DNA from: Arenicellales bacterium
Lineage (GTDB): Bacteria; Pseudomonadota; Gammaproteobacteria; Arenicellales; JBFEOO01
Reading direction: 5' to 3'
Assembly: GCA_041550555.1 (NCBI GenBank)
Contig: JBFEOO010000012.1
Location: 1,756 to 65,755 of the forward strand
DNA: 64,000 nucleotides
How positions within the stretch are numbered: the stretch's first letter is position 1; the number at the start of each line of letters is the position of its first letter. The position numbers and the translations under genes are program-made. Positions 1 to 64,000 of this stretch are shown piece after piece. The notes below the pieces were generated by a model, which saw only the letters and a list, made by a program, of their open reading frames with translations, was not told the DNA's origin and ran no database searches.

Positions 1-317
1 TCATCGGCGTCTGGGCGTGGGAGCGCCGCATCAAGCAGCCCATCACCATCGATCTCGACATGGCGGCTGACATCCGCCGCGCCGCCCGCAGCGACGAGCT
101 CGACGACACCCTGAGCTACAAGGGCGTGGCCAAGCGCGTCACGGCGTTCGTCGGCGCCTCCCGCTTCAAGCTGGTGGAGACGCTTGCGGAGGAGGTCGCC
201 CGCGTACTGCTCGAGGAGTTTGCGATTCCGTGGGTCCGCGTGAAGGTGAACAAATCCGGCGCCGTCCGCGGCGCGCGCGATGTCGGCATCATCATCGAGC
301 GGGGCGTGAGAGAGTAG
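1..317 (+). CDS. folB: Dihydroneopterin aldolase (5' truncated by window)
   Basis: Frame open from base 3: IGVWAWERRIKQPITIDLDM...FKLVETLAEEVA...KSGAVRGARDVGIIIER; directly upstream of folK. Confidence 0.93.
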   Translation, partial: IGVWAWERRIKQPITIDLDMAADIRRAARSDELDDTLSYKGVAKRVTAFVGASRFKLVETLAEEVARVLLEEFAIPWVRVKVNKSGAVRGARDVGIIIERGVRE

Positions 318-803
318 TTGCCGCGCGTCTTCGTCAGCATCGGCAGCAACATCGAGCGGCGTCGCAACATCGTCGGCGGCGTCGCGGCGCTGCGCCGGCA
401 GTTCGGTGATCTGACCGTCTCCCCCGTCTACGAGACCCCGGCGGTCGGCTTCCAGGGCGATCCGTTCCTGAACCTGGTCGTCGCGTTCGAGACAGCGCTG
501 CCGCTCGAGGCGGTCATCGAGCGCCTGCATGACATCGAGCGCGCCCACGGCCGGCAGAGCGGCGAGAAGCGCTTCGCGCCGCGCACCCTCGACCTCGACG
601 TGCTGCTGTACGGGGACACGGTGCGCCACGAGGGGCGCATCGACGTGCCGCGCGGCGAGATCGTTCGTTACGCCCACGTTCTCGTGCCGCTGTGCGACAT
701 CGCCGCCGAGCTGCGCCACCCGGAGCTCGGTGAGCGGCTCGACCGGCTGCTGGACACCCTCGAGGGCGACACCGCGCTCCGCGAGGTGGCGTTGTCGCTG
801 TGA
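318..803 (+). CDS. folK: 2-amino-4-hydroxy-6-hydroxymethyldihydropteridine diphosphokinase
   Basis: SIGSNI, VYETPAVG, FLNLV and PRTLDLDVLLYG motifs. Confidence 0.95.
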   Translation: MPRVFVSIGSNIERRRNIVGGVAALRRQFGDLTVSPVYETPAVGFQGDPFLNLVVAFETALPLEAVIERLHDIERAHGRQSGEKRFAPRTLDLDVLLYGDTVRHEGRIDVPRGEIVRYAHVLVPLCDIAAELRHPELGERLDRLLDTLEGDTALREVALSL

Positions 804-806
804 GCG

Positions 807-1565
807 TCAGGGCACGATCGAGCGCCCGCCGTCGATGGAGATGACCTGTCCGGAGACGAAGCCCGCGCCGCGCACGAGGAACACCACCGCCTCGGCGATG
901 TCCTCCGGCGCGCCCGCGCGTCGCAGCGGGGTGCGCGAGACGATGCGCTGCTGGGCGACCTCGTCCGTGTCGTGCTCCGGCCACAGGATGGCTCCCGGCG
1001 CCACGGCATTGACGCGCACCTCGGGTCCAAGCTCCCGGGCCAGCGCCCGGGTCAGGCCGGTGAGGCCCGCTTTGGCCGCGCAGTAGGGGGCATGGCCCGA
1101 CAGCGGCCGCTCGGCATAGATGTCGCCGATATTGACGATGCAGCCGCGGCTCTCGCGCAGGGCGGCGGCGCTGGCCTGGGCGAGAAAGAACGGCACCTTG
1201 AGGTTGGTGCCGAGCAGGTCGTCCCACTCGCGCTCGCTGGTCTGGCCGACCGGCGTCGGATAGAAGCTCGAGGCGTTGTTGATCAGCGCGTCGAGGCGGC
1301 CGTAGGCGCCGAGGGCTTCGCGCACCAGGTTCTCGAGCTTCGCCACCTCGAGCAGCTCACCGCGCACCAGCATGATCGAGCGCGGTCGCAGGCCGTTGAG
1401 CTCGTCCTGCAGCGCGTGGGCGGCGTCGCTCGACGAGCGGTAGTGGACGACCACGCGCATGCCCTGGGCGTGGAGCGCGCGCACGATTGCGGCGCCGATG
1501 CGGCGGGCGCCTCCCGTCACGAGGGCGACCCTGTCGCCGACGCCGGCCCCACTGGTCTCGCTCAT
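807..1565 (-). CDS. Pteridine reductase (SDR, FolM/PTR1-like)
   Basis: TGGARRIG, NNASSF and YCAAK SDR motifs; folate gene context. Confidence 0.88.
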   Translation of the reverse strand: MSETSGAGVGDRVALVTGGARRIGAAIVRALHAQGMRVVVHYRSSSDAAHALQDELNGLRPRSIMLVRGELLEVAKLENLVREALGAYGRLDALINNASSFYPTPVGQTSEREWDDLLGTNLKVPFFLAQASAAALRESRGCIVNIGDIYAERPLSGHAPYCAAKAGLTGLTRALARELGPEVRVNAVAPGAILWPEHDTDEVAQQRIVSRTPLRRAGAPEDIAEAVVFLVRGAGFVSGQVISIDGGRSIVP

Positions 1566-1721
1566 AGCCGCTGCCCCCCCGCGGGCGTCGCCGCCGGCGC
1601 TCGCGCGTGGCGCCGAGGTGTGGCCGCGCTATTGCCCGCCCGGACGTAATTCTGCATTATTCCCGCGGCGCACAGCCCGCGACCTTCTGCCAAGATACCC
1701 CCCTTCCTGGTGTTTCGCCAA

Positions 1722-2912
1722 ATGCTCCCCGAACGACCGCGGCCCGCCGCTGCCGTGCCCCGCGGGCTGCCCGAGCCGGATGCGGCCGCCCGGCGGGCCA
1801 GCGGCGAGCTGGCGCGGTGGATTCGGCGCGAGATGGCGCAGGGCGTCGGCGCGCTGCCTTTCGAGCGTTTCATGGAGCTGGCGCTCTATGCCCCCGGGCT
1901 CGGCTATTACGCCTCGGGCCGCTGCCAGTTCGGCGAGGGCGGGGACTTCGTCACCGCTCCGGCGCTCGGGCGGTTGTTCGGCGGCTGTGTGGCGCGCCAG
2001 TGCGCGCAGATCCTCACCAGCCTCGGTGGCGGCCGAATCGTCGAGGCGGGCGCCGGCGACGGCGCGCTTGCCGCGGACATCCTGCTCGAGCTCGCCGCGC
2101 TCGACTGCCTGCCGCAGCGCTACGAGATCATCGAGCTCAGCCCCGCGCTGCGCCAGCGCCAGCGCGACACGCTCGCCCGTCGCGCGCCCGCGCAGCTCGA
2201 GCGCGTGCGCTGGCTCGACACCCTGCCCGCGGCGCCGCTGCGCGGCGCGGTGATCGCCAACGAGCTGCTCGACGCCATGCCCGTGGCGCGCTTCGAGGTG
2301 GCCGGGCACGACGTTTACGGCGCCTGGGTGAGCGACGACGGTGGACGTTTCCTCTGGTCGCGCGGGGACGTCGCGCCCCAGCTGAGACAGCGGATCGAGG
2401 CGTTGCGGCTGCCCGGGGGCTTCGTCTCGGAGATCAACGCGCGGGCCGAAGCGTGGGTGTCGACGCTGGCCGCGGCGCTCGAGGCCGGCGTGCTGCTCGT
2501 CATCGACTACGGCTTCCCGGCGCGCGAGTTCTACCACCCCCAGCGCAGCCGCGGCACGCTGATGTGCCACTACCGCCACCGCGCCCACGACGATCCGCTG
2601 ATCAACGTCGGCCTGCAGGACATCACTGCCCATATCGATTTCACCGCCATCGCCGCAGCGGGCGCCCGCGGCGGGCTCGAGGTGCTGGGCTACACGCAGC
2701 TGGCGCCCTTTCTGCTGTCGCTGGGCGTGCTCGAGCGGGTCGAGTCGGCGCGGGCCGGTGCTGTCGCCCACTCCCTGCGCCTGGCGCAGGAGCTCAAGAC
2801 GCTGACGCTGCCGAGCGAGATGGGTGAGCTGTTCAAGGTGCTGGCGCTCGGCCGCGGCGTGTCGTCACCGCTCGCGGGTTTCTCGCTGCAGGACCACCGC
2901 GGACGGCTGTGA
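1722..2912 (+). CDS. SAM-dependent methyltransferase, MidA/NDUFAF7 family (start uncertain, 1710-1722)
   Basis: FERFMELALYAPGLGYY, GDFVTAP, ANELLDAMP, IDYG, QDITAHIDF, EMGELFKV. Confidence 0.9.
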   Translation: MLPERPRPAAAVPRGLPEPDAAARRASGELARWIRREMAQGVGALPFERFMELALYAPGLGYYASGRCQFGEGGDFVTAPALGRLFGGCVARQCAQILTSLGGGRIVEAGAGDGALAADILLELAALDCLPQRYEIIELSPALRQRQRDTLARRAPAQLERVRWLDTLPAAPLRGAVIANELLDAMPVARFEVAGHDVYGAWVSDDGGRFLWSRGDVAPQLRQRIEALRLPGGFVSEINARAEAWVSTLAAALEAGVLLVIDYGFPAREFYHPQRSRGTLMCHYRHRAHDDPLINVGLQDITAHIDFTAIAAAGARGGLEVLGYTQLAPFLLSLGVLERVESARAGAVAHSLRLAQELKTLTLPSEMGELFKVLALGRGVSSPLAGFSLQDHRGRL

Positions 2913-3020
2913 TGCCCGGGCGCAACCCGCGGCTCGGCTCGAAGGCGTCCCGGCTCGGGGCGGCGCCGCGCATCGGCGGGCACGCCGTCCCGCTGCGCTA
3001 GTCCGCGCCGCGACCCGCCG

Positions 3021-3818
3021 ATGGATCACCTGCAGCTTCTGGCGCTGGCCGTCCTGCAGGGGGTCACGGAGTTCCTGCCCATATCGAGCTCCGGCCACCT
3101 GGCGCTGTTTCCGCACCTTTTCGGCATGCCCGACCAGGGGCTCGGGTTCGACGTCGCCGTGCACGTCGGCACGCTGGTGGCCGTGGTGTCGTACTTCCGT
3201 CGCGACATCGGGCAGCTCTCCCGCGCGTGGCTGTCGTCGCTGCACGGCGCCCGCACGCCGTCGCCGGAGAGCCGGCTCGCCTGGTGCGTGCTGGTGGCGA
3301 CGCTGCCGGTGGCGGTCGCCGGGCTGCTGCTGAGCGACGTCGTCGAGGGCGCGCTGCGCGACCCGCGGGTCATCGCGGCCGCCACCCTCGGTTTCGGGCT
3401 GGTGATGTGGTGGGCGGATGCCCGCGGTGCGAAGACGCGCTCCATCGAGGAGGTGGGCTGGCGGGACGTGGCGGTGATCGGCGGGGCGCAGGTGCTCGCG
3501 CTGATTCCCGGCACGTCGCGCTCGGGTATCACCATCACCGCCGGCATGGGCATGGGCCTGACGCGAACGTCGGCGGCGCGCTTCTCCTTCCTGCTGTCGA
3601 TTCCCGTCATCGCGCTGGCCGGCGGCTGGCAGGCGCTCGAGCTGGTGTCCCGCGATCTCGCGCAGTGGCACATCCTGCTCGCCGGCGCGGTGCTCGCCGG
3701 CACCTGTGCGTTCGCGTGCATCCACTGGTTTCTCAAGATGCTCGAACGCTACAGCCTGCTGCCCTTCGTGCTCTACCGCCTCGCGCTCGGTCTGTGGCTC
3801 CTGTACCTGTATCGCTGA
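3021..3818 (+). CDS. uppP: Undecaprenyl-diphosphate phosphatase
   Basis: QGVTEFLPISSSGHL, ALIPGTSRSGIT, AARFSFLLSIP. Confidence 0.97.
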   Translation: MDHLQLLALAVLQGVTEFLPISSSGHLALFPHLFGMPDQGLGFDVAVHVGTLVAVVSYFRRDIGQLSRAWLSSLHGARTPSPESRLAWCVLVATLPVAVAGLLLSDVVEGALRDPRVIAAATLGFGLVMWWADARGAKTRSIEEVGWRDVAVIGGAQVLALIPGTSRSGITITAGMGMGLTRTSAARFSFLLSIPVIALAGGWQALELVSRDLAQWHILLAGAVLAGTCAFACIHWFLKMLERYSLLPFVLYRLALGLWLLYLYR

Positions 3819-3837
3819 ACGGGACGGCGCGTGCGGC

Positions 3838-5097
3838 TCACCGCCCGCGCTCGGCGGGCGTTGCCTGCACGGCGGCGATGGCTGCGATCCGCCGTCGCCG
3901 GATCTCCTCGCCGAGGGCCTTGCCCGTCGCCCCGTCGGCCGCCGCGGCGCGGCCGTCGACGGCGGCAGCGGCGGCCGCCATGCGCCGCAGCAGCTCGCCC
4001 TGCGGGTAGTCGATGTCTTCGCAGCCGAGCCGGCCGCGCGCGTCCGCCTCGCAGGCCAGCGCGAACGCGCGCAGCCGCGGTGGCCGCCGGAACGCGTCGA
4101 GCGCGCTCAGCAGCGCGTAGACCGTCGCCGGCCGCAGATCCGCAAGCCGGTGCATCTTGAGGTGGTGGCGGCACACCAGCAGCGCCAGCTCACGGAAGGC
4201 GGTCGGCGCCCGCAGACGGGCGCACAGGGCCTCGATCGGGGCCAGTCCGGTTTGCTCGTGTCCGCGATGACGCGGCCACTGCTCGGACGGCGTGAGCGCC
4301 TTGCCGAGATCGTGCACCAGCGCCGCGAAGCGCACCGTCGTCTCGGGCGAGAGCCGGGCGGCCTGATCGACGACCAGCAGGGTGTGGACGCCGGTGTCGA
4401 TCTCCGGGTGGACGGCGGGTGGCTGCGGGACGCCGAACAACGCCTCGATCTCCGGCAAGAGGCGGGCGAGGGCGCCGCAGGCGCGCAGCGCCTCGACGAA
4501 CGCGGACGGCGCCGGCTCGCCGAGGGCGCGATCGAGCTCCGCCCACACGCGTTCGGGCACCAGCGCGTCGACCTCGCCGTGATCGACCAGCTTGCACATC
4601 AGCGCAAGCGTCGCGGCGGCGATCGAGAAGCCTCTGTCGGCATAGCGGGCGGCGAAACGCGCCACGCGCAGCACCCGCACGGGGTCCTCGGCAAAGGCGG
4701 GCGAGACGTGCCGCAGCAGCCGCTCGCGGATGTCGGCGCGACCCCCGAAAGGGTCGATGAGGGTACCGTCGTCGGCCTCGGCCATGGCGTTGATGGTCAG
4801 GTCCCGACGCTGGAGATCTTCGTATAATGTGACCCCCGGATGGGCGTCGACGACGAATCCCCTGTAGCCGGCGCCGGTCTTGCGCTCGGTGCGGGCGAGT
4901 GCGTACTGCTCTCGGGTCTCGGGATGGAGAAAGACGGGAAAATCCTTGCCAACCGCCAGGAAGCCGCGTTTGCGGAGCTCCTCGGGTGTGGCCCCGATCA
5001 CCACCCAGTCGCGGTCGGTGACCGGCAGGCCGAGCAGGCGGTCCCGGACGGCGCCCCCGACGAGGTATTTCTCGAGGCCCGACTCCGGAGCGGCCAT
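3838..5097 (-). CDS. cca: Multifunctional CCA tRNA nucleotidyltransferase with HD domain
   Basis: [49 protein letters not shown]; start set at ATG 5097. Confidence 0.96.
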
Positions 5098-5165
5098 GGC
5101 GCGGGTCACCGCGCGCGCAAGCACGCCCCGGCCGGCGCCGCGCCTCGACGATCGCCTCGCGACGC

Positions 5166-6239
5166 GTGCGGACGGTGCCCGTGACGGCGGCGCTCGTGGG
5201 CGTGCTGGCACGATCGGCGGCGGCGCTGCTGGCGGGCGCCCTGGTGGGTTGCTCCAACGCGGGCTACTACGCGCAGTCGGTCGGCGGCCAGCTGGGTATT
5301 CTGACCAAGAGCCGGTCGGTGGACGCCGTGCTGGCGAACCCGGACACACCGGACGGGGTGAAGAGCAAGCTGCGCGCCGCCAAGCAGATCCGTGCCTTTG
5401 CCTCGCTTCATCTGGGACTGCCTGACAATAACAGCTACAAGCGCTACGCCGACGTCGGTCGTCGCTTCGTCGTCTGGAACGTATTTGCCACGCCGGCGTA
5501 TTCTTTGCAACCGCTCGAGTGGTGTTTTCCAGTGGCGGGCTGCGTCGCCTATCGGGGCTACTTCGACCGCGACGACGCCGAGGTCTTTGCCGAGGGCCTG
5601 CGCGCCGAGGGCCACGATGTCTACGTGGCGGGTATTCGCGCCTACTCCACGCTGGGCTGGTTCAGCGACCCGCTGCTCAACACGCTGATGAATGCCAGCG
5701 AGGAGCAGCTCGCCGGGTTCGTGTTCCACGAGCTCGCCCACCAGGTCGTCTACGTCAAGGGCGACACGACCTTCAACGAATCGTTCGCCACCGCCGTCGA
5801 GCAGGCGGGGGTGCGCCGCTGGCTGGCGCAGGCGGAGCGCGCGGGGCGGCTGCAGGGCTATCTCGAGCAGCTCGAGCGCGACGCCCGCATCGTTGAACTT
5901 CTGCTGGAGACGAAGCAGGCGTTGGGCCAGGTCTATGCGTCGGGACACGACCGCGACTGGCTGCAGCGCCGCAAGCAGGAGGCGTTCGCCGGGCTCAAGA
6001 GCGCCTACCGGCGTATCAGCGCCGAGTGGGACGGCTACGGCGGTTACCGAGGCTGGTTCGAGCAGCCGCTCAACAACGCGCATCTGGCCTCGGTAGGGAC
6101 GTACCACGAGCTGGTGCCGGCCTTTCTCGCTCTGCTCGAGCGTAACGGCGGGGACTTCGCGTCGTTCTACGAGGAGGTCCGGCGCATTGCCGCGCTGGCT
6201 CCCGAGCCGCGGCGCGAGGCGCTGCCGGCGTCGCCGTGA
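5166..6239 (+). CDS. Putative zinc aminopeptidase, probable lipoprotein
   Basis: LVGC lipobox-like signal, [31 protein letters not shown] and FNESFA (HEXXH...E). Confidence 0.8.
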
Positions 6240-6264
6240 GCCGCGCCGCCGCGCCGTAGCCCGC

Positions 6265-7221
6265 TCAGCGCCGCGCCCGTCGTCTGAGCTCGTCGATACG
6301 CCCGGCCGCCGCACTGACATAGCCGGGCACAACGGTTTCCATGGCGGTCGGCTCGGGGATCAGGAGTTCGGGGCAGGGGGCCGAGCAGACGCTGTCCTTC
6401 GACATCGACAGGTAGTTGTCGAGCGAGAACGGCTTGCCCGGCACGTACTCCATCACCATGGCCTGCCAGCGCGACAGCCGATCGGGAAGCTCGACGATGT
6501 ACCGCTTGACGCCCATGAGCTTGGCGACGTAGGAGACGATCTCGTGCAGCGTGTACTGCTGGGGCCCGCAGAGCTCGTAGCGGCGGCCGTAGGTGTCGGG
6601 CTCGCTCAGCGAGCGAACGAAAGCCTCCACGACGTCGCCGACGTACACCGGCTGAAAGCGGGTCTGCGCGCAGGCCAGCGGAAAGACCAGCGGGACGCTG
6701 CGCAGCAGCTTGGCGAAACGGTTGATGAAGCTGTCGTCGGGCCCGAAGATCACCGAGGGGCGGAAGCTGGTCACCGCGAAAGCGTCGCTCGCCGCGCCGT
6801 GAACCATGTCCTCGGCAATGCCTTTGGTGCGCAGGTAGTGACTCGGGCCGCTGGGGTCGGCATTGAGCGCGCTCATGTGAAGGAGCCGGCGCACGCCCTG
6901 CTCGTGGCACGCCTGCACCACATTGCGCGAGAGCGCCACGTGCGCCTGCTCGAAGCCGGCGCCGTCGTGACCGCGCTCGTTGAGGATGCCGACCAGATTG
7001 ATCGCCACGTCGGCGCCCTGGAAGAGCGGGTCGAGGGCCTTCGGGTCGTCGCTCTCGTACTCCACGAGGCTCAGCGTCGGCAGCACCAGCAGGTCGCGGT
7101 GGCGTTCGCGGTGGCGAGTCAGCACCTTCACCCGATGGCCGAGGGCGACCAGCCGGCGTGCAAGGTGGCGCCCGACGAAACCCGTGCCGCCGACGATGCA
7201 GACCTCGAGCGCACTCGTCAT
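6265..7221 (-). CDS. NAD(P)-binding epimerase, complex I NDUFA9 family
   Basis: GGTGFVG, INLVGIL, HMSALNA, SHYLRTKG, RPSVIFG, FQPVYVGDV. Confidence 0.88.
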   Translation of the reverse strand: MTSALEVCIVGGTGFVGRHLARRLVALGHRVKVLTRHRERHRDLLVLPTLSLVEYESDDPKALDPLFQGADVAINLVGILNERGHDGAGFEQAHVALSRNVVQACHEQGVRRLLHMSALNADPSGPSHYLRTKGIAEDMVHGAASDAFAVTSFRPSVIFGPDDSFINRFAKLLRSVPLVFPLACAQTRFQPVYVGDVVEAFVRSLSEPDTYGRRYELCGPQQYTLHEIVSYVAKLMGVKRYIVELPDRLSRWQAMVMEYVPGKPFSLDNYLSMSKDSVCSAPCPELLIPEPTAMETVVPGYVSAAAGRIDELRRRARR

Positions 7222-7405
7222 CGGCGCGCCGCCCGGCTGCCGCGCCCGCCGACGGGGTCAGGACGCCGCCGCCGCGTCGCCATCCCGGCCCGCGTCCGGC
7301 CCGGCCGCCGCCTGCCGGCGGGCTCCACCCCGAGCCAGGATGCGGCGGATGCGGTCATCGCTGCTCACCACCCACTTTACTGTTCTGCTCCCCGATTGAC
7401 CCCGC

Positions 7406-9406
7406 TCATTGTACTCTCTCGGCGGCGCGGGGAACGATGGGCGGCATGCGCTCGCGCAGCCGCCGCGGGGTCGTGCCGAGGCGCTGCTCGTAGACGACGG
7501 TGAATCCGAGCACGTTCTTGACGAAGTTGCGCGTCTCGCGAAACGGGATGATCTCGATCCAGATGTCGGCGTCCATCGTGGCGCCCTGGGGCAGCCAGCG
7601 GTCGACGCGGTGGGGACCGGCATTGTAGGAGGCGGTGGTGATCACCGGGTTGCCCGCGCTGCGCTCGAGCACCTCGCGCAGATACGCCGTGCCGAGGCGG
7701 ATGTTGCTGGGCACGTCCATGATCGATTCCGCGTCGCGCAGCTCGAGGTCGAGCGACGCCGCCACGCGGCGCGCCGTCGCAGGCATCAGCTGCATCAGGC
7801 CGAGGGCGCCCACGTGGGAGCGCGCGTCGGTGGCGAAAGCACTTTCCTGGCGAATCACCCCGAACACCCATGCGGCGGGGAGGCGATTGTGCGCCGCGGC
7901 GCCCGTGATCAGGTCCCGGTAGAGCAGCGGGAATCGGACATCGAGGTCGTCCCAGTAGCGGGCGCGCGCCGCCGTGATGATGGCCTGGTCGTGCCAGTGC
8001 ACGCGGTGCGCCACCAGGGTGGCCAAGCGCAGCGCGTCCTCGCTCATGTCGCGGGTCGCCCATGCCCACTGCTGGCGCGCACTGTCGAGGTCGCCCGCCG
8101 CGCGCAGCTCCAGCGCCATGGCCAGACCCGTCTGCGAGGAAGCGCCGTCCAATGCGTCGGCTCCGGCAGTGAACGGCTGATCGCGCATGGCGTAGTCGGT
8201 CTGCAGCCGATCGGCGGCCAGGAAGCCATAGTAGTTGCGGGTCTCGGCCAGCTCGCCGTACAGCGCGCGGGCCTCGGCGGTGGCGCCCTGCTGCTCCAGG
8301 GCGCGCGCGCGCCAGTAGCGCCATTTGGCCTCGTCCCGCAGCTCCCCGTCGAGACCGTTCACCGCGTTCGCCACGGCGGGCCAGTCGCCCCCGGCGAGGG
8401 CGGCTCGCACGCGCCACGTCCGCACGGTGGCGTCGGCGCCTGCCGGGGAGACCTGCTCGAGCCAGCGCGGCGCCTGCGGCAGACGCGCCAGGGCGCCGTT
8501 CAAACCTATGCTGCGCAGCACATCGTCGTTGTCCTCGACGTCGAACGCGAAGCGAGCGCGCAGAGCGGACCATGCCGCCGCGGCGCGCTCGGGATCGTCG
8601 CCGGCCAGGCGGATCACGCCGTGCCGCACCATGGCCCGCGCCCGCTGGGTTGCCACCGGGTAGTCGATCGCGGCCAGGGCGGTGGCGGGCGCGGTGTGCA
8701 ACGCCACCCAGCGCTGGATCCAGGTGCGGTCCGCGGCGTCGAGATAGGTGTCGCCCAGATGGCGGGCGAGACCGGTGTTGCCGCGTGCCAGCGCCAGCTC
8801 CACCCGCTGCCAGACGAGATCGCGGGTGAGCCCGCCGGAGCGGTGCCACGCGGCGAACACGGCGTCGCAGGCGGAGGGACGGCTGTCGCCGCTCAGCCAG
8901 ACCCCGGTGAGCGCAGGCGTCAGCGACGCGCTGGCGCCCTCGGCCTCGAGGATGAGCCGCAGGCGGTGGCACCGTAGCTCGGTCTCGGTGACATCGCCCG
9001 ACTCGGCGAGGAACAGCGCCCAGCGGTGCTCGCTCACCAGCCGCCGCAGCCAGTCGCGGTGCAGCCGCTCGCTCACGAACGCTTCGCCGTAACGAAGCCG
9101 GAACTGGGGCGCCACCGTGTCGGGGGCGGCGGCACCCTGCTTGGCGATGAAGCGGTAGGCGAGAAACGGGTAGAGCAGGTGGTCTTGCAGGGCGCTCAGG
9201 CGGCGGTTGAAGGCGGGGTAGTCGCCGGCGTCGAGCGCGCGCAGCCCTTCGCGATAGGCGCTCTGCTCGGGGGTCAGCCCCGGCGGCGGGTGGTCGGCGG
9301 CCAGCGGGGCGCTGATCAGCGTGGCGGCGAGCGCCAGCGCGCGCCCGGCAAAGGTGCCGCGGCACCTGCCCGCGCCCGCTGGTGCCCTGCACGGCTTACA
9401 CGCCAT
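7406..9406 (-). CDS. slt: Soluble lytic murein transglycosylase (Slt70-like; start approximate)
   Basis: IRQESAF, GALGLMQLMPATA, ASYNAGP, IPFRETRNFV; N-terminal signal-like stretch. Confidence 0.92.
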   Translation of the reverse strand: MACKPCRAPAGAGRCRGTFAGRALALAATLISAPLAADHPPPGLTPEQSAYREGLRALDAGDYPAFNRRLSALQDHLLYPFLAYRFIAKQGAAAPDTVAPQFRLRYGEAFVSERLHRDWLRRLVSEHRWALFLAESGDVTETELRCHRLRLILEAEGASASLTPALTGVWLSGDSRPSACDAVFAAWHRSGGLTRDLVWQRVELALARGNTGLARHLGDTYLDAADRTWIQRWVALHTAPATALAAIDYPVATQRARAMVRHGVIRLAGDDPERAAAAWSALRARFAFDVEDNDDVLRSIGLNGALARLPQAPRWLEQVSPAGADATVRTWRVRAALAGGDWPAVANAVNGLDGELRDEAKWRYWRARALEQQGATAEARALYGELAETRNYYGFLAADRLQTDYAMRDQPFTAGADALDGASSQTGLAMALELRAAGDLDSARQQWAWATRDMSEDALRLATLVAHRVHWHDQAIITAARARYWDDLDVRFPLLYRDLITGAAAHNRLPAAWVFGVIRQESAFATDARSHVGALGLMQLMPATARRVAASLDLELRDAESIMDVPSNIRLGTAYLREVLERSAGNPVITTASYNAGPHRVDRWLPQGATMDADIWIEIIPFRETRNFVKNVLGFTVVYEQRLGTTPRRLRERMPPIVPRAAERVQ

Positions 9407-10040
9407 ACTGCTCGCGGTAGGCGCGCATGGCCGGCAGGTGGTGGCGGTGCGCGTCGGCGCCTTCGAGGAACTCGATGAGATGCTCGAGCGTCGCGATGGC
9501 GTAGACGGGGATCCCGTGGGCCTGCTCGACGTGCTGCACGGCCGAGCGTTCGCTGTCGCGCGCACGCTCGCACCGGTCGAGGGCGATGACGACGGCCGCG
9601 GGCTGCGCCCCGGCCGCGCCGATGATGCGCACCGAGTCGGCCACGGACAGCCCGGCGGTGATGACGTCGTCGACGATGACGACACGGCCGTGAAGCGGCG
9701 CGCCGATCACCGCGCCGCCCTCGCCGTGATCCTTGATCTCCTTGCGGTTGAAGGCGAACGCCACGTCGCGCTCGAAGGACTCGGCGAGCGCCACCGCGGT
9801 CGCGGTCACCAGCGGGATGCCCTTGTAGGCGGGCCCGAACAGCATGAAGGCGCCGTCGACGTGCTCGACGATCGTGTGCGCGTAGAAACGGCCCAGCCGT
9901 GCTGTGGCGGCGCCCGTCGCGAACAGTCCGGTATCGAAGAAATAGGGGCTCGCGCGCCCCGACTTGAGCGTAAAGGCGCCGAAGCGCAGGGCGCGCTGCT
10001 CAATCACGAACTCGAGGAACTGCCGCTGGTAGTCCTTCAT
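9396..10040 (-). CDS. pyrE: Orotate phosphoribosyltransferase
   Basis: MKDYQRQF, FTLKSGRASPYFF, GPAYKGIP, FNRKEIKDHGEGG, VDDVITAG. Confidence 0.97.
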   Translation of the reverse strand: MKDYQRQFLEFVIEQRALRFGAFTLKSGRASPYFFDTGLFATGAATARLGRFYAHTIVEHVDGAFMLFGPAYKGIPLVTATAVALAESFERDVAFAFNRKEIKDHGEGGAVIGAPLHGRVVIVDDVITAGLSVADSVRIIGAAGAQPAAVVIALDRCERARDSERSAVQHVEQAHGIPVYAIATLEHLIEFLEGADAHRHHLPAMRAYREQYGV

Positions 10041-10171
10041 GGCTTCGCTCGTCTGTGATCGGCCAGGCTGCAATCGGGCCCGCTGCCGTCGCTGTCGACG
10101 CCGCGTAGGCCTCGCTCGGTGAAGTGCGTATGATACCGGGCCTGGCCGAGCAGCACAGTCCGCCAACCCTG

Positions 10172-10945
10172 GTGCGCGTGATCACCCTCAACGTCAACGG
10201 TATCCGCTCGGCAGAGCGCAAGAGTCTGTTCGCCTGGCTGCGGCGGCAGCGCGCCGACGTCGTGTGTCTTCAGGAGCTCAAGGCCCAGCCCGAGCAGCTC
10301 GAGCAGCCGGCGTTCCAGCTGCGCGGCTATCGACGCTACGTGGTCAGCGCCGAGAAAAAGGGCTACAGCGGTGTCGCCGTGTACTGCCGGCCGTCCCCCG
10401 AGCGGATCGTCGAGAGGATAGGGCTGACCCAGTTCGACGCCGAGGGGCGCTACCTGCAGGTGGACTTCGGTGCGCTCAGCGTCGCCTCCATCTACATTCC
10501 CTCGGGGTCGAGCGGCGAGCAGCGCCAGGCGGTGAAGTTCGACATGCTCGAGGGCTTGAAGCCCATTCTGAGCGGGTTCCGCCGTCGCCGCCGCGAGTAC
10601 ATCCTCTGCGGCGACTGGAACATCGCGCACCGGGAGATCGATCTGCGCAACTGGCGGTCGAATCGGCGCAACTCGGGCTTCCTGCCCGAGGAGCGGGCCT
10701 GGCTCGACTGGCTCTACGGCGAGATCGGGTTCTGCGATGTGTTCCGGCAGCTCGATCCGCGCGAAGGGCAGTACACGTGGTGGTCGAACCGCGGGCAAGC
10801 CTGGGCCAAGAACGTTGGCTGGCGTCTCGACCTGCAGGTGGCGACGCCGCGCATCGCCGCGCTCGCGCGTGCGGCCAGCATCTACAAGAGAAAGCGTTTC
10901 TCGGACCACGCGCCGCTCACCGTCGACTACGACTACCAACTGTAG
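10172..10945 (+). CDS. xth: Exodeoxyribonuclease III / AP endonuclease
   Basis: TLNVNGIR, CLQELK, GYSGVA, SIYIPSG, GDWNIAH, YTWWSNR, GWRLD, SDHAP. Confidence 0.92.
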   Translation: MRVITLNVNGIRSAERKSLFAWLRRQRADVVCLQELKAQPEQLEQPAFQLRGYRRYVVSAEKKGYSGVAVYCRPSPERIVERIGLTQFDAEGRYLQVDFGALSVASIYIPSGSSGEQRQAVKFDMLEGLKPILSGFRRRRREYILCGDWNIAHREIDLRNWRSNRRNSGFLPEERAWLDWLYGEIGFCDVFRQLDPREGQYTWWSNRGQAWAKNVGWRLDLQVATPRIAALARAASIYKRKRFSDHAPLTVDYDYQL

Positions 10946-10983
10946 CCTCGGTGCTGCGGTGGCGGCGGGCCACCGCCCCGATG

Positions 10984-12339
10984 TCAGGTGGTGGCCGCCG
11001 ACGCCGATTCCCGCTGCGGATCGCGCGCCGGAAAACGACGTATCATCCACAGCAGCAGGATCAGTCCCGGCAGGGCCGCCACGGTGGTCAACACGAAGAA
11101 CGTCGTCCAGCTCACCTGATCGGCCAGCCAGCCCGCCCCGGAAGACATGACGGTGCGGGAGAACGCCATGAAGGAGGTCAGCAGGGCGTACTGGGTGGCC
11201 GTGTAGGCGACGTTCGTGAGGCTGGAGAGATACGCCACGAACGCCGTCGTGCCCATGCCCGTGGTGATGTTCTCGACCGCGATGGTGAGCGTGAGCATTC
11301 CGAGATGGTGCCCGGCCCAGGCCTGCGCCACGAATATCAAGTTGGACAGCGCCATCAGCACCCCGCACACCACCAGTCCCCGCATGATGCCCATGCGGCT
11401 GACCACGAGACCGCCGAGAAATCCCCCGGCGATGATGGCATTGAAGCCGAAGATCTTGGCGATCTCTGCGATCTCGGTTTTGGTGAAGCCGATCTCGAGA
11501 AAGAAAGGCACTTTCATCACGGCCAGCACGGCATCGCCGAACTTGTACAGCATGATGAACAGCAGGATTGCCGCCCAGCCGCGGCGCTGCATGAAATCCG
11601 TGAACGGGCAGATCACGGCGCCGTAGAGCCAGGCGGCAGCGCTGACCATCGCCGGGGGTAACTGCGGGCGTTTGCGTAGAAACGCCCGCAGCCGCTCCTC
11701 GTCGGCAGCGATGCTGGCTTGCGCGGGCCTGCGCGGCTCCGGGCTCAGCAGGATCGCGATGCTCCCCACCAGCACCATCAGCGCCATGCCGGCGAAGACC
11801 ATGGGCCACGGGAAGTGATCGGCGAGGATCAGCCCCGCCGCGCCCCCGCCGACCTGACCGATGCGCCAGCCGAAGACCACCGACGCCGCGCCGGCCCCCA
11901 GCTTCTCCTCCTCGAGGATTTCCACGCGGTAAGCGTCGATGACGATGTCCTGGCTGGCCGAGGCGAACGCCACCGCCAGCGCCAGCAGGCCGGTCCACCA
12001 GAGGTCGCGCGCCGGGTCGGTCATGCCCATGGCGATGACGGCCGCCATCAGCAGAAGCTGCGTCAACAGCGTCCAGCCGCGGCGTCGGCCGAACGTTGCG
12101 CTCAACAGCGGCAGGGGCACGCGATCGATGATGGGCGCCCAGACAAACTTGAGCGAGTAGGGAACGCTGACCAGCGCGAACAGCCCGATGGCCGTCTTGC
12201 TGACACCGGACTCGGCGAGCCACGCGGTCAGCGGTTCAGCGATGACACCGAAGGGCAGGCCGCTGGAGAAGCCCAGGAACAGTATGGCGATGATGCGGCG
12301 GTCGAGATAGACCCGCGCGGACTCGGCCCAGGATTTCAC
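10984..12339 (-). CDS. ampG: Muropeptide MFS permease
   Basis: LGFSSGLP, YSLKFVWAP, SASQDIVIDAYR, YTATQYALL. Confidence 0.92.
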   Translation of the reverse strand: MKSWAESARVYLDRRIIAILFLGFSSGLPFGVIAEPLTAWLAESGVSKTAIGLFALVSVPYSLKFVWAPIIDRVPLPLLSATFGRRRGWTLLTQLLLMAAVIAMGMTDPARDLWWTGLLALAVAFASASQDIVIDAYRVEILEEEKLGAGAASVVFGWRIGQVGGGAAGLILADHFPWPMVFAGMALMVLVGSIAILLSPEPRRPAQASIAADEERLRAFLRKRPQLPPAMVSAAAWLYGAVICPFTDFMQRRGWAAILLFIMLYKFGDAVLAVMKVPFFLEIGFTKTEIAEIAKIFGFNAIIAGGFLGGLVVSRMGIMRGLVVCGVLMALSNLIFVAQAWAGHHLGMLTLTIAVENITTGMGTTAFVAYLSSLTNVAYTATQYALLTSFMAFSRTVMSSGAGWLADQVSWTTFFVLTTVAALPGLILLLWMIRRFPARDPQRESASAATT

Positions 12340-12425
12340 CGTGACTCAGCGGAGGCCATCAGGGTCGATGCGCGCGCCCGGTGCGGTGGCCGCGCCGCGT
12401 CGATGGCCACCCCCTCGTATTGCCC

Positions 12426-14456
12426 TCAGTAGCGCGCTGCCCCGCGACTCTGGGCTCTGCTGATAGACACCACGCGATCGCGGTCGATGACCCGAGGCTC
12501 GTCGGTGTCCACCGCGAGCTCGGGCGGTTCTTCGTAGAGGTGCTCGAGGATCTCCTGGACCATGCGCGATCGCTCGTTGAGCTCGTCGAGCCGCTTCTGC
12601 AGATCGCTCACCCGATTGCCGAGCGACGTGTGGCTGCCGTGCAGCTTTTGCAGATTGTCGAGGCGGCGCTCCAGGTTGGTCTTGTGGTCCTGGATCTGCG
12701 TGTAGATCGGCGCCAGCACCGCTTTGGCCCAATTGCGCGCCGCCGCGCTGCAGTCGACCACGGTGGTGCGCCCCCGTGCCACGATGGTGACGAAGAATTT
12801 GCGGATCACATAGTGCTGCTCGGTGACCAGCATCATGGGGCTCTTGCGGAATTCCTCGGCTTCGGCCTCGAGCTCCCTGAATTCCTCGATGAAGCCCGCC
12901 ACCGGGAACTCCGGTGGCGTGATCGCGGGAAGCCCGTGGACCGTGTGGAAGCGCTCGTAGCTCTTGTTCACCAGCGCACGCACCTCGCCGGCTTCCCTCT
13001 CGGCGCGCGACATCGACTCCGACGCATAGCGGAAGAGCATTTCAATGCCGCTGCGCAGACCGCGCGTGGTCCAGCTCCCCTGCATGCGGTCGTGCGACTG
13101 CGCGACCACGCGGTCGAACCGCTTGACGCTGAGGTGGCTCAGGAACTCCGACACCTGCTTCGAGAGCAGCTCGCGCGATTCTCTGAAGCTCACCACCTCG
13201 GCGTCGTAGGCGGACTTCTGCCGCTTGAGTTTCTGGGCCATATCGCTGATCACATCGCGGCTCTTGTTGCGCAGCAGCGAGATTTCCTCGAGCTCGCTGC
13301 GAGTCGCCTCGATCTGGTTGCTGATGATGTCGTTGGAGGCCTCGACGATGCTGCCGATCTCCACGAGCACCTTGTTGCGAAGCATCTGATGCTTGAAAGC
13401 GACGATGTCCTCCGAGAGCCGCTTCTCGAGCGCCGGCAGCCCGCTGCGCGCGACCAGCTCGGGATCGTTCTTGGCCTTGCCGAGCAGGCCCTTGTACGCC
13501 GAGACGGGGAATACGCTGCGTCGGCCCAGATCGAGCACACGCATGGTTTCCTCCGCCTGACGATTGATCTCTTCCTCGATCTCGGCCGCATCGCGCAGCT
13601 CGTCCCACAGCGTGTCGATCTTGTTGAGGATCGCGATACGGGATTCCGTGCGGCCGCGCGTGGCGACGCAGACGTGATTGCGCCACACGGCGAGATCGCT
13701 GCGGGTGACGCCGGTGTCGGCGGCGAGCACGAACAGGATGGCGTGCGCGCTCGGCAGCATGCCCAGCGTCAGCTCGGGCTCGGCACCGAGCGCATTGAGC
13801 CCCGGCGTGTCGATGACCATGAGGCCCTTCTCGAGCAGGCGATGGGGGTAGTTGATGCGCGCGTGACGCCACACCGGGACCTCGACCCCGCCGTCCTTGA
13901 GCTCGACCCCCCGCAGCAGGTCGCCGTGGGAGACGAAGCCCAGCGCCTGCGCCTGGCGAACGGTGACCGTTTTGGTGCGGACGATCTCCTGCAGCGCATC
14001 CGCCATCTCGTCTGCGGAGTCGAGATTGAGCGGCACCGTCGTCCAGTTGATGTTGGTGCTCTTGAGCTCCGAGATGGTGATGGCCGACTTGCGTGTTTCG
14101 ATGGGCAACAGCCGGATGCAGGGCTCGACCTTCGGGTCGTACACGATCTCTGTAGGGCACATCGTGGTGCGCCCCGGCGTCGACGGCAACAGCCGGCGGC
14201 GGTAGTCGCCGAAGAATATCGCGTTGATCAGCTCGGTCTTGCCCCGCGAGAACTCGCCGACGAGGGCGATGGTGAGCTTGTCCGCCCGCAACAGCTCGAG
14301 CAGCTCGAACATGCGCAGCTCGTCGCTGGACGTCTTCTCCGATTGCTCAATGAACCAGCCCTGATAGGACTCGAGCGCATGTAGGAGCTTCAGGCGCCAG
14401 CGCTCGTAGGCATCGAGTCGCTGTCCGAAACGGTCCGTTACGGCCGTGATTTCCAC
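12426..14456 (-). CDS. Bacterial dynamin-like GTPase
   Basis: G1 VGEFSRGKTELINA, G2 GRTTMCPT, G3 DTPG, G4 NKID, long helical C-terminus; GTG start at 14456 chosen. Confidence 0.85.
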   Translation of the reverse strand: MEITAVTDRFGQRLDAYERWRLKLLHALESYQGWFIEQSEKTSSDELRMFELLELLRADKLTIALVGEFSRGKTELINAIFFGDYRRRLLPSTPGRTTMCPTEIVYDPKVEPCIRLLPIETRKSAITISELKSTNINWTTVPLNLDSADEMADALQEIVRTKTVTVRQAQALGFVSHGDLLRGVELKDGGVEVPVWRHARINYPHRLLEKGLMVIDTPGLNALGAEPELTLGMLPSAHAILFVLAADTGVTRSDLAVWRNHVCVATRGRTESRIAILNKIDTLWDELRDAAEIEEEINRQAEETMRVLDLGRRSVFPVSAYKGLLGKAKNDPELVARSGLPALEKRLSEDIVAFKHQMLRNKVLVEIGSIVEASNDIISNQIEATRSELEEISLLRNKSRDVISDMAQKLKRQKSAYDAEVVSFRESRELLSKQVSEFLSHLSVKRFDRVVAQSHDRMQGSWTTRGLRSGIEMLFRYASESMSRAEREAGEVRALVNKSYERFHTVHGLPAITPPEFPVAGFIEEFRELEAEAEEFRKSPMMLVTEQHYVIRKFFVTIVARGRTTVVDCSAAARNWAKAVLAPIYTQIQDHKTNLERRLDNLQKLHGSHTSLGNRVSDLQKRLDELNERSRMVQEILEHLYEEPPELAVDTDEPRVIDRDRVVSISRAQSRGAARY

Positions 14457-14694
14457 GGTTCTTCGTCTACTCCCTGCGGGCGCGTCAACAGGCGCCGTGG
14501 TCGAGGTTGGCGGCGGCAGGTGCCGCCATGCCGGGCGCCCAGACCTCCGTGCGCGCGCAGCAGTCACCCCCGCAACGCCGCACATCCGGCCGTTTCTCGC
14601 CCAGCATCGTAAAGCTAGACACTCGCATCGGAGTTGGTCAAGGAACACCGGTCGGATGCGCGGCGGGCCGCGACGCATGGTCCCCCGCCGCGGG

Positions 14695-15015
14695 CTATGA
14701 CGACCCGCGCGGCGCGGCGACCGTCTCCCGACCGAGGATGCCCAGCTCGGGCGGCAGCCGAGACGGTTGCCTGATGCGGACAACTTTGGAGCGGTTCGTC
14801 CAGCCCGTGACGAGCTCGACATCGCGCCGGCGGACGCCGAACAGCGCCGCCAGCCAGCCCTCGAGCGCGGCGTTGGCCCTGCCGTCCACCGGTGGGGCCT
14901 TGAGACGGACGGTCACGCACTCCGCGTCAACGCGGACAACCGCGTTGTCCCGGGCTCGCGGCTGCACCTTTATGCGCAGCAGCAAATCGTCGCCGTCCCA
15001 GCGATATCGGGCCAT
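14695..15015 (-). CDS. yggU: DUF167/YggU family protein
   Basis: IKVQPRA, LKAPPVDGRAN, GWTNRSK. Confidence 0.9.
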   Translation of the reverse strand: MARYRWDGDDLLLRIKVQPRARDNAVVRVDAECVTVRLKAPPVDGRANAALEGWLAALFGVRRRDVELVTGWTNRSKVVRIRQPSRLPPELGILGRETVAAPRGSS

Positions 15016-15040
15016 GGCCGGCGGCCCGCTCTGCAGCCGA

Positions 15041-15622
15041 TCAGCGCGCCAGCAGCACGCCGTAGTCGAGCAGCGGCTGCACGACGACCCGCAACAGCAC
15101 TCCGAGGACGATGAAAACGGCAATCGGCGAGAGATCAAGGCCGCCGATCGGCGGGATGATGCGGCGGGCGGGTGCCATGATCGGCTCGGTGATGCGGGTG
15201 ACCAGACCGGTGACGGGGTTGTAGGTGTGCGCAGCGACCCAGCTCAGCACGATGCGCACGAGAATGGCCACCATGACCGCGTAGACGCCCAGCTGAAGCA
15301 CGTCGCCGATCCCCCATACGATTGCACCGGCGGGCCGGGGCACGGCGCCGTGCAGCGCGAAGAGAAGATAGAACTTCAGCCACGCGAGCAGCAGCAGCAG
15401 CACCACGGCGGCGAGATCAATACCCCACAAACCGGGGATCACCCGTCGCATCACCTTGAGCGGCGGGTTCGTCATGGCGACGATGAACTGCGAAATCGGG
15501 TTGTAGAAGTCCGCGCGCACCAGCTGAAACCAAAGGCGCAGCAGGACGACGACCATGTACAGGCCGATCAGCGTGTCGACGAGAAAACCGCCAGCGTCCC
15601 CCATGTAGCCACCGCCCATCAT
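15041..15622 (-). CDS. yggT: YggT family membrane protein
   Basis: RADFYNPISQF, TNPPL, IPPIGGLDLSP; ATGA overlap with proC stop. Confidence 0.93.
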   Translation of the reverse strand: MMGGGYMGDAGGFLVDTLIGLYMVVVLLRLWFQLVRADFYNPISQFIVAMTNPPLKVMRRVIPGLWGIDLAAVVLLLLLAWLKFYLLFALHGAVPRPAGAIVWGIGDVLQLGVYAVMVAILVRIVLSWVAAHTYNPVTGLVTRITEPIMAPARRIIPPIGGLDLSPIAVFIVLGVLLRVVVQPLLDYGVLLAR

Positions 15623-16446
15623 GCCTCCCCGAACAGCTCGGCCAGCTCGCGCGAGCGTTTCTGCGCCGCAGCGAGCGCGGCGGCGACCGTGTTGGCCAGC
15701 CCGTTTTGGTCGAAGACGCCGCAGGCGGCCTCGGTGGTACCTCCCGGCGACGTGACCCGCCGGCGCAGCTCCGCAAAGCTCTCGTGGCTCTCGAGCGCGA
15801 GCTTCGCGGCGCCGAAAGCGGTCTCGAGGGTGAGCAGCCGCGCGGTCTTCGCGTCCAGGCCGAGGCGAGCGGCCCCGGCCTGCATCGCCTCCATCAGGTA
15901 GAAGAAGTAAGCGGGGCCGCTGCCGGACAGCGCCGTCACCGTGTCCAGCAGCGCCTCCGTGTCGAGCCACACGGTGACGCCCACCGCCCGCAGCACCGAC
16001 TCGGCGTCGTCACGTTGCGCCGCGCTGACGAATGCATTCGCGAACAGGGCGCTGGCGCCCGACCTGACCAGCGCCGGCGTGTTGGGCATGGCGCGAACGA
16101 TGGGCAGCTCATCGCCGAGCCAGCGCTGCATCGCCTCGAGCCGCACCCCTGCGGCGATCGAGATGAGCAGCGGGCGGCGCGCACGCACGCCCGGCGCCAG
16201 GCGTTCGAGGACCGCTCGCAGCGTCTGCGGCTTTACCGCCAGCACCACGATATCCGATGCCGTTACCACGTCGTCGTTGTCGGCAAGCGTGCGGACATGG
16301 AACTGCTGCGCGAGCGCCTCGCGCTTGTCCTCGGCAATGTCCGATACGCACAGTCTGTCGGCCGGAACGCCGTTGGCGATCAGGCCGCCCACGAGGCTGC
16401 GCGCCATGTTGCCGCCGCCGATGAAACCGATTCGTTGCTCCGTCAT
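15619..16446 (-). CDS. proC: Pyrroline-5-carboxylate reductase
   Basis: GFIGGGNMA, LAVKPQ, RAMPNTP, SGSGPAY, VTSPGGTT. Confidence 0.97.
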   Translation of the reverse strand: MTEQRIGFIGGGNMARSLVGGLIANGVPADRLCVSDIAEDKREALAQQFHVRTLADNDDVVTASDIVVLAVKPQTLRAVLERLAPGVRARRPLLISIAAGVRLEAMQRWLGDELPIVRAMPNTPALVRSGASALFANAFVSAAQRDDAESVLRAVGVTVWLDTEALLDTVTALSGSGPAYFFYLMEAMQAGAARLGLDAKTARLLTLETAFGAAKLALESHESFAELRRRVTSPGGTTEAACGVFDQNGLANTVAAALAAAQKRSRELAELFGEA

Positions 16447-16512
16447 GGTGTTTCTGTCCTGACCTCGTGATGTGCTCTGTGATGCGGTAGTGTGCGACGG
16501 CGCCGCCCCGTC

Positions 16513-17262
16513 TCAGCCTGATGCAGGCTCCGCCGCTCCGGCGTGCGCCGCGGCGCGGCGCTCATCAGCGCCGGCCCGCGGCGGGCGCGCTCCGAAAACG
16601 GCGGTTCCGACCCGCACGTGGGTCGATCCCTCGGCGATGGCGGCCTCGATGTCGGCGCTCATGCCCATCGACAGCGTGTCCAGCCGAAAGCCTCTCGCCT
16701 GCAGCCGCTGCTGCGCCGCCCGCAGGCGCCGGAAGACGGCGCGCTGGGCGTCGAAATCAGGGCTCGGGGCGGGGATCGCCATCAACCCGCGCAGTCTGAG
16801 ATGCGGCATGGCCGACACCGCCCGCGCCAGGGGTTCGAGCGCATCGGGGTCGACACCGCCCTTGGTGGCCTCGCCCTCGATATTGACCTGCAGGCACACG
16901 TTGAGCGCACCTCGCTGCGCAGGACGATGCTCGCTCAGGCGCTGCGCCGTCTTGCTCCGATCGACGCTGTGCACCCAGTCGAAATGGCGCGCAATGTCGC
17001 GGCACTTGTTGCTTTGCACGTGGCCGATGAAATGCCACTCGAGGCCGAGCGCTTCGAGCGCTGCAATCTTCTCGAGCGCCTCCTGCAGGTAGTTCTCGGC
17101 AAAGGCGCGCTGGCCGAGCCCGGCGGCCGCACGGATGGCGTCGACCGGCTGTGTCTTGCTCACGGCGATCAGCGCCACCGCGCCCGGCGGTCGCCCGTAG
17201 CGCCGTTCCGCCTCACGAATGCGCTGCCGTACATCGGTGAGGCGCTGCGCGAGATCCGCCAT
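16513..17262 (-). CDS. yggS: PLP homeostasis protein YggS
   Basis: AVSKT, ENYLQE, WHFIGHVQSNK, GLMAIP, LSMGMS, VRVGTAVFG. Confidence 0.96.
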   Translation of the reverse strand: MADLAQRLTDVRQRIREAERRYGRPPGAVALIAVSKTQPVDAIRAAAGLGQRAFAENYLQEALEKIAALEALGLEWHFIGHVQSNKCRDIARHFDWVHSVDRSKTAQRLSEHRPAQRGALNVCLQVNIEGEATKGGVDPDALEPLARAVSAMPHLRLRGLMAIPAPSPDFDAQRAVFRRLRAAQQRLQARGFRLDTLSMGMSADIEAAIAEGSTHVRVGTAVFGARPPRAGADERRAAAHAGAAEPASG

Positions 17263-17383
17263 CCTTGTAGCCCCCGCATCCACAGTTATACTGAAGGAAG
17301 ATATAGCAACGCCGGGCGGTTGGCCATACCGCAGCGGCGGTCGCCGAGCGAACCTACAGTGCGTTCCGAGGAATACGCCCGTA

Positions 17384-18472
17384 ATGGACATTGCCGAGCT
17401 GCTTGCCTTTTCTAACAAGAAGGGCGCGTCAGACCTCCACATATCGTCCGGTCTGCCGCCGCTCATCCGGATAGACGGAGACATCCGGCGCATCAACGTC
17501 GATCCGCTCGATGAGCGCGTCGTTCACGCCATGCTCTACGACATCATGAACGACAAGCAGCAGAAGAACTTCGAGGAGTTCCTCGAGCACGACTTCTCGT
17601 TCGAGCTGCCGAACATCGCGCGTTTCCGGGTGAACGTGTTTCACCAGCAGCGCGGACCCGCGGCGGCGTTCCGGACGATTCCGACACGCGTGCTCAGCCT
17701 CGAGGAGCTCAACACGCCGTCGATTTTCGCCGAGGTGTCGATGCGGCCGCGCGGGCTGGTGCTGGTGACGGGTCCGACCGGTTCAGGAAAGTCGACCACG
17801 CTCGCCGCCATGGTCAACCATGTCAACGACAACCAGAATGCGCACATCCTGACCATTGAGGACCCCATCGAGTTTCTGCACACCAGCAAGAACTGTCTGA
17901 TCAACCAGCGCGAGCTGGGGCCCCATACGCTGGGCTTCGCGGAGGCGCTGCGCTCGGCGCTGCGCGAAGACCCGGACGTCATTCTGGTCGGCGAGATGCG
18001 CGATCTCGAGACAATCCGCCTCGCGCTCACGGCCGCGGAAACCGGGCACCTGGTATTCGCCACGCTGCACACGACCTCGGCGCCCAAGACCATCGACCGC
18101 ATCATCGACGTCTTCCCCGCGGGGGAGAAGGACATGGTGCGCGCCATGCTGTCGGAATCGCTGGCCGCCGTCATCTCCCAGACCCTGCTCAAGCGGCCCA
18201 ACGGCGGACGCCTCGCCGCCCACGAGATCATGATCGCGACGCCGGCGATTCGAAATCTGATCAGGGAGAACAAGGTTCCGCAGATGTACTCCGTCGTGCA
18301 GACCAGCCAGTCGCTCGGCATGCAGACCATGGATCAGTGCCTCATCGACCTCGTGCGCAACCGCATGGTTTCGCTCGACGAGGCCCGTTCGCGGGCAACC
18401 GACAAGTCCAAGTTTCAACAGCAGATGGCGGCCCGCACGGGCGCTGCCGCCAGCGGGGGGAAACGGCGCTGA
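17384..18472 (+). CDS. pilT: Type IV pilus retraction ATPase PilT
   Basis: ASDLH, GPTGSGKSTT, TIEDPIE, LREDPD, AIRNLIRE. Confidence 0.97.
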   Translation: MDIAELLAFSNKKGASDLHISSGLPPLIRIDGDIRRINVDPLDERVVHAMLYDIMNDKQQKNFEEFLEHDFSFELPNIARFRVNVFHQQRGPAAAFRTIPTRVLSLEELNTPSIFAEVSMRPRGLVLVTGPTGSGKSTTLAAMVNHVNDNQNAHILTIEDPIEFLHTSKNCLINQRELGPHTLGFAEALRSALREDPDVILVGEMRDLETIRLALTAAETGHLVFATLHTTSAPKTIDRIIDVFPAGEKDMVRAMLSESLAAVISQTLLKRPNGGRLAAHEIMIATPAIRNLIRENKVPQMYSVVQTSQSLGMQTMDQCLIDLVRNRMVSLDEARSRATDKSKFQQQMAARTGAAASGGKRR

Positions 18473-19584
18473 TGGTTTTCACTGATTTTCTCAAGCTGAT
18501 GGTGCACCGGAAGGCGTCGGATCTGTTCATTACCGCCGGCGTGCCGCCGAGCATCAAGGTGGATGGCAAGATCGAGCCGGTGACGCGCCAGGCGCTGACG
18601 GCGGAGCAGTCGCGTGATCTCGCTTACAGCATCATGAACGAGGAGCAGCGCCGCGAGTTCGAGGCGACCAGGGAGTGCAACTTCGCCATCCATCCGGTCG
18701 AGATCGGCCGTTTCCGCGTCAATGTCTTCGTACAGCAGTCGCGGGTGGGAATGGTGCTGCGCACCATCCAGACCTACATTCCCAAGTTCGAAGAGCTGCA
18801 CCTTCCGCCCGTGCTCAAAGATCTTGCCATGGCGCGTCGCGGCCTCATCATCTTCGTGGGCGGTACCGGCACGGGTAAGACGACCTCGCAGGCATCGCTG
18901 CTCGGCTATCGCAACGAGCACTCGTACGGACATATCGTCACCATCGAGGACCCGATCGAGTTCGTGCACGAGCACAAGAACTGTGTGGTCACGCAGCGCG
19001 AAGTCGGTGTGGACACCGAGTCGTTCCAGGTGGCCCTCGTCAACGCGATGCGGCAGGCTCCGGACGTCATCCAGATCGGCGAGATTCGCACGCGCGATAC
19101 GATGGACAACGCCATCATCTTTGCCGAGACGGGTCATCTCTGCCTCGCTACGCTGCACGCCAACAACACCTACCAGGCGCTCGATCGCATAATCAACTTC
19201 TTTCCGGAGGAACGGCGCGGTCAGCTGCTGATGGATCTGTCGATGAACCTGCGAGCGCTGGTGTCCCAGCGTCTGCTGCCGATGAAAGGCCGCAAGGGGC
19301 GGGTGCCGGCGATCGAGATCATGATCAACTCACCGCTGATCTCGGACACCATCCTCAAAGGCAAGATTCATGAGATCCGCGACATCATTTCCCGCTCGCG
19401 GGAGTCGGGCATGCAGACCTTCGACCAGTCGTTGTTCGATCTCTACGAGGACGGCCTGATCACCTACGACGAAGCGCTGCGCAGCGCGGAGTCGCAGAAC
19501 GATCTGCGGCTGCGCATCAAGCTCGAGAGCCGCGACTCGAAGGACCGCGAGCTCGGGGAATCGCTGCGCAACGTCACCTACTAG
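18472..19584 (+). CDS. pilU: Type IV pilus retraction ATPase PilU
   Basis: ASDLFIT, GGTGTGKT, RQAPDVI, TLHANN, GMQTFDQ; translationally coupled to pilT. Confidence 0.95.
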   Translation: MVFTDFLKLMVHRKASDLFITAGVPPSIKVDGKIEPVTRQALTAEQSRDLAYSIMNEEQRREFEATRECNFAIHPVEIGRFRVNVFVQQSRVGMVLRTIQTYIPKFEELHLPPVLKDLAMARRGLIIFVGGTGTGKTTSQASLLGYRNEHSYGHIVTIEDPIEFVHEHKNCVVTQREVGVDTESFQVALVNAMRQAPDVIQIGEIRTRDTMDNAIIFAETGHLCLATLHANNTYQALDRIINFFPEERRGQLLMDLSMNLRALVSQRLLPMKGRKGRVPAIEIMINSPLISDTILKGKIHEIRDIISRSRESGMQTFDQSLFDLYEDGLITYDEALRSAESQNDLRLRIKLESRDSKDRELGESLRNVTY

Positions 19585-19633
19585 CGTTCTTCACGCCGGC
19601 CGCCACGCCCGATCGCGAGCCGAGAACGACGCC

Positions 19634-20029
19634 GTGGCAGGCATCGAGCTCCGCGGACTCGATCATCTCGTGCTCACCGTCGCGGACGTCGAGGCGACCT
19701 CACGCTTCTACTGCGACGTCCTCGGCATGCGGGCGACGGTGTTCGGTAACGGGCGCCGCGCGCTGCTGTTCGGTACCCAGAAGATCAATCTGCATCAGCA
19801 CGGCCGCGAGTTCGAGCCGAGGGCTGCCCGACCGACCCCGGGCTCCGCCGATCTTTGCTTCATCGCCCAAACGCCGCTCGATGAGGTGATCACCCACCTG
19901 CAGCGGCTCGGCGTCGAGATCATCGAGGGCCCCGTGCGCCGCACCGGCGCCACCGGCCCGATCGATTCGGTCTACGTGCGCGATCCTGACCTCAATCTCG
20001 TGGAGATCGCCAATCAGGCGCGCGACTAG
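19634..20029 (+). CDS. VOC/glyoxalase family protein
   Basis: LDHLVLTV, QKINLH, PGSADLCF, YVRDPDLNLVE. Confidence 0.88.
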   Translation: MAGIELRGLDHLVLTVADVEATSRFYCDVLGMRATVFGNGRRALLFGTQKINLHQHGREFEPRAARPTPGSADLCFIAQTPLDEVITHLQRLGVEIIEGPVRRTGATGPIDSVYVRDPDLNLVEIANQARD

Positions 20030-21309
20030 CTCGCGAACACGATCTCGCCGCCGATCAGGCAGTGCGTCACCTTACCGCGGAAGCGCCTGCCCAAGAACGG
20101 CGTGTTGCGGCCGCGGCTCACCATGCTGTCCGGCGTCAGCGTCCAGCGCCGCTCGGGGTCGAAAATGCAGATGTCGGCCGGCGCGCCCACGCCGAGCTGG
20201 CCCGACTCGAGACCGAGGACCCGCGCCGGCGCGGCGGTGATGGCGGCCAGTCCCTGCGCCAGGTCGATGACGCCGTCGTCGACGAGCTGCAGCGTCAGCG
20301 GCAGCAACGTCTCGAGGCCCGAGATGCCGGGTGCCGACTCGCTGAACGGGGCGAGCTTGGCGTCGAGGCCGTGGGGTTGGTGGTCGGAGCTGATGGCACA
20401 GACGGCGCCGCGCACGAGGCCTTCGCGCAGCGCGTCCCGATCCTGGCGGCGTCTGAGCGGTGGAAGCACGTGGCACTGGGTGTTGAAGAAGCCGATGTCG
20501 TGCTCGGTGAGATGCAGGTGGTGAGCCGTCACGTCCGCCGTTACCTCCAGGCCGCGCCGCTGTGCGTCGGCCACCATCGCCACGGACCGCGCGTTGGACA
20601 GCTGACAGAAGTGTGCGCGCACGCCCGTGGTCTCGACCAGCGCCAGCTCGCGCGCCACGGCGACAACTTCCGCCGCATCGGGTATCGCAGGCAGCCCCAG
20701 TCGTGTGCTGATCTCGCCCTCGTGGACGCAGCCGTTGCCTTGCAGCCAAGGATCGTGGGCGTGGATGAACACGGTCAGATCGAAGGTTGCGGCGTACTGC
20801 ATGGCACGGCGCATGACGAGGGTATTCTCCACGGGTCGCAGCGCATTGCTGACGCCCACGCAGCCGGCCTCCTTCAACGCCGCCATGTTGGTCAGCTCCG
20901 CGCCCTGAAGGCCCACGGTGAGCGCGCCCAGCGGATGTACGCGCGAGCGCCCGAGCTGCCGGGCGCGCTGCTGGATCATGTGTGCCATCGCCGGAGTGTC
21001 GATGACCGGATACGTGTCCGGCGGGCAGCAAATCGACGTGATGCCTGCGCCGACGGCCGCGGCCGTCTCGCTGTCCATGGTCGCCTTGTGCTCCTGACCC
21101 GGCTCGCGCAGTCGCGCGCGCAGGTCGATGATCCCCGGGCAGACGATCTTGCCGGTGGCGTCGAGGGAGCGTTCGGCGTGAAATCCCGCCGGCGCCGAGC
21201 CGACCGCGACGACTCTTCCGGCGTCGATGAACAGATCGAGGCGATCGTCGAGGGCGTTCGCCGGATCGATCAGGCGGCCGTTGCGGATCTCGACACCCAC
21301 CGGGATCAC
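20026..21309 (-). CDS. pyrC: Dihydroorotase-like subunit, probably the inactive PyrC' partner of ATCase
   Basis: DHOase motifs (REPG, SDHQPH, GISGLET, NTPF), but the metal-binding HxH reads RAR. Confidence 0.85.
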   Translation of the reverse strand: MIPVGVEIRNGRLIDPANALDDRLDLFIDAGRVVAVGSAPAGFHAERSLDATGKIVCPGIIDLRARLREPGQEHKATMDSETAAAVGAGITSICCPPDTYPVIDTPAMAHMIQQRARQLGRSRVHPLGALTVGLQGAELTNMAALKEAGCVGVSNALRPVENTLVMRRAMQYAATFDLTVFIHAHDPWLQGNGCVHEGEISTRLGLPAIPDAAEVVAVARELALVETTGVRAHFCQLSNARSVAMVADAQRRGLEVTADVTAHHLHLTEHDIGFFNTQCHVLPPLRRRQDRDALREGLVRGAVCAISSDHQPHGLDAKLAPFSESAPGISGLETLLPLTLQLVDDGVIDLAQGLAAITAAPARVLGLESGQLGVGAPADICIFDPERRWTLTPDSMVSRGRNTPFLGRRFRGKVTHCLIGGEIVFAS

Positions 21310-22281
21310 TCAGCGCGAAGCCGGGCCGCGCCCGCCCATGATCTGCGCCATGATCGACATGCGCACGGCGATGCCGTTCGTCACCTGGGGCAGGATGAGC
21401 GACCGCGGGCCGTCGGCCACGGAGGAGGCGATCTCGAGACCACGGTTGATCGGCCCGGGGTGCATGACGACGGCATCGGGCTTGGCGAACGCGAGCTTCT
21501 CGTCGGTCAGCCCATAGCGGTGGAAGAACTCCTGCTCGCTGGGGATGAGCTGACCCTCCATGCGCTCGAGCTGCAGCCGCAGCATGATGATCACATCGAC
21601 GCCGTCGAGTCCCGCGATCATGTCGGTGTGTGCGGTGACCCCGAGGCATTCGACCTCTGTGGGCAGCAGCGTCTTCGGCGCGATGACCCGCACTTCGCGC
21701 GCGCCCAGAACGTTGAGCGCTTGGATCTGCGAGCGGGCCACGCGGGAATGAAGAATGTCGCCGACGATGGCCACGGTGAGGTTCTCGAACCCCCCTTTGT
21801 GCTGACGGATGGTGAACATGTCGAGCATCGCCTGGGTCGGATGGGCATGGCGACCGTCACCGGCGTTGATGATGCCGACATGGGGCGGAACGTGCTGCGC
21901 GATGAGATACGCGGCGCCGCTGAACTCGTGGCGCACCACGAACAGGTCCGTATGCATGGCCTCGAGATTGCGGACCGTGTCCAGCACCGTCTCGCCCTTG
22001 GCGGTCGCCATGCGCGCGGGGTTCATGTTGATGACGTCGGCCGAGAGGCGCTTGGCGGCGATCTCAAAGGTGGTTCGCGTGCGCGTGCTGGTTTCGAAGA
22101 ACAAGTTGACGACGGTCTTGCCCCGCAGCAGGGGGACTTTCTTGATCTCCCGGGTCTCGAAGCCGATGAAGGACTCGGCGACATCGAGAATGTGGATCAA
22201 GGTCTCCCGCGGCAGCCCGTCGATGGTGAGAAAGTGCCGCAGCCGGCCGTCGGCGTCGAACTGTATCCCGGGCGCCGGCAT
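21310..22281 (-). CDS. pyrB: Aspartate carbamoyltransferase catalytic subunit
   Basis: [40 protein letters not shown]. Confidence 0.97.
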
Positions 22282-22286
22282 GCTTT

Positions 22287-22817
22287 TTATGCCGGGCGCC
22301 CGGATCCGCGATCGAGGATCACGAGGCGAAGCACCTCGGGGCCCTTGAGTTCGACGTACTGATGCGGGCCGAGGCTGAGATGTTGGCCGACGACGTCCGC
22401 CTGAATCGGTAGCTCGCGGCCATCGCGCTCAACGAGTACGGCGAGCAGCACCGAGGCCGGTCGTCCGTAGGAGAACAGCTCGTTCAGGGCCGCGCGCACG
22501 GTGCGCCCCGTGTGCAGCACGTCGTCGACAAGAATGACATGGCGATCCTCCACGTCCTCCGGCAGCGCGGACGCCCGTACCTGCGGGTTGAGACCGATCC
22601 GCGTGAAGTCGTCGCGGTAGAACGAGATGTCGATGGTGCCCAGCGGCACGCTCAAACCCAGACGGGCGTGCAGCACCTCGGCGAGCCACGCGCCTCCCGT
22701 GTGAATGCCGACCATGACCGGGTCCGGTCTCGCCTGGCGCTGCAGCTGCTGCACCATCCGCTCGAGCGGCTCGGCGACATCCACCGGCTCGAAGCCTCGC
22801 GGGGCCTCAGCGCTCAC
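22287..22817 (-). CDS. pyrR: PyrR pyrimidine regulatory protein / UPRTase
   Basis: [34 protein letters not shown]. Confidence 0.94.
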
Positions 22818-23256
22818 TCGGGCCGGGCGCTCTCTCGTCCATGTACGAGCGCAGGATCAGCTCGGCGGCGATCTGGTCCCGGCGCTGACGGCGCTTGGGC
22901 GTAACCCTGCCGGGACGGGGTGCCGCGGCGCGCAGCAGCTCATGAGCGGCATCCGATGACAGCCGCTCGTCCCACAGCTCCACGTCGAGGGCGAAGCGCC
23001 GGCGAAGCTCGCGCGCGAAGCGCCGGGCCGCCGTGCTCATGGGGTTCTCGCGGTCGTCCATGGCGAGCGGCAATCCTACCACCAGCGCGTCGGGCCGCCA
23101 GCGCTCGATCAACGTGGCGATGGCCCGCCAGTCCGGTTCACCGTCGTGTACGGCCACGGTAGCGATCCCCTGAGCCGTCAGAGTGGCGTTCTGGCCGGCG
23201 GCGACGCCGATCCGGCGCTGCCCGAAGTCGAAGCAGAGGTAGGTGCGCCCGGTCAA
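22807..23256 (-). CDS. yqgF: RuvX/YqgF pre-16S rRNA nuclease
   Basis: FDFGQRRIGVA, VVGLP, WDERLSS, DQIAAELIL; TTG start overlaps yqgE stop. Confidence 0.92.
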   Translation of the reverse strand: MTGRTYLCFDFGQRRIGVAAGQNATLTAQGIATVAVHDGEPDWRAIATLIERWRPDALVVGLPLAMDDRENPMSTAARRFARELRRRFALDVELWDERLSSDAAHELLRAAAPRPGRVTPKRRQRRDQIAAELILRSYMDERAPGPSER

Positions 23257-23816
23257 GCGTGACCGGCCTCCCGCGACAGCATCGCGAGATCGATCCCCAG
23301 CAGAGCGGCGGCGCTCGCCCAGCGCTCCTCGACCGGTGTCCGAAAGATGATGTCGTTGTCGGCGGGTCCGCTGAGCCAGGCATTTTCTTTGATCTCGCGC
23401 TCGAGCTGTCCCGCGCTCCAGCCGGCGTATCCGAGCGCCAGCATGGAGCTCTGTGGCCCGCGGCTCTCGGCCATGGCTTCGAGAATATCGCGCGATGTGG
23501 TCAGCCCCAGCGAGTCGCCTACGGGCAAGGTCGACTCCCAACGCCCGACGGTCTCGTGCAGGATCAGCCCGCGCTCGGTCTGCACCGGACCGCCGTAGTA
23601 GACCGGCGTGTTCGGGTTCTCGAGGTGATCGCTGGGCAGATCGAGCTGGGCGAGAACATTCGCCAGCGTCAGGTTGGTGGTGCGGTTGATGACGATGCCC
23701 AGCGCGCCGTCGTCGTTGTGCTCACAGATGAGGGTGACCGTTCGCACGAAGTTCGGATCGGCCAGCGTGGGCATCGCTATCAGAAAGTGATTGGTCAGCG
23801 AATGCAGCTCGCCCAT
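23253..23816 (-). CDS. yqgE: YqgE/AlgH family protein
   Basis: HFLIAMP.LADPNF, GGPV, LGYAGWSAGQLE.EI.ENAW. Confidence 0.94.
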   Translation of the reverse strand: MGELHSLTNHFLIAMPTLADPNFVRTVTLICEHNDDGALGIVINRTTNLTLANVLAQLDLPSDHLENPNTPVYYGGPVQTERGLILHETVGRWESTLPVGDSLGLTTSRDILEAMAESRGPQSSMLALGYAGWSAGQLEREIKENAWLSGPADNDIIFRTPVEERWASAAALLGIDLAMLSREAGHA

Positions 23817-23867
23817 GCGGGTTAGTATCGGTCAGGCGCCCGCCGCAGGGCAAGGGCCGGCGCGGCG

Positions 23868-24767
23868 TTATCGCGCCGTGATGCGTGCGCCGTGGCTGAA
23901 TTCCCAGGTGCGGGTGATGTGAAGGATGTCGGTGTTCTCGCGAATCTCCTCGGGAAAGGGAGCGAAGGGCGACGCCATGCGGACGATGCGCACCGCGGCG
24001 TCGTTGAGCAGCTTGTAGGGCGAAGGACGCTCGACGCGGACGGCGTCCACGGAACCGTCGGGATTGAGCGCCACGTCGAGAACGAGGCTGCCCGTCAGCT
24101 GTTGCGCTCTGGCGGCTTCCGGGTAGTTGCGATTGCCGACCTGCTCGACCTTCGCGCGCCACGCTTCCATGTACGCGGCATAGCGGTACTCGCGCGTGCG
24201 CGCGCTCAGAAACTTGCGTCGAGGTCGTTTCTGGTACTCGTCCCAATGCTCGCTGATCTCGGCGCTGAGCTGGGCGCGGTAATCCAGGGTCAGATGCTCG
24301 GAGAGGATGCCGGGCCGATTCGGGTCCGCGGTCGGCGGCAGCGGCGGTAGAGTCGTATCGCGCCGGACCAGGTGCAGGTTGTCCTGGCGTTCACTGCTGA
24401 GCAGCGCCTCCTGAGGCCGCGGTCCGGCACTTTGCGGTGAGGAGGGCCGCGTCGTCGGCAGATTCTGGGCGTCGGTGGGCAGCAGCTTGAGGGGCAGCGG
24501 GCTGCGCGCAGTGACCGATTCGTCGCGCGTGCCGCCGCCGTCCTGATTCGCCTGCGCCAGAAAGTCCGCCTCGTCCGGTTCCTCGTTGCTCGTCATGTTG
24601 ACCAGCACGATGTCCAGCGCCGGCAACGACCGCAGGTCGGGCAGCAGCTCGGGGAGGCTGAAACTCACCCCTAGGATGAAGAGCATGTGGGCGAGGATCG
24701 AGGCGAATACGGTCATGCCGAAGCGGTCGCCGCTCGACAGTGCGCCGTTGGACCTGATCTGCGCCAT
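23868..24767 (-). CDS. TonB family energy transducer (TonB3-like)
   Basis: N-terminal TM segment with His, FLAQANQDGGG, proline-rich linker, NYPEAAR and LHITRTW C-terminal domain. Confidence 0.85.
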   Translation of the reverse strand: MAQIRSNGALSSGDRFGMTVFASILAHMLFILGVSFSLPELLPDLRSLPALDIVLVNMTSNEEPDEADFLAQANQDGGGTRDESVTARSPLPLKLLPTDAQNLPTTRPSSPQSAGPRPQEALLSSERQDNLHLVRRDTTLPPLPPTADPNRPGILSEHLTLDYRAQLSAEISEHWDEYQKRPRRKFLSARTREYRYAAYMEAWRAKVEQVGNRNYPEAARAQQLTGSLVLDVALNPDGSVDAVRVERPSPYKLLNDAAVRIVRMASPFAPFPEEIRENTDILHITRTWEFSHGARITAR

Positions 24768-25152
24768 CTGAAGACCTTGGTCGTGAAAACCGAACTGCGG
24801 TGGCCCGCGCGACGGGCCGGGTTGTCATCCCCTGAACTTCGCTATCTGTACTTATATCCCATTGAGGCCAGATCGGCCAGCGATGGGCTCTTGTGATGAA
24901 TTTCCATTATATGCTATAAAAATCAAAATGTTTAGGGCATTACTATATAAACTACTTGAAAATCGGGCCGCAGATATACATCATAACGGGGTCGAGGGGC
25001 CCAAGCAGGGGGGCAAAGCACGCTGCGCCAGCAGCATTGCGGATGCTCGAGCGTTGCCGCGCAGATGACCCGATGGGCCAGGGTGACGGTGCTGCGCCGT
25101 GGGTCAACCGAGCTGCGACGCAGCACGGTGGACGTCTGACGGAGAACGGGCT

Positions 25153-25728
25153 ATGCGCGATGGCGCCCTCCATGCCTTGAATCTTTTGCTGCGGTGGCAG
25201 ACCCCGCCGGGCGCAGAGACCGAGACCGACTGCGACGACGCCGCGGAGGCCATTTGGCGCGGTGTCGGCTTCGATCTCGGCAGCCGCCATTTGGTGGCGC
25301 CGCTGGGCCAGGTGGCCGAGATCACCATTTGTGCGACGGCAGCGCCGTTGCCGCGTACGCCGGCGTGGGTGCGTGGTCTCGTGAGCGTTCATGGGAAGGG
25401 CCTCGCGGTGATCGACCTCAATGCGTTTCTCGGCGCCGAACCGCTCGCGACGGTCGATGGCGCACGGCTCTTGGTGATGCGATCCACCGGGCTGCAGGCC
25501 GCGCTGGTCGTCGAGCGGGTGCACGGCTTGCTCCGGTTCCCCGCCTCAGCGCGGCAAGCCGCGTCCGGGCAGGCGGGCACGGGCGCGGATCGTTACGTGA
25601 CGGCCTCGTTCGGTGGCGGGGCGGAGCGCTGGAGCGTCTTCGATCTCCGGCGCCTGGCGGCGGACGAGCGTTTTCGACGTGCCGGCCGGGCTGGCTCTGA
25701 TGCGCCGGCCGCGCGGCACGCCGCCTGA
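25153..25728 (+). CDS. CheW-domain protein, divergent PilI-like
   Basis: WRGVGFDLG..HLVAPLGQVAE, PRTPAWVRGL, VIDLNAFLG, LVVERVHG; GGAG RBS at 25141. Confidence 0.75.
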   Translation: MRDGALHALNLLLRWQTPPGAETETDCDDAAEAIWRGVGFDLGSRHLVAPLGQVAEITICATAAPLPRTPAWVRGLVSVHGKGLAVIDLNAFLGAEPLATVDGARLLVMRSTGLQAALVVERVHGLLRFPASARQAASGQAGTGADRYVTASFGGGAERWSVFDLRRLAADERFRRAGRAGSDAPAARHAA

Positions 25729-25816
25729 GCCGTCACGTCCTCGGACGGCCCGACGCCGCGCACGAGGCGCGATGAGCCCTTCCGGGCGATGCCGCGGGTG
25801 ACCATGAGGTAGAACC

Positions 25817-28258
25817 GTGCACAACAGTGTCGCGTTGCAGCAGCAGGTACGGGCCAGCCTGGGCGCATGGCTGCAGGAAGGCGGAAGCGTGCGCGCGCAC
25901 CAGGCGCTGTGCCGCACACTGAGCGCCATCGCCGATCTCGCCGACAGCCGTGGCGACCCTACCGTGCGTGGCGTCGCCGACGGCATCAATCAGATGCTGG
26001 ACATGTTCGCAGCCAAGTCGGGACGCCTCTCGGAGCAGGCACTCGGCACGCTCCGCCACTCGGTGGAGATACTGGCCGGCTGGTGCGAGCATCACGATGC
26101 CGACGAGGACGCTGGCGGGGCAATGCCGCAGCGCGGCGCTGCGCAGCTCGACGCCAACGGGCCAGGGGGCGGCGTGACCGACCCCCGGGCGATCCGCGAG
26201 TTCATCACCGATGCCTTGACACAGCTCAGGGCGATCCGTCTCTCCACGCAGCACATAGCGGCCGAGACCGGCCTCGGTGTCGATTTGCAGTGCCTCGAGC
26301 CCGCCCTCGCTCAGCTCCGACTCCATGCGGGCTCGCTCGAATTCGCCTCGATGGCCGAGGCGTGCCGGCAAGTGGAGCGCTCACTCGAGCTGAAGCGCCA
26401 GCGTGGGCGCGCCCTGGGCAGCACCGACCTGTCCCATTTGCGCCAGCTGCACGGGTTGATTGCGCGCGCGCTCGACGCTCTGTTGCGGGACGGCACGCTT
26501 GCCGGGACACCCGACACCGAGTTCGACCGCTTTGCCGAGGCGGTCGCCGCCTATGCCGAGGATCCGCCTGAGCGAGCAACGGAGGAGATCGGCGCGCTGC
26601 CGCACGATGCGGTTCCCGAGCCTGCCAACGACGAGGACGGCGAAGCGGATGGCGCCGGCGACGCCGCGCGGTGCGCTGCCGCAGCCGACGCCGAAAGCTT
26701 GCCGGCGCCGCTTGCCGAGTCGCCCCCGCTCGAAGCTGAGCAAGCGCCGCCATTACTGTCAGCCGATGGCCTGCCTTGCGAAGCGACCGGCTTCGTGAGC
26801 GCGAGCCTCGCCGGGCTCGGACCGGTGCCGCTGTCGCACCGGCTGTCGCACCTGCGCGATGTGCTGGACACGGCCGCGCACGCGCAGGGCAAGAGCGCCG
26901 TGCTCGACCTCGACGCGGATGTGGAGATCGACGAGGCGTTGCTCGGCGGCGCGATGGCGCCCCTCGAGAGCCTGCTCCGCTGTGCCGTCGCCGCGATCGA
27001 GCCCGCATCGCAGAGAACGTCGCTGGGTAAGCCGGCCAGCGCTCGCCTGACGCTCGGGGGACGCACGACCGGCCGTCAGCTGCACATCGAATGCCGGCAC
27101 GACGGCGCCGGCCTCGATGTAGCGGCCATGCATTCCAAGGCGATGAAGGCCGGGCTGATTCCGCGGCAGGCGACCATCGGCCCCGAGGACCTGGTGCGGC
27201 TCTTGCTGACGCCCGGCGTCGGCAGCGCGTCGATGGCGGGGTGGCCCGAAGGCGCTGCGTTTCGGGCCGCGCTCGGCGCCGCCCTCGAGGACATCGAGAC
27301 CCTCGGTGGCTCATTGGGCCTCGTCGGCCGTGACCGGGGCGAGCAAGGCATCGAGGTCGTGCTGCCCGCGCAGCTGCCGCTGCTGCACGGCATGCTGGTG
27401 CGGCTCGGCGCCCAGCATTACCTGCTGCCGGCGGCGGCGGTGCGTGAGGTGATCGCGCCGGCGACAGCGGGGGTGGAGCGGTCGGAGCCCGACGATGAGC
27501 CCTGGATCCGCTACCGCGAGCAACGCCACCCGATGTTGGATCTATTTCGCGAGCTGGAGCTGGAGCGCCCCGGCGCCGATCCCGACCGTGAAGCCATCGT
27601 CATCGTAGCGCTCGACGGCGTCGAGATCGGCGTCGCCGTCGACGAGGTGCTGGGTCGGCGGGATGTCGTATTCCAGCCTCTGCAGCCGCCCGTCGCAGAT
27701 CTTGTCGGCGTGGCCGGGGCGGCGTGCGTCAACGGCGCCGGACTGGCGCTGATCATCGACGTCGGCGCGCTGTGGGAGCGCCACCACCCGCGTGCGTCGC
27801 TGACGTCGGGCGCCGCTGAGGGCGAAGAGGCGTCGCATGACGCGCCGCAATCGGGTGTGATCATGGTCGTCGACGACTCGCTCACGGTGCGCAAGGTCAC
27901 CGGGCGCAGTCTGCGCAAGCACGGCCTGGAGGTGGTGCTGGCCAAGGACGGCGTCGACGCCATCGAAAAGCTCAGGGAGAACCGGCCGGACGTCATGCTG
28001 GTGGATATCGAGATGCCGAGAATGGACGGCTACGAGTTGACCCGTCGCATTCGGTCGGATCCGCTCACGCGCACGATTCCGATTGTCATCATCACCTCCC
28101 GCTCCGGAACTCGGCTGCGCGACAAGGCGATGCAGCTCGGTGCCGAGGCGTTCCTCAGCAAGCCCTACGGTGAGGAAGACCTGATCGAGACCGTCAGGCA
28201 GATGCTGGCGGCGAGCGCCCTTGCCTGCGGGCACTCGCGTGCCGGTGTCGATCACTAG
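25817..28258 (+). CDS. ChpA/CheA-like hybrid protein (two Hpt-like domains, degenerate HATPase, CheW, REC); probable pseudokinase
   Basis: Domain order matches ChpA; REC conserved (VVDDS, DIEMPRMDG, ITS, KPY); kinase boxes degenerate. Confidence 0.8.
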   Translation: MHNSVALQQQVRASLGAWLQEGGSVRAHQALCRTLSAIADLADSRGDPTVRGVADGINQMLDMFAAKSGRLSEQALGTLRHSVEILAGWCEHHDADEDAGGAMPQRGAAQLDANGPGGGVTDPRAIREFITDALTQLRAIRLSTQHIAAETGLGVDLQCLEPALAQLRLHAGSLEFASMAEACRQVERSLELKRQRGRALGSTDLSHLRQLHGLIARALDALLRDGTLAGTPDTEFDRFAEAVAAYAEDPPERATEEIGALPHDAVPEPANDEDGEADGAGDAARCAAAADAESLPAPLAESPPLEAEQAPPLLSADGLPCEATGFVSASLAGLGPVPLSHRLSHLRDVLDTAAHAQGKSAVLDLDADVEIDEALLGGAMAPLESLLRCAVAAIEPASQRTSLGKPASARLTLGGRTTGRQLHIECRHDGAGLDVAAMHSKAMKAGLIPRQATIGPEDLVRLLLTPGVGSASMAGWPEGAAFRAALGAALEDIETLGGSLGLVGRDRGEQGIEVVLPAQLPLLHGMLVRLGAQHYLLPAAAVREVIAPATAGVERSEPDDEPWIRYREQRHPMLDLFRELELERPGADPDREAIVIVALDGVEIGVAVDEVLGRRDVVFQPLQPPVADLVGVAGAACVNGAGLALIIDVGALWERHHPRASLTSGAAEGEEASHDAPQSGVIMVVDDSLTVRKVTGRSLRKHGLEVVLAKDGVDAIEKLRENRPDVMLVDIEMPRMDGYELTRRIRSDPLTRTIPIVIITSRSGTRLRDKAMQLGAEAFLSKPYGEEDLIETVRQMLAASALACGHSRAGVDH

Positions 28259-28283
28259 CGTCCGTCACGGGTGACGGGATGGG

Positions 28284-29651
28284 CTACTCCCGCGTCGCCA
28301 ACTCGATACCGGCGCGCGCCACCTCGGCGAGATGCCGGATCTGGTCCTCGTCGATCACATAGGGGGGCATGAAGTACACGACGTTCCCCAGCGGTCGCAG
28401 CAGCGCTTCGTTCGCGAGCCCGTGGCGAAAGACTTTCAGCCCACGTCGCTCCTGCCACGGGTACGGGGTGCCGTTGGCTTTGTCCTGGACCATCTCGATG
28501 GCGAGGATCATGCCGCTCTGGCGCACCTCGGCGACGTGCGGGTGCTCGGCCAGATCTGCGGTGGCGTCGCCCATGGCGCGCGCGAGCGTGCGGTTGCGGG
28601 CAATGACGTCGTCGCGCTCGAAGATCTCGAGGGTGGCCAGGGCGGCGGCGCAGCAGAGCGGGTTGCCGGTGTAGCTGTGCGAGTGGAGAAAGCCCCTGAG
28701 CGTGGCGTACTCGTCGTAGAACGCCCCGTAGACCTGCTCGCCGGTCATGACGACCGCCAACGGCAGGAAGCCGCCGGTCAGGCCCTTGGCCAGACAGAGG
28801 AAGTCGGGCACGATACCGGCCTGCTCGCTGGCAAACAGGGTCCCCGTGCGGCCGAAACCCACCGCGATCTCGTCGGCGATGAGATGGACGTGGTGGCGGT
28901 CGCACGCATCGCGCAGCAAGGTGAGATAGACAGGGTCGTACATCCGCATGTTGCCGGCGCACTGCACCAGCGGCTCCACGATCACCGCGCACACCTCGTC
29001 GGCAATGCGCGCAAGCAGCTGATCCATGTGTTCGAACTGGCGACGGGAATGCGCCGCCCATGACTCTCCGGGCTCGCGGTGAAAGCAGTCGGGGCTCGGC
29101 GCGCAGTGCGCGGGCATGAGCAGCGGCGCGTACGTCTCCTTGTACAGCGCGACGTCGCCGACCGCCAGCGCCCCCAGCGTCTCACCGTGGTAGCTGTTGC
29201 TGAGATGGACGAAGCCCGTTTTGCCGGTGTAGCCCCGGTTGCGCCAGAAGTGGTAGCTCATCTTCAGCGCGATCTCCACGGCCGAAGAGCCGTTCTCAGC
29301 GTAGAAGCAGCGCGTGAGACCGCTCGGCGCCAGCGCCACCAGGCGCTCGGAGAGGCGCACGACGGGCTCATGGGTGAAGCCGGAGAGGATCACGTGCTCG
29401 AGCGACTCCGCCTGCTCCCGCACCGCGGCGCCGATGTGCGGGTTTGCGTGGCCGAACAGGTTGACCCACCACGAGCTGATGGCGTCGAGGTAGCGATTAC
29501 CGTCGAAGTCCTCGAGCCATACGCCGTAACCGCGCCGGATCGGCACGGGCGGATACAGCTCATGGTCTTTCATCTGCGTGCACGGGTGCCAGACAGTGCG
29601 CAGGTCGCGCGCCGCCATGGCGCGATTGTTCATCGTCGGATGATGAGGCAT
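28284..29651 (-). CDS. bioA: Adenosylmethionine-8-amino-7-oxononanoate transaminase (start 29633-29651)
   Basis: VWHPCTQMK, DAISSWWVN, SYHGET, IADEIAVGFGRTG, AKGLTGG, RPLGNVVYFMPP. Confidence 0.96.
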   Translation of the reverse strand: MPHHPTMNNRAMAARDLRTVWHPCTQMKDHELYPPVPIRRGYGVWLEDFDGNRYLDAISSWWVNLFGHANPHIGAAVREQAESLEHVILSGFTHEPVVRLSERLVALAPSGLTRCFYAENGSSAVEIALKMSYHFWRNRGYTGKTGFVHLSNSYHGETLGALAVGDVALYKETYAPLLMPAHCAPSPDCFHREPGESWAAHSRRQFEHMDQLLARIADEVCAVIVEPLVQCAGNMRMYDPVYLTLLRDACDRHHVHLIADEIAVGFGRTGTLFASEQAGIVPDFLCLAKGLTGGFLPLAVVMTGEQVYGAFYDEYATLRGFLHSHSYTGNPLCCAAALATLEIFERDDVIARNRTLARAMGDATADLAEHPHVAEVRQSGMILAIEMVQDKANGTPYPWQERRGLKVFRHGLANEALLRPLGNVVYFMPPYVIDEDQIRHLAEVARAGIELATRE

Positions 29652-29829
29652 GGGGGTTGCTAGCCGTTGGGCAGGCGAAGATTGTAAAAGGCGGGTGCCG
29701 GTTTCTCCACAGCGGCCGGCGTCAGCGGCCGTGCAGCAGCCACAGACGTCCTGAGACGATGAGATCGCCAACTCTCGCCGAGCCGGGCGCGGCGCGGCCG
29801 GACGCCGCGCAGCGGTTCTCCGGGTGACC

Positions 29830-30627
29830 ATGGCCGAGCTGCCGCCCATCGAGGCGGTCGTCGACATCGTGCGCGGCGCAGGCCAGAGCCTGCTGGGCGC
29901 GGGCGTGGCGGCGCTTCGCACCGGCACCAAGGACGACGGCAGCGTCGTCACCGAGATCGATTTGCGGCTGCAGCAGCACATCGCCGCAGCGCTCGAGGGC
30001 CGCTGGCCGGGGCTCGCGCTGATCGGCGAGGAGATGGAGCACCGTGAGCAGGTGCGCACGCTCGCCCAGGCCGCGAGCGGGTTCTGGTGTCTCGATCCGC
30101 TCGACGGCACCACCAATTTCTCGTGCGGTTTTCCGTTCTACGGCATCTCTCTGGCGTTCGTCAGAGAGGGTGAGTCCGAGCTGGCGGTAGTCTACGACCC
30201 CATACGCCAGGAGTGCTTTTACGCCCGGCGCGGGCAGGGCGCCTATCTGAACGGCGCGCCGCTGCGCTGTGGCGACGGCATGCCGCTGCGGCGATGCATT
30301 GCCAACGTCGACTACAAACGCCTGGTGTCGCGACTGGCGGAGCGGCTGGTGCGCTCCCCGCCGTACCGCTCGCAGCGCAATCTGGGTGCCAGCGTGCTCG
30401 AATGGTGTTGGCTGGCGGCAGGCCGTTTCCACCTCTATCTGCACGGCGGCCAGCAGCTCTGGGACTACGCGGCCGGGAGCTTGATCCTCGCCGAGGCGGG
30501 AGGCGCGGCCAGCGCCATCGACGGCGGCGCGATGCACTACGGCAGTTTGTCGAAGCGCGCGGTGATCGCCGCGGCAAGCCCGCAGCTGCTGTCGGCTTGG
30601 CGGGCCTGGGTGCGCCAGAGCCTGTAG
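29830..30627 (+). CDS. Inositol monophosphatase / FBPase superfamily phosphatase
   Basis: [27 protein letters not shown]. Confidence 0.9.
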
Positions 30628-30778
30628 CGCGCCGGCATCAGGCGGCGCCGCCCGCGCCGACGAGCGCGGTGGCGTCATGGTGTATGATCCGCTCGCGCAC
30701 GGCACGCGACCGACCGGCGGGATCGCCGTCGCGCCGGGCCAGCGAAACGCTTCACGCACTCCCGAGGAGAGACAGAGG

Positions 30779-32809
30779 GTGTCTGCACAGACCGGGCCGG
30801 GCGGGGTGAGCCGCCGCGACAAGGCGAATGCCGTCCGTGTGCTCAGCATGGACGCCGTCCAGCGCGCCAACTCCGGTCACCCAGGCATGCCCATGGGGAT
30901 GGCCGACATCGCCGAAGTGCTGTGGAGCGACTTTCTGCGCTTCAACCCCGGCAATCCGAGCTGGCCCGATCGCGACCGTTTCGTGGTCTCGAACGGCCAT
31001 GGCTCGATGCTGCTGTACGCGTTGTTGCACCTGAGCGGCTTCGACCTGCCGATCGAGGAGATCCGGCGCTTTCGTCAGCTGCACTCGAAGACGCCGGGTC
31101 ACCCCGAGTACGGGGACACGCCGGGTGTGGAGACGACGACAGGGCCGCTCGGTCAGGGGCTAGCCAACGCGGTTGGCTTGGCGCTCGCCGAGCACGTCCT
31201 GGCGAGCCGCTTCAACCGTCCGGGTCATGGCGTCGTCGACCACTACACCTACGCGTTTGCCGGCGACGGCTGCCTGATGGAAGGCGTCTCGCACGAGGCG
31301 TGCTCGCTGGCCGGCACGCTCGGGCTCGGCAAGCTCATCGTGCTCTACGACGATAACGGCATCTCCATCGACGGCGACGTCGGAGGTTGGTTCACCGACG
31401 ACACAGCGCTGCGATTCGAGGCCTACGGCTGGCACGTCGTGCGCAGCGTCGACGGGCACGACGCCGGCGCCGTGGCGGACGCCATCGAGCAGGCGCGCGC
31501 CGAACGCACGCGACCGACCCTCATCTGCTGTCAGACGATCATCGGCTGGGGGTCGCCGAACAAGCAGGGCAGCGAGTCGTGCCACGGGGCCGCGCTCGGT
31601 GACGACGAGGTGGCGCGGGTGCGCGAGAACCTGGGCTGGCGTTGGCCGCCGTTTGAAATTCCGCAGCCGATCTATGCCGCCTGGGATGCCCGCGAGCAGG
31701 GTGAGCGATTGGAGGCGCAATGGCGCGAGCGTCTCGAGCGCTACCGGACCGCCCACCCGCAGCTCGCCGAGGAGCTCGAGCGGCGGCTCGCCGGCCAGCT
31801 GCCCGCCGAGTGGGGGTCGTTCGCCGACGCGCGCGTCGGGGAGATTGCCCGGCAGGCCCCTGCGGTGGCCACGCGCAAGGCGTCGCAGATCGCGCTCGAC
31901 GCCTACGGGCCGCTGCTGCCCGAGCTGATTGGCGGTTCGGCCGACCTCACCGGCTCCAACCTAACGATGTGGAAAGGCTCGATCGTGGTGGGGCGGGATG
32001 CACCCGTCGGCAACTACGTGCACTACGGCGTGCGCGAGTTCGGTATGTCGGCGATCACCAACGGTCTCGCGCTGCACGGCGGCTTCATTCCCTATGCGGG
32101 TACCTTTCTGGTGTTCTCGGACTACGCCCGCAACGCCGTGCGCATGGCCGCCTTGATGGGTGTGCAGAGCATTTTCGTGTTTACCCACGACTCGATCGGT
32201 CTCGGCGAAGACGGTCCCACCCATCAGGCGGTCGAGCACGCCGCCAGTCTACGCCTGATTCCGGGGCTCTCCGTGTGGCGTCCTTGTGACGCCGTCGAGA
32301 CGGCGGTCGCCTGGCGTGCCGCGCTCGAGCGGCGCGACGGGCCGACAGCGTTGCTGCTGTCGCGCCAGAACCTGCCCCATCAGCACCGCGACGACGAGCA
32401 ACTCGCGGCAATTCGGCGGGGAGCCTACGTCATACGGGACTGTGACGGTATGCCCGAAGCCATTATCATCGCCACCGGCTCGGAGGTCGCGCTAGCCGTC
32501 GAGGCGGCCGCCGTGCTCGGCGACGGCGGGCACCGCGTGCGCGTCGTCTCCATGCCCTGCAGCGAGGCCTTCGCGTCGCAGCCGGGCGCCTACCGCCAGG
32601 CGGTGCTGCCCGAGGCGGTCACGGCGCGGGTTGCCGTCGAGGCGGGCGTCACGGCCTGCTGGGCCGGTCAGGTAGGGATCCACGGCACCGCGCTCGGCGT
32701 CGACACCTTTGGGGTGTCGGCGCCGGCCGCCGACGCCTTCGAGTATTTCGGGCTCACCGCGGATGGCGTAGTGCAGGCCGTCGAGAGAGTCATGGCGCGC
32801 ACGCGGTGA
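30779..32809 (+). CDS. tkt: Transketolase
   Basis: [47 protein letters not shown]; GAGGAG RBS before GTG 30779. Confidence 0.97.
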
Positions 32810-32929
32810 GCGGCCTCGACTGCGAGGCGCTCGCGAGCGCCTCGGCGCGCGATCGTTACCGGCATAACGACACCGCATCGAACACGATGGCTCGCCGCAC
32901 AGCATCATAGAAACCCAGGAGAACGAATC

Positions 32930-33943
32930 ATGGCGATCAACATTGCGATCAACGGCTTCGGCCGGATCGGGCGAAATATTCTGCGGTCGGTGTACGAAGC
33001 GAATCGCACGAACGAGCTCCGTGTCGTGGCGATCAACGATCTGGGCGATGCCGCAACCAACGCGCACCTGCTCAAATACGACACGGTGCACGGTCGCTTC
33101 GCGCGTGAGGTCGCGGTCGAAGGCGATGCCCTGCTGGTGGACGGCGATCGCATCCGCGTGTTTGCCGAGCGTGATCCCGCCAAGCTTCCGTGGGGCGAGG
33201 TAGGGGTCGACGTGGTGCACGAGTGCACCGGTCTTTTCACCAGCAAGGCGAAGGCCGGCGCACACCTCGGGGGCGGCGCCAAGAAGGTGGTCATCTCGGC
33301 ACCCGGCGGTAAGGATGTCGATGCCACGATCGTCTACGGCGTCAACCACAGCGTGCTCCGGGCGTCCCACACCGTGATCTCCAACGCATCGTGCACGACC
33401 AACTGCCTGGCTCCGCTGGTCAAGCCGCTGCACGAGCGCATCGGGGTGGTCGGCGGCGTGATGACGACCATTCACGCCTACACCAACGACCAGGTGCTCT
33501 CCGACGTCTACCATTCGGATCTGCGGCGCGCCCGCTCCGCCACGCAGTCGATGATTCCGACCAAGACCGGCGCCGCCGCGGCGGTCGGGCTCGTGCTGCC
33601 CGAGCTCAACGGCAGGCTCGACGGCTTCGCCGTGCGCGTGCCGACGATCAACGTGTCATTGGTGGATCTCACGTTCGAGGCGGCGCGCGACACCACTGTC
33701 GAGGAGATCCACGGCGTGATAAGGCAGGCTTCCGAGAACGAGCTCGCCGGCATCCTCGCCTACAACGATGCCCCGCTCGTCTCCGTGGATTTCAATCACA
33801 CGACGGCGTCGTCGACATACGACGCGTCGATGACGCGAGTGGTCAACGGCCATACCGTCAAGGTCTGTGCCTGGTACGACAACGAATGGGCGTTTTCCAA
33901 CCGCATGCTCGATACCACCGTGGCGCTGGTGAACGCGGGATAG
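32930..33943 (+). CDS. gap: Glyceraldehyde-3-phosphate dehydrogenase type I
   Basis: [24 protein letters not shown]. Confidence 0.96.
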
Positions 33944-33956
33944 CACGGAGGCGGGC

Positions 33957-35162
33957 GTGGCAGTCATTCGCATGACGGATGTCGATCTCGGCGGGCGGCG
34001 GGTGCTGATCCGCGAGGACCTGAACGTGCCGGTTCAGCGCGGACAGGTGACGAGCGACGCGCGCATCCGCGCGGCGCTGCCGACCCTGCGCCGGGCGCTC
34101 GATGCCGGCGCCCGCGTGATGGTCATCTCCCACCTCGGCCGGCCCGTCGAGGGTGAGTTCGACGAGCAATTCTCGCTCGCGCCGGTGGCCGAGCGGCTCG
34201 CGGCGCTGCTGGGGTGCGAGGTGCGTTTCGTGCGCGATTGGCTCGACGGCGTCGAGGTGGCGCCGGGGGAGCTCGTGGTCTGCGAGAACGTGCGTTTCAA
34301 CCCCGGAGAGAAGTCCAGCGACGACGCCCTGGCCCGGCGCATGGCGGCTCTGTGCGATGTGTTTGTCATGGATGCTTTCGGGACGGCGCACCGCGCCCAG
34401 GCATCGACGTATGGCGTGGCCGAGCACGCGCCGATCGCCTGCGCCGGTCCCCTGCTGACGGCGGAGCTCGACGCCCTGGCACAGGCGCTCGAGGATCCCG
34501 CCCGTCCGCTGGTGGCCATCGTCGGCGGTTCCAAGGTCTCGACCAAGCTCACGGTGCTCGAGAACCTGGCGCGGCGCGTCGATCAGCTGATCGTCGGTGG
34601 CGGCATCGCCAACACGTTTATCGCGGCGGCGGGCCACGGTGTCGGGCACTCTCTCTACGAACCGGGTCTCGTCGGGGAGGCGCGGCGCCTGATGAGCGAG
34701 GCGCAGTCGCGGGGCGCGACGATTCCACTGCCCGTCGACGTGGTATGCGCGACGGCGTTGAGCGAGCAGGCCGAGACCACCGTCAAGACGGTCGACGGCG
34801 TGGCTGAAGCCGACATCATCGGCGACGTCGGGCCGCAGACCGCCGAGAGCTATGGCGGGCTGCTGCGCGGCGCCGGAACCGTTGTCTGGAATGGGCCGGT
34901 CGGCGTTTTCGAAATCGACGCGTTCGCCGGCGGCACGCGGGCGCTGGCCGAAGCGATTGCCGAGAGCGGCGCGTTCTCGATCGCCGGCGGGGGCGACACC
35001 CTGGCGGCCATCGACAAGTTCGGGGTCGCTGACCGGGTCTCCTACATCTCCACCGGCGGCGGCGCGTTTCTCGAGTTCCTCGAGGGCAAAACGTTGCCCG
35101 CCGTGGCGATGCTGGAGCAGCGCGCCGGCGAGTCACCGGCTGCGCGGACGCGGCGCTACTGA
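33957..35162 (+). CDS. pgk: Phosphoglycerate kinase
   Basis: [37 protein letters not shown]. Confidence 0.97.
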
Positions 35163-35199
35163 TCCCGGCTCGATCTGCACCCTCTTTGGAGCGCGTGGA

Positions 35200-36636
35200 A
35201 TGCCGCGGCAAACGAAGATCGTCGCCACGCTCGGGCCCGCCACCGATGTCGAGGGTGTTCTCGACGACATGGTCGTCGAGGGTCTGGACGTCGCGCGTCT
35301 GAATTTCTCACACGGCAGCGCCGACGACTGCCGGCGGCGGGTCGCCGCGATTCGGGCGAGCGCCGATCGGCACGAGCGGCCGGTGGGCATCCTGGCGGAT
35401 CTGCAGGGGCCGAAGATCCGCATCGAGGGCTTCCGTGGGGGGGGCGTTACGCTGAAGGGCGGCGGGCGTTTCGTGCTCGACCTGCGACTCGATCCGCGCG
35501 ACGGCGACGAACAGCGCGTCGGCGTGTCCTACAAGGGGCTCGCCGACGACGTTCGTCACGGGGACACGCTGCTGCTCGACGACGGCAGAATCGTGCTGAA
35601 GGTGGAACGCGTGAGCGGCGACGCCATCGAGACACGGGTGGTGGCGGGCGGTCGGTTGTCGGACCACAAGGGTATCAACCGTCGAGGAGGAGGGCTGTCA
35701 GCCGCATCCTTGACGGAGAAGGATCACGCCGACATCCGCCTTGCGGGCGAGCTCGAGGCCGACTATCTCGGAGTATCGTTCGTGCGCAATGCGGCGGACG
35801 TGCAGACTGCCCGCGAGCTCTTTCACGCCGCCGGGGGCGAGGGCGGCATCATCGCCAAGATAGAGCGAGCCGAGGCCCTGGACAGCTGCGAGGAGATCAT
35901 CGAGGCCGCCGATGCCGTCATGATTGCGCGCGGCGATCTCGGCGTGGCGATCGGTGACGCGGAGCTGCCGGGTGTTCAAAAGCGCATCGTGTCGGAGGCG
36001 CGCGCGCGCAATCGCGCGGTGATCACGGCGACCCAGATGATGCAATCGATGATCGAGCACACTCATCCGACGCGGGCCGAGGTGCTCGACGTCGCCAATG
36101 CGGTGCTCGACGGAACGGACGCGGTAATGTTGTCGGAGGAGACGGCCGTGGGCCGACATCCGGCAGTGGTCATCGCGGCCATGGACCGCATCTGTCGCGG
36201 TGCGGAGCGCCATCAGGGCACCGTGCCCCGCGTCGAACGGCCGGTGACGGCCTTCTCCGACACCGAAGAAGCCATCGCAATGGCCACCATGTACACCGCC
36301 CGCAATTACGACATCAGCCTGATTCTCTCGCTCACCGAGTCGGGGGCCACGGCCAAGTGGCTGTCGCGGATCATTTCGGAGATTCCGATCTATGCGGTGA
36401 CCCGCCACGTCAAGACGCAGCGACGAATGACGCTCTACCGCGGCGTGTTTCCGGTAGCCTATGCCATAGGCGCCTCGGACGACCAACTGATCGATCGAGA
36501 GGTGGTGGCGGCACTGGCGCGTCGAGGCATGATGCGCGGCGGCGACCGCATTATCATCACCAAGGGCGATGTCGCCGGGCTCGCCGGGGGCACCAACACC
36601 ATGAAGATCGTGCGAGTCGGCGATATTATCGGCTGA
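35200..36636 (+). CDS. pyk: Pyruvate kinase
   Basis: TKIVATLGP, RLNFSHG, DLQGPKIR, ARGDLG, TATQMM, GGTNTMKI. Confidence 0.96.
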   Translation: MPRQTKIVATLGPATDVEGVLDDMVVEGLDVARLNFSHGSADDCRRRVAAIRASADRHERPVGILADLQGPKIRIEGFRGGGVTLKGGGRFVLDLRLDPRDGDEQRVGVSYKGLADDVRHGDTLLLDDGRIVLKVERVSGDAIETRVVAGGRLSDHKGINRRGGGLSAASLTEKDHADIRLAGELEADYLGVSFVRNAADVQTARELFHAAGGEGGIIAKIERAEALDSCEEIIEAADAVMIARGDLGVAIGDAELPGVQKRIVSEARARNRAVITATQMMQSMIEHTHPTRAEVLDVANAVLDGTDAVMLSEETAVGRHPAVVIAAMDRICRGAERHQGTVPRVERPVTAFSDTEEAIAMATMYTARNYDISLILSLTESGATAKWLSRIISEIPIYAVTRHVKTQRRMTLYRGVFPVAYAIGASDDQLIDREVVAALARRGMMRGGDRIIITKGDVAGLAGGTNTMKIVRVGDIIG

Positions 36637-36703
36637 CGCCGAGACAGGGCACCGCCGGCGGCCCTGCCCACCGGCCCCGCCGCGACACGACGCGGAGGCC
36701 GCC

Positions 36704-37588
36704 GTGACCGGCAGCGATGGACTTGGAGGCGCGCTCCCTTTGATTGCAACTGTTGAGCAGGGAACCCGCGGGGCCAACGGCGGCCCGCCGCCGTCCCCCG
36801 ACGCGGCACGGACCCCTCCCCGGGTCGGTCTTTTCGTGACGTGTCTGGTCGATCTGTTTCGGCCCAGCGTGGGTTTCGCCGCGGTGGAGCTGCTCGAGCG
36901 TGCCGGCTGCCGTGTCGAGGTGCCGGTGCAACAGACCTGTTGCGGCCAGCCCGCCTACAACAGCGGCGACCGGCGTCACGCCGCCGCCATCGCCCGTCAA
37001 GTGATCGACACGTTCTCCGAGTATGACTACGTCGTGGCGCCATCGGGCTCCTGCATTGGCATGCTCAAGGAGCATTTCGTGCCGTTGTTCGATGACGACG
37101 TGGAGTGGCAGCTGCGCGCCGCAAGTCTGGCCACGCGCTGCCACGAGCTCACCGCGTTCTTGGTCGACGTGGCGGGCGTCAGCGATTTCGGGCAGGCCTG
37201 CCCCGCCACGTGCACGTATCACGACTCCTGCTCGGGGCTGCGCGAGCTCGGGGTGCGGGCGCAGCCGCGTGCGCTGCTCGCCTCGGTGCAGGGGCTCGAG
37301 CTCCGCGAGATGGCCGATACCGACGTGTGCTGCGGGTTCGGCGGCACGTTCTGCGTCAAGTATCCGGAGATCTCCACACGCATGGTTTCCGACAAGGTCG
37401 ACAACATCGAGGCCAGCGGCGCCGACATGGTGCTTGGCGGCGATCTGGGATGTCTGCTCAACATCGCCGGACGACTCAGCCGGCGCGGCAGCGCCGTCCG
37501 CGTCTACCACGTTGCGGAGATTCTCGCCGGTCGGGCCGACGCGGCGGCACTCGGTGAGAGCGCCGCCGCCGAGGAGGTGGCGTCGTGA
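36704..37588 (+). CDS. lutA: Lactate utilization protein A (Fe-S oxidoreductase)
   Basis: FVTCLVD, QTCCGQP.YNSG, YHDSC, CCGFGGTF. Confidence 0.88.
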   Translation: MTGSDGLGGALPLIATVEQGTRGANGGPPPSPDAARTPPRVGLFVTCLVDLFRPSVGFAAVELLERAGCRVEVPVQQTCCGQPAYNSGDRRHAAAIARQVIDTFSEYDYVVAPSGSCIGMLKEHFVPLFDDDVEWQLRAASLATRCHELTAFLVDVAGVSDFGQACPATCTYHDSCSGLRELGVRAQPRALLASVQGLELREMADTDVCCGFGGTFCVKYPEISTRMVSDKVDNIEASGADMVLGGDLGCLLNIAGRLSRRGSAVRVYHVAEILAGRADAAALGESAAAEEVAS

Positions 37589-38994
37589 GGTCGGCGGCGC
37601 GCGAGTTCAGGGCGCGTGCACGGGAAGCGCTCGGCAACGCGTCGCTGCAGACCGCCCTCGACCGTGCGGGGGGCGGATTCGCCGACAAGCGCCGCGAGGC
37701 GGTGGCCGAGCTGCCCGAGTTCGAGCGGCTGCGTGCCCAGGCCAAGGAGATCAAGGAGCACACCCTGGCGCACCTCGATTTCTACCTGGAACGCTACGAG
37801 TCGCAGGTCGTCGCCAGTGGCGGTCACGTGCACTGGGCGAGCACGGCCGAGGAGGCCTGCCGAATCGTCGTCGACATCTGCCGAAACGCCGGCGCCAGCC
37901 GCATCACCAAAGGCAAGTCGATGGTCGGCGAGGAGGTGGCACTCAACGAGGCGCTCGAGCGCGCCGGCATGGAGGTCGTGGAGACCGATCTCGGCGAGTA
38001 CATCATTCAGCTCGCTCATGAGCCACCGAGCCATATCATTGCGCCGGCGGTGCACAAGACGCGCAGCCAGATCACCGAGCTCTTCCACGAGCACCATCGT
38101 CGCTTTGGGCTGCACGGCCGCGCCACCGACGTGGCAGCGATCGTCGACGAGGCACGCACCGTATTGCGCCAAGCATTCGTTTCGGCCGACGTGGGCATCA
38201 CCGGCGCCAATTTTCTGGTTGCGGAAACCGGCTCGACCGTGCTGGTGACCAACGAGGGTAATGGTGATCTGACGGCATCGCTGCCTCGCGTGCACATCGT
38301 TACGGCGGGCATCGAGAAGGTCGTGCCGACGCTTGAAGATCTCTCCGTCTTTCTGCGGCTGCTGGGGCGCAGCGCGACGGGGCAGGAGATGTCAGCGTAC
38401 ACGACTCTGTTCACGGGTCCGCGCCGGGCGGGTGACAGCGAGGGGCCTGAGGAGTATCACGTGCTGCTTCTCGATCATGGGCGCTCGACGATGCTCGGCA
38501 ACGAGTTTCACGACATGCTGCGCTGTATACGCTGCGGCGCCTGCCTCAATCACTGTCCCGTATATGGCTCGATCGGCGGGCACGCTTACGGCTGGGTCTA
38601 CCCCGGGCCGATGGGCTCGGTGCTCACACCGCTCATGGTGGGGCTCGGCGAGGCGGTTGACCTGCCGCAAGCCTGCACCATGAATGGACGCTGTGGTGAG
38701 GTGTGCCCGATGAGCATTCCGCTGCCGTCGCTGCTGCGGCGGCTGCGTATGCGGGCGTTCGAGCAGAACCTCGTCGGTATGCGATCGCGCTGGGGCCTCT
38801 CGGCGTGGGCGTTCGCAGCGCGCCGTCCATGGCTGTATCGGACGGTGGCCCGCAGCGGCTCCTGGCTGCTGCGCACGCTGGGCCGTCGGCGGGGCGCGTT
38901 GCGGCGGCTGCCCTTGGCCGGTGGCTGGACGCGGACCCGCGATCTGCCCGTGCCCGAAGGGCCGACCTTCCTCACGCAGTGGCAACGTCGATGA
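37585..38994 (+). CDS. lutB: Lactate utilization protein B (Fe-S)
   Basis: KGKSM, ETDLGEYIIQL, PSHIIAPA.H, CIRCGACLNHCPVY, YPGPMG. Confidence 0.92.
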   Translation: MRSAAREFRARAREALGNASLQTALDRAGGGFADKRREAVAELPEFERLRAQAKEIKEHTLAHLDFYLERYESQVVASGGHVHWASTAEEACRIVVDICRNAGASRITKGKSMVGEEVALNEALERAGMEVVETDLGEYIIQLAHEPPSHIIAPAVHKTRSQITELFHEHHRRFGLHGRATDVAAIVDEARTVLRQAFVSADVGITGANFLVAETGSTVLVTNEGNGDLTASLPRVHIVTAGIEKVVPTLEDLSVFLRLLGRSATGQEMSAYTTLFTGPRRAGDSEGPEEYHVLLLDHGRSTMLGNEFHDMLRCIRCGACLNHCPVYGSIGGHAYGWVYPGPMGSVLTPLMVGLGEAVDLPQACTMNGRCGEVCPMSIPLPSLLRRLRMRAFEQNLVGMRSRWGLSAWAFAARRPWLYRTVARSGSWLLRTLGRRRGALRRLPLAGGWTRTRDLPVPEGPTFLTQWQRR

Positions 38995-39680
38995 GCGACG
39001 CGACGAGCAGCGCCGGGCGTACACCATCGGCGCGGGATGCGATACTCGCTGCCGTTCGCCGGGCGCTGCGGCGCGACGGCGCGCTCGATGTGAGCATTGC
39101 GGCGGCCCTCGACGCGCGCCTGGCCGCGCATGCGACGCACCTCAAGCCGGCCGTGGGCGACGATCTCGTCGATCGCCTGGTGCGTAAGCTGGAAGCCGTT
39201 CACGTGAGCGTCAGCCGCGTTGACAATGCAGCGGACGTGGTCCAGGCCGTCGGCGAGCATCTGGCGGCGCACGGGCTGCCGCAGCGGATGGTGGTGGCGG
39301 ATGACCCCGTGCTGGCCGAGGTCGACTGGCCGCGAAACTGGGCGGTGGAGCGGCGCCCTGCGTGCCGCGACGACCGCGTCGCGGTCACCGGTGTCTTCGC
39401 TGCTGTGGCCGAAGCGGGGACCCTGGCCCTGGTGTCGTCGGGGGACACGCCGACCAGTCTCAACTTTCTGCCCGACGATCACATAGCTGTCGTCGGGCGC
39501 GGCCAGATCGTGCGTCACCTCGAGGACCTGTGGGCGCGGCTTCGTGAGCGGCTGCCGGGACTGCCCCGTGCGGTCAACCTCGTCACCGGGCCAAGCAAGA
39601 CCGCCGACGTCGAGCAGACCATGCAGTATGGTGCGCACGGACCGCGGCGGTTGCACGTCATTCTGCTCGAAGAGCGTTGA
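38991..39680 (+). CDS. lutC: Lactate utilization protein C (LUD domain)
   Basis: AEAGTL, TGPSKTADVEQ...GAHGPRRL. Confidence 0.88.
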   Translation: MSDATSSAGRTPSARDAILAAVRRALRRDGALDVSIAAALDARLAAHATHLKPAVGDDLVDRLVRKLEAVHVSVSRVDNAADVVQAVGEHLAAHGLPQRMVVADDPVLAEVDWPRNWAVERRPACRDDRVAVTGVFAAVAEAGTLALVSSGDTPTSLNFLPDDHIAVVGRGQIVRHLEDLWARLRERLPGLPRAVNLVTGPSKTADVEQTMQYGAHGPRRLHVILLEER

Positions 39681-39735
39681 GACTCCGCCGCAGCGCACAA
39701 CCGCACAGGGGTGAGAGACGGACACGGGACTGACC

Positions 39736-40257
39736 ATGGATAAGGAGCGGAAATCGAGCTACGCTCGCGACGAGCTGCTGGAATGCGGGCACGGTCGGCT
39801 GTTCGGCGCCGGAAACGCCCAGCTGCCGTTGCCCCCGCTGCTGATGTTCGACCGAATCACCCGCATCAGCGAGAGCGGCGGCGAGCACGGCAAGGGGGAG
39901 TTGATTGCCGAGCTCGACGTTCGGCCTGATCTGTGGTTTTTCTCGTGCCACTTCGAAGGTGATTCGGTCATGCCCGGTTGTCTGGGCGTGGACGCGCTGT
40001 GGCAGCTGCTCGGTTTCTATCTCGGCTGGCTCGGGGGACCGGGCCACGGGCGGGCGCTTGGTGCCGGCGAGGTGCGCTTTACGGGCCAGGTTACGCCATC
40101 GAACCGGATGGTTACCTACCACGTGAGTCTCAAACGGGTGATCATGCGTCGCATAATCATGGGAATTGCCGACGGTACCGTTTCTGTGGACGGTCAGCAG
40201 ATCTACACCGCCACCGATCTGCGGGTCGGCTTGTTTGCGGCGACGGAATCTATGTAG
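39736..40257 (+). CDS. fabA: 3-hydroxydecanoyl-ACP dehydratase/isomerase
   Basis: [36 protein letters not shown]. Confidence 0.96.
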
Positions 40258-40268
40258 CGGGGGTTATC

Positions 40269-41486
40269 GTGAGAAGGGTCGTCGTCACGGGTATGGGCGT
40301 GGTGTCCAGCATCGGTCGCAACAAGCTGGAAGTGCTCGACGCGCTGCAAGCAGGCCGCTCCGGTATCGAATTCTGTCAGCAGTACGCGGATCTTGGCCTG
40401 CGCTGTCATGTTCACGGCGCGGTACACGTGGACCTCGCCGCGGAAATCGACCGTCGCCTGCGGCGCTTCATGGGCAGTGCCGCCGCGCTCAACTATATCG
40501 CGATGCGCGAGGCGATGGAGGACGCCGGGCTCGATCCGCAGCAGATTTCGGATCCACGCATCGGTCTCGTCGTGGGGTCCGGCGGCGCCTCGACCGAGAA
40601 CGTGGTGCTCGCCGCCGACACGCTCCGCGAGAAGGGCATACGCAAGGTCGGCCCCTACATGGTCCCGCGAACCATGTCCAGCACGACGGCCGCCTGTCTC
40701 GCGACGTCGTTCAAGATCAAGGGCGTTTCCTACTCGATAAGCTCCGCGTGCGCCACCAGCGCGCACTGCATCGGCAACGGCGCCGAGCTCATCCAGATGA
40801 ACAAGCAGGACATCGTCTTTGCCGGGGGAGGGGAGGAGGTGCACTGGACGATGACGTCGCTGTTCGATGCCATGGGAGCGCTGTCATCGAGTTTCAACGA
40901 TACCCCGACCACGGCATCGAGGCCGTATGACGCCCAACGCGACGGCTTCGTGATCTCCGGGGGCGGCGGGGTGCTCGTGCTCGAGGAACGTGATCACGCG
41001 CTGCGTCGCGGCGCGCGTGTCTATGCCGAGCTGATCGGTTATGGAGCGACTTCGGACGGTTACGACATGGTTCAGCCTTCGGGGGAGGGCGCCGCGCGCT
41101 GTATGCAGCAGGCTCTCGAGCACGTGACGGGGCCCGTGCACTACATCAACGCCCATGGCACCGGCACGCCCATCGGCGATGTGCGCGAGCTGGAAGCCAT
41201 CGCCGAGGTGTTCGGCCACGATGTTCCGCCGATCAGCGCCACCAAGTCGCTGACGGGACATGCGCTCGGTGCGGCCGGCGTCAACGAGGCTGTCTACACT
41301 CTGCTCATGCAGCAGCACGGTTTCATCGCCGCTTCGGCCAACATCGAAACCATCGACCCGCAAGCGGAGGGATTCCCGATCGTGCGCGAGCGCCGCGACG
41401 GCGCGGCGCTCACTACCGTCATGTCGAACAGCTTCGGCTTCGGGGGCACCAACGCGACGTTGGTATTCCAGCGCGAGGCGTCGTGA
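40269..41486 (+). CDS. fabB: Beta-ketoacyl-ACP synthase I
   Basis: [41 protein letters not shown]; follows fabA. Confidence 0.95.
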
Positions 41487-41540
41487 CCGCGCACGGTGCC
41501 AAGGTGTCCTGGGCTGGCCGGGTATCGCGGAGCTGAACCC

Positions 41541-42611
41541 GTGGTCACTGCGGCATCGCCGGACGTCTACTCGCCAGCAGCGGTTGGCGAGCGCACGAGC
41601 TACGCCATCGCTCTGTGGCTGCTCGGCTGCTGCGCGCTGATCTTCGCCATGGTGGTGCTGGGAGGGGTGACGCGGCTTACGGGATCGGGGTTGTCGATGG
41701 TGGATTGGCAGCCGATCATGGGTGTTCTGCCGCCGCTCACGGCCGCGGACTGGCAGGCCGTCTTCGAACGCTACCGGGAGTTTCCCGAGTATCAATTCGT
41801 CAACCGGGGCATGAGCCTCGAGGAATTCAAGACCATTTTTTGGTTCGAGTACTGGCACCGTGTCCTCGGACGACTCATCGGCATCGCCTTCCTGATACCG
41901 TTCGTCTACTTCGCCCTCCGTCGTCGAATCGAGCGCCGGCTGTATCCGAAGCTGGCGACCATGTTCGTGCTCGGCGGTCTGCAGGGTTTGCTCGGTTGGT
42001 ACATGGTGAAGAGCGGACTCGTCGACGACCCGCACGTGAGCCAGTACCGGCTCACAGCGCACCTCGCGTTGGCTTTCGCCATTTACGGCTACATGTTGTG
42101 GACGGCGCTTGGTCTGCTCGGCGCAGCCGCCACCGAGTTCGTGCCGGCCGGAGTGCGACGGTTTGCCATGGCGACGCTGGTGGTGGTTGGTGCGATGATC
42201 GTCAGCGGCGGATTCGTAGCCGGCACCCGGGCCGGATTCATCATGAACACCTTTCCGGACATGCAGGGCGAGTGGCTCCCCGGCGGGTTGTTCGCGCTCG
42301 AGCCGCTGTGGCGCAATTTCTTCGAGAACGCGGTGAGCATCCAGTTCTGGCACCGCGTCGGTGCGCTCACGGCGGCGATAGCGGTGGTGACGCTGTGGCT
42401 GATGGTGACGGCGACGTTGACCGGGAGGCGGGCGCGTCGCGCCGTCAACCTGCTCGCCGCAGCGGTCGCGCTGCAGATTACCCTTGGCATCGCGACGCTG
42501 CTCTCGAAGGTGCCCGTGGTCCTCGGCGCCGCCCATCAGGGGGGCGCGCTGCTGCTGCTGACCGCGGCGTTGTTCGCTCTGCGCGCGCTGTACCCCGCCT
42601 CCCGGCCGTAG
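41541..42611 (+). CDS. ctaA: Heme A synthase, COX15/CtaA type 2 (start approximate)
   Basis: GGVTRLTGSGLS, FWFEYWHR, GWYMVKSGL, VSQYRLTAH, QFWHR, AAHQ. Confidence 0.93.
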   Translation: MVTAASPDVYSPAAVGERTSYAIALWLLGCCALIFAMVVLGGVTRLTGSGLSMVDWQPIMGVLPPLTAADWQAVFERYREFPEYQFVNRGMSLEEFKTIFWFEYWHRVLGRLIGIAFLIPFVYFALRRRIERRLYPKLATMFVLGGLQGLLGWYMVKSGLVDDPHVSQYRLTAHLALAFAIYGYMLWTALGLLGAAATEFVPAGVRRFAMATLVVVGAMIVSGGFVAGTRAGFIMNTFPDMQGEWLPGGLFALEPLWRNFFENAVSIQFWHRVGALTAAIAVVTLWLMVTATLTGRRARRAVNLLAAAVALQITLGIATLLSKVPVVLGAAHQGGALLLLTAALFALRALYPASRP

Positions 42612-42906
42612 GCGCCGGGTGATTTTTCGGCATGCCGCGGCGCCTCGACGGCGTCACCGCCCGGCAGCGGGCCGTTGTTGGCGCCGATGCTGCCGCGAGC
42701 CGGCGCTGTTACGCACTTGCTCCGTCGCGCCGAGCCGGCCGACAGCGCCGTACCGGGCAGCCGCCGCCCCAGCCCCACGGCTGGGCCGCCGCCTGACCGC
42801 CATCCGGCGCTAGCGGCACGACACGCGGCTGACGCCTGAGGGGAATTCGGTGTAGGATTTAGCCTAGCAGAGCTAGTTGCGCGCCTAGAGCAACGGAGGG
42901 GAGCAA

Positions 42907-43215
42907 ATGCTCAGGACCATGAATTGGGCGTTGCTGGTCGGTACCGTGGCGTTGACGAGCCAGGTGCTGGCGCAGCAGTCGTCTACGGCGCCCGCGTCCG
43001 AGAATCAGGCGGCCGTCGGCGTCGCGATGCCCGCCAACGGCGCGACCATGGCCCAGGTGCGGCAACGATTCGGACCGCCGGAAAGCGAGCAGCCGCCCGT
43101 CGGTGACCCGCCCATCACCAGGTGGCGATACCCCGGCTATACGGTGTACTTCGAGCGAAACCTCGTCATCACCTCGGTGTCCGACGCCGAGCTCGGTCTG
43201 ACATCGTCTCCCTGA
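42907..43215 (+). CDS. Small secreted conserved hypothetical protein
   Basis: GGAGG RBS, signal peptide ending VLA, MAQVRQRFGPP...PPITRWRY..YTVYFE. Confidence 0.75.
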   Translation: MLRTMNWALLVGTVALTSQVLAQQSSTAPASENQAAVGVAMPANGATMAQVRQRFGPPESEQPPVGDPPITRWRYPGYTVYFERNLVITSVSDAELGLTSSP

Positions 43216-43510
43216 GCCCGTCGTGCGATCGCCGGGCGGCGCTCGCCTCGACCGTTCCGCAGCATTACCACGTTCGCTTTGGTGAAGCGGCGCGCTATCG
43301 GCGTCGAGGCGCCCTGCGCATGTGCCATGTCCCGTCGCCGCGCGGGTTGCCCCTGCCCGGCACTGCCGTCGCCACGCGCCCGGCCCGCTACCCGTCCCGC
43401 TCCCCGGCCGCCCGTTCGTCAACGTTGCCCGCCGAGGGTCTGCGGCTGCTCCGGTTGGCCCGTTGCGTCGTCGTGGCTGCCGCAGGCGGTCGACGCTAGA
43501 CGGATCGGCC

Positions 43511-44368
43511 GTGGTGAAGAGCCGGCCAGGCCGAAGCGGCCTCGGTCTCGTCGTAGGGGCGCTGCTGGCGGCGCCGGCATATTCCGAGGAGCGGCCGCTG
43601 TGGGAGCTGGCGCTGGGCGGCGGCGCTCTGAGCGTGCCCGATTACCGTGGCGCCGAGGACAACCAGAATCTCGTCTTTCCGCTGCCCTATCTCGTCTACC
43701 GCGGTCCGTTCCTGCGTGTGGATGACGAGGGTGTGCGCGGGATGTTCTACGAGACCGAGCGCCTGGAGCTGGATGTCAGCGTCGACGGCACCCTATCGCG
43801 CAGCAGCGACGACATCGAGGCGCGCGTCGGCATGGCGGATCTGGATCCCAGCTTGCAGCTGGGCCCTTCGCTGAAAGTGCGGCTGTACGACCGGCCCGAT
43901 CTCGGCCGCGATCTCGAGCTCAATCTGAACGTGCGCACGGCGTTTACTTTGAGCTCCAATCCGCAGCAGATCGGCTTCACCTCGTCCCCTCACTTCACCT
44001 ATCACCACGAGATCCCCCTGTTGGATCGGGTCTGGCGGCTCGGTCTGTCGGCGGGGCTGGAGTTCGGCTCCGCCCAGTTCCACGACTACTACTACTCTGT
44101 CGCACCGCAGTTCGGCACGCCCACGCGACCCGCCTACGAGGCCGACAGCGGTTTCGGGGGCACCCGCTTCATCTTCACGTTCCAAGGACGGACCGAGAAG
44201 ACCTGGATCAGCTTCTTCGGCCGCTACGATCACGTCGGCGGCGCGGTGTTCGAGGACAGCCCCCTGGTGCGCAGCAAGGGCAACCTCACCGCCGGCTTCG
44301 TCGTCACCTGGTTCGTGGCGAAGTCCAAGAAGAAGGTCAGAGTGCTGCGGGAGCACTTCAAGTACTGA
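43511..44368 (+). CDS. MipA/OmpV family outer membrane protein (start approximate)
   Basis: PLWELALG, PDYRGA, PLPYLVYRG, YYYSV, PAYEA.SG.GG, EDSPLV. Confidence 0.85.
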   Translation: MVKSRPGRSGLGLVVGALLAAPAYSEERPLWELALGGGALSVPDYRGAEDNQNLVFPLPYLVYRGPFLRVDDEGVRGMFYETERLELDVSVDGTLSRSSDDIEARVGMADLDPSLQLGPSLKVRLYDRPDLGRDLELNLNVRTAFTLSSNPQQIGFTSSPHFTYHHEIPLLDRVWRLGLSAGLEFGSAQFHDYYYSVAPQFGTPTRPAYEADSGFGGTRFIFTFQGRTEKTWISFFGRYDHVGGAVFEDSPLVRSKGNLTAGFVVTWFVAKSKKKVRVLREHFKY

Positions 44369-44395
44369 GCGGAAGGGGCGCCGAAGCGGTGCCGC

Positions 44396-45040
44396 TCAAA
44401 TCCAGTAGCTGAGGCCCGTCATGACACGGGAGGCGGCGCTCATGGCGCGCTTGAGCGGTGCGGGTAGCTCGGCAGCGCCGGCGTGCGAGGCGCTGGTGGC
44501 GTGCCGTCCCTCGTCCACGCGCATCTGCTCGAGCACGGCCCGCGTCGCGACATCGGCGGCGGGCAGGCGGGCGAGGTGGCCATCGAGATGGCGTACCACC
44601 TGGCGCTCGGTTTCGGCGAGGAAGCCCAGATTCCAGCGGTCGCCGGCCATACCCGCCGCAGCGCCGATCAGGAACGAGCCCGCGTACCATAACGGGTTGA
44701 GCCAGCTGCCCTGCGCCCCGAGCGCCTCGAGGCGGTCCTCGCACCATATCAGATGGTCGTTCTCCTCGGCTGCGGCCTCTTCGAGCCGCGCCTGCAGCGA
44801 CGCCCGGTTGGCGACCAGAGCTTGCCCCTGGTAGAGCGCCTGCGCGCTGACCTCGCCGGCGAGATTGACCCGCATGAGCCGCCCCGCGAGGTCGCGTTCC
44901 ACCGTTGACAGCTCGCCCTCCGGGATGCCTGCGGCCGGGTGCCGGCGACCTGTCCCGCGGGGGTGTCCGAAGACGGTGCGCACCGCGCGGTCGACGCCGA
45001 TCACGAGCTGATCCAGTGGGCCGTGGCGAGGTGTCGGCAT
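44396..45040 (-). CDS. coq7: Ubiquinone biosynthesis di-iron hydroxylase Coq7
   Basis: MRVN.AGEV.AQALYQGQ, EENDHL.WC, ETERQV..HL, DEGRH. Confidence 0.94.
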   Translation of the reverse strand: MPTPRHGPLDQLVIGVDRAVRTVFGHPRGTGRRHPAAGIPEGELSTVERDLAGRLMRVNLAGEVSAQALYQGQALVANRASLQARLEEAAAEENDHLIWCEDRLEALGAQGSWLNPLWYAGSFLIGAAAGMAGDRWNLGFLAETERQVVRHLDGHLARLPAADVATRAVLEQMRVDEGRHATSASHAGAAELPAPLKRAMSAASRVMTGLSYWI

Positions 45041-45332
45041 GGGGTGTGCACGATAGCAGAGATGCCCCGCCCGCTGCACGCCGTGGTGGCGGATACCACG
45101 GCGCGGCGGGACGCCTGGTGCCGGAAACGCTTCGGCGGGCCCGGGAGGTGATGGGCCCCTTCGAGTCGCAGCAGAGGACCAACCGTGATATGCTGTTGAA
45201 GTTTGGGAGATAATCTCGAGCAAGTACGCGGGGGTGTCCGCGTTGGGTTGTCGGTTCCACACCGAAGCGCGTGGCGGGCCGGGCTGTGATCATCAACTGC
45301 GATCCCGGTTTCCGGGCCGGCATAAGCGACGA

Positions 45333-45350
45333 CATAACGTTTACGTAACC
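45333..45350. promoter_or_regulatory. LiuR-like imperfect palindrome upstream of the TRAP operon
   Basis: CATAACGTTTACGTAACC matches the recalled consensus STTTACGTWWACGTAAAS at 15/18 positions. Confidence 0.45.
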
Positions 45351-45376
45351 ATCACCACTTCGGAAGGAGGTTTTTG

Positions 45377-46519
45377 ATGTCTGACAAACTGGAAACCACC
45401 AGTTCGGGTGTTTCGCGCCGCAGTTTTCTCAAGCGCGGCGCGGCGGCGGCCGGCGCTGTAGCGGGCTCGGTCGCGGCCCCGGCAATCCTGGCGCAGAGCC
45501 CCATCGTCATCAAGATGCAGACGTCGTGGTCGGCGTCGGACATCTGGATGGATTTCGCTCGCCAGTACGTCGAGCGCGTCGAGCGCATGTCGAACGGCCG
45601 ACTGAAGATCGATCTGCTGCCCTCGGGCGCCGTCGTGCAGGCTTTCCAGGTGCTCGATGCGGTCAACGACGGCGTGCTCGATGCGGCGCACACGGTGCCG
45701 GTGTACTGGTACGGCAAGCATAAGGGGGCCTCGCTGTTCGGCACCGGTCCGGTGTTCGGCGGCAGCGCCACCAACATGCTGGCGTGGTTCCACGCCGGCG
45801 GCGGCAAGGAGCTGTACCGCGAGCTGACTCAGGACATCCTTGGGCTCAACGTGTACGGCTTCTACGGCTTCCCGATGCCCGCCCAGCCCTTCGGGTGGTT
45901 CAAGAATCCGGTGACCCAGGTATCGGACCTTTCCGGCTTCAAGTACCGCACGGTCGGGCTGGCTGCTGATCTCATGCAGAAGCTCGGCATGAGCGTTGCG
46001 CAGCTGCCGGGCGGTGAAATCGTGCCGGCCATGGAGCGCGGCGTCATCGATGCCTTCGAGTTTAACAATCCGTCGTCGGACAGCCGCTTCGGCGCGCAGG
46101 ACGTCGCTAAGAACTACTTCCTGTCGTCCTACCATCAAGCGAGCGAGTCCTTCGAGTTCCTCTTCAACAAGGACATGTTCGACGACCTCGATGACGACCT
46201 GCGGGGCATTCTCGAGTACGGTGTCGAGGCGACGAGCACGGCGAACACCGCCATCGCGCTGGACAACTACTCGGCGGACCTGCGCAAGCTGCAGGACGAG
46301 TCCGGAGTGACCGTGCACCGGACCTCGAAGGCGATTCTCGATGCACAGCTCAAGGCGTGGGATGAGCTCATCCCGGAGCTCGAGAAGGATCCCTTCATGA
46401 AGAAGTGCATGGACAGCCAGCGGGCCTGGGTCGAGCGCACGGTCTTCTACGAGCTGATGAACTCGCCGGACTACGCTCTGGCGTACGAGCACTACTTCCC
46501 CGGCAAGCTGAAGCTCTGA
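45377..46519 (+). CDS. TRAP substrate-binding protein, TakP-like, Tat-exported
   Basis: SRRSFLK Tat motif, MQTSW, YWYGK, GWF, ERGVIDAFEF; GGAGG RBS. Confidence 0.92.
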   Translation: MSDKLETTSSGVSRRSFLKRGAAAAGAVAGSVAAPAILAQSPIVIKMQTSWSASDIWMDFARQYVERVERMSNGRLKIDLLPSGAVVQAFQVLDAVNDGVLDAAHTVPVYWYGKHKGASLFGTGPVFGGSATNMLAWFHAGGGKELYRELTQDILGLNVYGFYGFPMPAQPFGWFKNPVTQVSDLSGFKYRTVGLAADLMQKLGMSVAQLPGGEIVPAMERGVIDAFEFNNPSSDSRFGAQDVAKNYFLSSYHQASESFEFLFNKDMFDDLDDDLRGILEYGVEATSTANTAIALDNYSADLRKLQDESGVTVHRTSKAILDAQLKAWDELIPELEKDPFMKKCMDSQRAWVERTVFYELMNSPDYALAYEHYFPGKLKL

Positions 46520-46531
46520 TGTTCCGCTGCT

Positions 46532-46595
46532 GACCGCAGGGGCCAGCATCGGCAGGGGCGGTCATCCGCCCCTGCCGAGTTTCTGGTCTGCGGTC
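46532..46595 (+). terminator. Strong intercistronic hairpin after the binding-protein gene (mRNA stabiliser or partial terminator)
   Basis: TCGGCAGGGGCGG-TCAT-CCGCCCCTGCCGA (46549-46578) inside an outer GACCGCAG/CTGCGGTC stem. Confidence 0.6.
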
Positions 46596-46620
46596 GCTCA
46601 ACGATTGGGGTGCCGCTGCC

Positions 46621-47262
46621 ATGCACGGCTATATCGAGTTCGCCGACCGCGTCTCGGCGTGGTTCGGCAAGGCGTTTGCCTGGCTCATCCTGGTGATGAC
46701 CTTCGGCGTCGCCTACGAGGTTTTCGTCCGCTACATCCTGAACGCACCGACGTCGTGGGCGTTCGACGTCTCCTACATCATGTATGGGAGCCTGTTCATG
46801 ATGGGCGGCGCATACACGCTCTCTCGTGGCGGTCACGTGCGCGGCGACTTCATCTACCGGCTGTGGACGCCCCGCACCCAGGCGAAGGTCGAGCTGTTCC
46901 TGTATATCATCTTCTTCTTCCCCGGCGTCATCGCCCTGATCCTGGCCGGCTGGAAGTACGCGGCGCGCTCCTGGCGCTACATGGAGATCAGCGTCAACAG
47001 CCCCGCCGGCATCCCCATCTTCCAGTTCAAGACCATCATCGTCCTGGCCGGCATTCTGCTGTTTATTCAGGGCATCGCGCAGGTCATGCGGTGCATCCTG
47101 TGCATTCGCACCGGAGAGTGGCTGCGCGCGGCCGAGGACGTCGAGGAGACCGAGGTGCAACTCGCCCGCCGGGGCACCCTCGATGTGCTCAAGCACGGCT
47201 CGGAGGCGGTGGAAGTCTACCCGCTCGAGACGACGTCCGAGCAGGACAAAGACAGGAGCTGA
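46621..47262 (+). CDS. TRAP small permease (DctQ family)
   Basis: YEVFVRYILNAPT.W, GHVRGD, four TM segments. Confidence 0.92.
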   Translation: MHGYIEFADRVSAWFGKAFAWLILVMTFGVAYEVFVRYILNAPTSWAFDVSYIMYGSLFMMGGAYTLSRGGHVRGDFIYRLWTPRTQAKVELFLYIIFFFPGVIALILAGWKYAARSWRYMEISVNSPAGIPIFQFKTIIVLAGILLFIQGIAQVMRCILCIRTGEWLRAAEDVEETEVQLARRGTLDVLKHGSEAVEVYPLETTSEQDKDRS

Positions 47263-47265
47263 TTG

Positions 47266-48687
47266 ATGACGGATCCGCAGATCGCCCTGCTCATGCTGGG
47301 GGTGTTCATCGTGATCATCCTGCTGGGCTTCCCCATCGCCTTCACACTCATGGCGATGGGCATCGGTTTCGGCTACTACGCCTATTTCGATGCCGACCGC
47401 ATGTGGCGCGCCTATAACCGGGCGGTCGAGCAGGGGGCCGACGCCTCGGTTCAGCTGCAGACCTGGTTAGAGGGTTTTTTCAACAACCGCATCTTCGATT
47501 TGTTCGTAAACCAGACCTTTTCGGTCATGGCCAACGACGTGCTGACGGCCGTGCCGCTGTTTCTGTTCATGGGCTACGTCGTCGAGCGCGCCAACATCGT
47601 CGACCGCCTCTTCGGCACCTTGAACATCGTGGCCCGTCGGCTGCCCGGCTCGATGGCGGTGGCGGCACTGATCACCTGTGCACTGTTCGCGACGGCGACG
47701 GGAATCGTCGGTGCTGTCGTAACGCTCATGGGACTGCTCGCTCTGCCGGCGATGCTCAAGGCTCGCTACGACACCAGTTTCGCCTCCGGCGTCATCTGCG
47801 CCGGCGGCACGCTTGGTATCCTGATTCCGCCGTCGATCATGTTGATCGTCTATGCCGCAGCGTCGGGCGTGTCCATCGTCAAGCTTTACGCGGGCGCGTT
47901 GTTCCCGGGCATGCTCCTCGCCGGCCTGTATCTGGTGTACGTGATCGTCCGTTCCTGGGCTCAGCCGCATCTGGCGCCCAAGCCGAGCGAGGAGGAAGTT
48001 GGTTCAATGCCGCTCGGCAAGGTTATTCTGCTGCTGCTCACGTCGTTCTTTCCGCTCGCGATCCTGATCCTCTCCGTGCTCGGAGCAATTCTGTTCGGTC
48101 TGGCGACGCCTTCCGAGGCCGCGTCGATCGGCGCACTGGGCGGACTGGTGCTGGCCGTCGCCTACCGCGCACTCACCTGGCAGCGGCTGCGCGAATCGGT
48201 GTACCTGACGGTGCGCACGACGGCCATGGTGTGTTGGCTGTTCGTCGGCTCGTGGACGTTCTCGTCGGTGTTCTCGTACCTCGGCGGGGAGCAGGTCATC
48301 AACGAGTTCGTGACCGGCCTGGATCTGTCGCCGGTGGTGTTTCTCATCCTCGCCCAGCTCATCATCTTCCTGCTCGGCTGGCCGCTGGAGTGGTCGGAGA
48401 TCATCATCATCTTCGTGCCGATTTTTCTGCCGTTGCTGCCGCATTTCGACATCGACCCGCTGTTCTTCGGCATTCTCGTCGCGCTCAACCTGCAGACGTC
48501 GTTCCTGACGCCACCCATGGCGATGTCCGCCTATTACTTGAAAGGCATTGCGCCGCCGGTGGTGCAGCTCGTGCAGATTTTCAAGGGATGCTTTCCTTTC
48601 CTGGCCATGGTGTTCGTTGCCATGATCATCCTCTATGTCTACCCCGACATCGCGTTCTGGTTGCCGAACCAGATCTACGGCCGCTGA
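47266..48687 (+). CDS. TRAP large permease (DctM family)
   Basis: GFPIAF, AVPLFLFMG, GGTLGILIPPSI, ATPSEAA, QTSFLTPP. Confidence 0.94.
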   Translation: MTDPQIALLMLGVFIVIILLGFPIAFTLMAMGIGFGYYAYFDADRMWRAYNRAVEQGADASVQLQTWLEGFFNNRIFDLFVNQTFSVMANDVLTAVPLFLFMGYVVERANIVDRLFGTLNIVARRLPGSMAVAALITCALFATATGIVGAVVTLMGLLALPAMLKARYDTSFASGVICAGGTLGILIPPSIMLIVYAAASGVSIVKLYAGALFPGMLLAGLYLVYVIVRSWAQPHLAPKPSEEEVGSMPLGKVILLLLTSFFPLAILILSVLGAILFGLATPSEAASIGALGGLVLAVAYRALTWQRLRESVYLTVRTTAMVCWLFVGSWTFSSVFSYLGGEQVINEFVTGLDLSPVVFLILAQLIIFLLGWPLEWSEIIIIFVPIFLPLLPHFDIDPLFFGILVALNLQTSFLTPPMAMSAYYLKGIAPPVVQLVQIFKGCFPFLAMVFVAMIILYVYPDIAFWLPNQIYGR

Positions 48688-48692
48688 CCGTC

Positions 48693-50039
48693 ATGGTACG
48701 TGGTGCGCCCAGCCTTGCTGATCTGACGGCGGTCGATGCACGCGACCGATTGACGCGCGGTGAGCTGCGCGCCGTGGAGCTGACCAAGGCGTGCCTGCAG
48801 CGCATCGGCGAGCGCGAGCACGACGTTGGCGCTTTTGCGTATCTCGACGAGGAGCGGGCGCTCGAGCAGGCCAAGGCGGCGGACGCGCATCGAGCATCCG
48901 GACGTCCGATCGGTCCGTTGCACGGCCTGCCGGTGGGCATCAAGGACATGATCGACACCGCCGATATGCCCACCGAGAACGGCGCGGCGGTGGATGCCGG
49001 GCGCCGGCCGCAGCGCGACGCCACCATCGTGGCCCGGCTGCGCGCTGCCGGCGCGGTAATTGTCGGCAAGACGGTCACCACCGAGTTCGCCTACCGCGCC
49101 GCGGGTAAGACGCGCAATCCGCACGATCTGGAGCGCACGCCCGGCGGGTCGTCTTCGGGGTCGGCGGCGGCCGTCGCCAGCGGCATGCTGCCCCTCGCGG
49201 TGGGAACGCAGACCGGCGGGTCGGTCATCCGTCCGGCGGCGTACTGCGGCATCGTCGGATTCAAGCCCACCTTCGGGCTGATTCCGCGCACCGGCGTGCT
49301 GCGTCACTCGCGATGGCTCGACACGGTGGGCACGTTCGGTCGTACCATCGAGGACGCGGCGCTGCTGGCCGATGCGCTGGCCGGGTACGACCCCGCCGAC
49401 CCGGACACGCGGCCCGCCGCCGCCCCGGACATCCTGAGGATCGCCAGCAGCGCGCCGCCGGTCACGCCCATGCTGGGCTTCGTCAAGACGCCGGCGTGGA
49501 ACGAAGTCGAAGCCGACTGTGCGCAGGGTTTTGCCGAGCTGGCCGAGGCGCTCGGTGACCAGTGCGACGAGCTCGAACTTCCCGCCATTTTCGCCGAAGG
49601 CAAGGTGGCGCAGCGCCGCCTGGCGGTGGTCGGCATGGCCAGGAATCTGCGCCACTATTTCGAGCGGGGCCGTGACCGTCTGGCCGACGAGACGCGCGCG
49701 GCCATCGAGGAAGGGCGGGCGGTCAGCGCGGTAGACCACCTTGCCGCGCTGGACTGGCGCGACGTGCTCTACGCCGGGCTCGAGGAGATATTCTCGCGCT
49801 ACGACGCCCTGCTCACGCCCGCCGCGTCCGGCGAGGCGCCGCTCGGACTGGCTCACACCGGCAGCCACGCCTTCTGCGTGCTGTGGACGCTGACCGGGGT
49901 ACCGGCGGTGACCATTCCCCTGCTCGAGGGTGCTCACGGCATGCCGGTGGGCGTCCAGCTGGTTGGCCGTCGCGGTGACGACGGCCGTCTTCTGCGCACG
50001 GCGCGCTGGCTGAGCAAAACGGTGGCCGCGCTTTGCTGA
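48693..50039 (+). CDS. Amidase-signature family amidase 1
   Basis: LHGLPVGIKD, TPGGSSSGSAAAVA, GTQTGGSVIRPA; Ser-cisSer-Lys residues present. Confidence 0.92.
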   Translation: MVRGAPSLADLTAVDARDRLTRGELRAVELTKACLQRIGEREHDVGAFAYLDEERALEQAKAADAHRASGRPIGPLHGLPVGIKDMIDTADMPTENGAAVDAGRRPQRDATIVARLRAAGAVIVGKTVTTEFAYRAAGKTRNPHDLERTPGGSSSGSAAAVASGMLPLAVGTQTGGSVIRPAAYCGIVGFKPTFGLIPRTGVLRHSRWLDTVGTFGRTIEDAALLADALAGYDPADPDTRPAAAPDILRIASSAPPVTPMLGFVKTPAWNEVEADCAQGFAELAEALGDQCDELELPAIFAEGKVAQRRLAVVGMARNLRHYFERGRDRLADETRAAIEEGRAVSAVDHLAALDWRDVLYAGLEEIFSRYDALLTPAASGEAPLGLAHTGSHAFCVLWTLTGVPAVTIPLLEGAHGMPVGVQLVGRRGDDGRLLRTARWLSKTVAALC

Positions 50040-50067
50040 GGTCGAGAGCACACACAAGGGAGCGGTT

Positions 50068-50241
50068 ATGGACGGACTGATTGCTTTCATCGCGATGGCG
50101 ACGTTCGTCGCCTTCCTGGCGACCGTCGTGATATTCGTCCCGGATCTGGACATGATCATCGTGTTCGGGGTGGTGAGTGTGTTCGCGAGCTGGGATTTCT
50201 GGAAGTCGCTGCGCGCTAAGCGCGAGAGCGGCCGCAGCTGA
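50068..50241 (+). CDS. 57-aa two-TM small membrane protein (not in ORF track)
   Basis: AAGGGAG RBS, ATG at 50068, MDGLIAFIAMATFVAFLATVVIFVPDLDMIIVFGVVSVFASWDFWKSLRAKRESGRS; GC-rich third codon positions. Confidence 0.75.
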   Translation: MDGLIAFIAMATFVAFLATVVIFVPDLDMIIVFGVVSVFASWDFWKSLRAKRESGRS

Positions 50242-50306
50242 GCGTTCGCTGCGCTCAGCCCACCCCGTTTCCTCCCCGGTAGCTTTTCTCGCGCAGCCTC
50301 GCCGCC

Positions 50307-51641
50307 GTGACGACCCTCGCCGATCTCGACGCCGTTGCCGCGGTGCGCCGCATCCGAGCCGGGGAGATCACGAGCGAGGCGCTGATCAGGGACTGTCTCG
50401 AGCGGATTGCCGACCGCGAGGGCGGCGTCGAGGCGTGGACATTCCTCGACCCGGAGCTTGCGATCGAGCAGGCGCGGGAGCGGGATCGACAGCAACGCCG
50501 GGGGGCGTCCCTGGGGCTGCTGCACGGCGTGCCGGTCGGCGTCAAGGACATCATCGACACGGGCGACATGCCGACCGAGTGCGGCTCGGCGGTGTTTGCC
50601 GGGCGCCGCCCGACGCGGGACGCCACTGTGGTGAGCCGACTGCGGGAGCAGGGCGCAGTCATCCTCGGCAAGACGGTTACTACCGAGTTTGCCACCTACT
50701 GCCCTGGTAAGACACGCAACCCCCTCGATCTTTCGCGCACCCCCGGCGGCTCGTCGAGCGGCTCGGCTGCTGCCGTCGCTTGCGGCATGGTGCCGCTCGC
50801 GCTCGGCTCCCAGACCAACGGATCGACCGTGCGTCCAGCGGCGTTCTGCGGCGTCGTCGGGTACAAGCCGAGCTTTGGCTTCGTCTCGCGCGCCGGCGTG
50901 CTGCTGACGAGCCGCGGCCTCGACCAGGTGGGTGTGTTCGCCCGCACCGTCGCCGATGCGGCGCTGCTTGCCGAGGTGATTGCCGGACAGGACGCTTGCG
51001 ATGCGACGACGCGGGCGGTGGCGCGCCCCTGGCTGAACGCGGTAGCGCAGCCGCCGCCGGTTACCCCCCCGCGTCTCGCCTTTGTGAAAAGTCCCGTATG
51101 GGATCAGGCCGAGGTGGAAACCCGCGAGCACTTCGAGTCCCTCTGCCGCCGGCTCGGCACGGGCGTCGAGGAGTGTCCGCTGCCAGAGCCGTTCGACGGG
51201 GCGCTCGCGCAGCATCGCGTGATGATGGAAACCGACATTGCCTTCAACCTTGGCGCCGTTGCCGATGCTGCCCCGCAGGCGCTCAGCGACAGCCTGCGGG
51301 CTCAGATCGAACGCGGCCGCTCTGCCTACACGTCGCTCGCCTATGCCGCAGCGGTCGCCGCCGTGCCGTCGCTCAGGGACAGTCTCGGGCCGCTGTTCGC
51401 TACCCACGACGCCATCCTGACGCCGGCCGCGCCGGGCCCGGCGCCGGTCGGTCTCGAGTCGACCGGCAGTCCCGCGTTCTGCACGCTGTGGACGCTGCTC
51501 GGGTTGCCGGCGGTAAGCTTGCCGCTGCTCACGGCTGGCAACGGTATGCCCATCGGCGTACAGTTGGTGGGGCGCTACGGCGACGATGCTGGCCTGCTGC
51601 GAACCGCGAGCTGGCTGTTGCGCACGGCAGGTGCGGCGTGA
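50307..51641 (+). CDS. Amidase-signature family amidase 2
   Basis: LHGVPVGVKD, TPGGSSSGSAAAVA, GSQTNGSTVRPA. Confidence 0.92.
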   Translation: MTTLADLDAVAAVRRIRAGEITSEALIRDCLERIADREGGVEAWTFLDPELAIEQARERDRQQRRGASLGLLHGVPVGVKDIIDTGDMPTECGSAVFAGRRPTRDATVVSRLREQGAVILGKTVTTEFATYCPGKTRNPLDLSRTPGGSSSGSAAAVACGMVPLALGSQTNGSTVRPAAFCGVVGYKPSFGFVSRAGVLLTSRGLDQVGVFARTVADAALLAEVIAGQDACDATTRAVARPWLNAVAQPPPVTPPRLAFVKSPVWDQAEVETREHFESLCRRLGTGVEECPLPEPFDGALAQHRVMMETDIAFNLGAVADAAPQALSDSLRAQIERGRSAYTSLAYAAAVAAVPSLRDSLGPLFATHDAILTPAAPGPAPVGLESTGSPAFCTLWTLLGLPAVSLPLLTAGNGMPIGVQLVGRYGDDAGLLRTASWLLRTAGAA

Positions 51642-51732
51642 GCCGCCTTCGTGCGCTGTGCGCTGCCGCGCCGGCACGACGCGAAGATCGTCCGCGGTAC
51701 CGCGGGGCGCGGCGGGACGCAACGAGGTACCC

Positions 51733-53229
51733 ATGAACGCTAGCCAACAAGCGGTGGAACGCACCAGCAGCGATGTCGATGTGCGCGACCTGGCCGCTGT
51801 CCTCAGGGACTCGCTGCCGGCGTACAGCGTGCTCGTCGAGAGCGACGAGCGCCGTCCTTACGAGTGCGATGGCCTGACCGCCGTTCGTGAGCTGCCGCTG
51901 CTGGTGGCGCTGCCGGAAACGGTCGAGCAGGTGCAGCACGTGCTGCGCACCTGTTGCCAGCGCGGCGTGCCGGTGGTGGCGCGCGGCGCCGGCACCGGGC
52001 TATCGGGCGGGGCGCTGCCGCTCGCCGACGGTGTTCTGTTGAGCCTCGCCAAGTTCAACCGCATACTCGGCGTCGACCCGGTCAATCGCACTGCGCGGGT
52101 GCAGCCGGGGGTGCGCAACTTGGCTATCTCCGAGGCGGTGTCCCACCTCGGCTTGTACTACGCGCCTGATCCGTCTTCTCAGATTGCCTGCTCAATCGGC
52201 GGCAACGTTGCCGAGAACGCCGGCGGGCTGCATTGCCTCAAGTACGGACTCACCGTGCACAACGTGCTGGAGGTGAAGATCGTAACGGTGGAAGGGGAGC
52301 GCATCACCATCGGCGCACAGGCTCTCGACGCTCCGGGTTACGACCTGCTTGCGCTCATGCATGGCTCGGAAGGCCTGCTCGGCGTCATCGTCGAGGTGAC
52401 GGTCAAGCTGCTGCCCAAGCCGGAGGCGGCGAAGGTGCTGATGGCGTCGTTCGACGACGTCGAGGTCGCCAGCGACGCCGTTGCGGCGATCATCGCCAGC
52501 GGCATCATTCCCGGAGGCCTCGAGATGATGGACAATCCTGCCATCCGGGCGGCGGAGGATTTTGCTCACGCAGGCTACCCGTTGGAGGCCGAGGCCATTC
52601 TGCTGTGTGAGCTCGACGGCACGCCCGAGGAGGTGGATGAGCAGATCGAGGTGGTCGAGCGTGTGCTGCGGACTCACGGAGCGACCGCTATTCACACCGC
52701 GCGTGACGATGCCGAGCGGCTTCGTTTGTGGTCGGGACGCAAGTCCGCGTTTCCGGCCGTCGGGAGAATTTCGCCCGACTATTACTGCATGGACGGCACC
52801 ATCCCGCGGCGGCGTCTCGGCGAGGTGCTGCGCAGGATCGGCGAGCTGTCCAAGACCTATGAGCTCCGCATTGCCAACGTTTTTCACGCGGGGGACGGCA
52901 ATCTTCACCCGTTGATACTCTACGACGCCAATCAGCCGGGTGAGCTCGAGCGTGCCGAAGCCTGCGGCGGGAAGATTCTCGAAGCATGTGTTGAGGCGGG
53001 CGGCACGATCACCGGGGAGCACGGTGTGGGCGTCGAGAAGATCGATCAGATGTGCGTGCAGTTCGGCGGCGCGGAGCTCGAGCAATTTCATGCGCTGAAA
53101 CGCGCGTTCGACGCCCGCGGTTTGCTCAATCCCGGTAAGGCCGTCCCCACGCTACATCGCTGCGCCGAGTTGGGACGCATGCACGTCCACGGGGGGCAGC
53201 TGCCGTTTCCGGAGCTGGAGCGTTTCTGA
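51733..53229 (+). CDS. glcD: Glycolate oxidase subunit GlcD
   Basis: YECDGL, RGAGTGLSGG, YAPDPSSQIAC, HAGDGNLHP, TGEHGVG, C-terminal FPELERF. Confidence 0.94.
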   Translation: MNASQQAVERTSSDVDVRDLAAVLRDSLPAYSVLVESDERRPYECDGLTAVRELPLLVALPETVEQVQHVLRTCCQRGVPVVARGAGTGLSGGALPLADGVLLSLAKFNRILGVDPVNRTARVQPGVRNLAISEAVSHLGLYYAPDPSSQIACSIGGNVAENAGGLHCLKYGLTVHNVLEVKIVTVEGERITIGAQALDAPGYDLLALMHGSEGLLGVIVEVTVKLLPKPEAAKVLMASFDDVEVASDAVAAIIASGIIPGGLEMMDNPAIRAAEDFAHAGYPLEAEAILLCELDGTPEEVDEQIEVVERVLRTHGATAIHTARDDAERLRLWSGRKSAFPAVGRISPDYYCMDGTIPRRRLGEVLRRIGELSKTYELRIANVFHAGDGNLHPLILYDANQPGELERAEACGGKILEACVEAGGTITGEHGVGVEKIDQMCVQFGGAELEQFHALKRAFDARGLLNPGKAVPTLHRCAELGRMHVHGGQLPFPELERF

Positions 53230-53323
53230 CGCCGCGTCGCCTGTCGCCGACGCGGGTCGGGCGAGCGACCGCTTTGCTTGTGGCGCACGAGGGGATCGCA
53301 TCGAGCGTCCAGCGCGTACGGCC

Positions 53324-54391
53324 ATGATGCACGACAGCGACATCGCCGAGAGTTTCCAGAACGCGGTGGCGGAGGCCGCCGCGCGCGCGCAGCCCGTTCA
53401 GATTGTCGGCGGCGGCAGCAAGGTGTTCTATGGTCGTGAGCCCGAAGGAGCGCCGCTTTCCGTCGGCGGTCACCGCGGCGTCGTCAGCTACGAGCCCACC
53501 GAGCTCGTCATTACGGCGCGCAGCGGCACCCCCCTCGCCGACATCGAGAGCGTGCTCGCCGAGCGGGGCCAGACGCTCGCTTTCGAGCCGCCCCATTTCG
53601 GTCCGAGCGCGACGCTGGGCGGCACGATCGCCTGTGGGCTCTCCGGTCCCCGCCGTCCCTACGTCGGCGCGGCACGCGACTTCGTGCTCGGGATGCGGAT
53701 CATCAACGGCTCCGGCGCCGCGCTGAAGTTCGGCGGTCAGGTGATGAAAAACGTCGCCGGCTACGATGTCTCCCGGCTCATGGTGGGGGCGTTGGGTACC
53801 TTGGGCGTGCTCACTGAGGTATCGCTCAGGGTCGCACCGAGGCCCAGGCTCGAGCGAACACTGGCCTGGGAGGTGAGCGCTGGCGACGCCATCGCGAAGA
53901 TGAACGAGTGGGCCGGCCAGCCACTGCCGCTGTCCGCCGCCGCCCATGCCGACGGGGTGCTGCGGGTGCGTCTGTCGGGGTCACCGAGCGGTGTCGAAGC
54001 CGCCGGCAGGCGGCTCGGCGGCGAGGAGCCCGATGACGGTGAGGATTTCTGGCGCCGCCTGCGCGAGCACGACCTGCCCTTTTTCGCGCTTCCCGGTACG
54101 CTGTGGCGCATCTCACTGCCCGCGGGGCAGCCGCCGCTCGATCTGCAGGGTAGCTGGTTGATCGACTGGGGTGGCGCACAGCGATGGCTGAAGACCGAGA
54201 CGCAGGCGCTGCCCGTGCGCCGGGAGGCCGCCGCACGCGGCGGCCACGCGACACAGTTCCGGGGCGGCGAGCGCACGGCCGCCGTGTTTCACGAGCTTCC
54301 TGCGCCGCTCATGACGCTTCATCGCAACGTCAAGCGCGCCTTCGATCCCAAGGGCATCCTCAATCCGGGACGACTCTACGCCGAGCTCTAG
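53324..54391 (+). CDS. glcE: Glycolate oxidase subunit GlcE
   Basis: YEPTELV, AFEPP, GGQVMKNVAGYD, DWGGAQRW, FDP.GILNPGR. Confidence 0.94.
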   Translation: MMHDSDIAESFQNAVAEAAARAQPVQIVGGGSKVFYGREPEGAPLSVGGHRGVVSYEPTELVITARSGTPLADIESVLAERGQTLAFEPPHFGPSATLGGTIACGLSGPRRPYVGAARDFVLGMRIINGSGAALKFGGQVMKNVAGYDVSRLMVGALGTLGVLTEVSLRVAPRPRLERTLAWEVSAGDAIAKMNEWAGQPLPLSAAAHADGVLRVRLSGSPSGVEAAGRRLGGEEPDDGEDFWRRLREHDLPFFALPGTLWRISLPAGQPPLDLQGSWLIDWGGAQRWLKTETQALPVRREAAARGGHATQFRGGERTAAVFHELPAPLMTLHRNVKRAFDPKGILNPGRLYAEL

Positions 54392-54504
54392 TGTCCGTTA
54401 CGCGCAAGCAAATCACCCCTTCGACGGAGGTCCCAGCGATCGGCGCTGGCGGCGGTCCGCCGCCGTCCGTCCACGGATGGTGACGCTCAGGTAGGCGAGA
54501 CAGC

Positions 54505-55719
54505 ATGCAGACGTCTTTGGCCGAGTTCATCAGGGCGACGCCCGCCGGACGCGCTGCCGACGCCATCCTGCGCAAGTGTGTCCATTGCGGTTTCTGCACG
54601 GCGACCTGCCCGACTTACCAGCTGCTCGGCGATGAGCTCGACGGGCCACGGGGCCGGATCTATCTGATAAAGCAGGTGCTCGAGGGCGCCCCGCCGACGG
54701 CCCGTACACAGCTGCACCTCGACCGCTGTCTGACCTGTCGGGCGTGCGAGACGACCTGCCCCTCGGGCGTCGAGTACGGTCGGCTACTGGACATCGGCCG
54801 CGAGGTCGTCGAGCGGCGTGTCGAGCGTGCGCCGGGCGAGCGGTTGCTGAGGCGCGTTCTGCGGGCGGTGGTGCCGCACACGCGGCGCTTCGGCGTCCTG
54901 CTGCGCGCGGGCCAGCTCGTGCGAGCGGTGCTGCCGAGCGCGGTGCGTAGCAAGGTGCCGCCGCGGCGTCATCCGGGGGAGTGGCCGGCTCCCCGTCACG
55001 GGCGCCGCATGTTGGTGCTCGACGGCTGCGTGCAGCCGCTGATGGCGCCGGACATCAACGCTGCGGCGGCACGCTACCTCGACGGCGTCGGTATCAGTCT
55101 CATCAGAGCCCCGGCTGCCGGCTGCTGCGGCGCGTTGAGCCATCACATGTCGGCGGGTGAGGAAGCGCTCAGCTTCGCACGGCGCAACATCGATGCCTGG
55201 TGGCCGTTCGTCGAGCAGGGTGTGGAGGCCATCGTCATGACGGCCAGCGGCTGCGGTGTCATGGTGCGCGACTACGGGCATCTGCTGCGTGACGACGGCG
55301 CGTATGCGGAAAAGGCCGCGCGCATCAGCACGCTGACTCGCGACCTGGCAGAGGTGGTCGACGCAGCGGGTTCGCCAGCTGCGGTCGCGCAACCCGGATC
55401 GCGGCGGGTGGCTTTTCACTCCCCCTGCACGCTGCAGCACGGCCAGCGTATCGTCGGCACGGTGGAGCGATTGCTGAGGGCGGCCGGGTACGAGCTCGGC
55501 GCCGTTCCGGACAGTCACCTCTGCTGCGGCTCTGCGGGCAGCTACTCGATCCTGCAGCCGGCCCTTGCCGGGCGGCTGCTCGCCGGCAAGCTGGCGGCGC
55601 TCGAATCCTCCCAGCCGGACGTCATTGCCACGGCCAACATCGGTTGCCTCGTGCACCTCGAATCAGGGGCGCGCGTGCCGGTCAAGCACTGGATCGAGCT
55701 GCTGACGCCGTCGCGCTGA
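54505..55719 (+). CDS. glcF: Glycolate oxidase Fe-S subunit GlcF
   Basis: CVHCGFCTATCPTY, DRCLTCRACETTCPSGV, CCGSAG.Y, TANIGC. Confidence 0.94.
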   Translation: MQTSLAEFIRATPAGRAADAILRKCVHCGFCTATCPTYQLLGDELDGPRGRIYLIKQVLEGAPPTARTQLHLDRCLTCRACETTCPSGVEYGRLLDIGREVVERRVERAPGERLLRRVLRAVVPHTRRFGVLLRAGQLVRAVLPSAVRSKVPPRRHPGEWPAPRHGRRMLVLDGCVQPLMAPDINAAAARYLDGVGISLIRAPAAGCCGALSHHMSAGEEALSFARRNIDAWWPFVEQGVEAIVMTASGCGVMVRDYGHLLRDDGAYAEKAARISTLTRDLAEVVDAAGSPAAVAQPGSRRVAFHSPCTLQHGQRIVGTVERLLRAAGYELGAVPDSHLCCGSAGSYSILQPALAGRLLAGKLAALESSQPDVIATANIGCLVHLESGARVPVKHWIELLTPSR

Positions 55720-55734
55720 GCCGCAGCGCGCGGC

Positions 55735-55765
55735 TTGTTGCACTGCAGCAAATTCTCAGTACAAT
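55735..55765 (+). promoter_or_regulatory. Probable aceB sigma70 promoter overlapped by a PhaR-like palindrome
   Basis: TTGCAC(55738)-N16-TACAAT(55760); TTGTTGCA-C-TGCAGCAA at 55735-55751. Confidence 0.5.
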
Positions 55766-55839
55766 GGGGCGAAACACGCCGGGCGACGGGGGATGTCGTG
55801 CAGGACTGGTCCGGGGCAGGCGAACCTGGGAGATATCTA

Positions 55840-57441
<1,602 letters not shown>

Positions 57442-57853
57442 ACCTGCCGGGTTGTCTGCAGCGTCGGACGGCGCCGGCCCCGAAGGCGCGCCAAAGGGGT
57501 CTACGCAGGCGACGCGCTCGCCGCGGTGACGGGCCCCGTCGTTTCCCCCACCCTCGGAAAGCGCCAGGCTAGCACCACGCCTGTCAGTGGCTCGGGGCTC
57601 TTTCCCCCGCCGGCGGCGGCTAGCCGCCCGCGACGCCGGCACGGCTCGCTGGAGGCGCCGCGTGCGAGCGGTGTGGCGTCGCAATGTGCTCGGCGACGAC
57701 GGAATCAGGCGGTTTTGCGAGAGTCCGCCGGCCCGCTGTTCTGATTACCCCCTGAAAAGAGCCATTTGTCGGGTCCCGTCAAAAACGCTTTCCGAAAATC
57801 ACCTTGATAACAGCAAGTTGCCGTTCTATTCTAGAAATAAGGCGAAAAAATAC

Positions 57854-57881
57854 TTGACACCCCGAAGAAATTTCAGATAAT
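57854..57881 (+). promoter_or_regulatory. Sigma70 promoter of the putative sRNA
   Basis: TTGACA(57854)-N16-GATAAT(57876) with an A-rich upstream element. Confidence 0.6.
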
Positions 57882-57887
57882 CATAAT

Positions 57888-58025
57888 AAGCGAATAAATC
57901 GAAGTACTAATTTGGTGAATTCGCGCGCTGGGAAGGGAGTCCTGGTGCGGAGGAAAGGACACAAGGCTCCTCCATCCTCCTTTGGTGGTTTGGGCGTGGC
58001 ATCCTCTGCCACGCCTCTTTTTTTT
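57888..58025 (+). ncRNA. Putative trans-acting sRNA with anti-Shine-Dalgarno motifs (5' end approximate)
   Basis: Own promoter; CTCCT-CCATC-CTCCTTT-GGTGG hairpin; intrinsic terminator; no convincing ORF. Confidence 0.65.
57993..58025 (+). terminator. Rho-independent terminator
   Basis: GGCGTGGCA-TCCTC-TGCCACGCC followed by TCTTTTTTTT. Confidence 0.85.
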
Positions 58026-58255
58026 CCCAACATGTCAGCCGGTCGTGATCCCTCGCGCCATGATCGGCAGCGACGCGGGCACGCGCGGGCGAGAGCGGCT
58101 GCGGGCTGGCAAAAGGGGCGGTGAGCTGATCCGGCCCGCTGTGACCGTGGGCGCATTCCGGCAACGCTCGGCGGGCTCACGGGGCAGGCGCCTTGTGCAT
58201 CGCCGGGGTCTCGTGTAGCATTCGGCCGCTTTCGGACCCTTTACGTTGTCAGCCG

Positions 58256-58684
58256 ATGAAGACGTTCTCCGCCAAGCCAGAGACAGTGCATCGCGAGTGG
58301 TTCGTGGTCGACGCCACCGACAAGGTGCTGGGCCGGCTGGCGTCAGAGGTGGCGCGACGTCTGCGCGGCAAGCACAAGCCGGAATACACGCCGCACGTCG
58401 ACACCGGCGACTACATTGTCGTGGTGAACGCCGAGAAGATCCGCGTGACGGGGAGCAAGGAACGGGCCAAGCAATACCATCGCCACACCGGCCGCCCGGG
58501 CAGCCTGAAGACGGTCACGCTAGGGGAGCTGCGAGAGAGCCATCCCAGCCGCATCATCGAGAACGCCGTGAAAGGCATGTTGCCCAAGAACCCGCTCGGT
58601 CGGGCAATGCTCGGCAAGCTTCGAGTCTACCGGGGCCCCGATCACCGGCATCATGCGCAGCAGCCGACTCGGCTCGATATTTAG
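58256..58684 (+). CDS. rplM: 50S ribosomal protein L13
   Basis: [36 protein letters not shown]. Confidence 0.98.
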
Positions 58685-58696
58685 AGACGGATAATC

Positions 58697-59092
58697 ATGC
58701 CCGCAACTGAGAAGTATTACGGCACCGGTCGCCGCAAGTCGTCGACCGCACGTGTCTACGTCACTCGCGGCAGCGGAGCCATAACGGTCAACAAGAAGCC
58801 GTTGGACCAGTATTTCGGCCGAGAGACGGCGCGCATGATCGTACGGCAGCCGCTTGCGACCACCGAGCTCGACGGCAAGCTGGATATATTGGTCAACGTG
58901 GTGGGCGGCGGCACCAGCGGCCAGGCCGGCGCTATCCGTCACGGCATCACGCGGGCGCTCATCGAATACGATGAGGGGCTGCGTGGTCTGCTTCGGCGCG
59001 CCGGTTTCGTGACGCGCGACGCCCGCGAGGTGGAGCGTAAGAAGGTCGGCCTGCACAAGGCCCGCAAGCGCCCGCAGTACTCCAAGCGTTAG
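58697..59092 (+). CDS. rpsI: 30S ribosomal protein S9
   Basis: [39 protein letters not shown]. Confidence 0.98.
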
Positions 59093-59148
59093 CGACGGCG
59101 CGAGACCCCCGGGCTGCTGGCTGCAGCCCGTCGTCGGCGACAGTTTGC

Positions 59149-59222
59149 TGGGGGATCGTCTAGCGGTAGGACAGCGGACTCTGACTCCGCCAGCCGAGGT
59201 TCGAATCCTCGTCCCCCAGCCA
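59149..59222 (+). tRNA. tRNA-Gln (CTG anticodon)
   Basis: TGGGGGA/TCCCCCA acceptor stem, GCGGA-CTCTGAC-TCCGC anticodon arm, GGTTCGAATCC T arm, encoded CCA. Confidence 0.96.
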
Positions 59223-59486
59223 GTTCATTCTCGCCATCGACCGAAACCGCCCCGGGTTCGAGCGACACCGCTTGTTGCTCGAGCCCTCGACGCGCTCCGC
59301 CTTTCCGAGAAGCGCGGCGAGCGGAGGGGTCGCAGCACCCGGCGTCCCGGAGCCGTACGGCCTTGCCACGTGGATGCGGATGCATTCGCCTGCTTCGCTC
59401 CAAGTTCGTTGAGCACGATGCCGGGGGAGGTGCTTTCTTACAGATCCGTCCCGGGGGGGACGGCGGCGGTCGGCAGCGGCCTGCAT

Positions 59487-59495
59487 TGCTATAAT
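59487..59495 (+). promoter_or_regulatory. Extended -10 promoter for argC
   Basis: TGCTATAAT (TGnTATAAT) about 36 nt upstream of the argC ATG. Confidence 0.55.
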
Positions 59496-59531
59496 CTCAG
59501 CCGTCTGTACTGGCAACAAGCGAGTCGTCTG

Positions 59532-60560
59532 ATGATCAAGGTGGGCGTGCTCGGTGGCACGGGATACACCGGCGTCGAGCTACTGCGATTACTGATCGGC
59601 CACCCGGACGTCGACCTGCGCTGCGTCACGTCACGCAGCGAGGTCGGCACGGCAGTGGCCGAGCACTTCCCGAGTCTGCGCGGACGCGTCTCGCTCGAAT
59701 TCGTCGACCCCGAGAGCGCCCCGCTCGCCGAATGCGACGTCGTGTTCTCGGCTACGCCCAATGGGGTGGCGATGAATCACGCGCCGGCGCTGCTTGATGC
59801 CGGGGTTTGCCTGATCGACCTTGCCGCGGATTTTCGCCTCAAGGACCCAGGCTCGTGGGCGCAGTGGTACGGACGACCCCATGCATGCCCCGAGCTGTTG
59901 AACGAGGCCATATACGGTCTCCCGGAGGTCAATCGCGATCGGATTCGTGGAGCGCATCTCATCGCGAATCCGGGTTGCTACCCGACGGCGGTGCTGCTGG
60001 GATTACTGCCGCTGCTCGAGGCGGGTCTGGTGGATCCCCAGACGTTGATTGCCGATGCCAAATCCGGTGTCAGCGGCGCAGGGCGCAAAGAGTCACTCAC
60101 CACGCAGTTCAGCGAGGCGAGTGATTCGCTCAAGGCCTATGCCGTCGAGGGTCACCGTCATCTCCCGGAGATCAAGCAGGAGCTGGAAGCGGCCTGCGGC
60201 GCTTGCGTGGGGCTTACCTTCGTGCCCCACCTCACGCCGATGATTCGTGGCATCCACGCCACCCTCTACGGGCGTCTGCTGGAAGACACCGACGTGCAGG
60301 AGCTGTTCGCGGCCCGTTACGCGGATGAGCCTTTCGTCGACGTGTTGCCCCCAGGCAGTCACCCCGATACGCGCAGCGTGCGCGGCGCGAACGTCTGCCG
60401 CATTGCGTGTCACCGGCCCCAGGGCGGCGACACCGTCGTGGTGTTGGTCGTCGAAGACAACCTGGTCAAGGGTGCTGCGGGGCAGGCCGTTCAGAACATG
60501 AACATCGCCTGCGGATTGGCGGAGAAGGCGGGACTCGACGCGGTCGCGCTGTCGCCATGA
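59532..60560 (+). CDS. argC: N-acetyl-gamma-glutamyl-phosphate reductase
   Basis: [57 protein letters not shown]. Confidence 0.97.
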
Positions 60561-60692
60561 GCCGAGCTGCGCCACGAAGTCGTTCAACGCCCTTCCCCGG
60601 TCCATCTGGGGACGACACATGCCGGCGAGCGGCTTTGGGCTGCTTCTCACGGCCAGCGGCTTGGCCAAGGCGTCGCAATAGGAACATCCGGA

Positions 60693-61151
60693 ATGCTGCG
60701 TAGTAGGAGAACGCGCACGAGCAGCGAAGATGCACCAGCGCCGAAACCCGAAAGCTTCGACAGCATCATCGGAGAGAAGGCAGAGGTTGTGGGAGACCTT
60801 GCCTTCGCCGGGCGCATTCGTGTCGATGGGCGGGTCAAGGGTAATGTGCTGGCGCCGGAGCAGTCCGGCAGCACGCTGCTGGTGGGGGAGCGCGGCGAGA
60901 TAGAGGGCCACGTCATCGTTCCCCATGTCATCGTCAAGGGCCGGGTGCGCGGGACTATTGCCGCCAGGCGGCATCTCGAGCTGACCGAGAATGCCCGGGT
61001 CGACGGAGACGTGCATTACGGGCAGATTTCGATGGCACTCGGTGCGGCCGTGAATGGCAGTCTCATTTTTGAGCAAGACGCGCGCTCGGCGGGATCGGCC
61101 CGAAGCACGGCACTGCTGCGGTCGGCCCGGCGGGTCGGAGCGCGGCGCTGA
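60693..61151 (+). CDS. Bactofilin (polymer-forming cytoskeletal protein)
   Basis: SIIG...V.GDL.F.G.IRVDGRVKGNV, L.VGE.G.IEG, V.GDVHY beta-helix repeats. Confidence 0.88.
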   Translation: MLRSRRTRTSSEDAPAPKPESFDSIIGEKAEVVGDLAFAGRIRVDGRVKGNVLAPEQSGSTLLVGERGEIEGHVIVPHVIVKGRVRGTIAARRHLELTENARVDGDVHYGQISMALGAAVNGSLIFEQDARSAGSARSTALLRSARRVGARR

Positions 61152-61260
61152 AGAGTGACGGTGCGCCGGCACCGGTGCATGATGTCGGGGGGCGGCATTG
61201 AATTTAGGGCAAACTGCCCCCATAGACCCTTCGATTGAGCGTGTGTTACGAGAGAGCACC

Positions 61261-61602
61261 ATGGACACCAATGCTTCACCAATTCGTCTAAGCGCCAACG
61301 CCGCGCGGCGTGTCCGCGAGCTGCTCGCCGAGGAGCGCGATGCCGCGACGAAGCTGCGGATCTACGTGCAGGGCGGAGGCTGCTCGGGCTTTCAGTACGG
61401 TTTCCAGTTCGACGTCAACCAGAACGAAGATGACATGGTGCTCCACCAGGACGGCGTGAGCGTGCTCGTCGATGCCCTGAGCTTCCAGTATCTGCTGGGC
61501 GCCGAGGTCGACTACCGGGACGATCTTCAGGGAGCGCGTTTCGTCGTCGAGAATCCCAACGCGGCGACGACCTGCGGCTGCGGGTCCTCGTTCTCGATCT
61601 GA
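61261..61602 (+). CDS. erpA: Iron-sulfur cluster insertion protein ErpA
   Basis: [30 protein letters not shown]. Confidence 0.94.
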
Positions 61603-61660
61603 AGCGTCGGCCGTTCACCCCTTTCGCGGGCGTGCGGCGCAAAGTCCCCCGACGACGCGA

Positions 61661-63472
61661 TCAGTCGCGCAGAGCGATGCTCTGATCGCCAAGCGAATCC
61701 AGCTGCGCCGTGAGCACGGCGACAATTTGCTGGAATTGCTCCCTGTCCGTTTCCGGAATCGGCTCGGCGGGTGGCTGTTCGACGGTGAGGGGGTTGCGGT
61801 GGATGCCGTTGATTCTAAACTCGTAGTGGAGATGGGGACCGCTCGCGAGCCCCGTGCTGCCGACGTAGCCGATAACGTCGCCCTGGCGCACCGGTGCGCC
61901 GCGCTGGGTAGGTGCTGCGAAGCGCGATAGGTGAGCGTAGAGGGTCGTATAGGCGTGTCCGTGCTGAATGATCACCGTTTTGCCGTAGCCACCGCGACTG
62001 CTCGCCGAGACGATGCGGCCGTCGGCCGTGGCATGGACGGGCGTCCCTGCCGGGGCGGCATAGTCGACGCCCTTGTGGGCGCGCCATTTCTTGAGTATCG
62101 GGTGGAGTCGGCGTTTCGAGAATAGGGAGCTGATCCGCGATTGCTTGACCGGGGCGCGCAGGAATGCTCGGCGCAGGCTGCGGCCGTCCGGCGTGTAGTA
62201 CCTGGCTCGACCCTGATTGTCCGTGAAACGAATGGCGCGGAATGCTTCACCGTCGTTGACGAACTCGGCCGCGAGCAGCGCGCCGTCGGCGAGCTTCTCC
62301 CCTTCCCAGAGATGCTCTTCGTAGATAACCGTGAAGCGATCGCCTTGGCGCAGCTTCCGCGCGAAGTCGATGTCCCATCCAAATATGTCCTCGAGCGCCA
62401 TGGTGATCTTCTCCGGCACCCCGGCATCGGCACCGGCCTGATAGAGCGAGGACTTGACGAATCCGGCAGCGCGGGCGTGGCGGATGTCGACGTCGCGGCG
62501 GGCCTCGGACACCTCGTAGCTTTTCCCTTCGCGCTGTACGGCAAGATACTCGACCGGTCCAACCTCGTAGCGCAGCGCCACGAACGCACCTTCGGCGTCG
62601 AGGCCCAGCTGCAGCTCCCGGCCGGGTTGCAGTCTAGAGAGCACGCCGGCTCCCTCAAGGCTGGCGATGCGAACCGCGTCGGCGGGGCGCAGGCCGCGTC
62701 GCTGAAAGATGCCGCCGAGCGTGTCGCCGGACTGCACCTCGAGCGTCACCCACTCGATAGTTGAGCGCTGCTGCTGAGCACCGTCGGATGCCGTCTCGCT
62801 GCCGGCAGCGGCATCGGGCACCACGACAGAGGCGGGAGGCGCCACGGCGGGGACATCAGGCTCGACGACGCCGGCAAGAGGGTCACGCTCGCTGATGGCG
62901 GCGACATGGGCCTCGACGACGGGGTCGGCGGGTGCTGCGGCGGAGACATCGGGCTCGACGACGCCGGCAAGGGGGTCGCGCTCGCTGATGGCGGCGACAT
63001 GGGCCTCGACGACGGGGTCGGCGGGTGCTGCGGCGGGGACATCGGGCTCGCTGACGGTCGCGACATCAGGCTCGCTGGGTGCCGGGGCGTGGTCGGGCCC
63101 GGCAACGGTGGCCTCGGTGTTGTCGCCGGGCGGCGACGGTGTCATGCCGATGCCGTCGTGCGTCGATGCGGGGGACGTACCGGCTTCGACCGCCTCGGGG
63201 TGCGGATTCGGTCTAAATATTGCTACGACACGCTCTTTCCCGGGAGCCTGGTCAATGGCGGGCGTAGCGGCTTGCGGCGGCGCTTCGCTGTCCGCAGCCT
63301 CGCGGCGATCGAAGAGCCAGACGGAGCAGACGGCGACGGCCAACGCCGCGACGGCGACCGCCACAGGGCGACGACGCCAGCGGCCGCGCGCGCGCGTGGC
63401 GCCGCCGGTATCGAGTAGATATTTAAGGTCTCGGGAGAACAGCCCGTTTGGGGCGCTATACCGTTGATCCAC
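61661..63472 (-). CDS. M23 peptidoglycan DD-endopeptidase (MepM-like) with TM anchor and low-complexity linker
   Basis: VQSGDTL LysM/OapA-like segment, FGWDIDF, HKGVDYAA, YAHL, SGPHLHYE. Confidence 0.92.
   Translation of the reverse strand: MDQRYSAPNGLFSRDLKYLLDTGGATRARGRWRRRPVAVAVAALAVAVCSVWLFDRREAADSEAPPQAATPAIDQAPGKERVVAIFRPNPHPEAVEAGTSPASTHDGIGMTPSPPGDNTEATVAGPDHAPAPSEPDVATVSEPDVPAAAPADPVVEAHVAAISERDPLAGVVEPDVSAAAPADPVVEAHVAAISERDPLAGVVEPDVPAVAPPASVVVPDAAAGSETASDGAQQQRSTIEWVTLEVQSGDTLGGIFQRRGLRPADAVRIASLEGAGVLSRLQPGRELQLGLDAEGAFVALRYEVGPVEYLAVQREGKSYEVSEARRDVDIRHARAAGFVKSSLYQAGADAGVPEKITMALEDIFGWDIDFARKLRQGDRFTVIYEEHLWEGEKLADGALLAAEFVNDGEAFRAIRFTDNQGRARYYTPDGRSLRRAFLRAPVKQSRISSLFSKRRLHPILKKWRAHKGVDYAAPAGTPVHATADGRIVSASSRGGYGKTVIIQHGHAYTTLYAHLSRFAAPTQRGAPVRQGDVIGYVGSTGLASGPHLHYEFRINGIHRNPLTVEQPPAEPIPETDREQFQQIVAVLTAQLDSLGDQSIALRD
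62846..63052. repeat. Intragenic 93-bp tandem repeat (about 2.2 copies)
   Basis: GACATC anchors at 62852, 62945 and 63038; encodes EPDVxAAAPADPVVEAHVAAISERDPLAGVV twice. Confidence 0.9.
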
Positions 63473-63674
63473 CGCCGTCCGGTTCTAATTAACGTCCCTA
63501 TCATTAATGTATCGCCTCGGGGGCGGTACGTCAAAGTGGCTTCTCCGCCATTCGGCGGCCGATCCGCGGACCCTGCAGGTCGCTGCGAGTCGGGATGCTC
63601 CAAACGATCGTCTTTCGGACGACTTGAGCACTGTCGAGAGTCCCGGTAATCTCGACCGTCCTCCGCCTTCGTAG

Positions 63675-64000
<326 letters not shown>

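Follow-up and report, generated by a model that had tools for sequence, protein, structure and literature searches.

A reduced ChpA-like protein with a degenerate kinase domain and an intact receiver, plausibly a maintained histidine pseudokinase

The window, meaning the whole stretch of 64,000 nucleotides that was analyzed, carries a locus in the order tonB (minus strand), cheW, a chpA-like gene, and bioA (minus strand). The putative chpA-like pseudokinase gene (25817..28258, plus strand), the positional orthologue of chpA, corresponds to the 813-codon open frame reported in the initial annotation, and we confirmed that it starts at a GTG with GAGG 7 nt upstream and runs for 813 codons without a stop. 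By itself, an open frame says little about whether a gene is real here, because the window has 70% G+C and holds long chance frames, such as the 766 codons open antisense to pyrB/pyrC' at 20062-22362. Upstream lies a pilI-like cheW (25153..25728, plus strand; ATG at 25153, GGAGAA upstream) encoding 191 aa (Pfam CheW, E 2e-18), whose product shares 32% identity with PilI of the relative G028 and 45-47% with the cheW products of two orthologous loci, L016 and L017. Between tonB and cheW, an AT-rich gap contains a promoter-like site (24956..24984, plus strand; a consensus match only), and consensus matching found two such sites versus 0.1 expected. The two genes probably form one operon, with cheW as the upstream partner.

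In G028, the genes run gshB, gshA, pilG, pilH, pilI, pilJ, and chpA (1839 aa), with bioA next on the other strand. ChpA proteins of relatives span 1750-2300 aa, versus 813 aa in the window, where the place of pilJ between cheW and the chpA-like gene is an 89-bp gap. A HMMER scan of the 813-aa protein recognized only the Pfam domains CheW (aa 525-653, E 9e-20) and Response_reg (aa 682-793, E 3e-29), with no match to Hpt, H-kinase_dim, or HATPase_c at E ≤ 0.1. AlphaFold2 models and Foldseek comparisons supported the folds of three C-terminal regions, namely, P4, P5, and the receiver (REC).

The P4-like domain (aa 336-520; 26822..27376, plus strand) keeps the catalytic fold of CheA but has lost its ATP-binding motifs. 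Its homology to CheA is still recognizable, as the NCBIfam CheA model aligns to aa 347-654 and CheA of T. maritima matches with E 6e-28, and its model (pLDDT 86-96) resembles T. maritima CheA P4 with Foldseek TM scores of 0.76-0.78; AlphaFold2 confidence for P4 and P5 leans on an alignment mostly of canonical kinases. Structures of CheA P4 show how the GHKL fold binds Mg-ATP, with the N-box Asn serving Mg, the G1 Asp the adenine, and the G2 glycines the lid. In the HMMER alignment to T. maritima CheA, the N box HLLRNAIDHG became SLLRCAVA-A (about 26966-27001), the G1 box DDGRG became HDGAG (about 27098) with the Asp now a His, the F box PGFST became PGVGS, and the G2 box GRGVG was lost, in agreement with the changes that had been listed by eye in the initial annotation. 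These losses exceed chance, since the N-box H/R/N/H/G, the G1 Asp, the F-box Ser, and the G2 R/G/G were kept in 56/56 other CheA/ChpA homologues (alignment A4) and in 0/4 short forms. The adjoining CheW-like P5 domain (aa 521-656; 27377..27784, plus strand) belongs to its family by the Pfam CheW match (E 9e-20), and the P4-P5 model matched the CheA P4-P5 fold in Foldseek.

At the C-terminus, the REC domain (aa 681-803; 27857..28225, plus strand; model pLDDT 97) retains an intact phospho-acceptor pocket. Alignment to the PleD receiver identified the expected residues, D686, D687, D730, T760, and K782, all of which are invariant in 4/4 orthologues, and so bore out the claim that the receiver keeps the acidic pair, the phospho-Asp, the T/S, and the Lys. 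REC of the short form is 61-64% identical to that of canonical ChpA, and canonical proteins share 64-69% with one another. For P4, the corresponding values are 26-31% and 55-60%. Thus, the uneven conservation proposed earlier could be put in numbers: P4/P5 reach about half the identity to canonical ChpA that canonical proteins have among themselves, and REC equals it.

The N-terminal half contains two helical domains and a linker. Domain 1 (aa 4-98; 25826..26110, plus strand) is a His-less module modeled as four helices (pLDDT 78-93), with Ser36 at the Hpt His position. Its sequence (LCRTLSAIADLA), termed Hpt-like 1 and taken for a decayed Hpt in the initial annotation, matched a module at aa ~600-690 or ~734-814 in 5/9 canonical ChpAs examined (E 3e-11 to 2e-6), a count that leaves out the tenth locus, L021. 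The residue at the Hpt His position in these canonical modules was R, R, R, R, and A, never His, and the canonical module is not a Pfam Hpt either. Domain 1 is therefore no evidence of degeneration, because the module has no His there in canonical relatives. Domain 2 (aa 123-248; 26183..26560, plus strand; LEPALAQLRLHAG) proved to be the degenerate Hpt it had been called. It aligned with the Hpt at aa 849-962 of the ChpA of a relative, G006 (BLASTP E 4e-10), itself a Pfam Hpt (E 5e-10), with Ala165 at the phospho-His position (Thr in L016/L017), and its own Pfam Hpt match reached only E 0.54. Identities of both domains to canonical ChpAs were taken from alignment A5 and not from A4, in which they are unreliable because MAFFT placed both on the wrong Hpt.

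Folded aa 1-250 resembled CheA P1 (TM 0.76-0.86, E 8e-3 to 0.3; either of the two domains may be the one aligned), and the fold matches of this N-terminal model included 3kyi/3kyj, the P1 structure of Rhodobacter sphaeroides CheA3. A phosphorylatable Hpt His was not found, as no His is invariant in aa 1-335 across the four orthologues. A complex prediction of domain 1 (aa 1-100) with REC (aa 676-805) scored 0.00, which is uninformative in either direction. The linker (aa 253-332; 26573..26812, plus strand) is acidic and Ala/Pro-rich and stands where further Hpts and P3 would be. It is predicted to be disordered (pLDDT < 50), is rich in indels between clades (68/95 positions aligned), and has a dN/dS of 0.52. 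With no Pfam match to P3 (H-kinase_dim) in the protein, the view that the dimerization region has been replaced by this linker holds; P3 was detected in 4/5 canonical homologues scanned (P0113, P0114, P0117, and P0118, not P0003).

Four orthologous loci, three of them independent, were found in metagenomes and fall into two clades at 41% identity. L015 was rejected as independent evidence because, at 98-100% nucleotide identity, it and L014 represent one population. The source organism is uncultured, and the metagenomes are marine and sediment samples. All orthologues share the architecture, with Pfam finding only CheW and REC, and their start, frame, and stop region are preserved; none carries a frameshift or stop, and L015 breaks only at NN gaps. 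The N-box Asn and G2 were lost and the G1 Asp was changed to His in all four members of the two clades. Identity between clades is 80% for bioA versus 42% for the chpA-like gene. By domain, it is 76% for REC, followed by 54% for domain 1 as the next best-kept part, and 33% for P4/P5, where 183/185 and 135/135 positions nonetheless align (2 and 0 unaligned).

Selection was examined by Nei-Gojobori dN/dS (omega) with our own scripts and Fisher tests for omega < 1. For the window/L014 pair, omega was 0.40 for the whole gene, 0.36 for P4, 0.48 for P5, 0.41 for REC (only 5 non-synonymous and 4 synonymous changes), and 0.10 for domain 1, with 0.11 for bioA and 0.09 for suhB. For L016/L017, it was 0.31 for the whole gene, 0.40 for P4, 0.32 for P5, 0.023 for REC, and 0.25 for domain 1, with 0.42 for cheW, 0.19 for tonB, 0.06 for yqgE, and 0.10 for bioA. 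The canonical ChpA pair G006/G019 gave 0.135 overall, 0.035 for P4, 0.089 for P5, 0.049 for REC, and 0.075 for module X. Whole-gene values were below 1 in both short-form pairs (p 5e-7 for window/L014 and 7e-21 for L016/L017), as were those of P4 in window/L014 (p 0.008) and of P4, P5, and REC in L016/L017 (p 2e-4, 1e-4, and 2e-13). Constraint on P4/P5 is thus relaxed ~4-10 times relative to canonical ChpA, and REC in L016/L017, the pair with better sampling, is as constrained as in canonical ChpA. Of the two signs of early pseudogenization named in the initial annotation, dN/dS near 1 and frameshifted orthologues, neither was seen. Loss of the catalytic residues together with purifying selection suggests a histidine pseudokinase.

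Near-identical contigs occurred in four sequencing runs (three RNA libraries, two studies), with 0-1 differing positions per contig and no small insertions or deletions, although one X16 contig skips 26211-27384. Contigs of run X16 leave 24881-24996 (intergenic) uncovered, and those of run X17 leave out 24948-25567 together with several stretches further on; such holes in contig cover prove nothing. Contigs from RNA libraries are likewise no proof of transcription because these libraries can hold DNA. The family is rare: at E < 1e-40, an exhaustive HMMER search of 1.84 billion representatives with REC left out, which brought P0112, detected 2 clusters. A word-indexed protein search, swamped by hybrid-kinase receivers, added to the identical cluster just one ChpA-like protein, at 28% identity. 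Searching contigs of species genomes with the N-terminal alignment gave 158 pattern matches and 0 relatives, in a set that may omit the window's own or very near genomes.

The genome (92.6% complete, 155 contigs) contains 0 MCPsignal domains and no PilJ-like match; none of PilG, PilH, PilJ, PilK, and ChpB was found in it, and pilG, pilH, and pilJ are also absent from the locus. Its best PilG match is the chpA-like protein's own REC (36%). No CheA was found, and the only two CheW domains in the genome are both at the chpA-like locus. Because this is a 155-contig assembly, missing genes may sit in the unassembled 7%. Pilus genes are present, with PilM in the genome and pilT/pilU within the window. 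Other loci show the receptor gene at different stages of loss: L017 still has a PilJ-like frame of 709 aa, which is no longer an MCP by Pfam, and in L016 only the two ends of the PilJ-like gene remain. Despite this loss or decay, cheW and the chpA-like gene are intact in the window, L016, and L017. No phosphodonor linked to the chpA-like gene was found in the genome; the sole other Pfam Hpt is on contig C121 beside a hybrid kinase, and nothing ties that pair to the chpA-like gene. Neither a binding partner nor an output of the chpA-like protein was found.

On balance, we slightly favor the view that the chpA-like gene is a reduced ChpA descendant maintained as a pseudokinase, with its receiver as the working part. 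Autophosphorylation and phosphate relay would have been lost, given a protein with no phospho-His, no dimerization domain, and an ATP pocket lacking the Asn, Asp, and glycines. The receiver is probably still phosphorylated, because its acceptor pocket is conserved, and the phosphate donor would lie outside the protein, either another phosphorelay or a small molecule such as acetyl phosphate. The protein may act as a CheV-type receiver/adaptor (CheW-like plus REC) together with the PilI-like CheW, a role in which a chemoreceptor would not be needed. P4-like and P5 would persist as folded parts under relaxed but non-neutral constraint, and domain 1 may be the next best conserved working part after REC. 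We infer the adaptor role, phosphorylation in trans, and any link to pili from sequence comparison. Most of the initial annotation fits this picture (box losses, linker, domain 2, REC, uneven conservation, and a protein dead rather than randomly decaying, as the same losses in two clades, the absence of frameshifts, and whole-gene omega of 0.31-0.40 indicate); Hpt-like 1 as a decayed Hpt does not, and the scaffold role it proposed is conjectural.

A rival reading concerns how much of the protein is maintained. It is possible, if rather unlikely, that just REC, perhaps with an N-terminal module, is functional, with P4, P5, domain 2, and the PilI-like CheW as passengers. With REC at the C-terminus, the upstream frame would be kept open by selection to translate REC alone: passengers would stay in frame because an upstream stop or frameshift would abolish REC, and foldable because misfolded leaders are harmful. 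The omega of P4/P5 (0.32-0.48, versus 0.035/0.089 in canonical ChpA) beside 0.023 for REC in L016/L017, the halved identity of P4/P5, and a receptor for P5 and CheW that is degenerate, deleted, or absent all agree with such a division. P4, P5, domain 2, and the PilI-like CheW may be on the way out, because their omega of 0.3-0.5 is 4-10 times canonical. Against this stand omega values below 1 in P4, P5, and cheW of L016/L017 (p 1e-4 to 3e-4) and in P4 of window/L014, and the fact that cheW, a separate cistron, is not shielded by the need to translate REC. Moreover, P4/P5 are almost indel-free between clades where the linkers carry indels, and a deletion fusing the start to REC would be expected within about the time of the 20% divergence of bioA. 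The loss, one by one, of the Pil-Chp partners PilG, PilH, and PilJ speaks against a maintained protein as such.

That loss and the relaxed constraint would also suit a leftover of a lost Pil-Chp system whose frame is open by accident of the 70% G+C, as would the long chance frames of the window and the rarity of the family, which had 0 relatives in species-genome contigs. We regard this as improbable, and a slowly decaying pseudogene was already disfavored: three independent orthologues in two clades kept the frame, start, and stop region at 41% identity, whole-gene omega departs from neutrality, REC has an omega of 0.023 with all five active-site residues invariant, and the four runs hold no small indel variants. 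The idea that the protein is still an active kinase, using an unorthodox ATP site and autophosphorylating on another residue such as His170 (LRLHAG), can draw on the retained P4 fold, the G1-position His conserved in all four orthologues, and His170 itself in the window and L014. We give it hardly any credence, as the N-box Asn, G1 Asp, and G2 glycines are all replaced, His170 is Trp in L016/L017, no His is invariant in aa 1-335, and there is no dimerization domain to present a substrate helix. A more specific scenario, which we put forward as speculative and unlikely, gives a ChpA REC its own job with no ChpA kinase, chemoreceptor, or PilG/PilH. Its phosphate would come from a foreign phosphorelay (e.g., that of C121), with P4-P5, domain 1, and the PilI-like CheW as a docking platform, a CheA-class counterpart of DivL possibly steering PilT/PilU 6 kb upstream.

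Under the maintained-pseudokinase reading, this lineage represents a natural deletion experiment on ChpA, the least understood CheA-type kinase: the catalytic parts are gone, and the search of the assembly turned up neither the receptor nor either response regulator. Why ChpA has non-phosphorylatable Xpt modules and a cis receiver essential for twitching is presented as an open question in a review (PMC12632253). A REC at full constraint and one His-less module at close to full constraint point to functions of these two parts independent of ChpA's own phosphorelay. The protein would also bring a CheA-class member to the few histidine pseudokinases described in bacteria, and no description of a natural CheA/ChpA pseudokinase was found among the matches listed by full-text searches of literature mostly outside subscription journals. 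The family is rare, its organism uncultured, and its function read solely from comparative data.

Among known systems, ChpA/PilL, the Pil-Chp kinase of Pseudomonas aeruginosa and other Gammaproteobacteria, has the same C-terminal P4-P5-REC order, and in the relative G028 its gene likewise lies after pilI and before bioA, though in a cluster with pilG, pilH, and pilJ, which are missing from the locus. The chpA-like protein shares with canonical ChpAs the His-less module and has a counterpart of one of their Hpts. It differs in being 813 aa long and, as predicted from its sequence, in lacking P3 and any Hpt that could be phosphorylated, and its ATP pocket would be dead. According to a review, only five of the nine Xpt domains of ChpA are phosphorylated and the others might be binding scaffolds (PMC12632253). 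The C-terminal half also resembles CheV in combining a CheW-like domain with a receiver, beside a separately encoded adjacent CheW. CheV operates within receptor arrays, takes its phosphate from CheA, and lacks domains of the P4-like or Hpt-like kind. By contrast, the chpA-like protein has five domains, including P4-like and Hpt-like ones, in a genome in which neither an MCP nor a CheA was found; no CheV-specific family model was among the best 25 of 101 NCBIfam matches. Rhodobacter sphaeroides CheA3 reportedly consists of P1 and P5 only and is phosphorylated in trans by CheA4. It is, as proposed for the chpA-like protein, a CheA-family protein unable to autophosphorylate that takes phosphate from another protein, but CheA3 lost P4 and keeps a phosphorylatable His, whereas the chpA-like protein keeps a dead P4 fold and its His is gone. 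DivL of Caulobacter, a histidine pseudokinase whose catalytic domain is reused to read the state of a response regulator (PMC4211667), and the bacterial histidine pseudokinase PsmA of Streptomyces (PMC12963549) are also histidine-kinase-derived proteins retained after catalysis was lost. Those two are of the HisKA type, whereas the chpA-like protein is of the CheA class, has lost the dimerization domain, and brings its own receiver.

The chpA-like open reading frame (ORF; 25817-28258, + strand) stays open for 813 codons from a GTG start with GAGG 7 nt upstream, and a gene for a 191-aa CheW protein (25153-25728) lies 89 bp upstream of it. The neighbors are pilT, pilU, pyrC', pyrB, pyrR, ruvX, yqgE, and tonB (- strand) upstream and bioA (- strand), a suhB-like gene, and tkt downstream. 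Pfam supplied the names of tonB and bioA; the remaining genes were identified by eye from their translations. We take the order pilT-pilU-pyrC'-pyrB-pyrR-ruvX-yqgE-tonB to match that of P. aeruginosa PA0395-PA0413. G028, a relative of the same order as the window organism, carries gshB, gshA, pilG, pilH, pilI, pilJ, chpA (1839 aa), and bioA (- strand), which makes the window gene the positional ortholog of chpA. ChpA frames span 1750-2300 aa in the closely examined relatives and about 1540-2560 aa over the full relative set. Between the divergent tonB and cheW lies a sharply AT-rich island (24830-24990) with promoter-like sites on both strands. Because a 766-codon frame is also open antisense to pyrB/pyrC' (20062-22362, + strand) in this 70% G+C window, frame length by itself is no evidence here; many other very long spurious frames overlap real genes on the opposite strand or out of frame, as is typical of such DNA.

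Pfam matched the ORF in two places only, a CheW-like domain (aa 525-653) followed by a receiver domain (REC, aa 682-793); Hpt, H-kinase_dim, and HATPase_c were all missing at E ≤ 0.1. The NCBIfam CheA model still aligned aa 347-654, and Thermotoga maritima CheA aligned to the protein at E = 6e-28 (HMMER). An AlphaFold2 model built on a 60-sequence CheA/ChpA alignment (mean pLDDT 77.5) predicted a four-helix bundle (domain 1, aa 4-98, pLDDT 78-93), a five-helix domain (domain 2, aa 123-248, 54-84), a disordered linker (aa 253-332, <50), P4 (aa 336-520, 86-96), a confident P5 (aa 521-656), and REC (aa 681-803, 97); P3 is absent from this predicted fold. Foldseek matched P4-P5 to CheA (E = 1e-22; P4 alone, TM 0.76-0.78) and REC to receivers (TM 0.95). 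Folded alone, the N-terminal region resembled CheA P1 (TM 0.76-0.86, rmsd 1.7-3.0 Å) at weak E values of 8e-3 to 0.3.

With REC left out of the query, HMMER searched exhaustively through 1.84 billion representatives and returned only the window protein and the 760-aa P0112 (E = 2.5e-60) ahead of ordinary CheA/ChpA proteins. No relative of this short form was found in species-genome contigs, a set from which the window's own or very near genome records may be left out. Metagenome contigs yielded four short-form loci: L014, which runs off the contig at its 5' end and whose protein shares 92% identity with that of the window, without indels; L015, from the same population as L014; L016 (769 aa); and L017 (760 aa, identical to P0112). 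The L016 and L017 proteins share 84% identity with each other and 41% with the window protein. All short forms have only CheW and REC in Pfam, and all loci share yqgE, tonB (- strand), cheW, chpA-like, and bioA (- strand). The frameshifted orthologs that the initial annotation had named as a mark of early pseudogenization were not encountered, the sole breaks being at NN gaps in L015. The L014 frame is 8 codons longer (2400-2423 versus window 28235-28258) and stops 2 bp before the convergent bioA stop, so the C-terminal tail past the receiver is not conserved.

Eleven studies of marine and sediment metagenomes contained near-identical DNA. Contigs of four runs, three of which are RNA libraries from two studies, cover the locus; they show 0-1 differences and lack small indels, which makes the intact frame the form present in this population; one contig of run X16 skips 26211-27384 (1172 bases, with 5 other letters between). 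Contigs from RNA libraries are no proof of transcription.

The motif changes listed in the initial annotation were borne out by HMMER alignment to CheA and by the 60-sequence alignment. The canonical N box H..RN..DHG reads S..RC..A-A in the window and H..RH or H..HH in L016/L017; G1 (DDG.G) is HDGAG in the window, with His first in all four orthologous short forms; the F box PGFST is PGVGS in the window and PGLAR in L016/L017; and G2 (GRGVG) is absent from all three. These residues are kept in 56/56 other CheA/ChpA homologs and in 0/4 short forms. In CheA P4 structures, the Asn binds Mg2+, the Asp binds adenine, and the glycines form the lid.

Two degenerate Hpt domains had been proposed, and one stands. 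Domain 2 is a degenerate Hpt: its alignment (E = 4e-10) is with a bona fide Hpt of the canonical G006 ChpA that Pfam recognizes as such (E = 5e-10), and Ala165 takes the phospho-His position (Thr in the other clade). His170 is Trp in L016/L017 and so unconserved, and no invariant His occurs within aa 1-335 of the four aligned orthologs. Domain 1 has a counterpart module (E = 3e-11 to 2e-6) in five of the nine canonical ChpAs inspected, located at aa ~600-690 or ~734-814; the His position is occupied there by R, R, R, R, and A, and in all four short forms by Ser. Since this canonical counterpart lacks His there and has no Pfam Hpt match, a decayed Hpt is ruled out for domain 1. The short form thus corresponds to ChpA without three segments: the initial ~590 residues, the Hpt that separates the module from the following Hpt, and all sequence after the latter up to P4, P3 included. 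In canonical ChpAs (e.g., L011:11534-11866, - strand, aa 590-700 of G006 ChpA), the module is conserved, helical, and strongly constrained, lies outside Pfam Hpt coverage ahead of two Hpt domains, and has the pattern L..WL.D ... AD.R ... NNLLDIV. This His-less module may be an undescribed ChpA docking module.

Per-domain omega (Nei-Gojobori, own scripts) was compared for window/L014, L016/L017, and the canonical pair G006/G019, in that order. Whole-gene values were 0.40 (60.5 synonymous, 69.5 nonsynonymous), 0.31, and 0.135, and thus not near 1 in the short forms, with constraint uneven between domains: 0.10, 0.25, and 0.075 for domain 1 or its module; 0.34, 0.41, and 0.117 for domain 2 or Hpt; 0.36, 0.40, and 0.035 for P4; 0.48, 0.32, and 0.089 for P5; and 0.52 and 0.51 for the linker of the two short-form pairs. 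REC is under canonical-level constraint in L016/L017 (0.023; 2 nonsynonymous, 23 synonymous; canonical, 0.049), with few changes to judge by in window/L014 (0.41; 5 nonsynonymous, 4 synonymous). The His-less module is the next most constrained, and P4, P5, and the CheW partner (PilI-like cheW, 0.42 in L016/L017) are about 4-10 times relaxed. Neighbors gave 0.11 (bioA) and 0.09 (suhB-like) in window/L014 and 0.19 (tonB), 0.06 (yqgE), and 0.10 (bioA) in L016/L017. Between clades, identity is 76% for REC, 54% for domain 1, 33-35% for P4/P5 with almost no indels, and 80% for bioA. REC matches canonical ChpAs as closely as these match each other (61-64% against 64-69% identity); for P4 and P5, similarity to canonical ChpAs is roughly half of that shared among them.

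Together, these sequence comparisons indicate that kinase function was probably gone by the time the two clades diverged; since then the gene has stayed in frame under purifying selection. With modest confidence, we favor a pseudokinase that is being maintained and that works through its receiver. A slowly decaying pseudogene would agree with the relaxed P4 and P5, but is quite improbable given the open frames and the rejection of omega = 1 (Fisher) for the whole gene (p = 5e-7 in window/L014, 7e-21 in L016/L017) and for P4 (p = 0.008 and 2e-4). That only REC matters, the rest being carried along since REC is C-terminal, is a tentative alternative that we consider somewhat unlikely; the strong constraint on REC fits it, while omega = 1 was also rejected in L016/L017 for P5, domain 1, domain 2, and cheW, as for REC. 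An unorthodox active kinase might draw on the predicted P4 fold, and is very hard to credit with its nucleotide-binding residues gone and no invariant N-terminal His. The invariant acceptor pocket suggests that the receiver of the maintained pseudokinase would take phosphate from a donor outside the protein, as the initial annotation proposed; any scaffold role and any link to the pilus are putative.

In the window genome (155 contigs, 92.6% complete), the only two CheW domains are those of the chpA-like locus, and there is no MCPsignal domain, PilJ-like match, or PilG/PilH ortholog, the best PilG match being the chpA-like protein's own REC (36%). Pilus genes include PilM (E = 3e-135), besides pilT/pilU within the window. 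One CheR was found outside any chemosensory cluster; this lone methyltransferase (contig C112, L019:3567-4607, + strand) adjoins a zinc alcohol dehydrogenase and DsbB. The sole Pfam Hpt outside the window belongs to a small protein (L018:2-205, - strand) that is cut by the end of contig C121 and follows a 745-aa hybrid histidine kinase (L018:212-2449, - strand; PAS, HisKA, HATPase, and REC judged by eye). This pair, wholly unlinked to the chpA-like gene, is a possible phosphodonor.

The place of pilJ is 89 bp in the window. L017 has there, between cheW and chpA-like, a 709-aa frame (L017:5049-7178, + strand) 28% identical to G028 PilJ (E = 2e-36), with no Pfam match to an MCP signaling domain and a degenerate hairpin-tip motif; this frame could encode a "pseudo-receptor" preserved alongside the pseudokinase, or it could be in the first stages of decay. 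The same gap in L016 (7450-8040) holds the first ~430 bp and last ~150 bp of that gene, a ~1.6-kb internal deletion. L017, L016, and the window form a reductive series.

Non-phosphorylated Xpt domains and an essential cis receiver have already been described for ChpA (PMC12632253), and HisKA-type examples of histidine pseudokinases include DivL (PMC4211667) and PsmA (PMC12963549). Among the entries that our full-text literature search listed, none dealt with a naturally occurring CheA/ChpA pseudokinase. Analogues of the chpA-like pseudokinase are CheA3 of R. sphaeroides and CheV.
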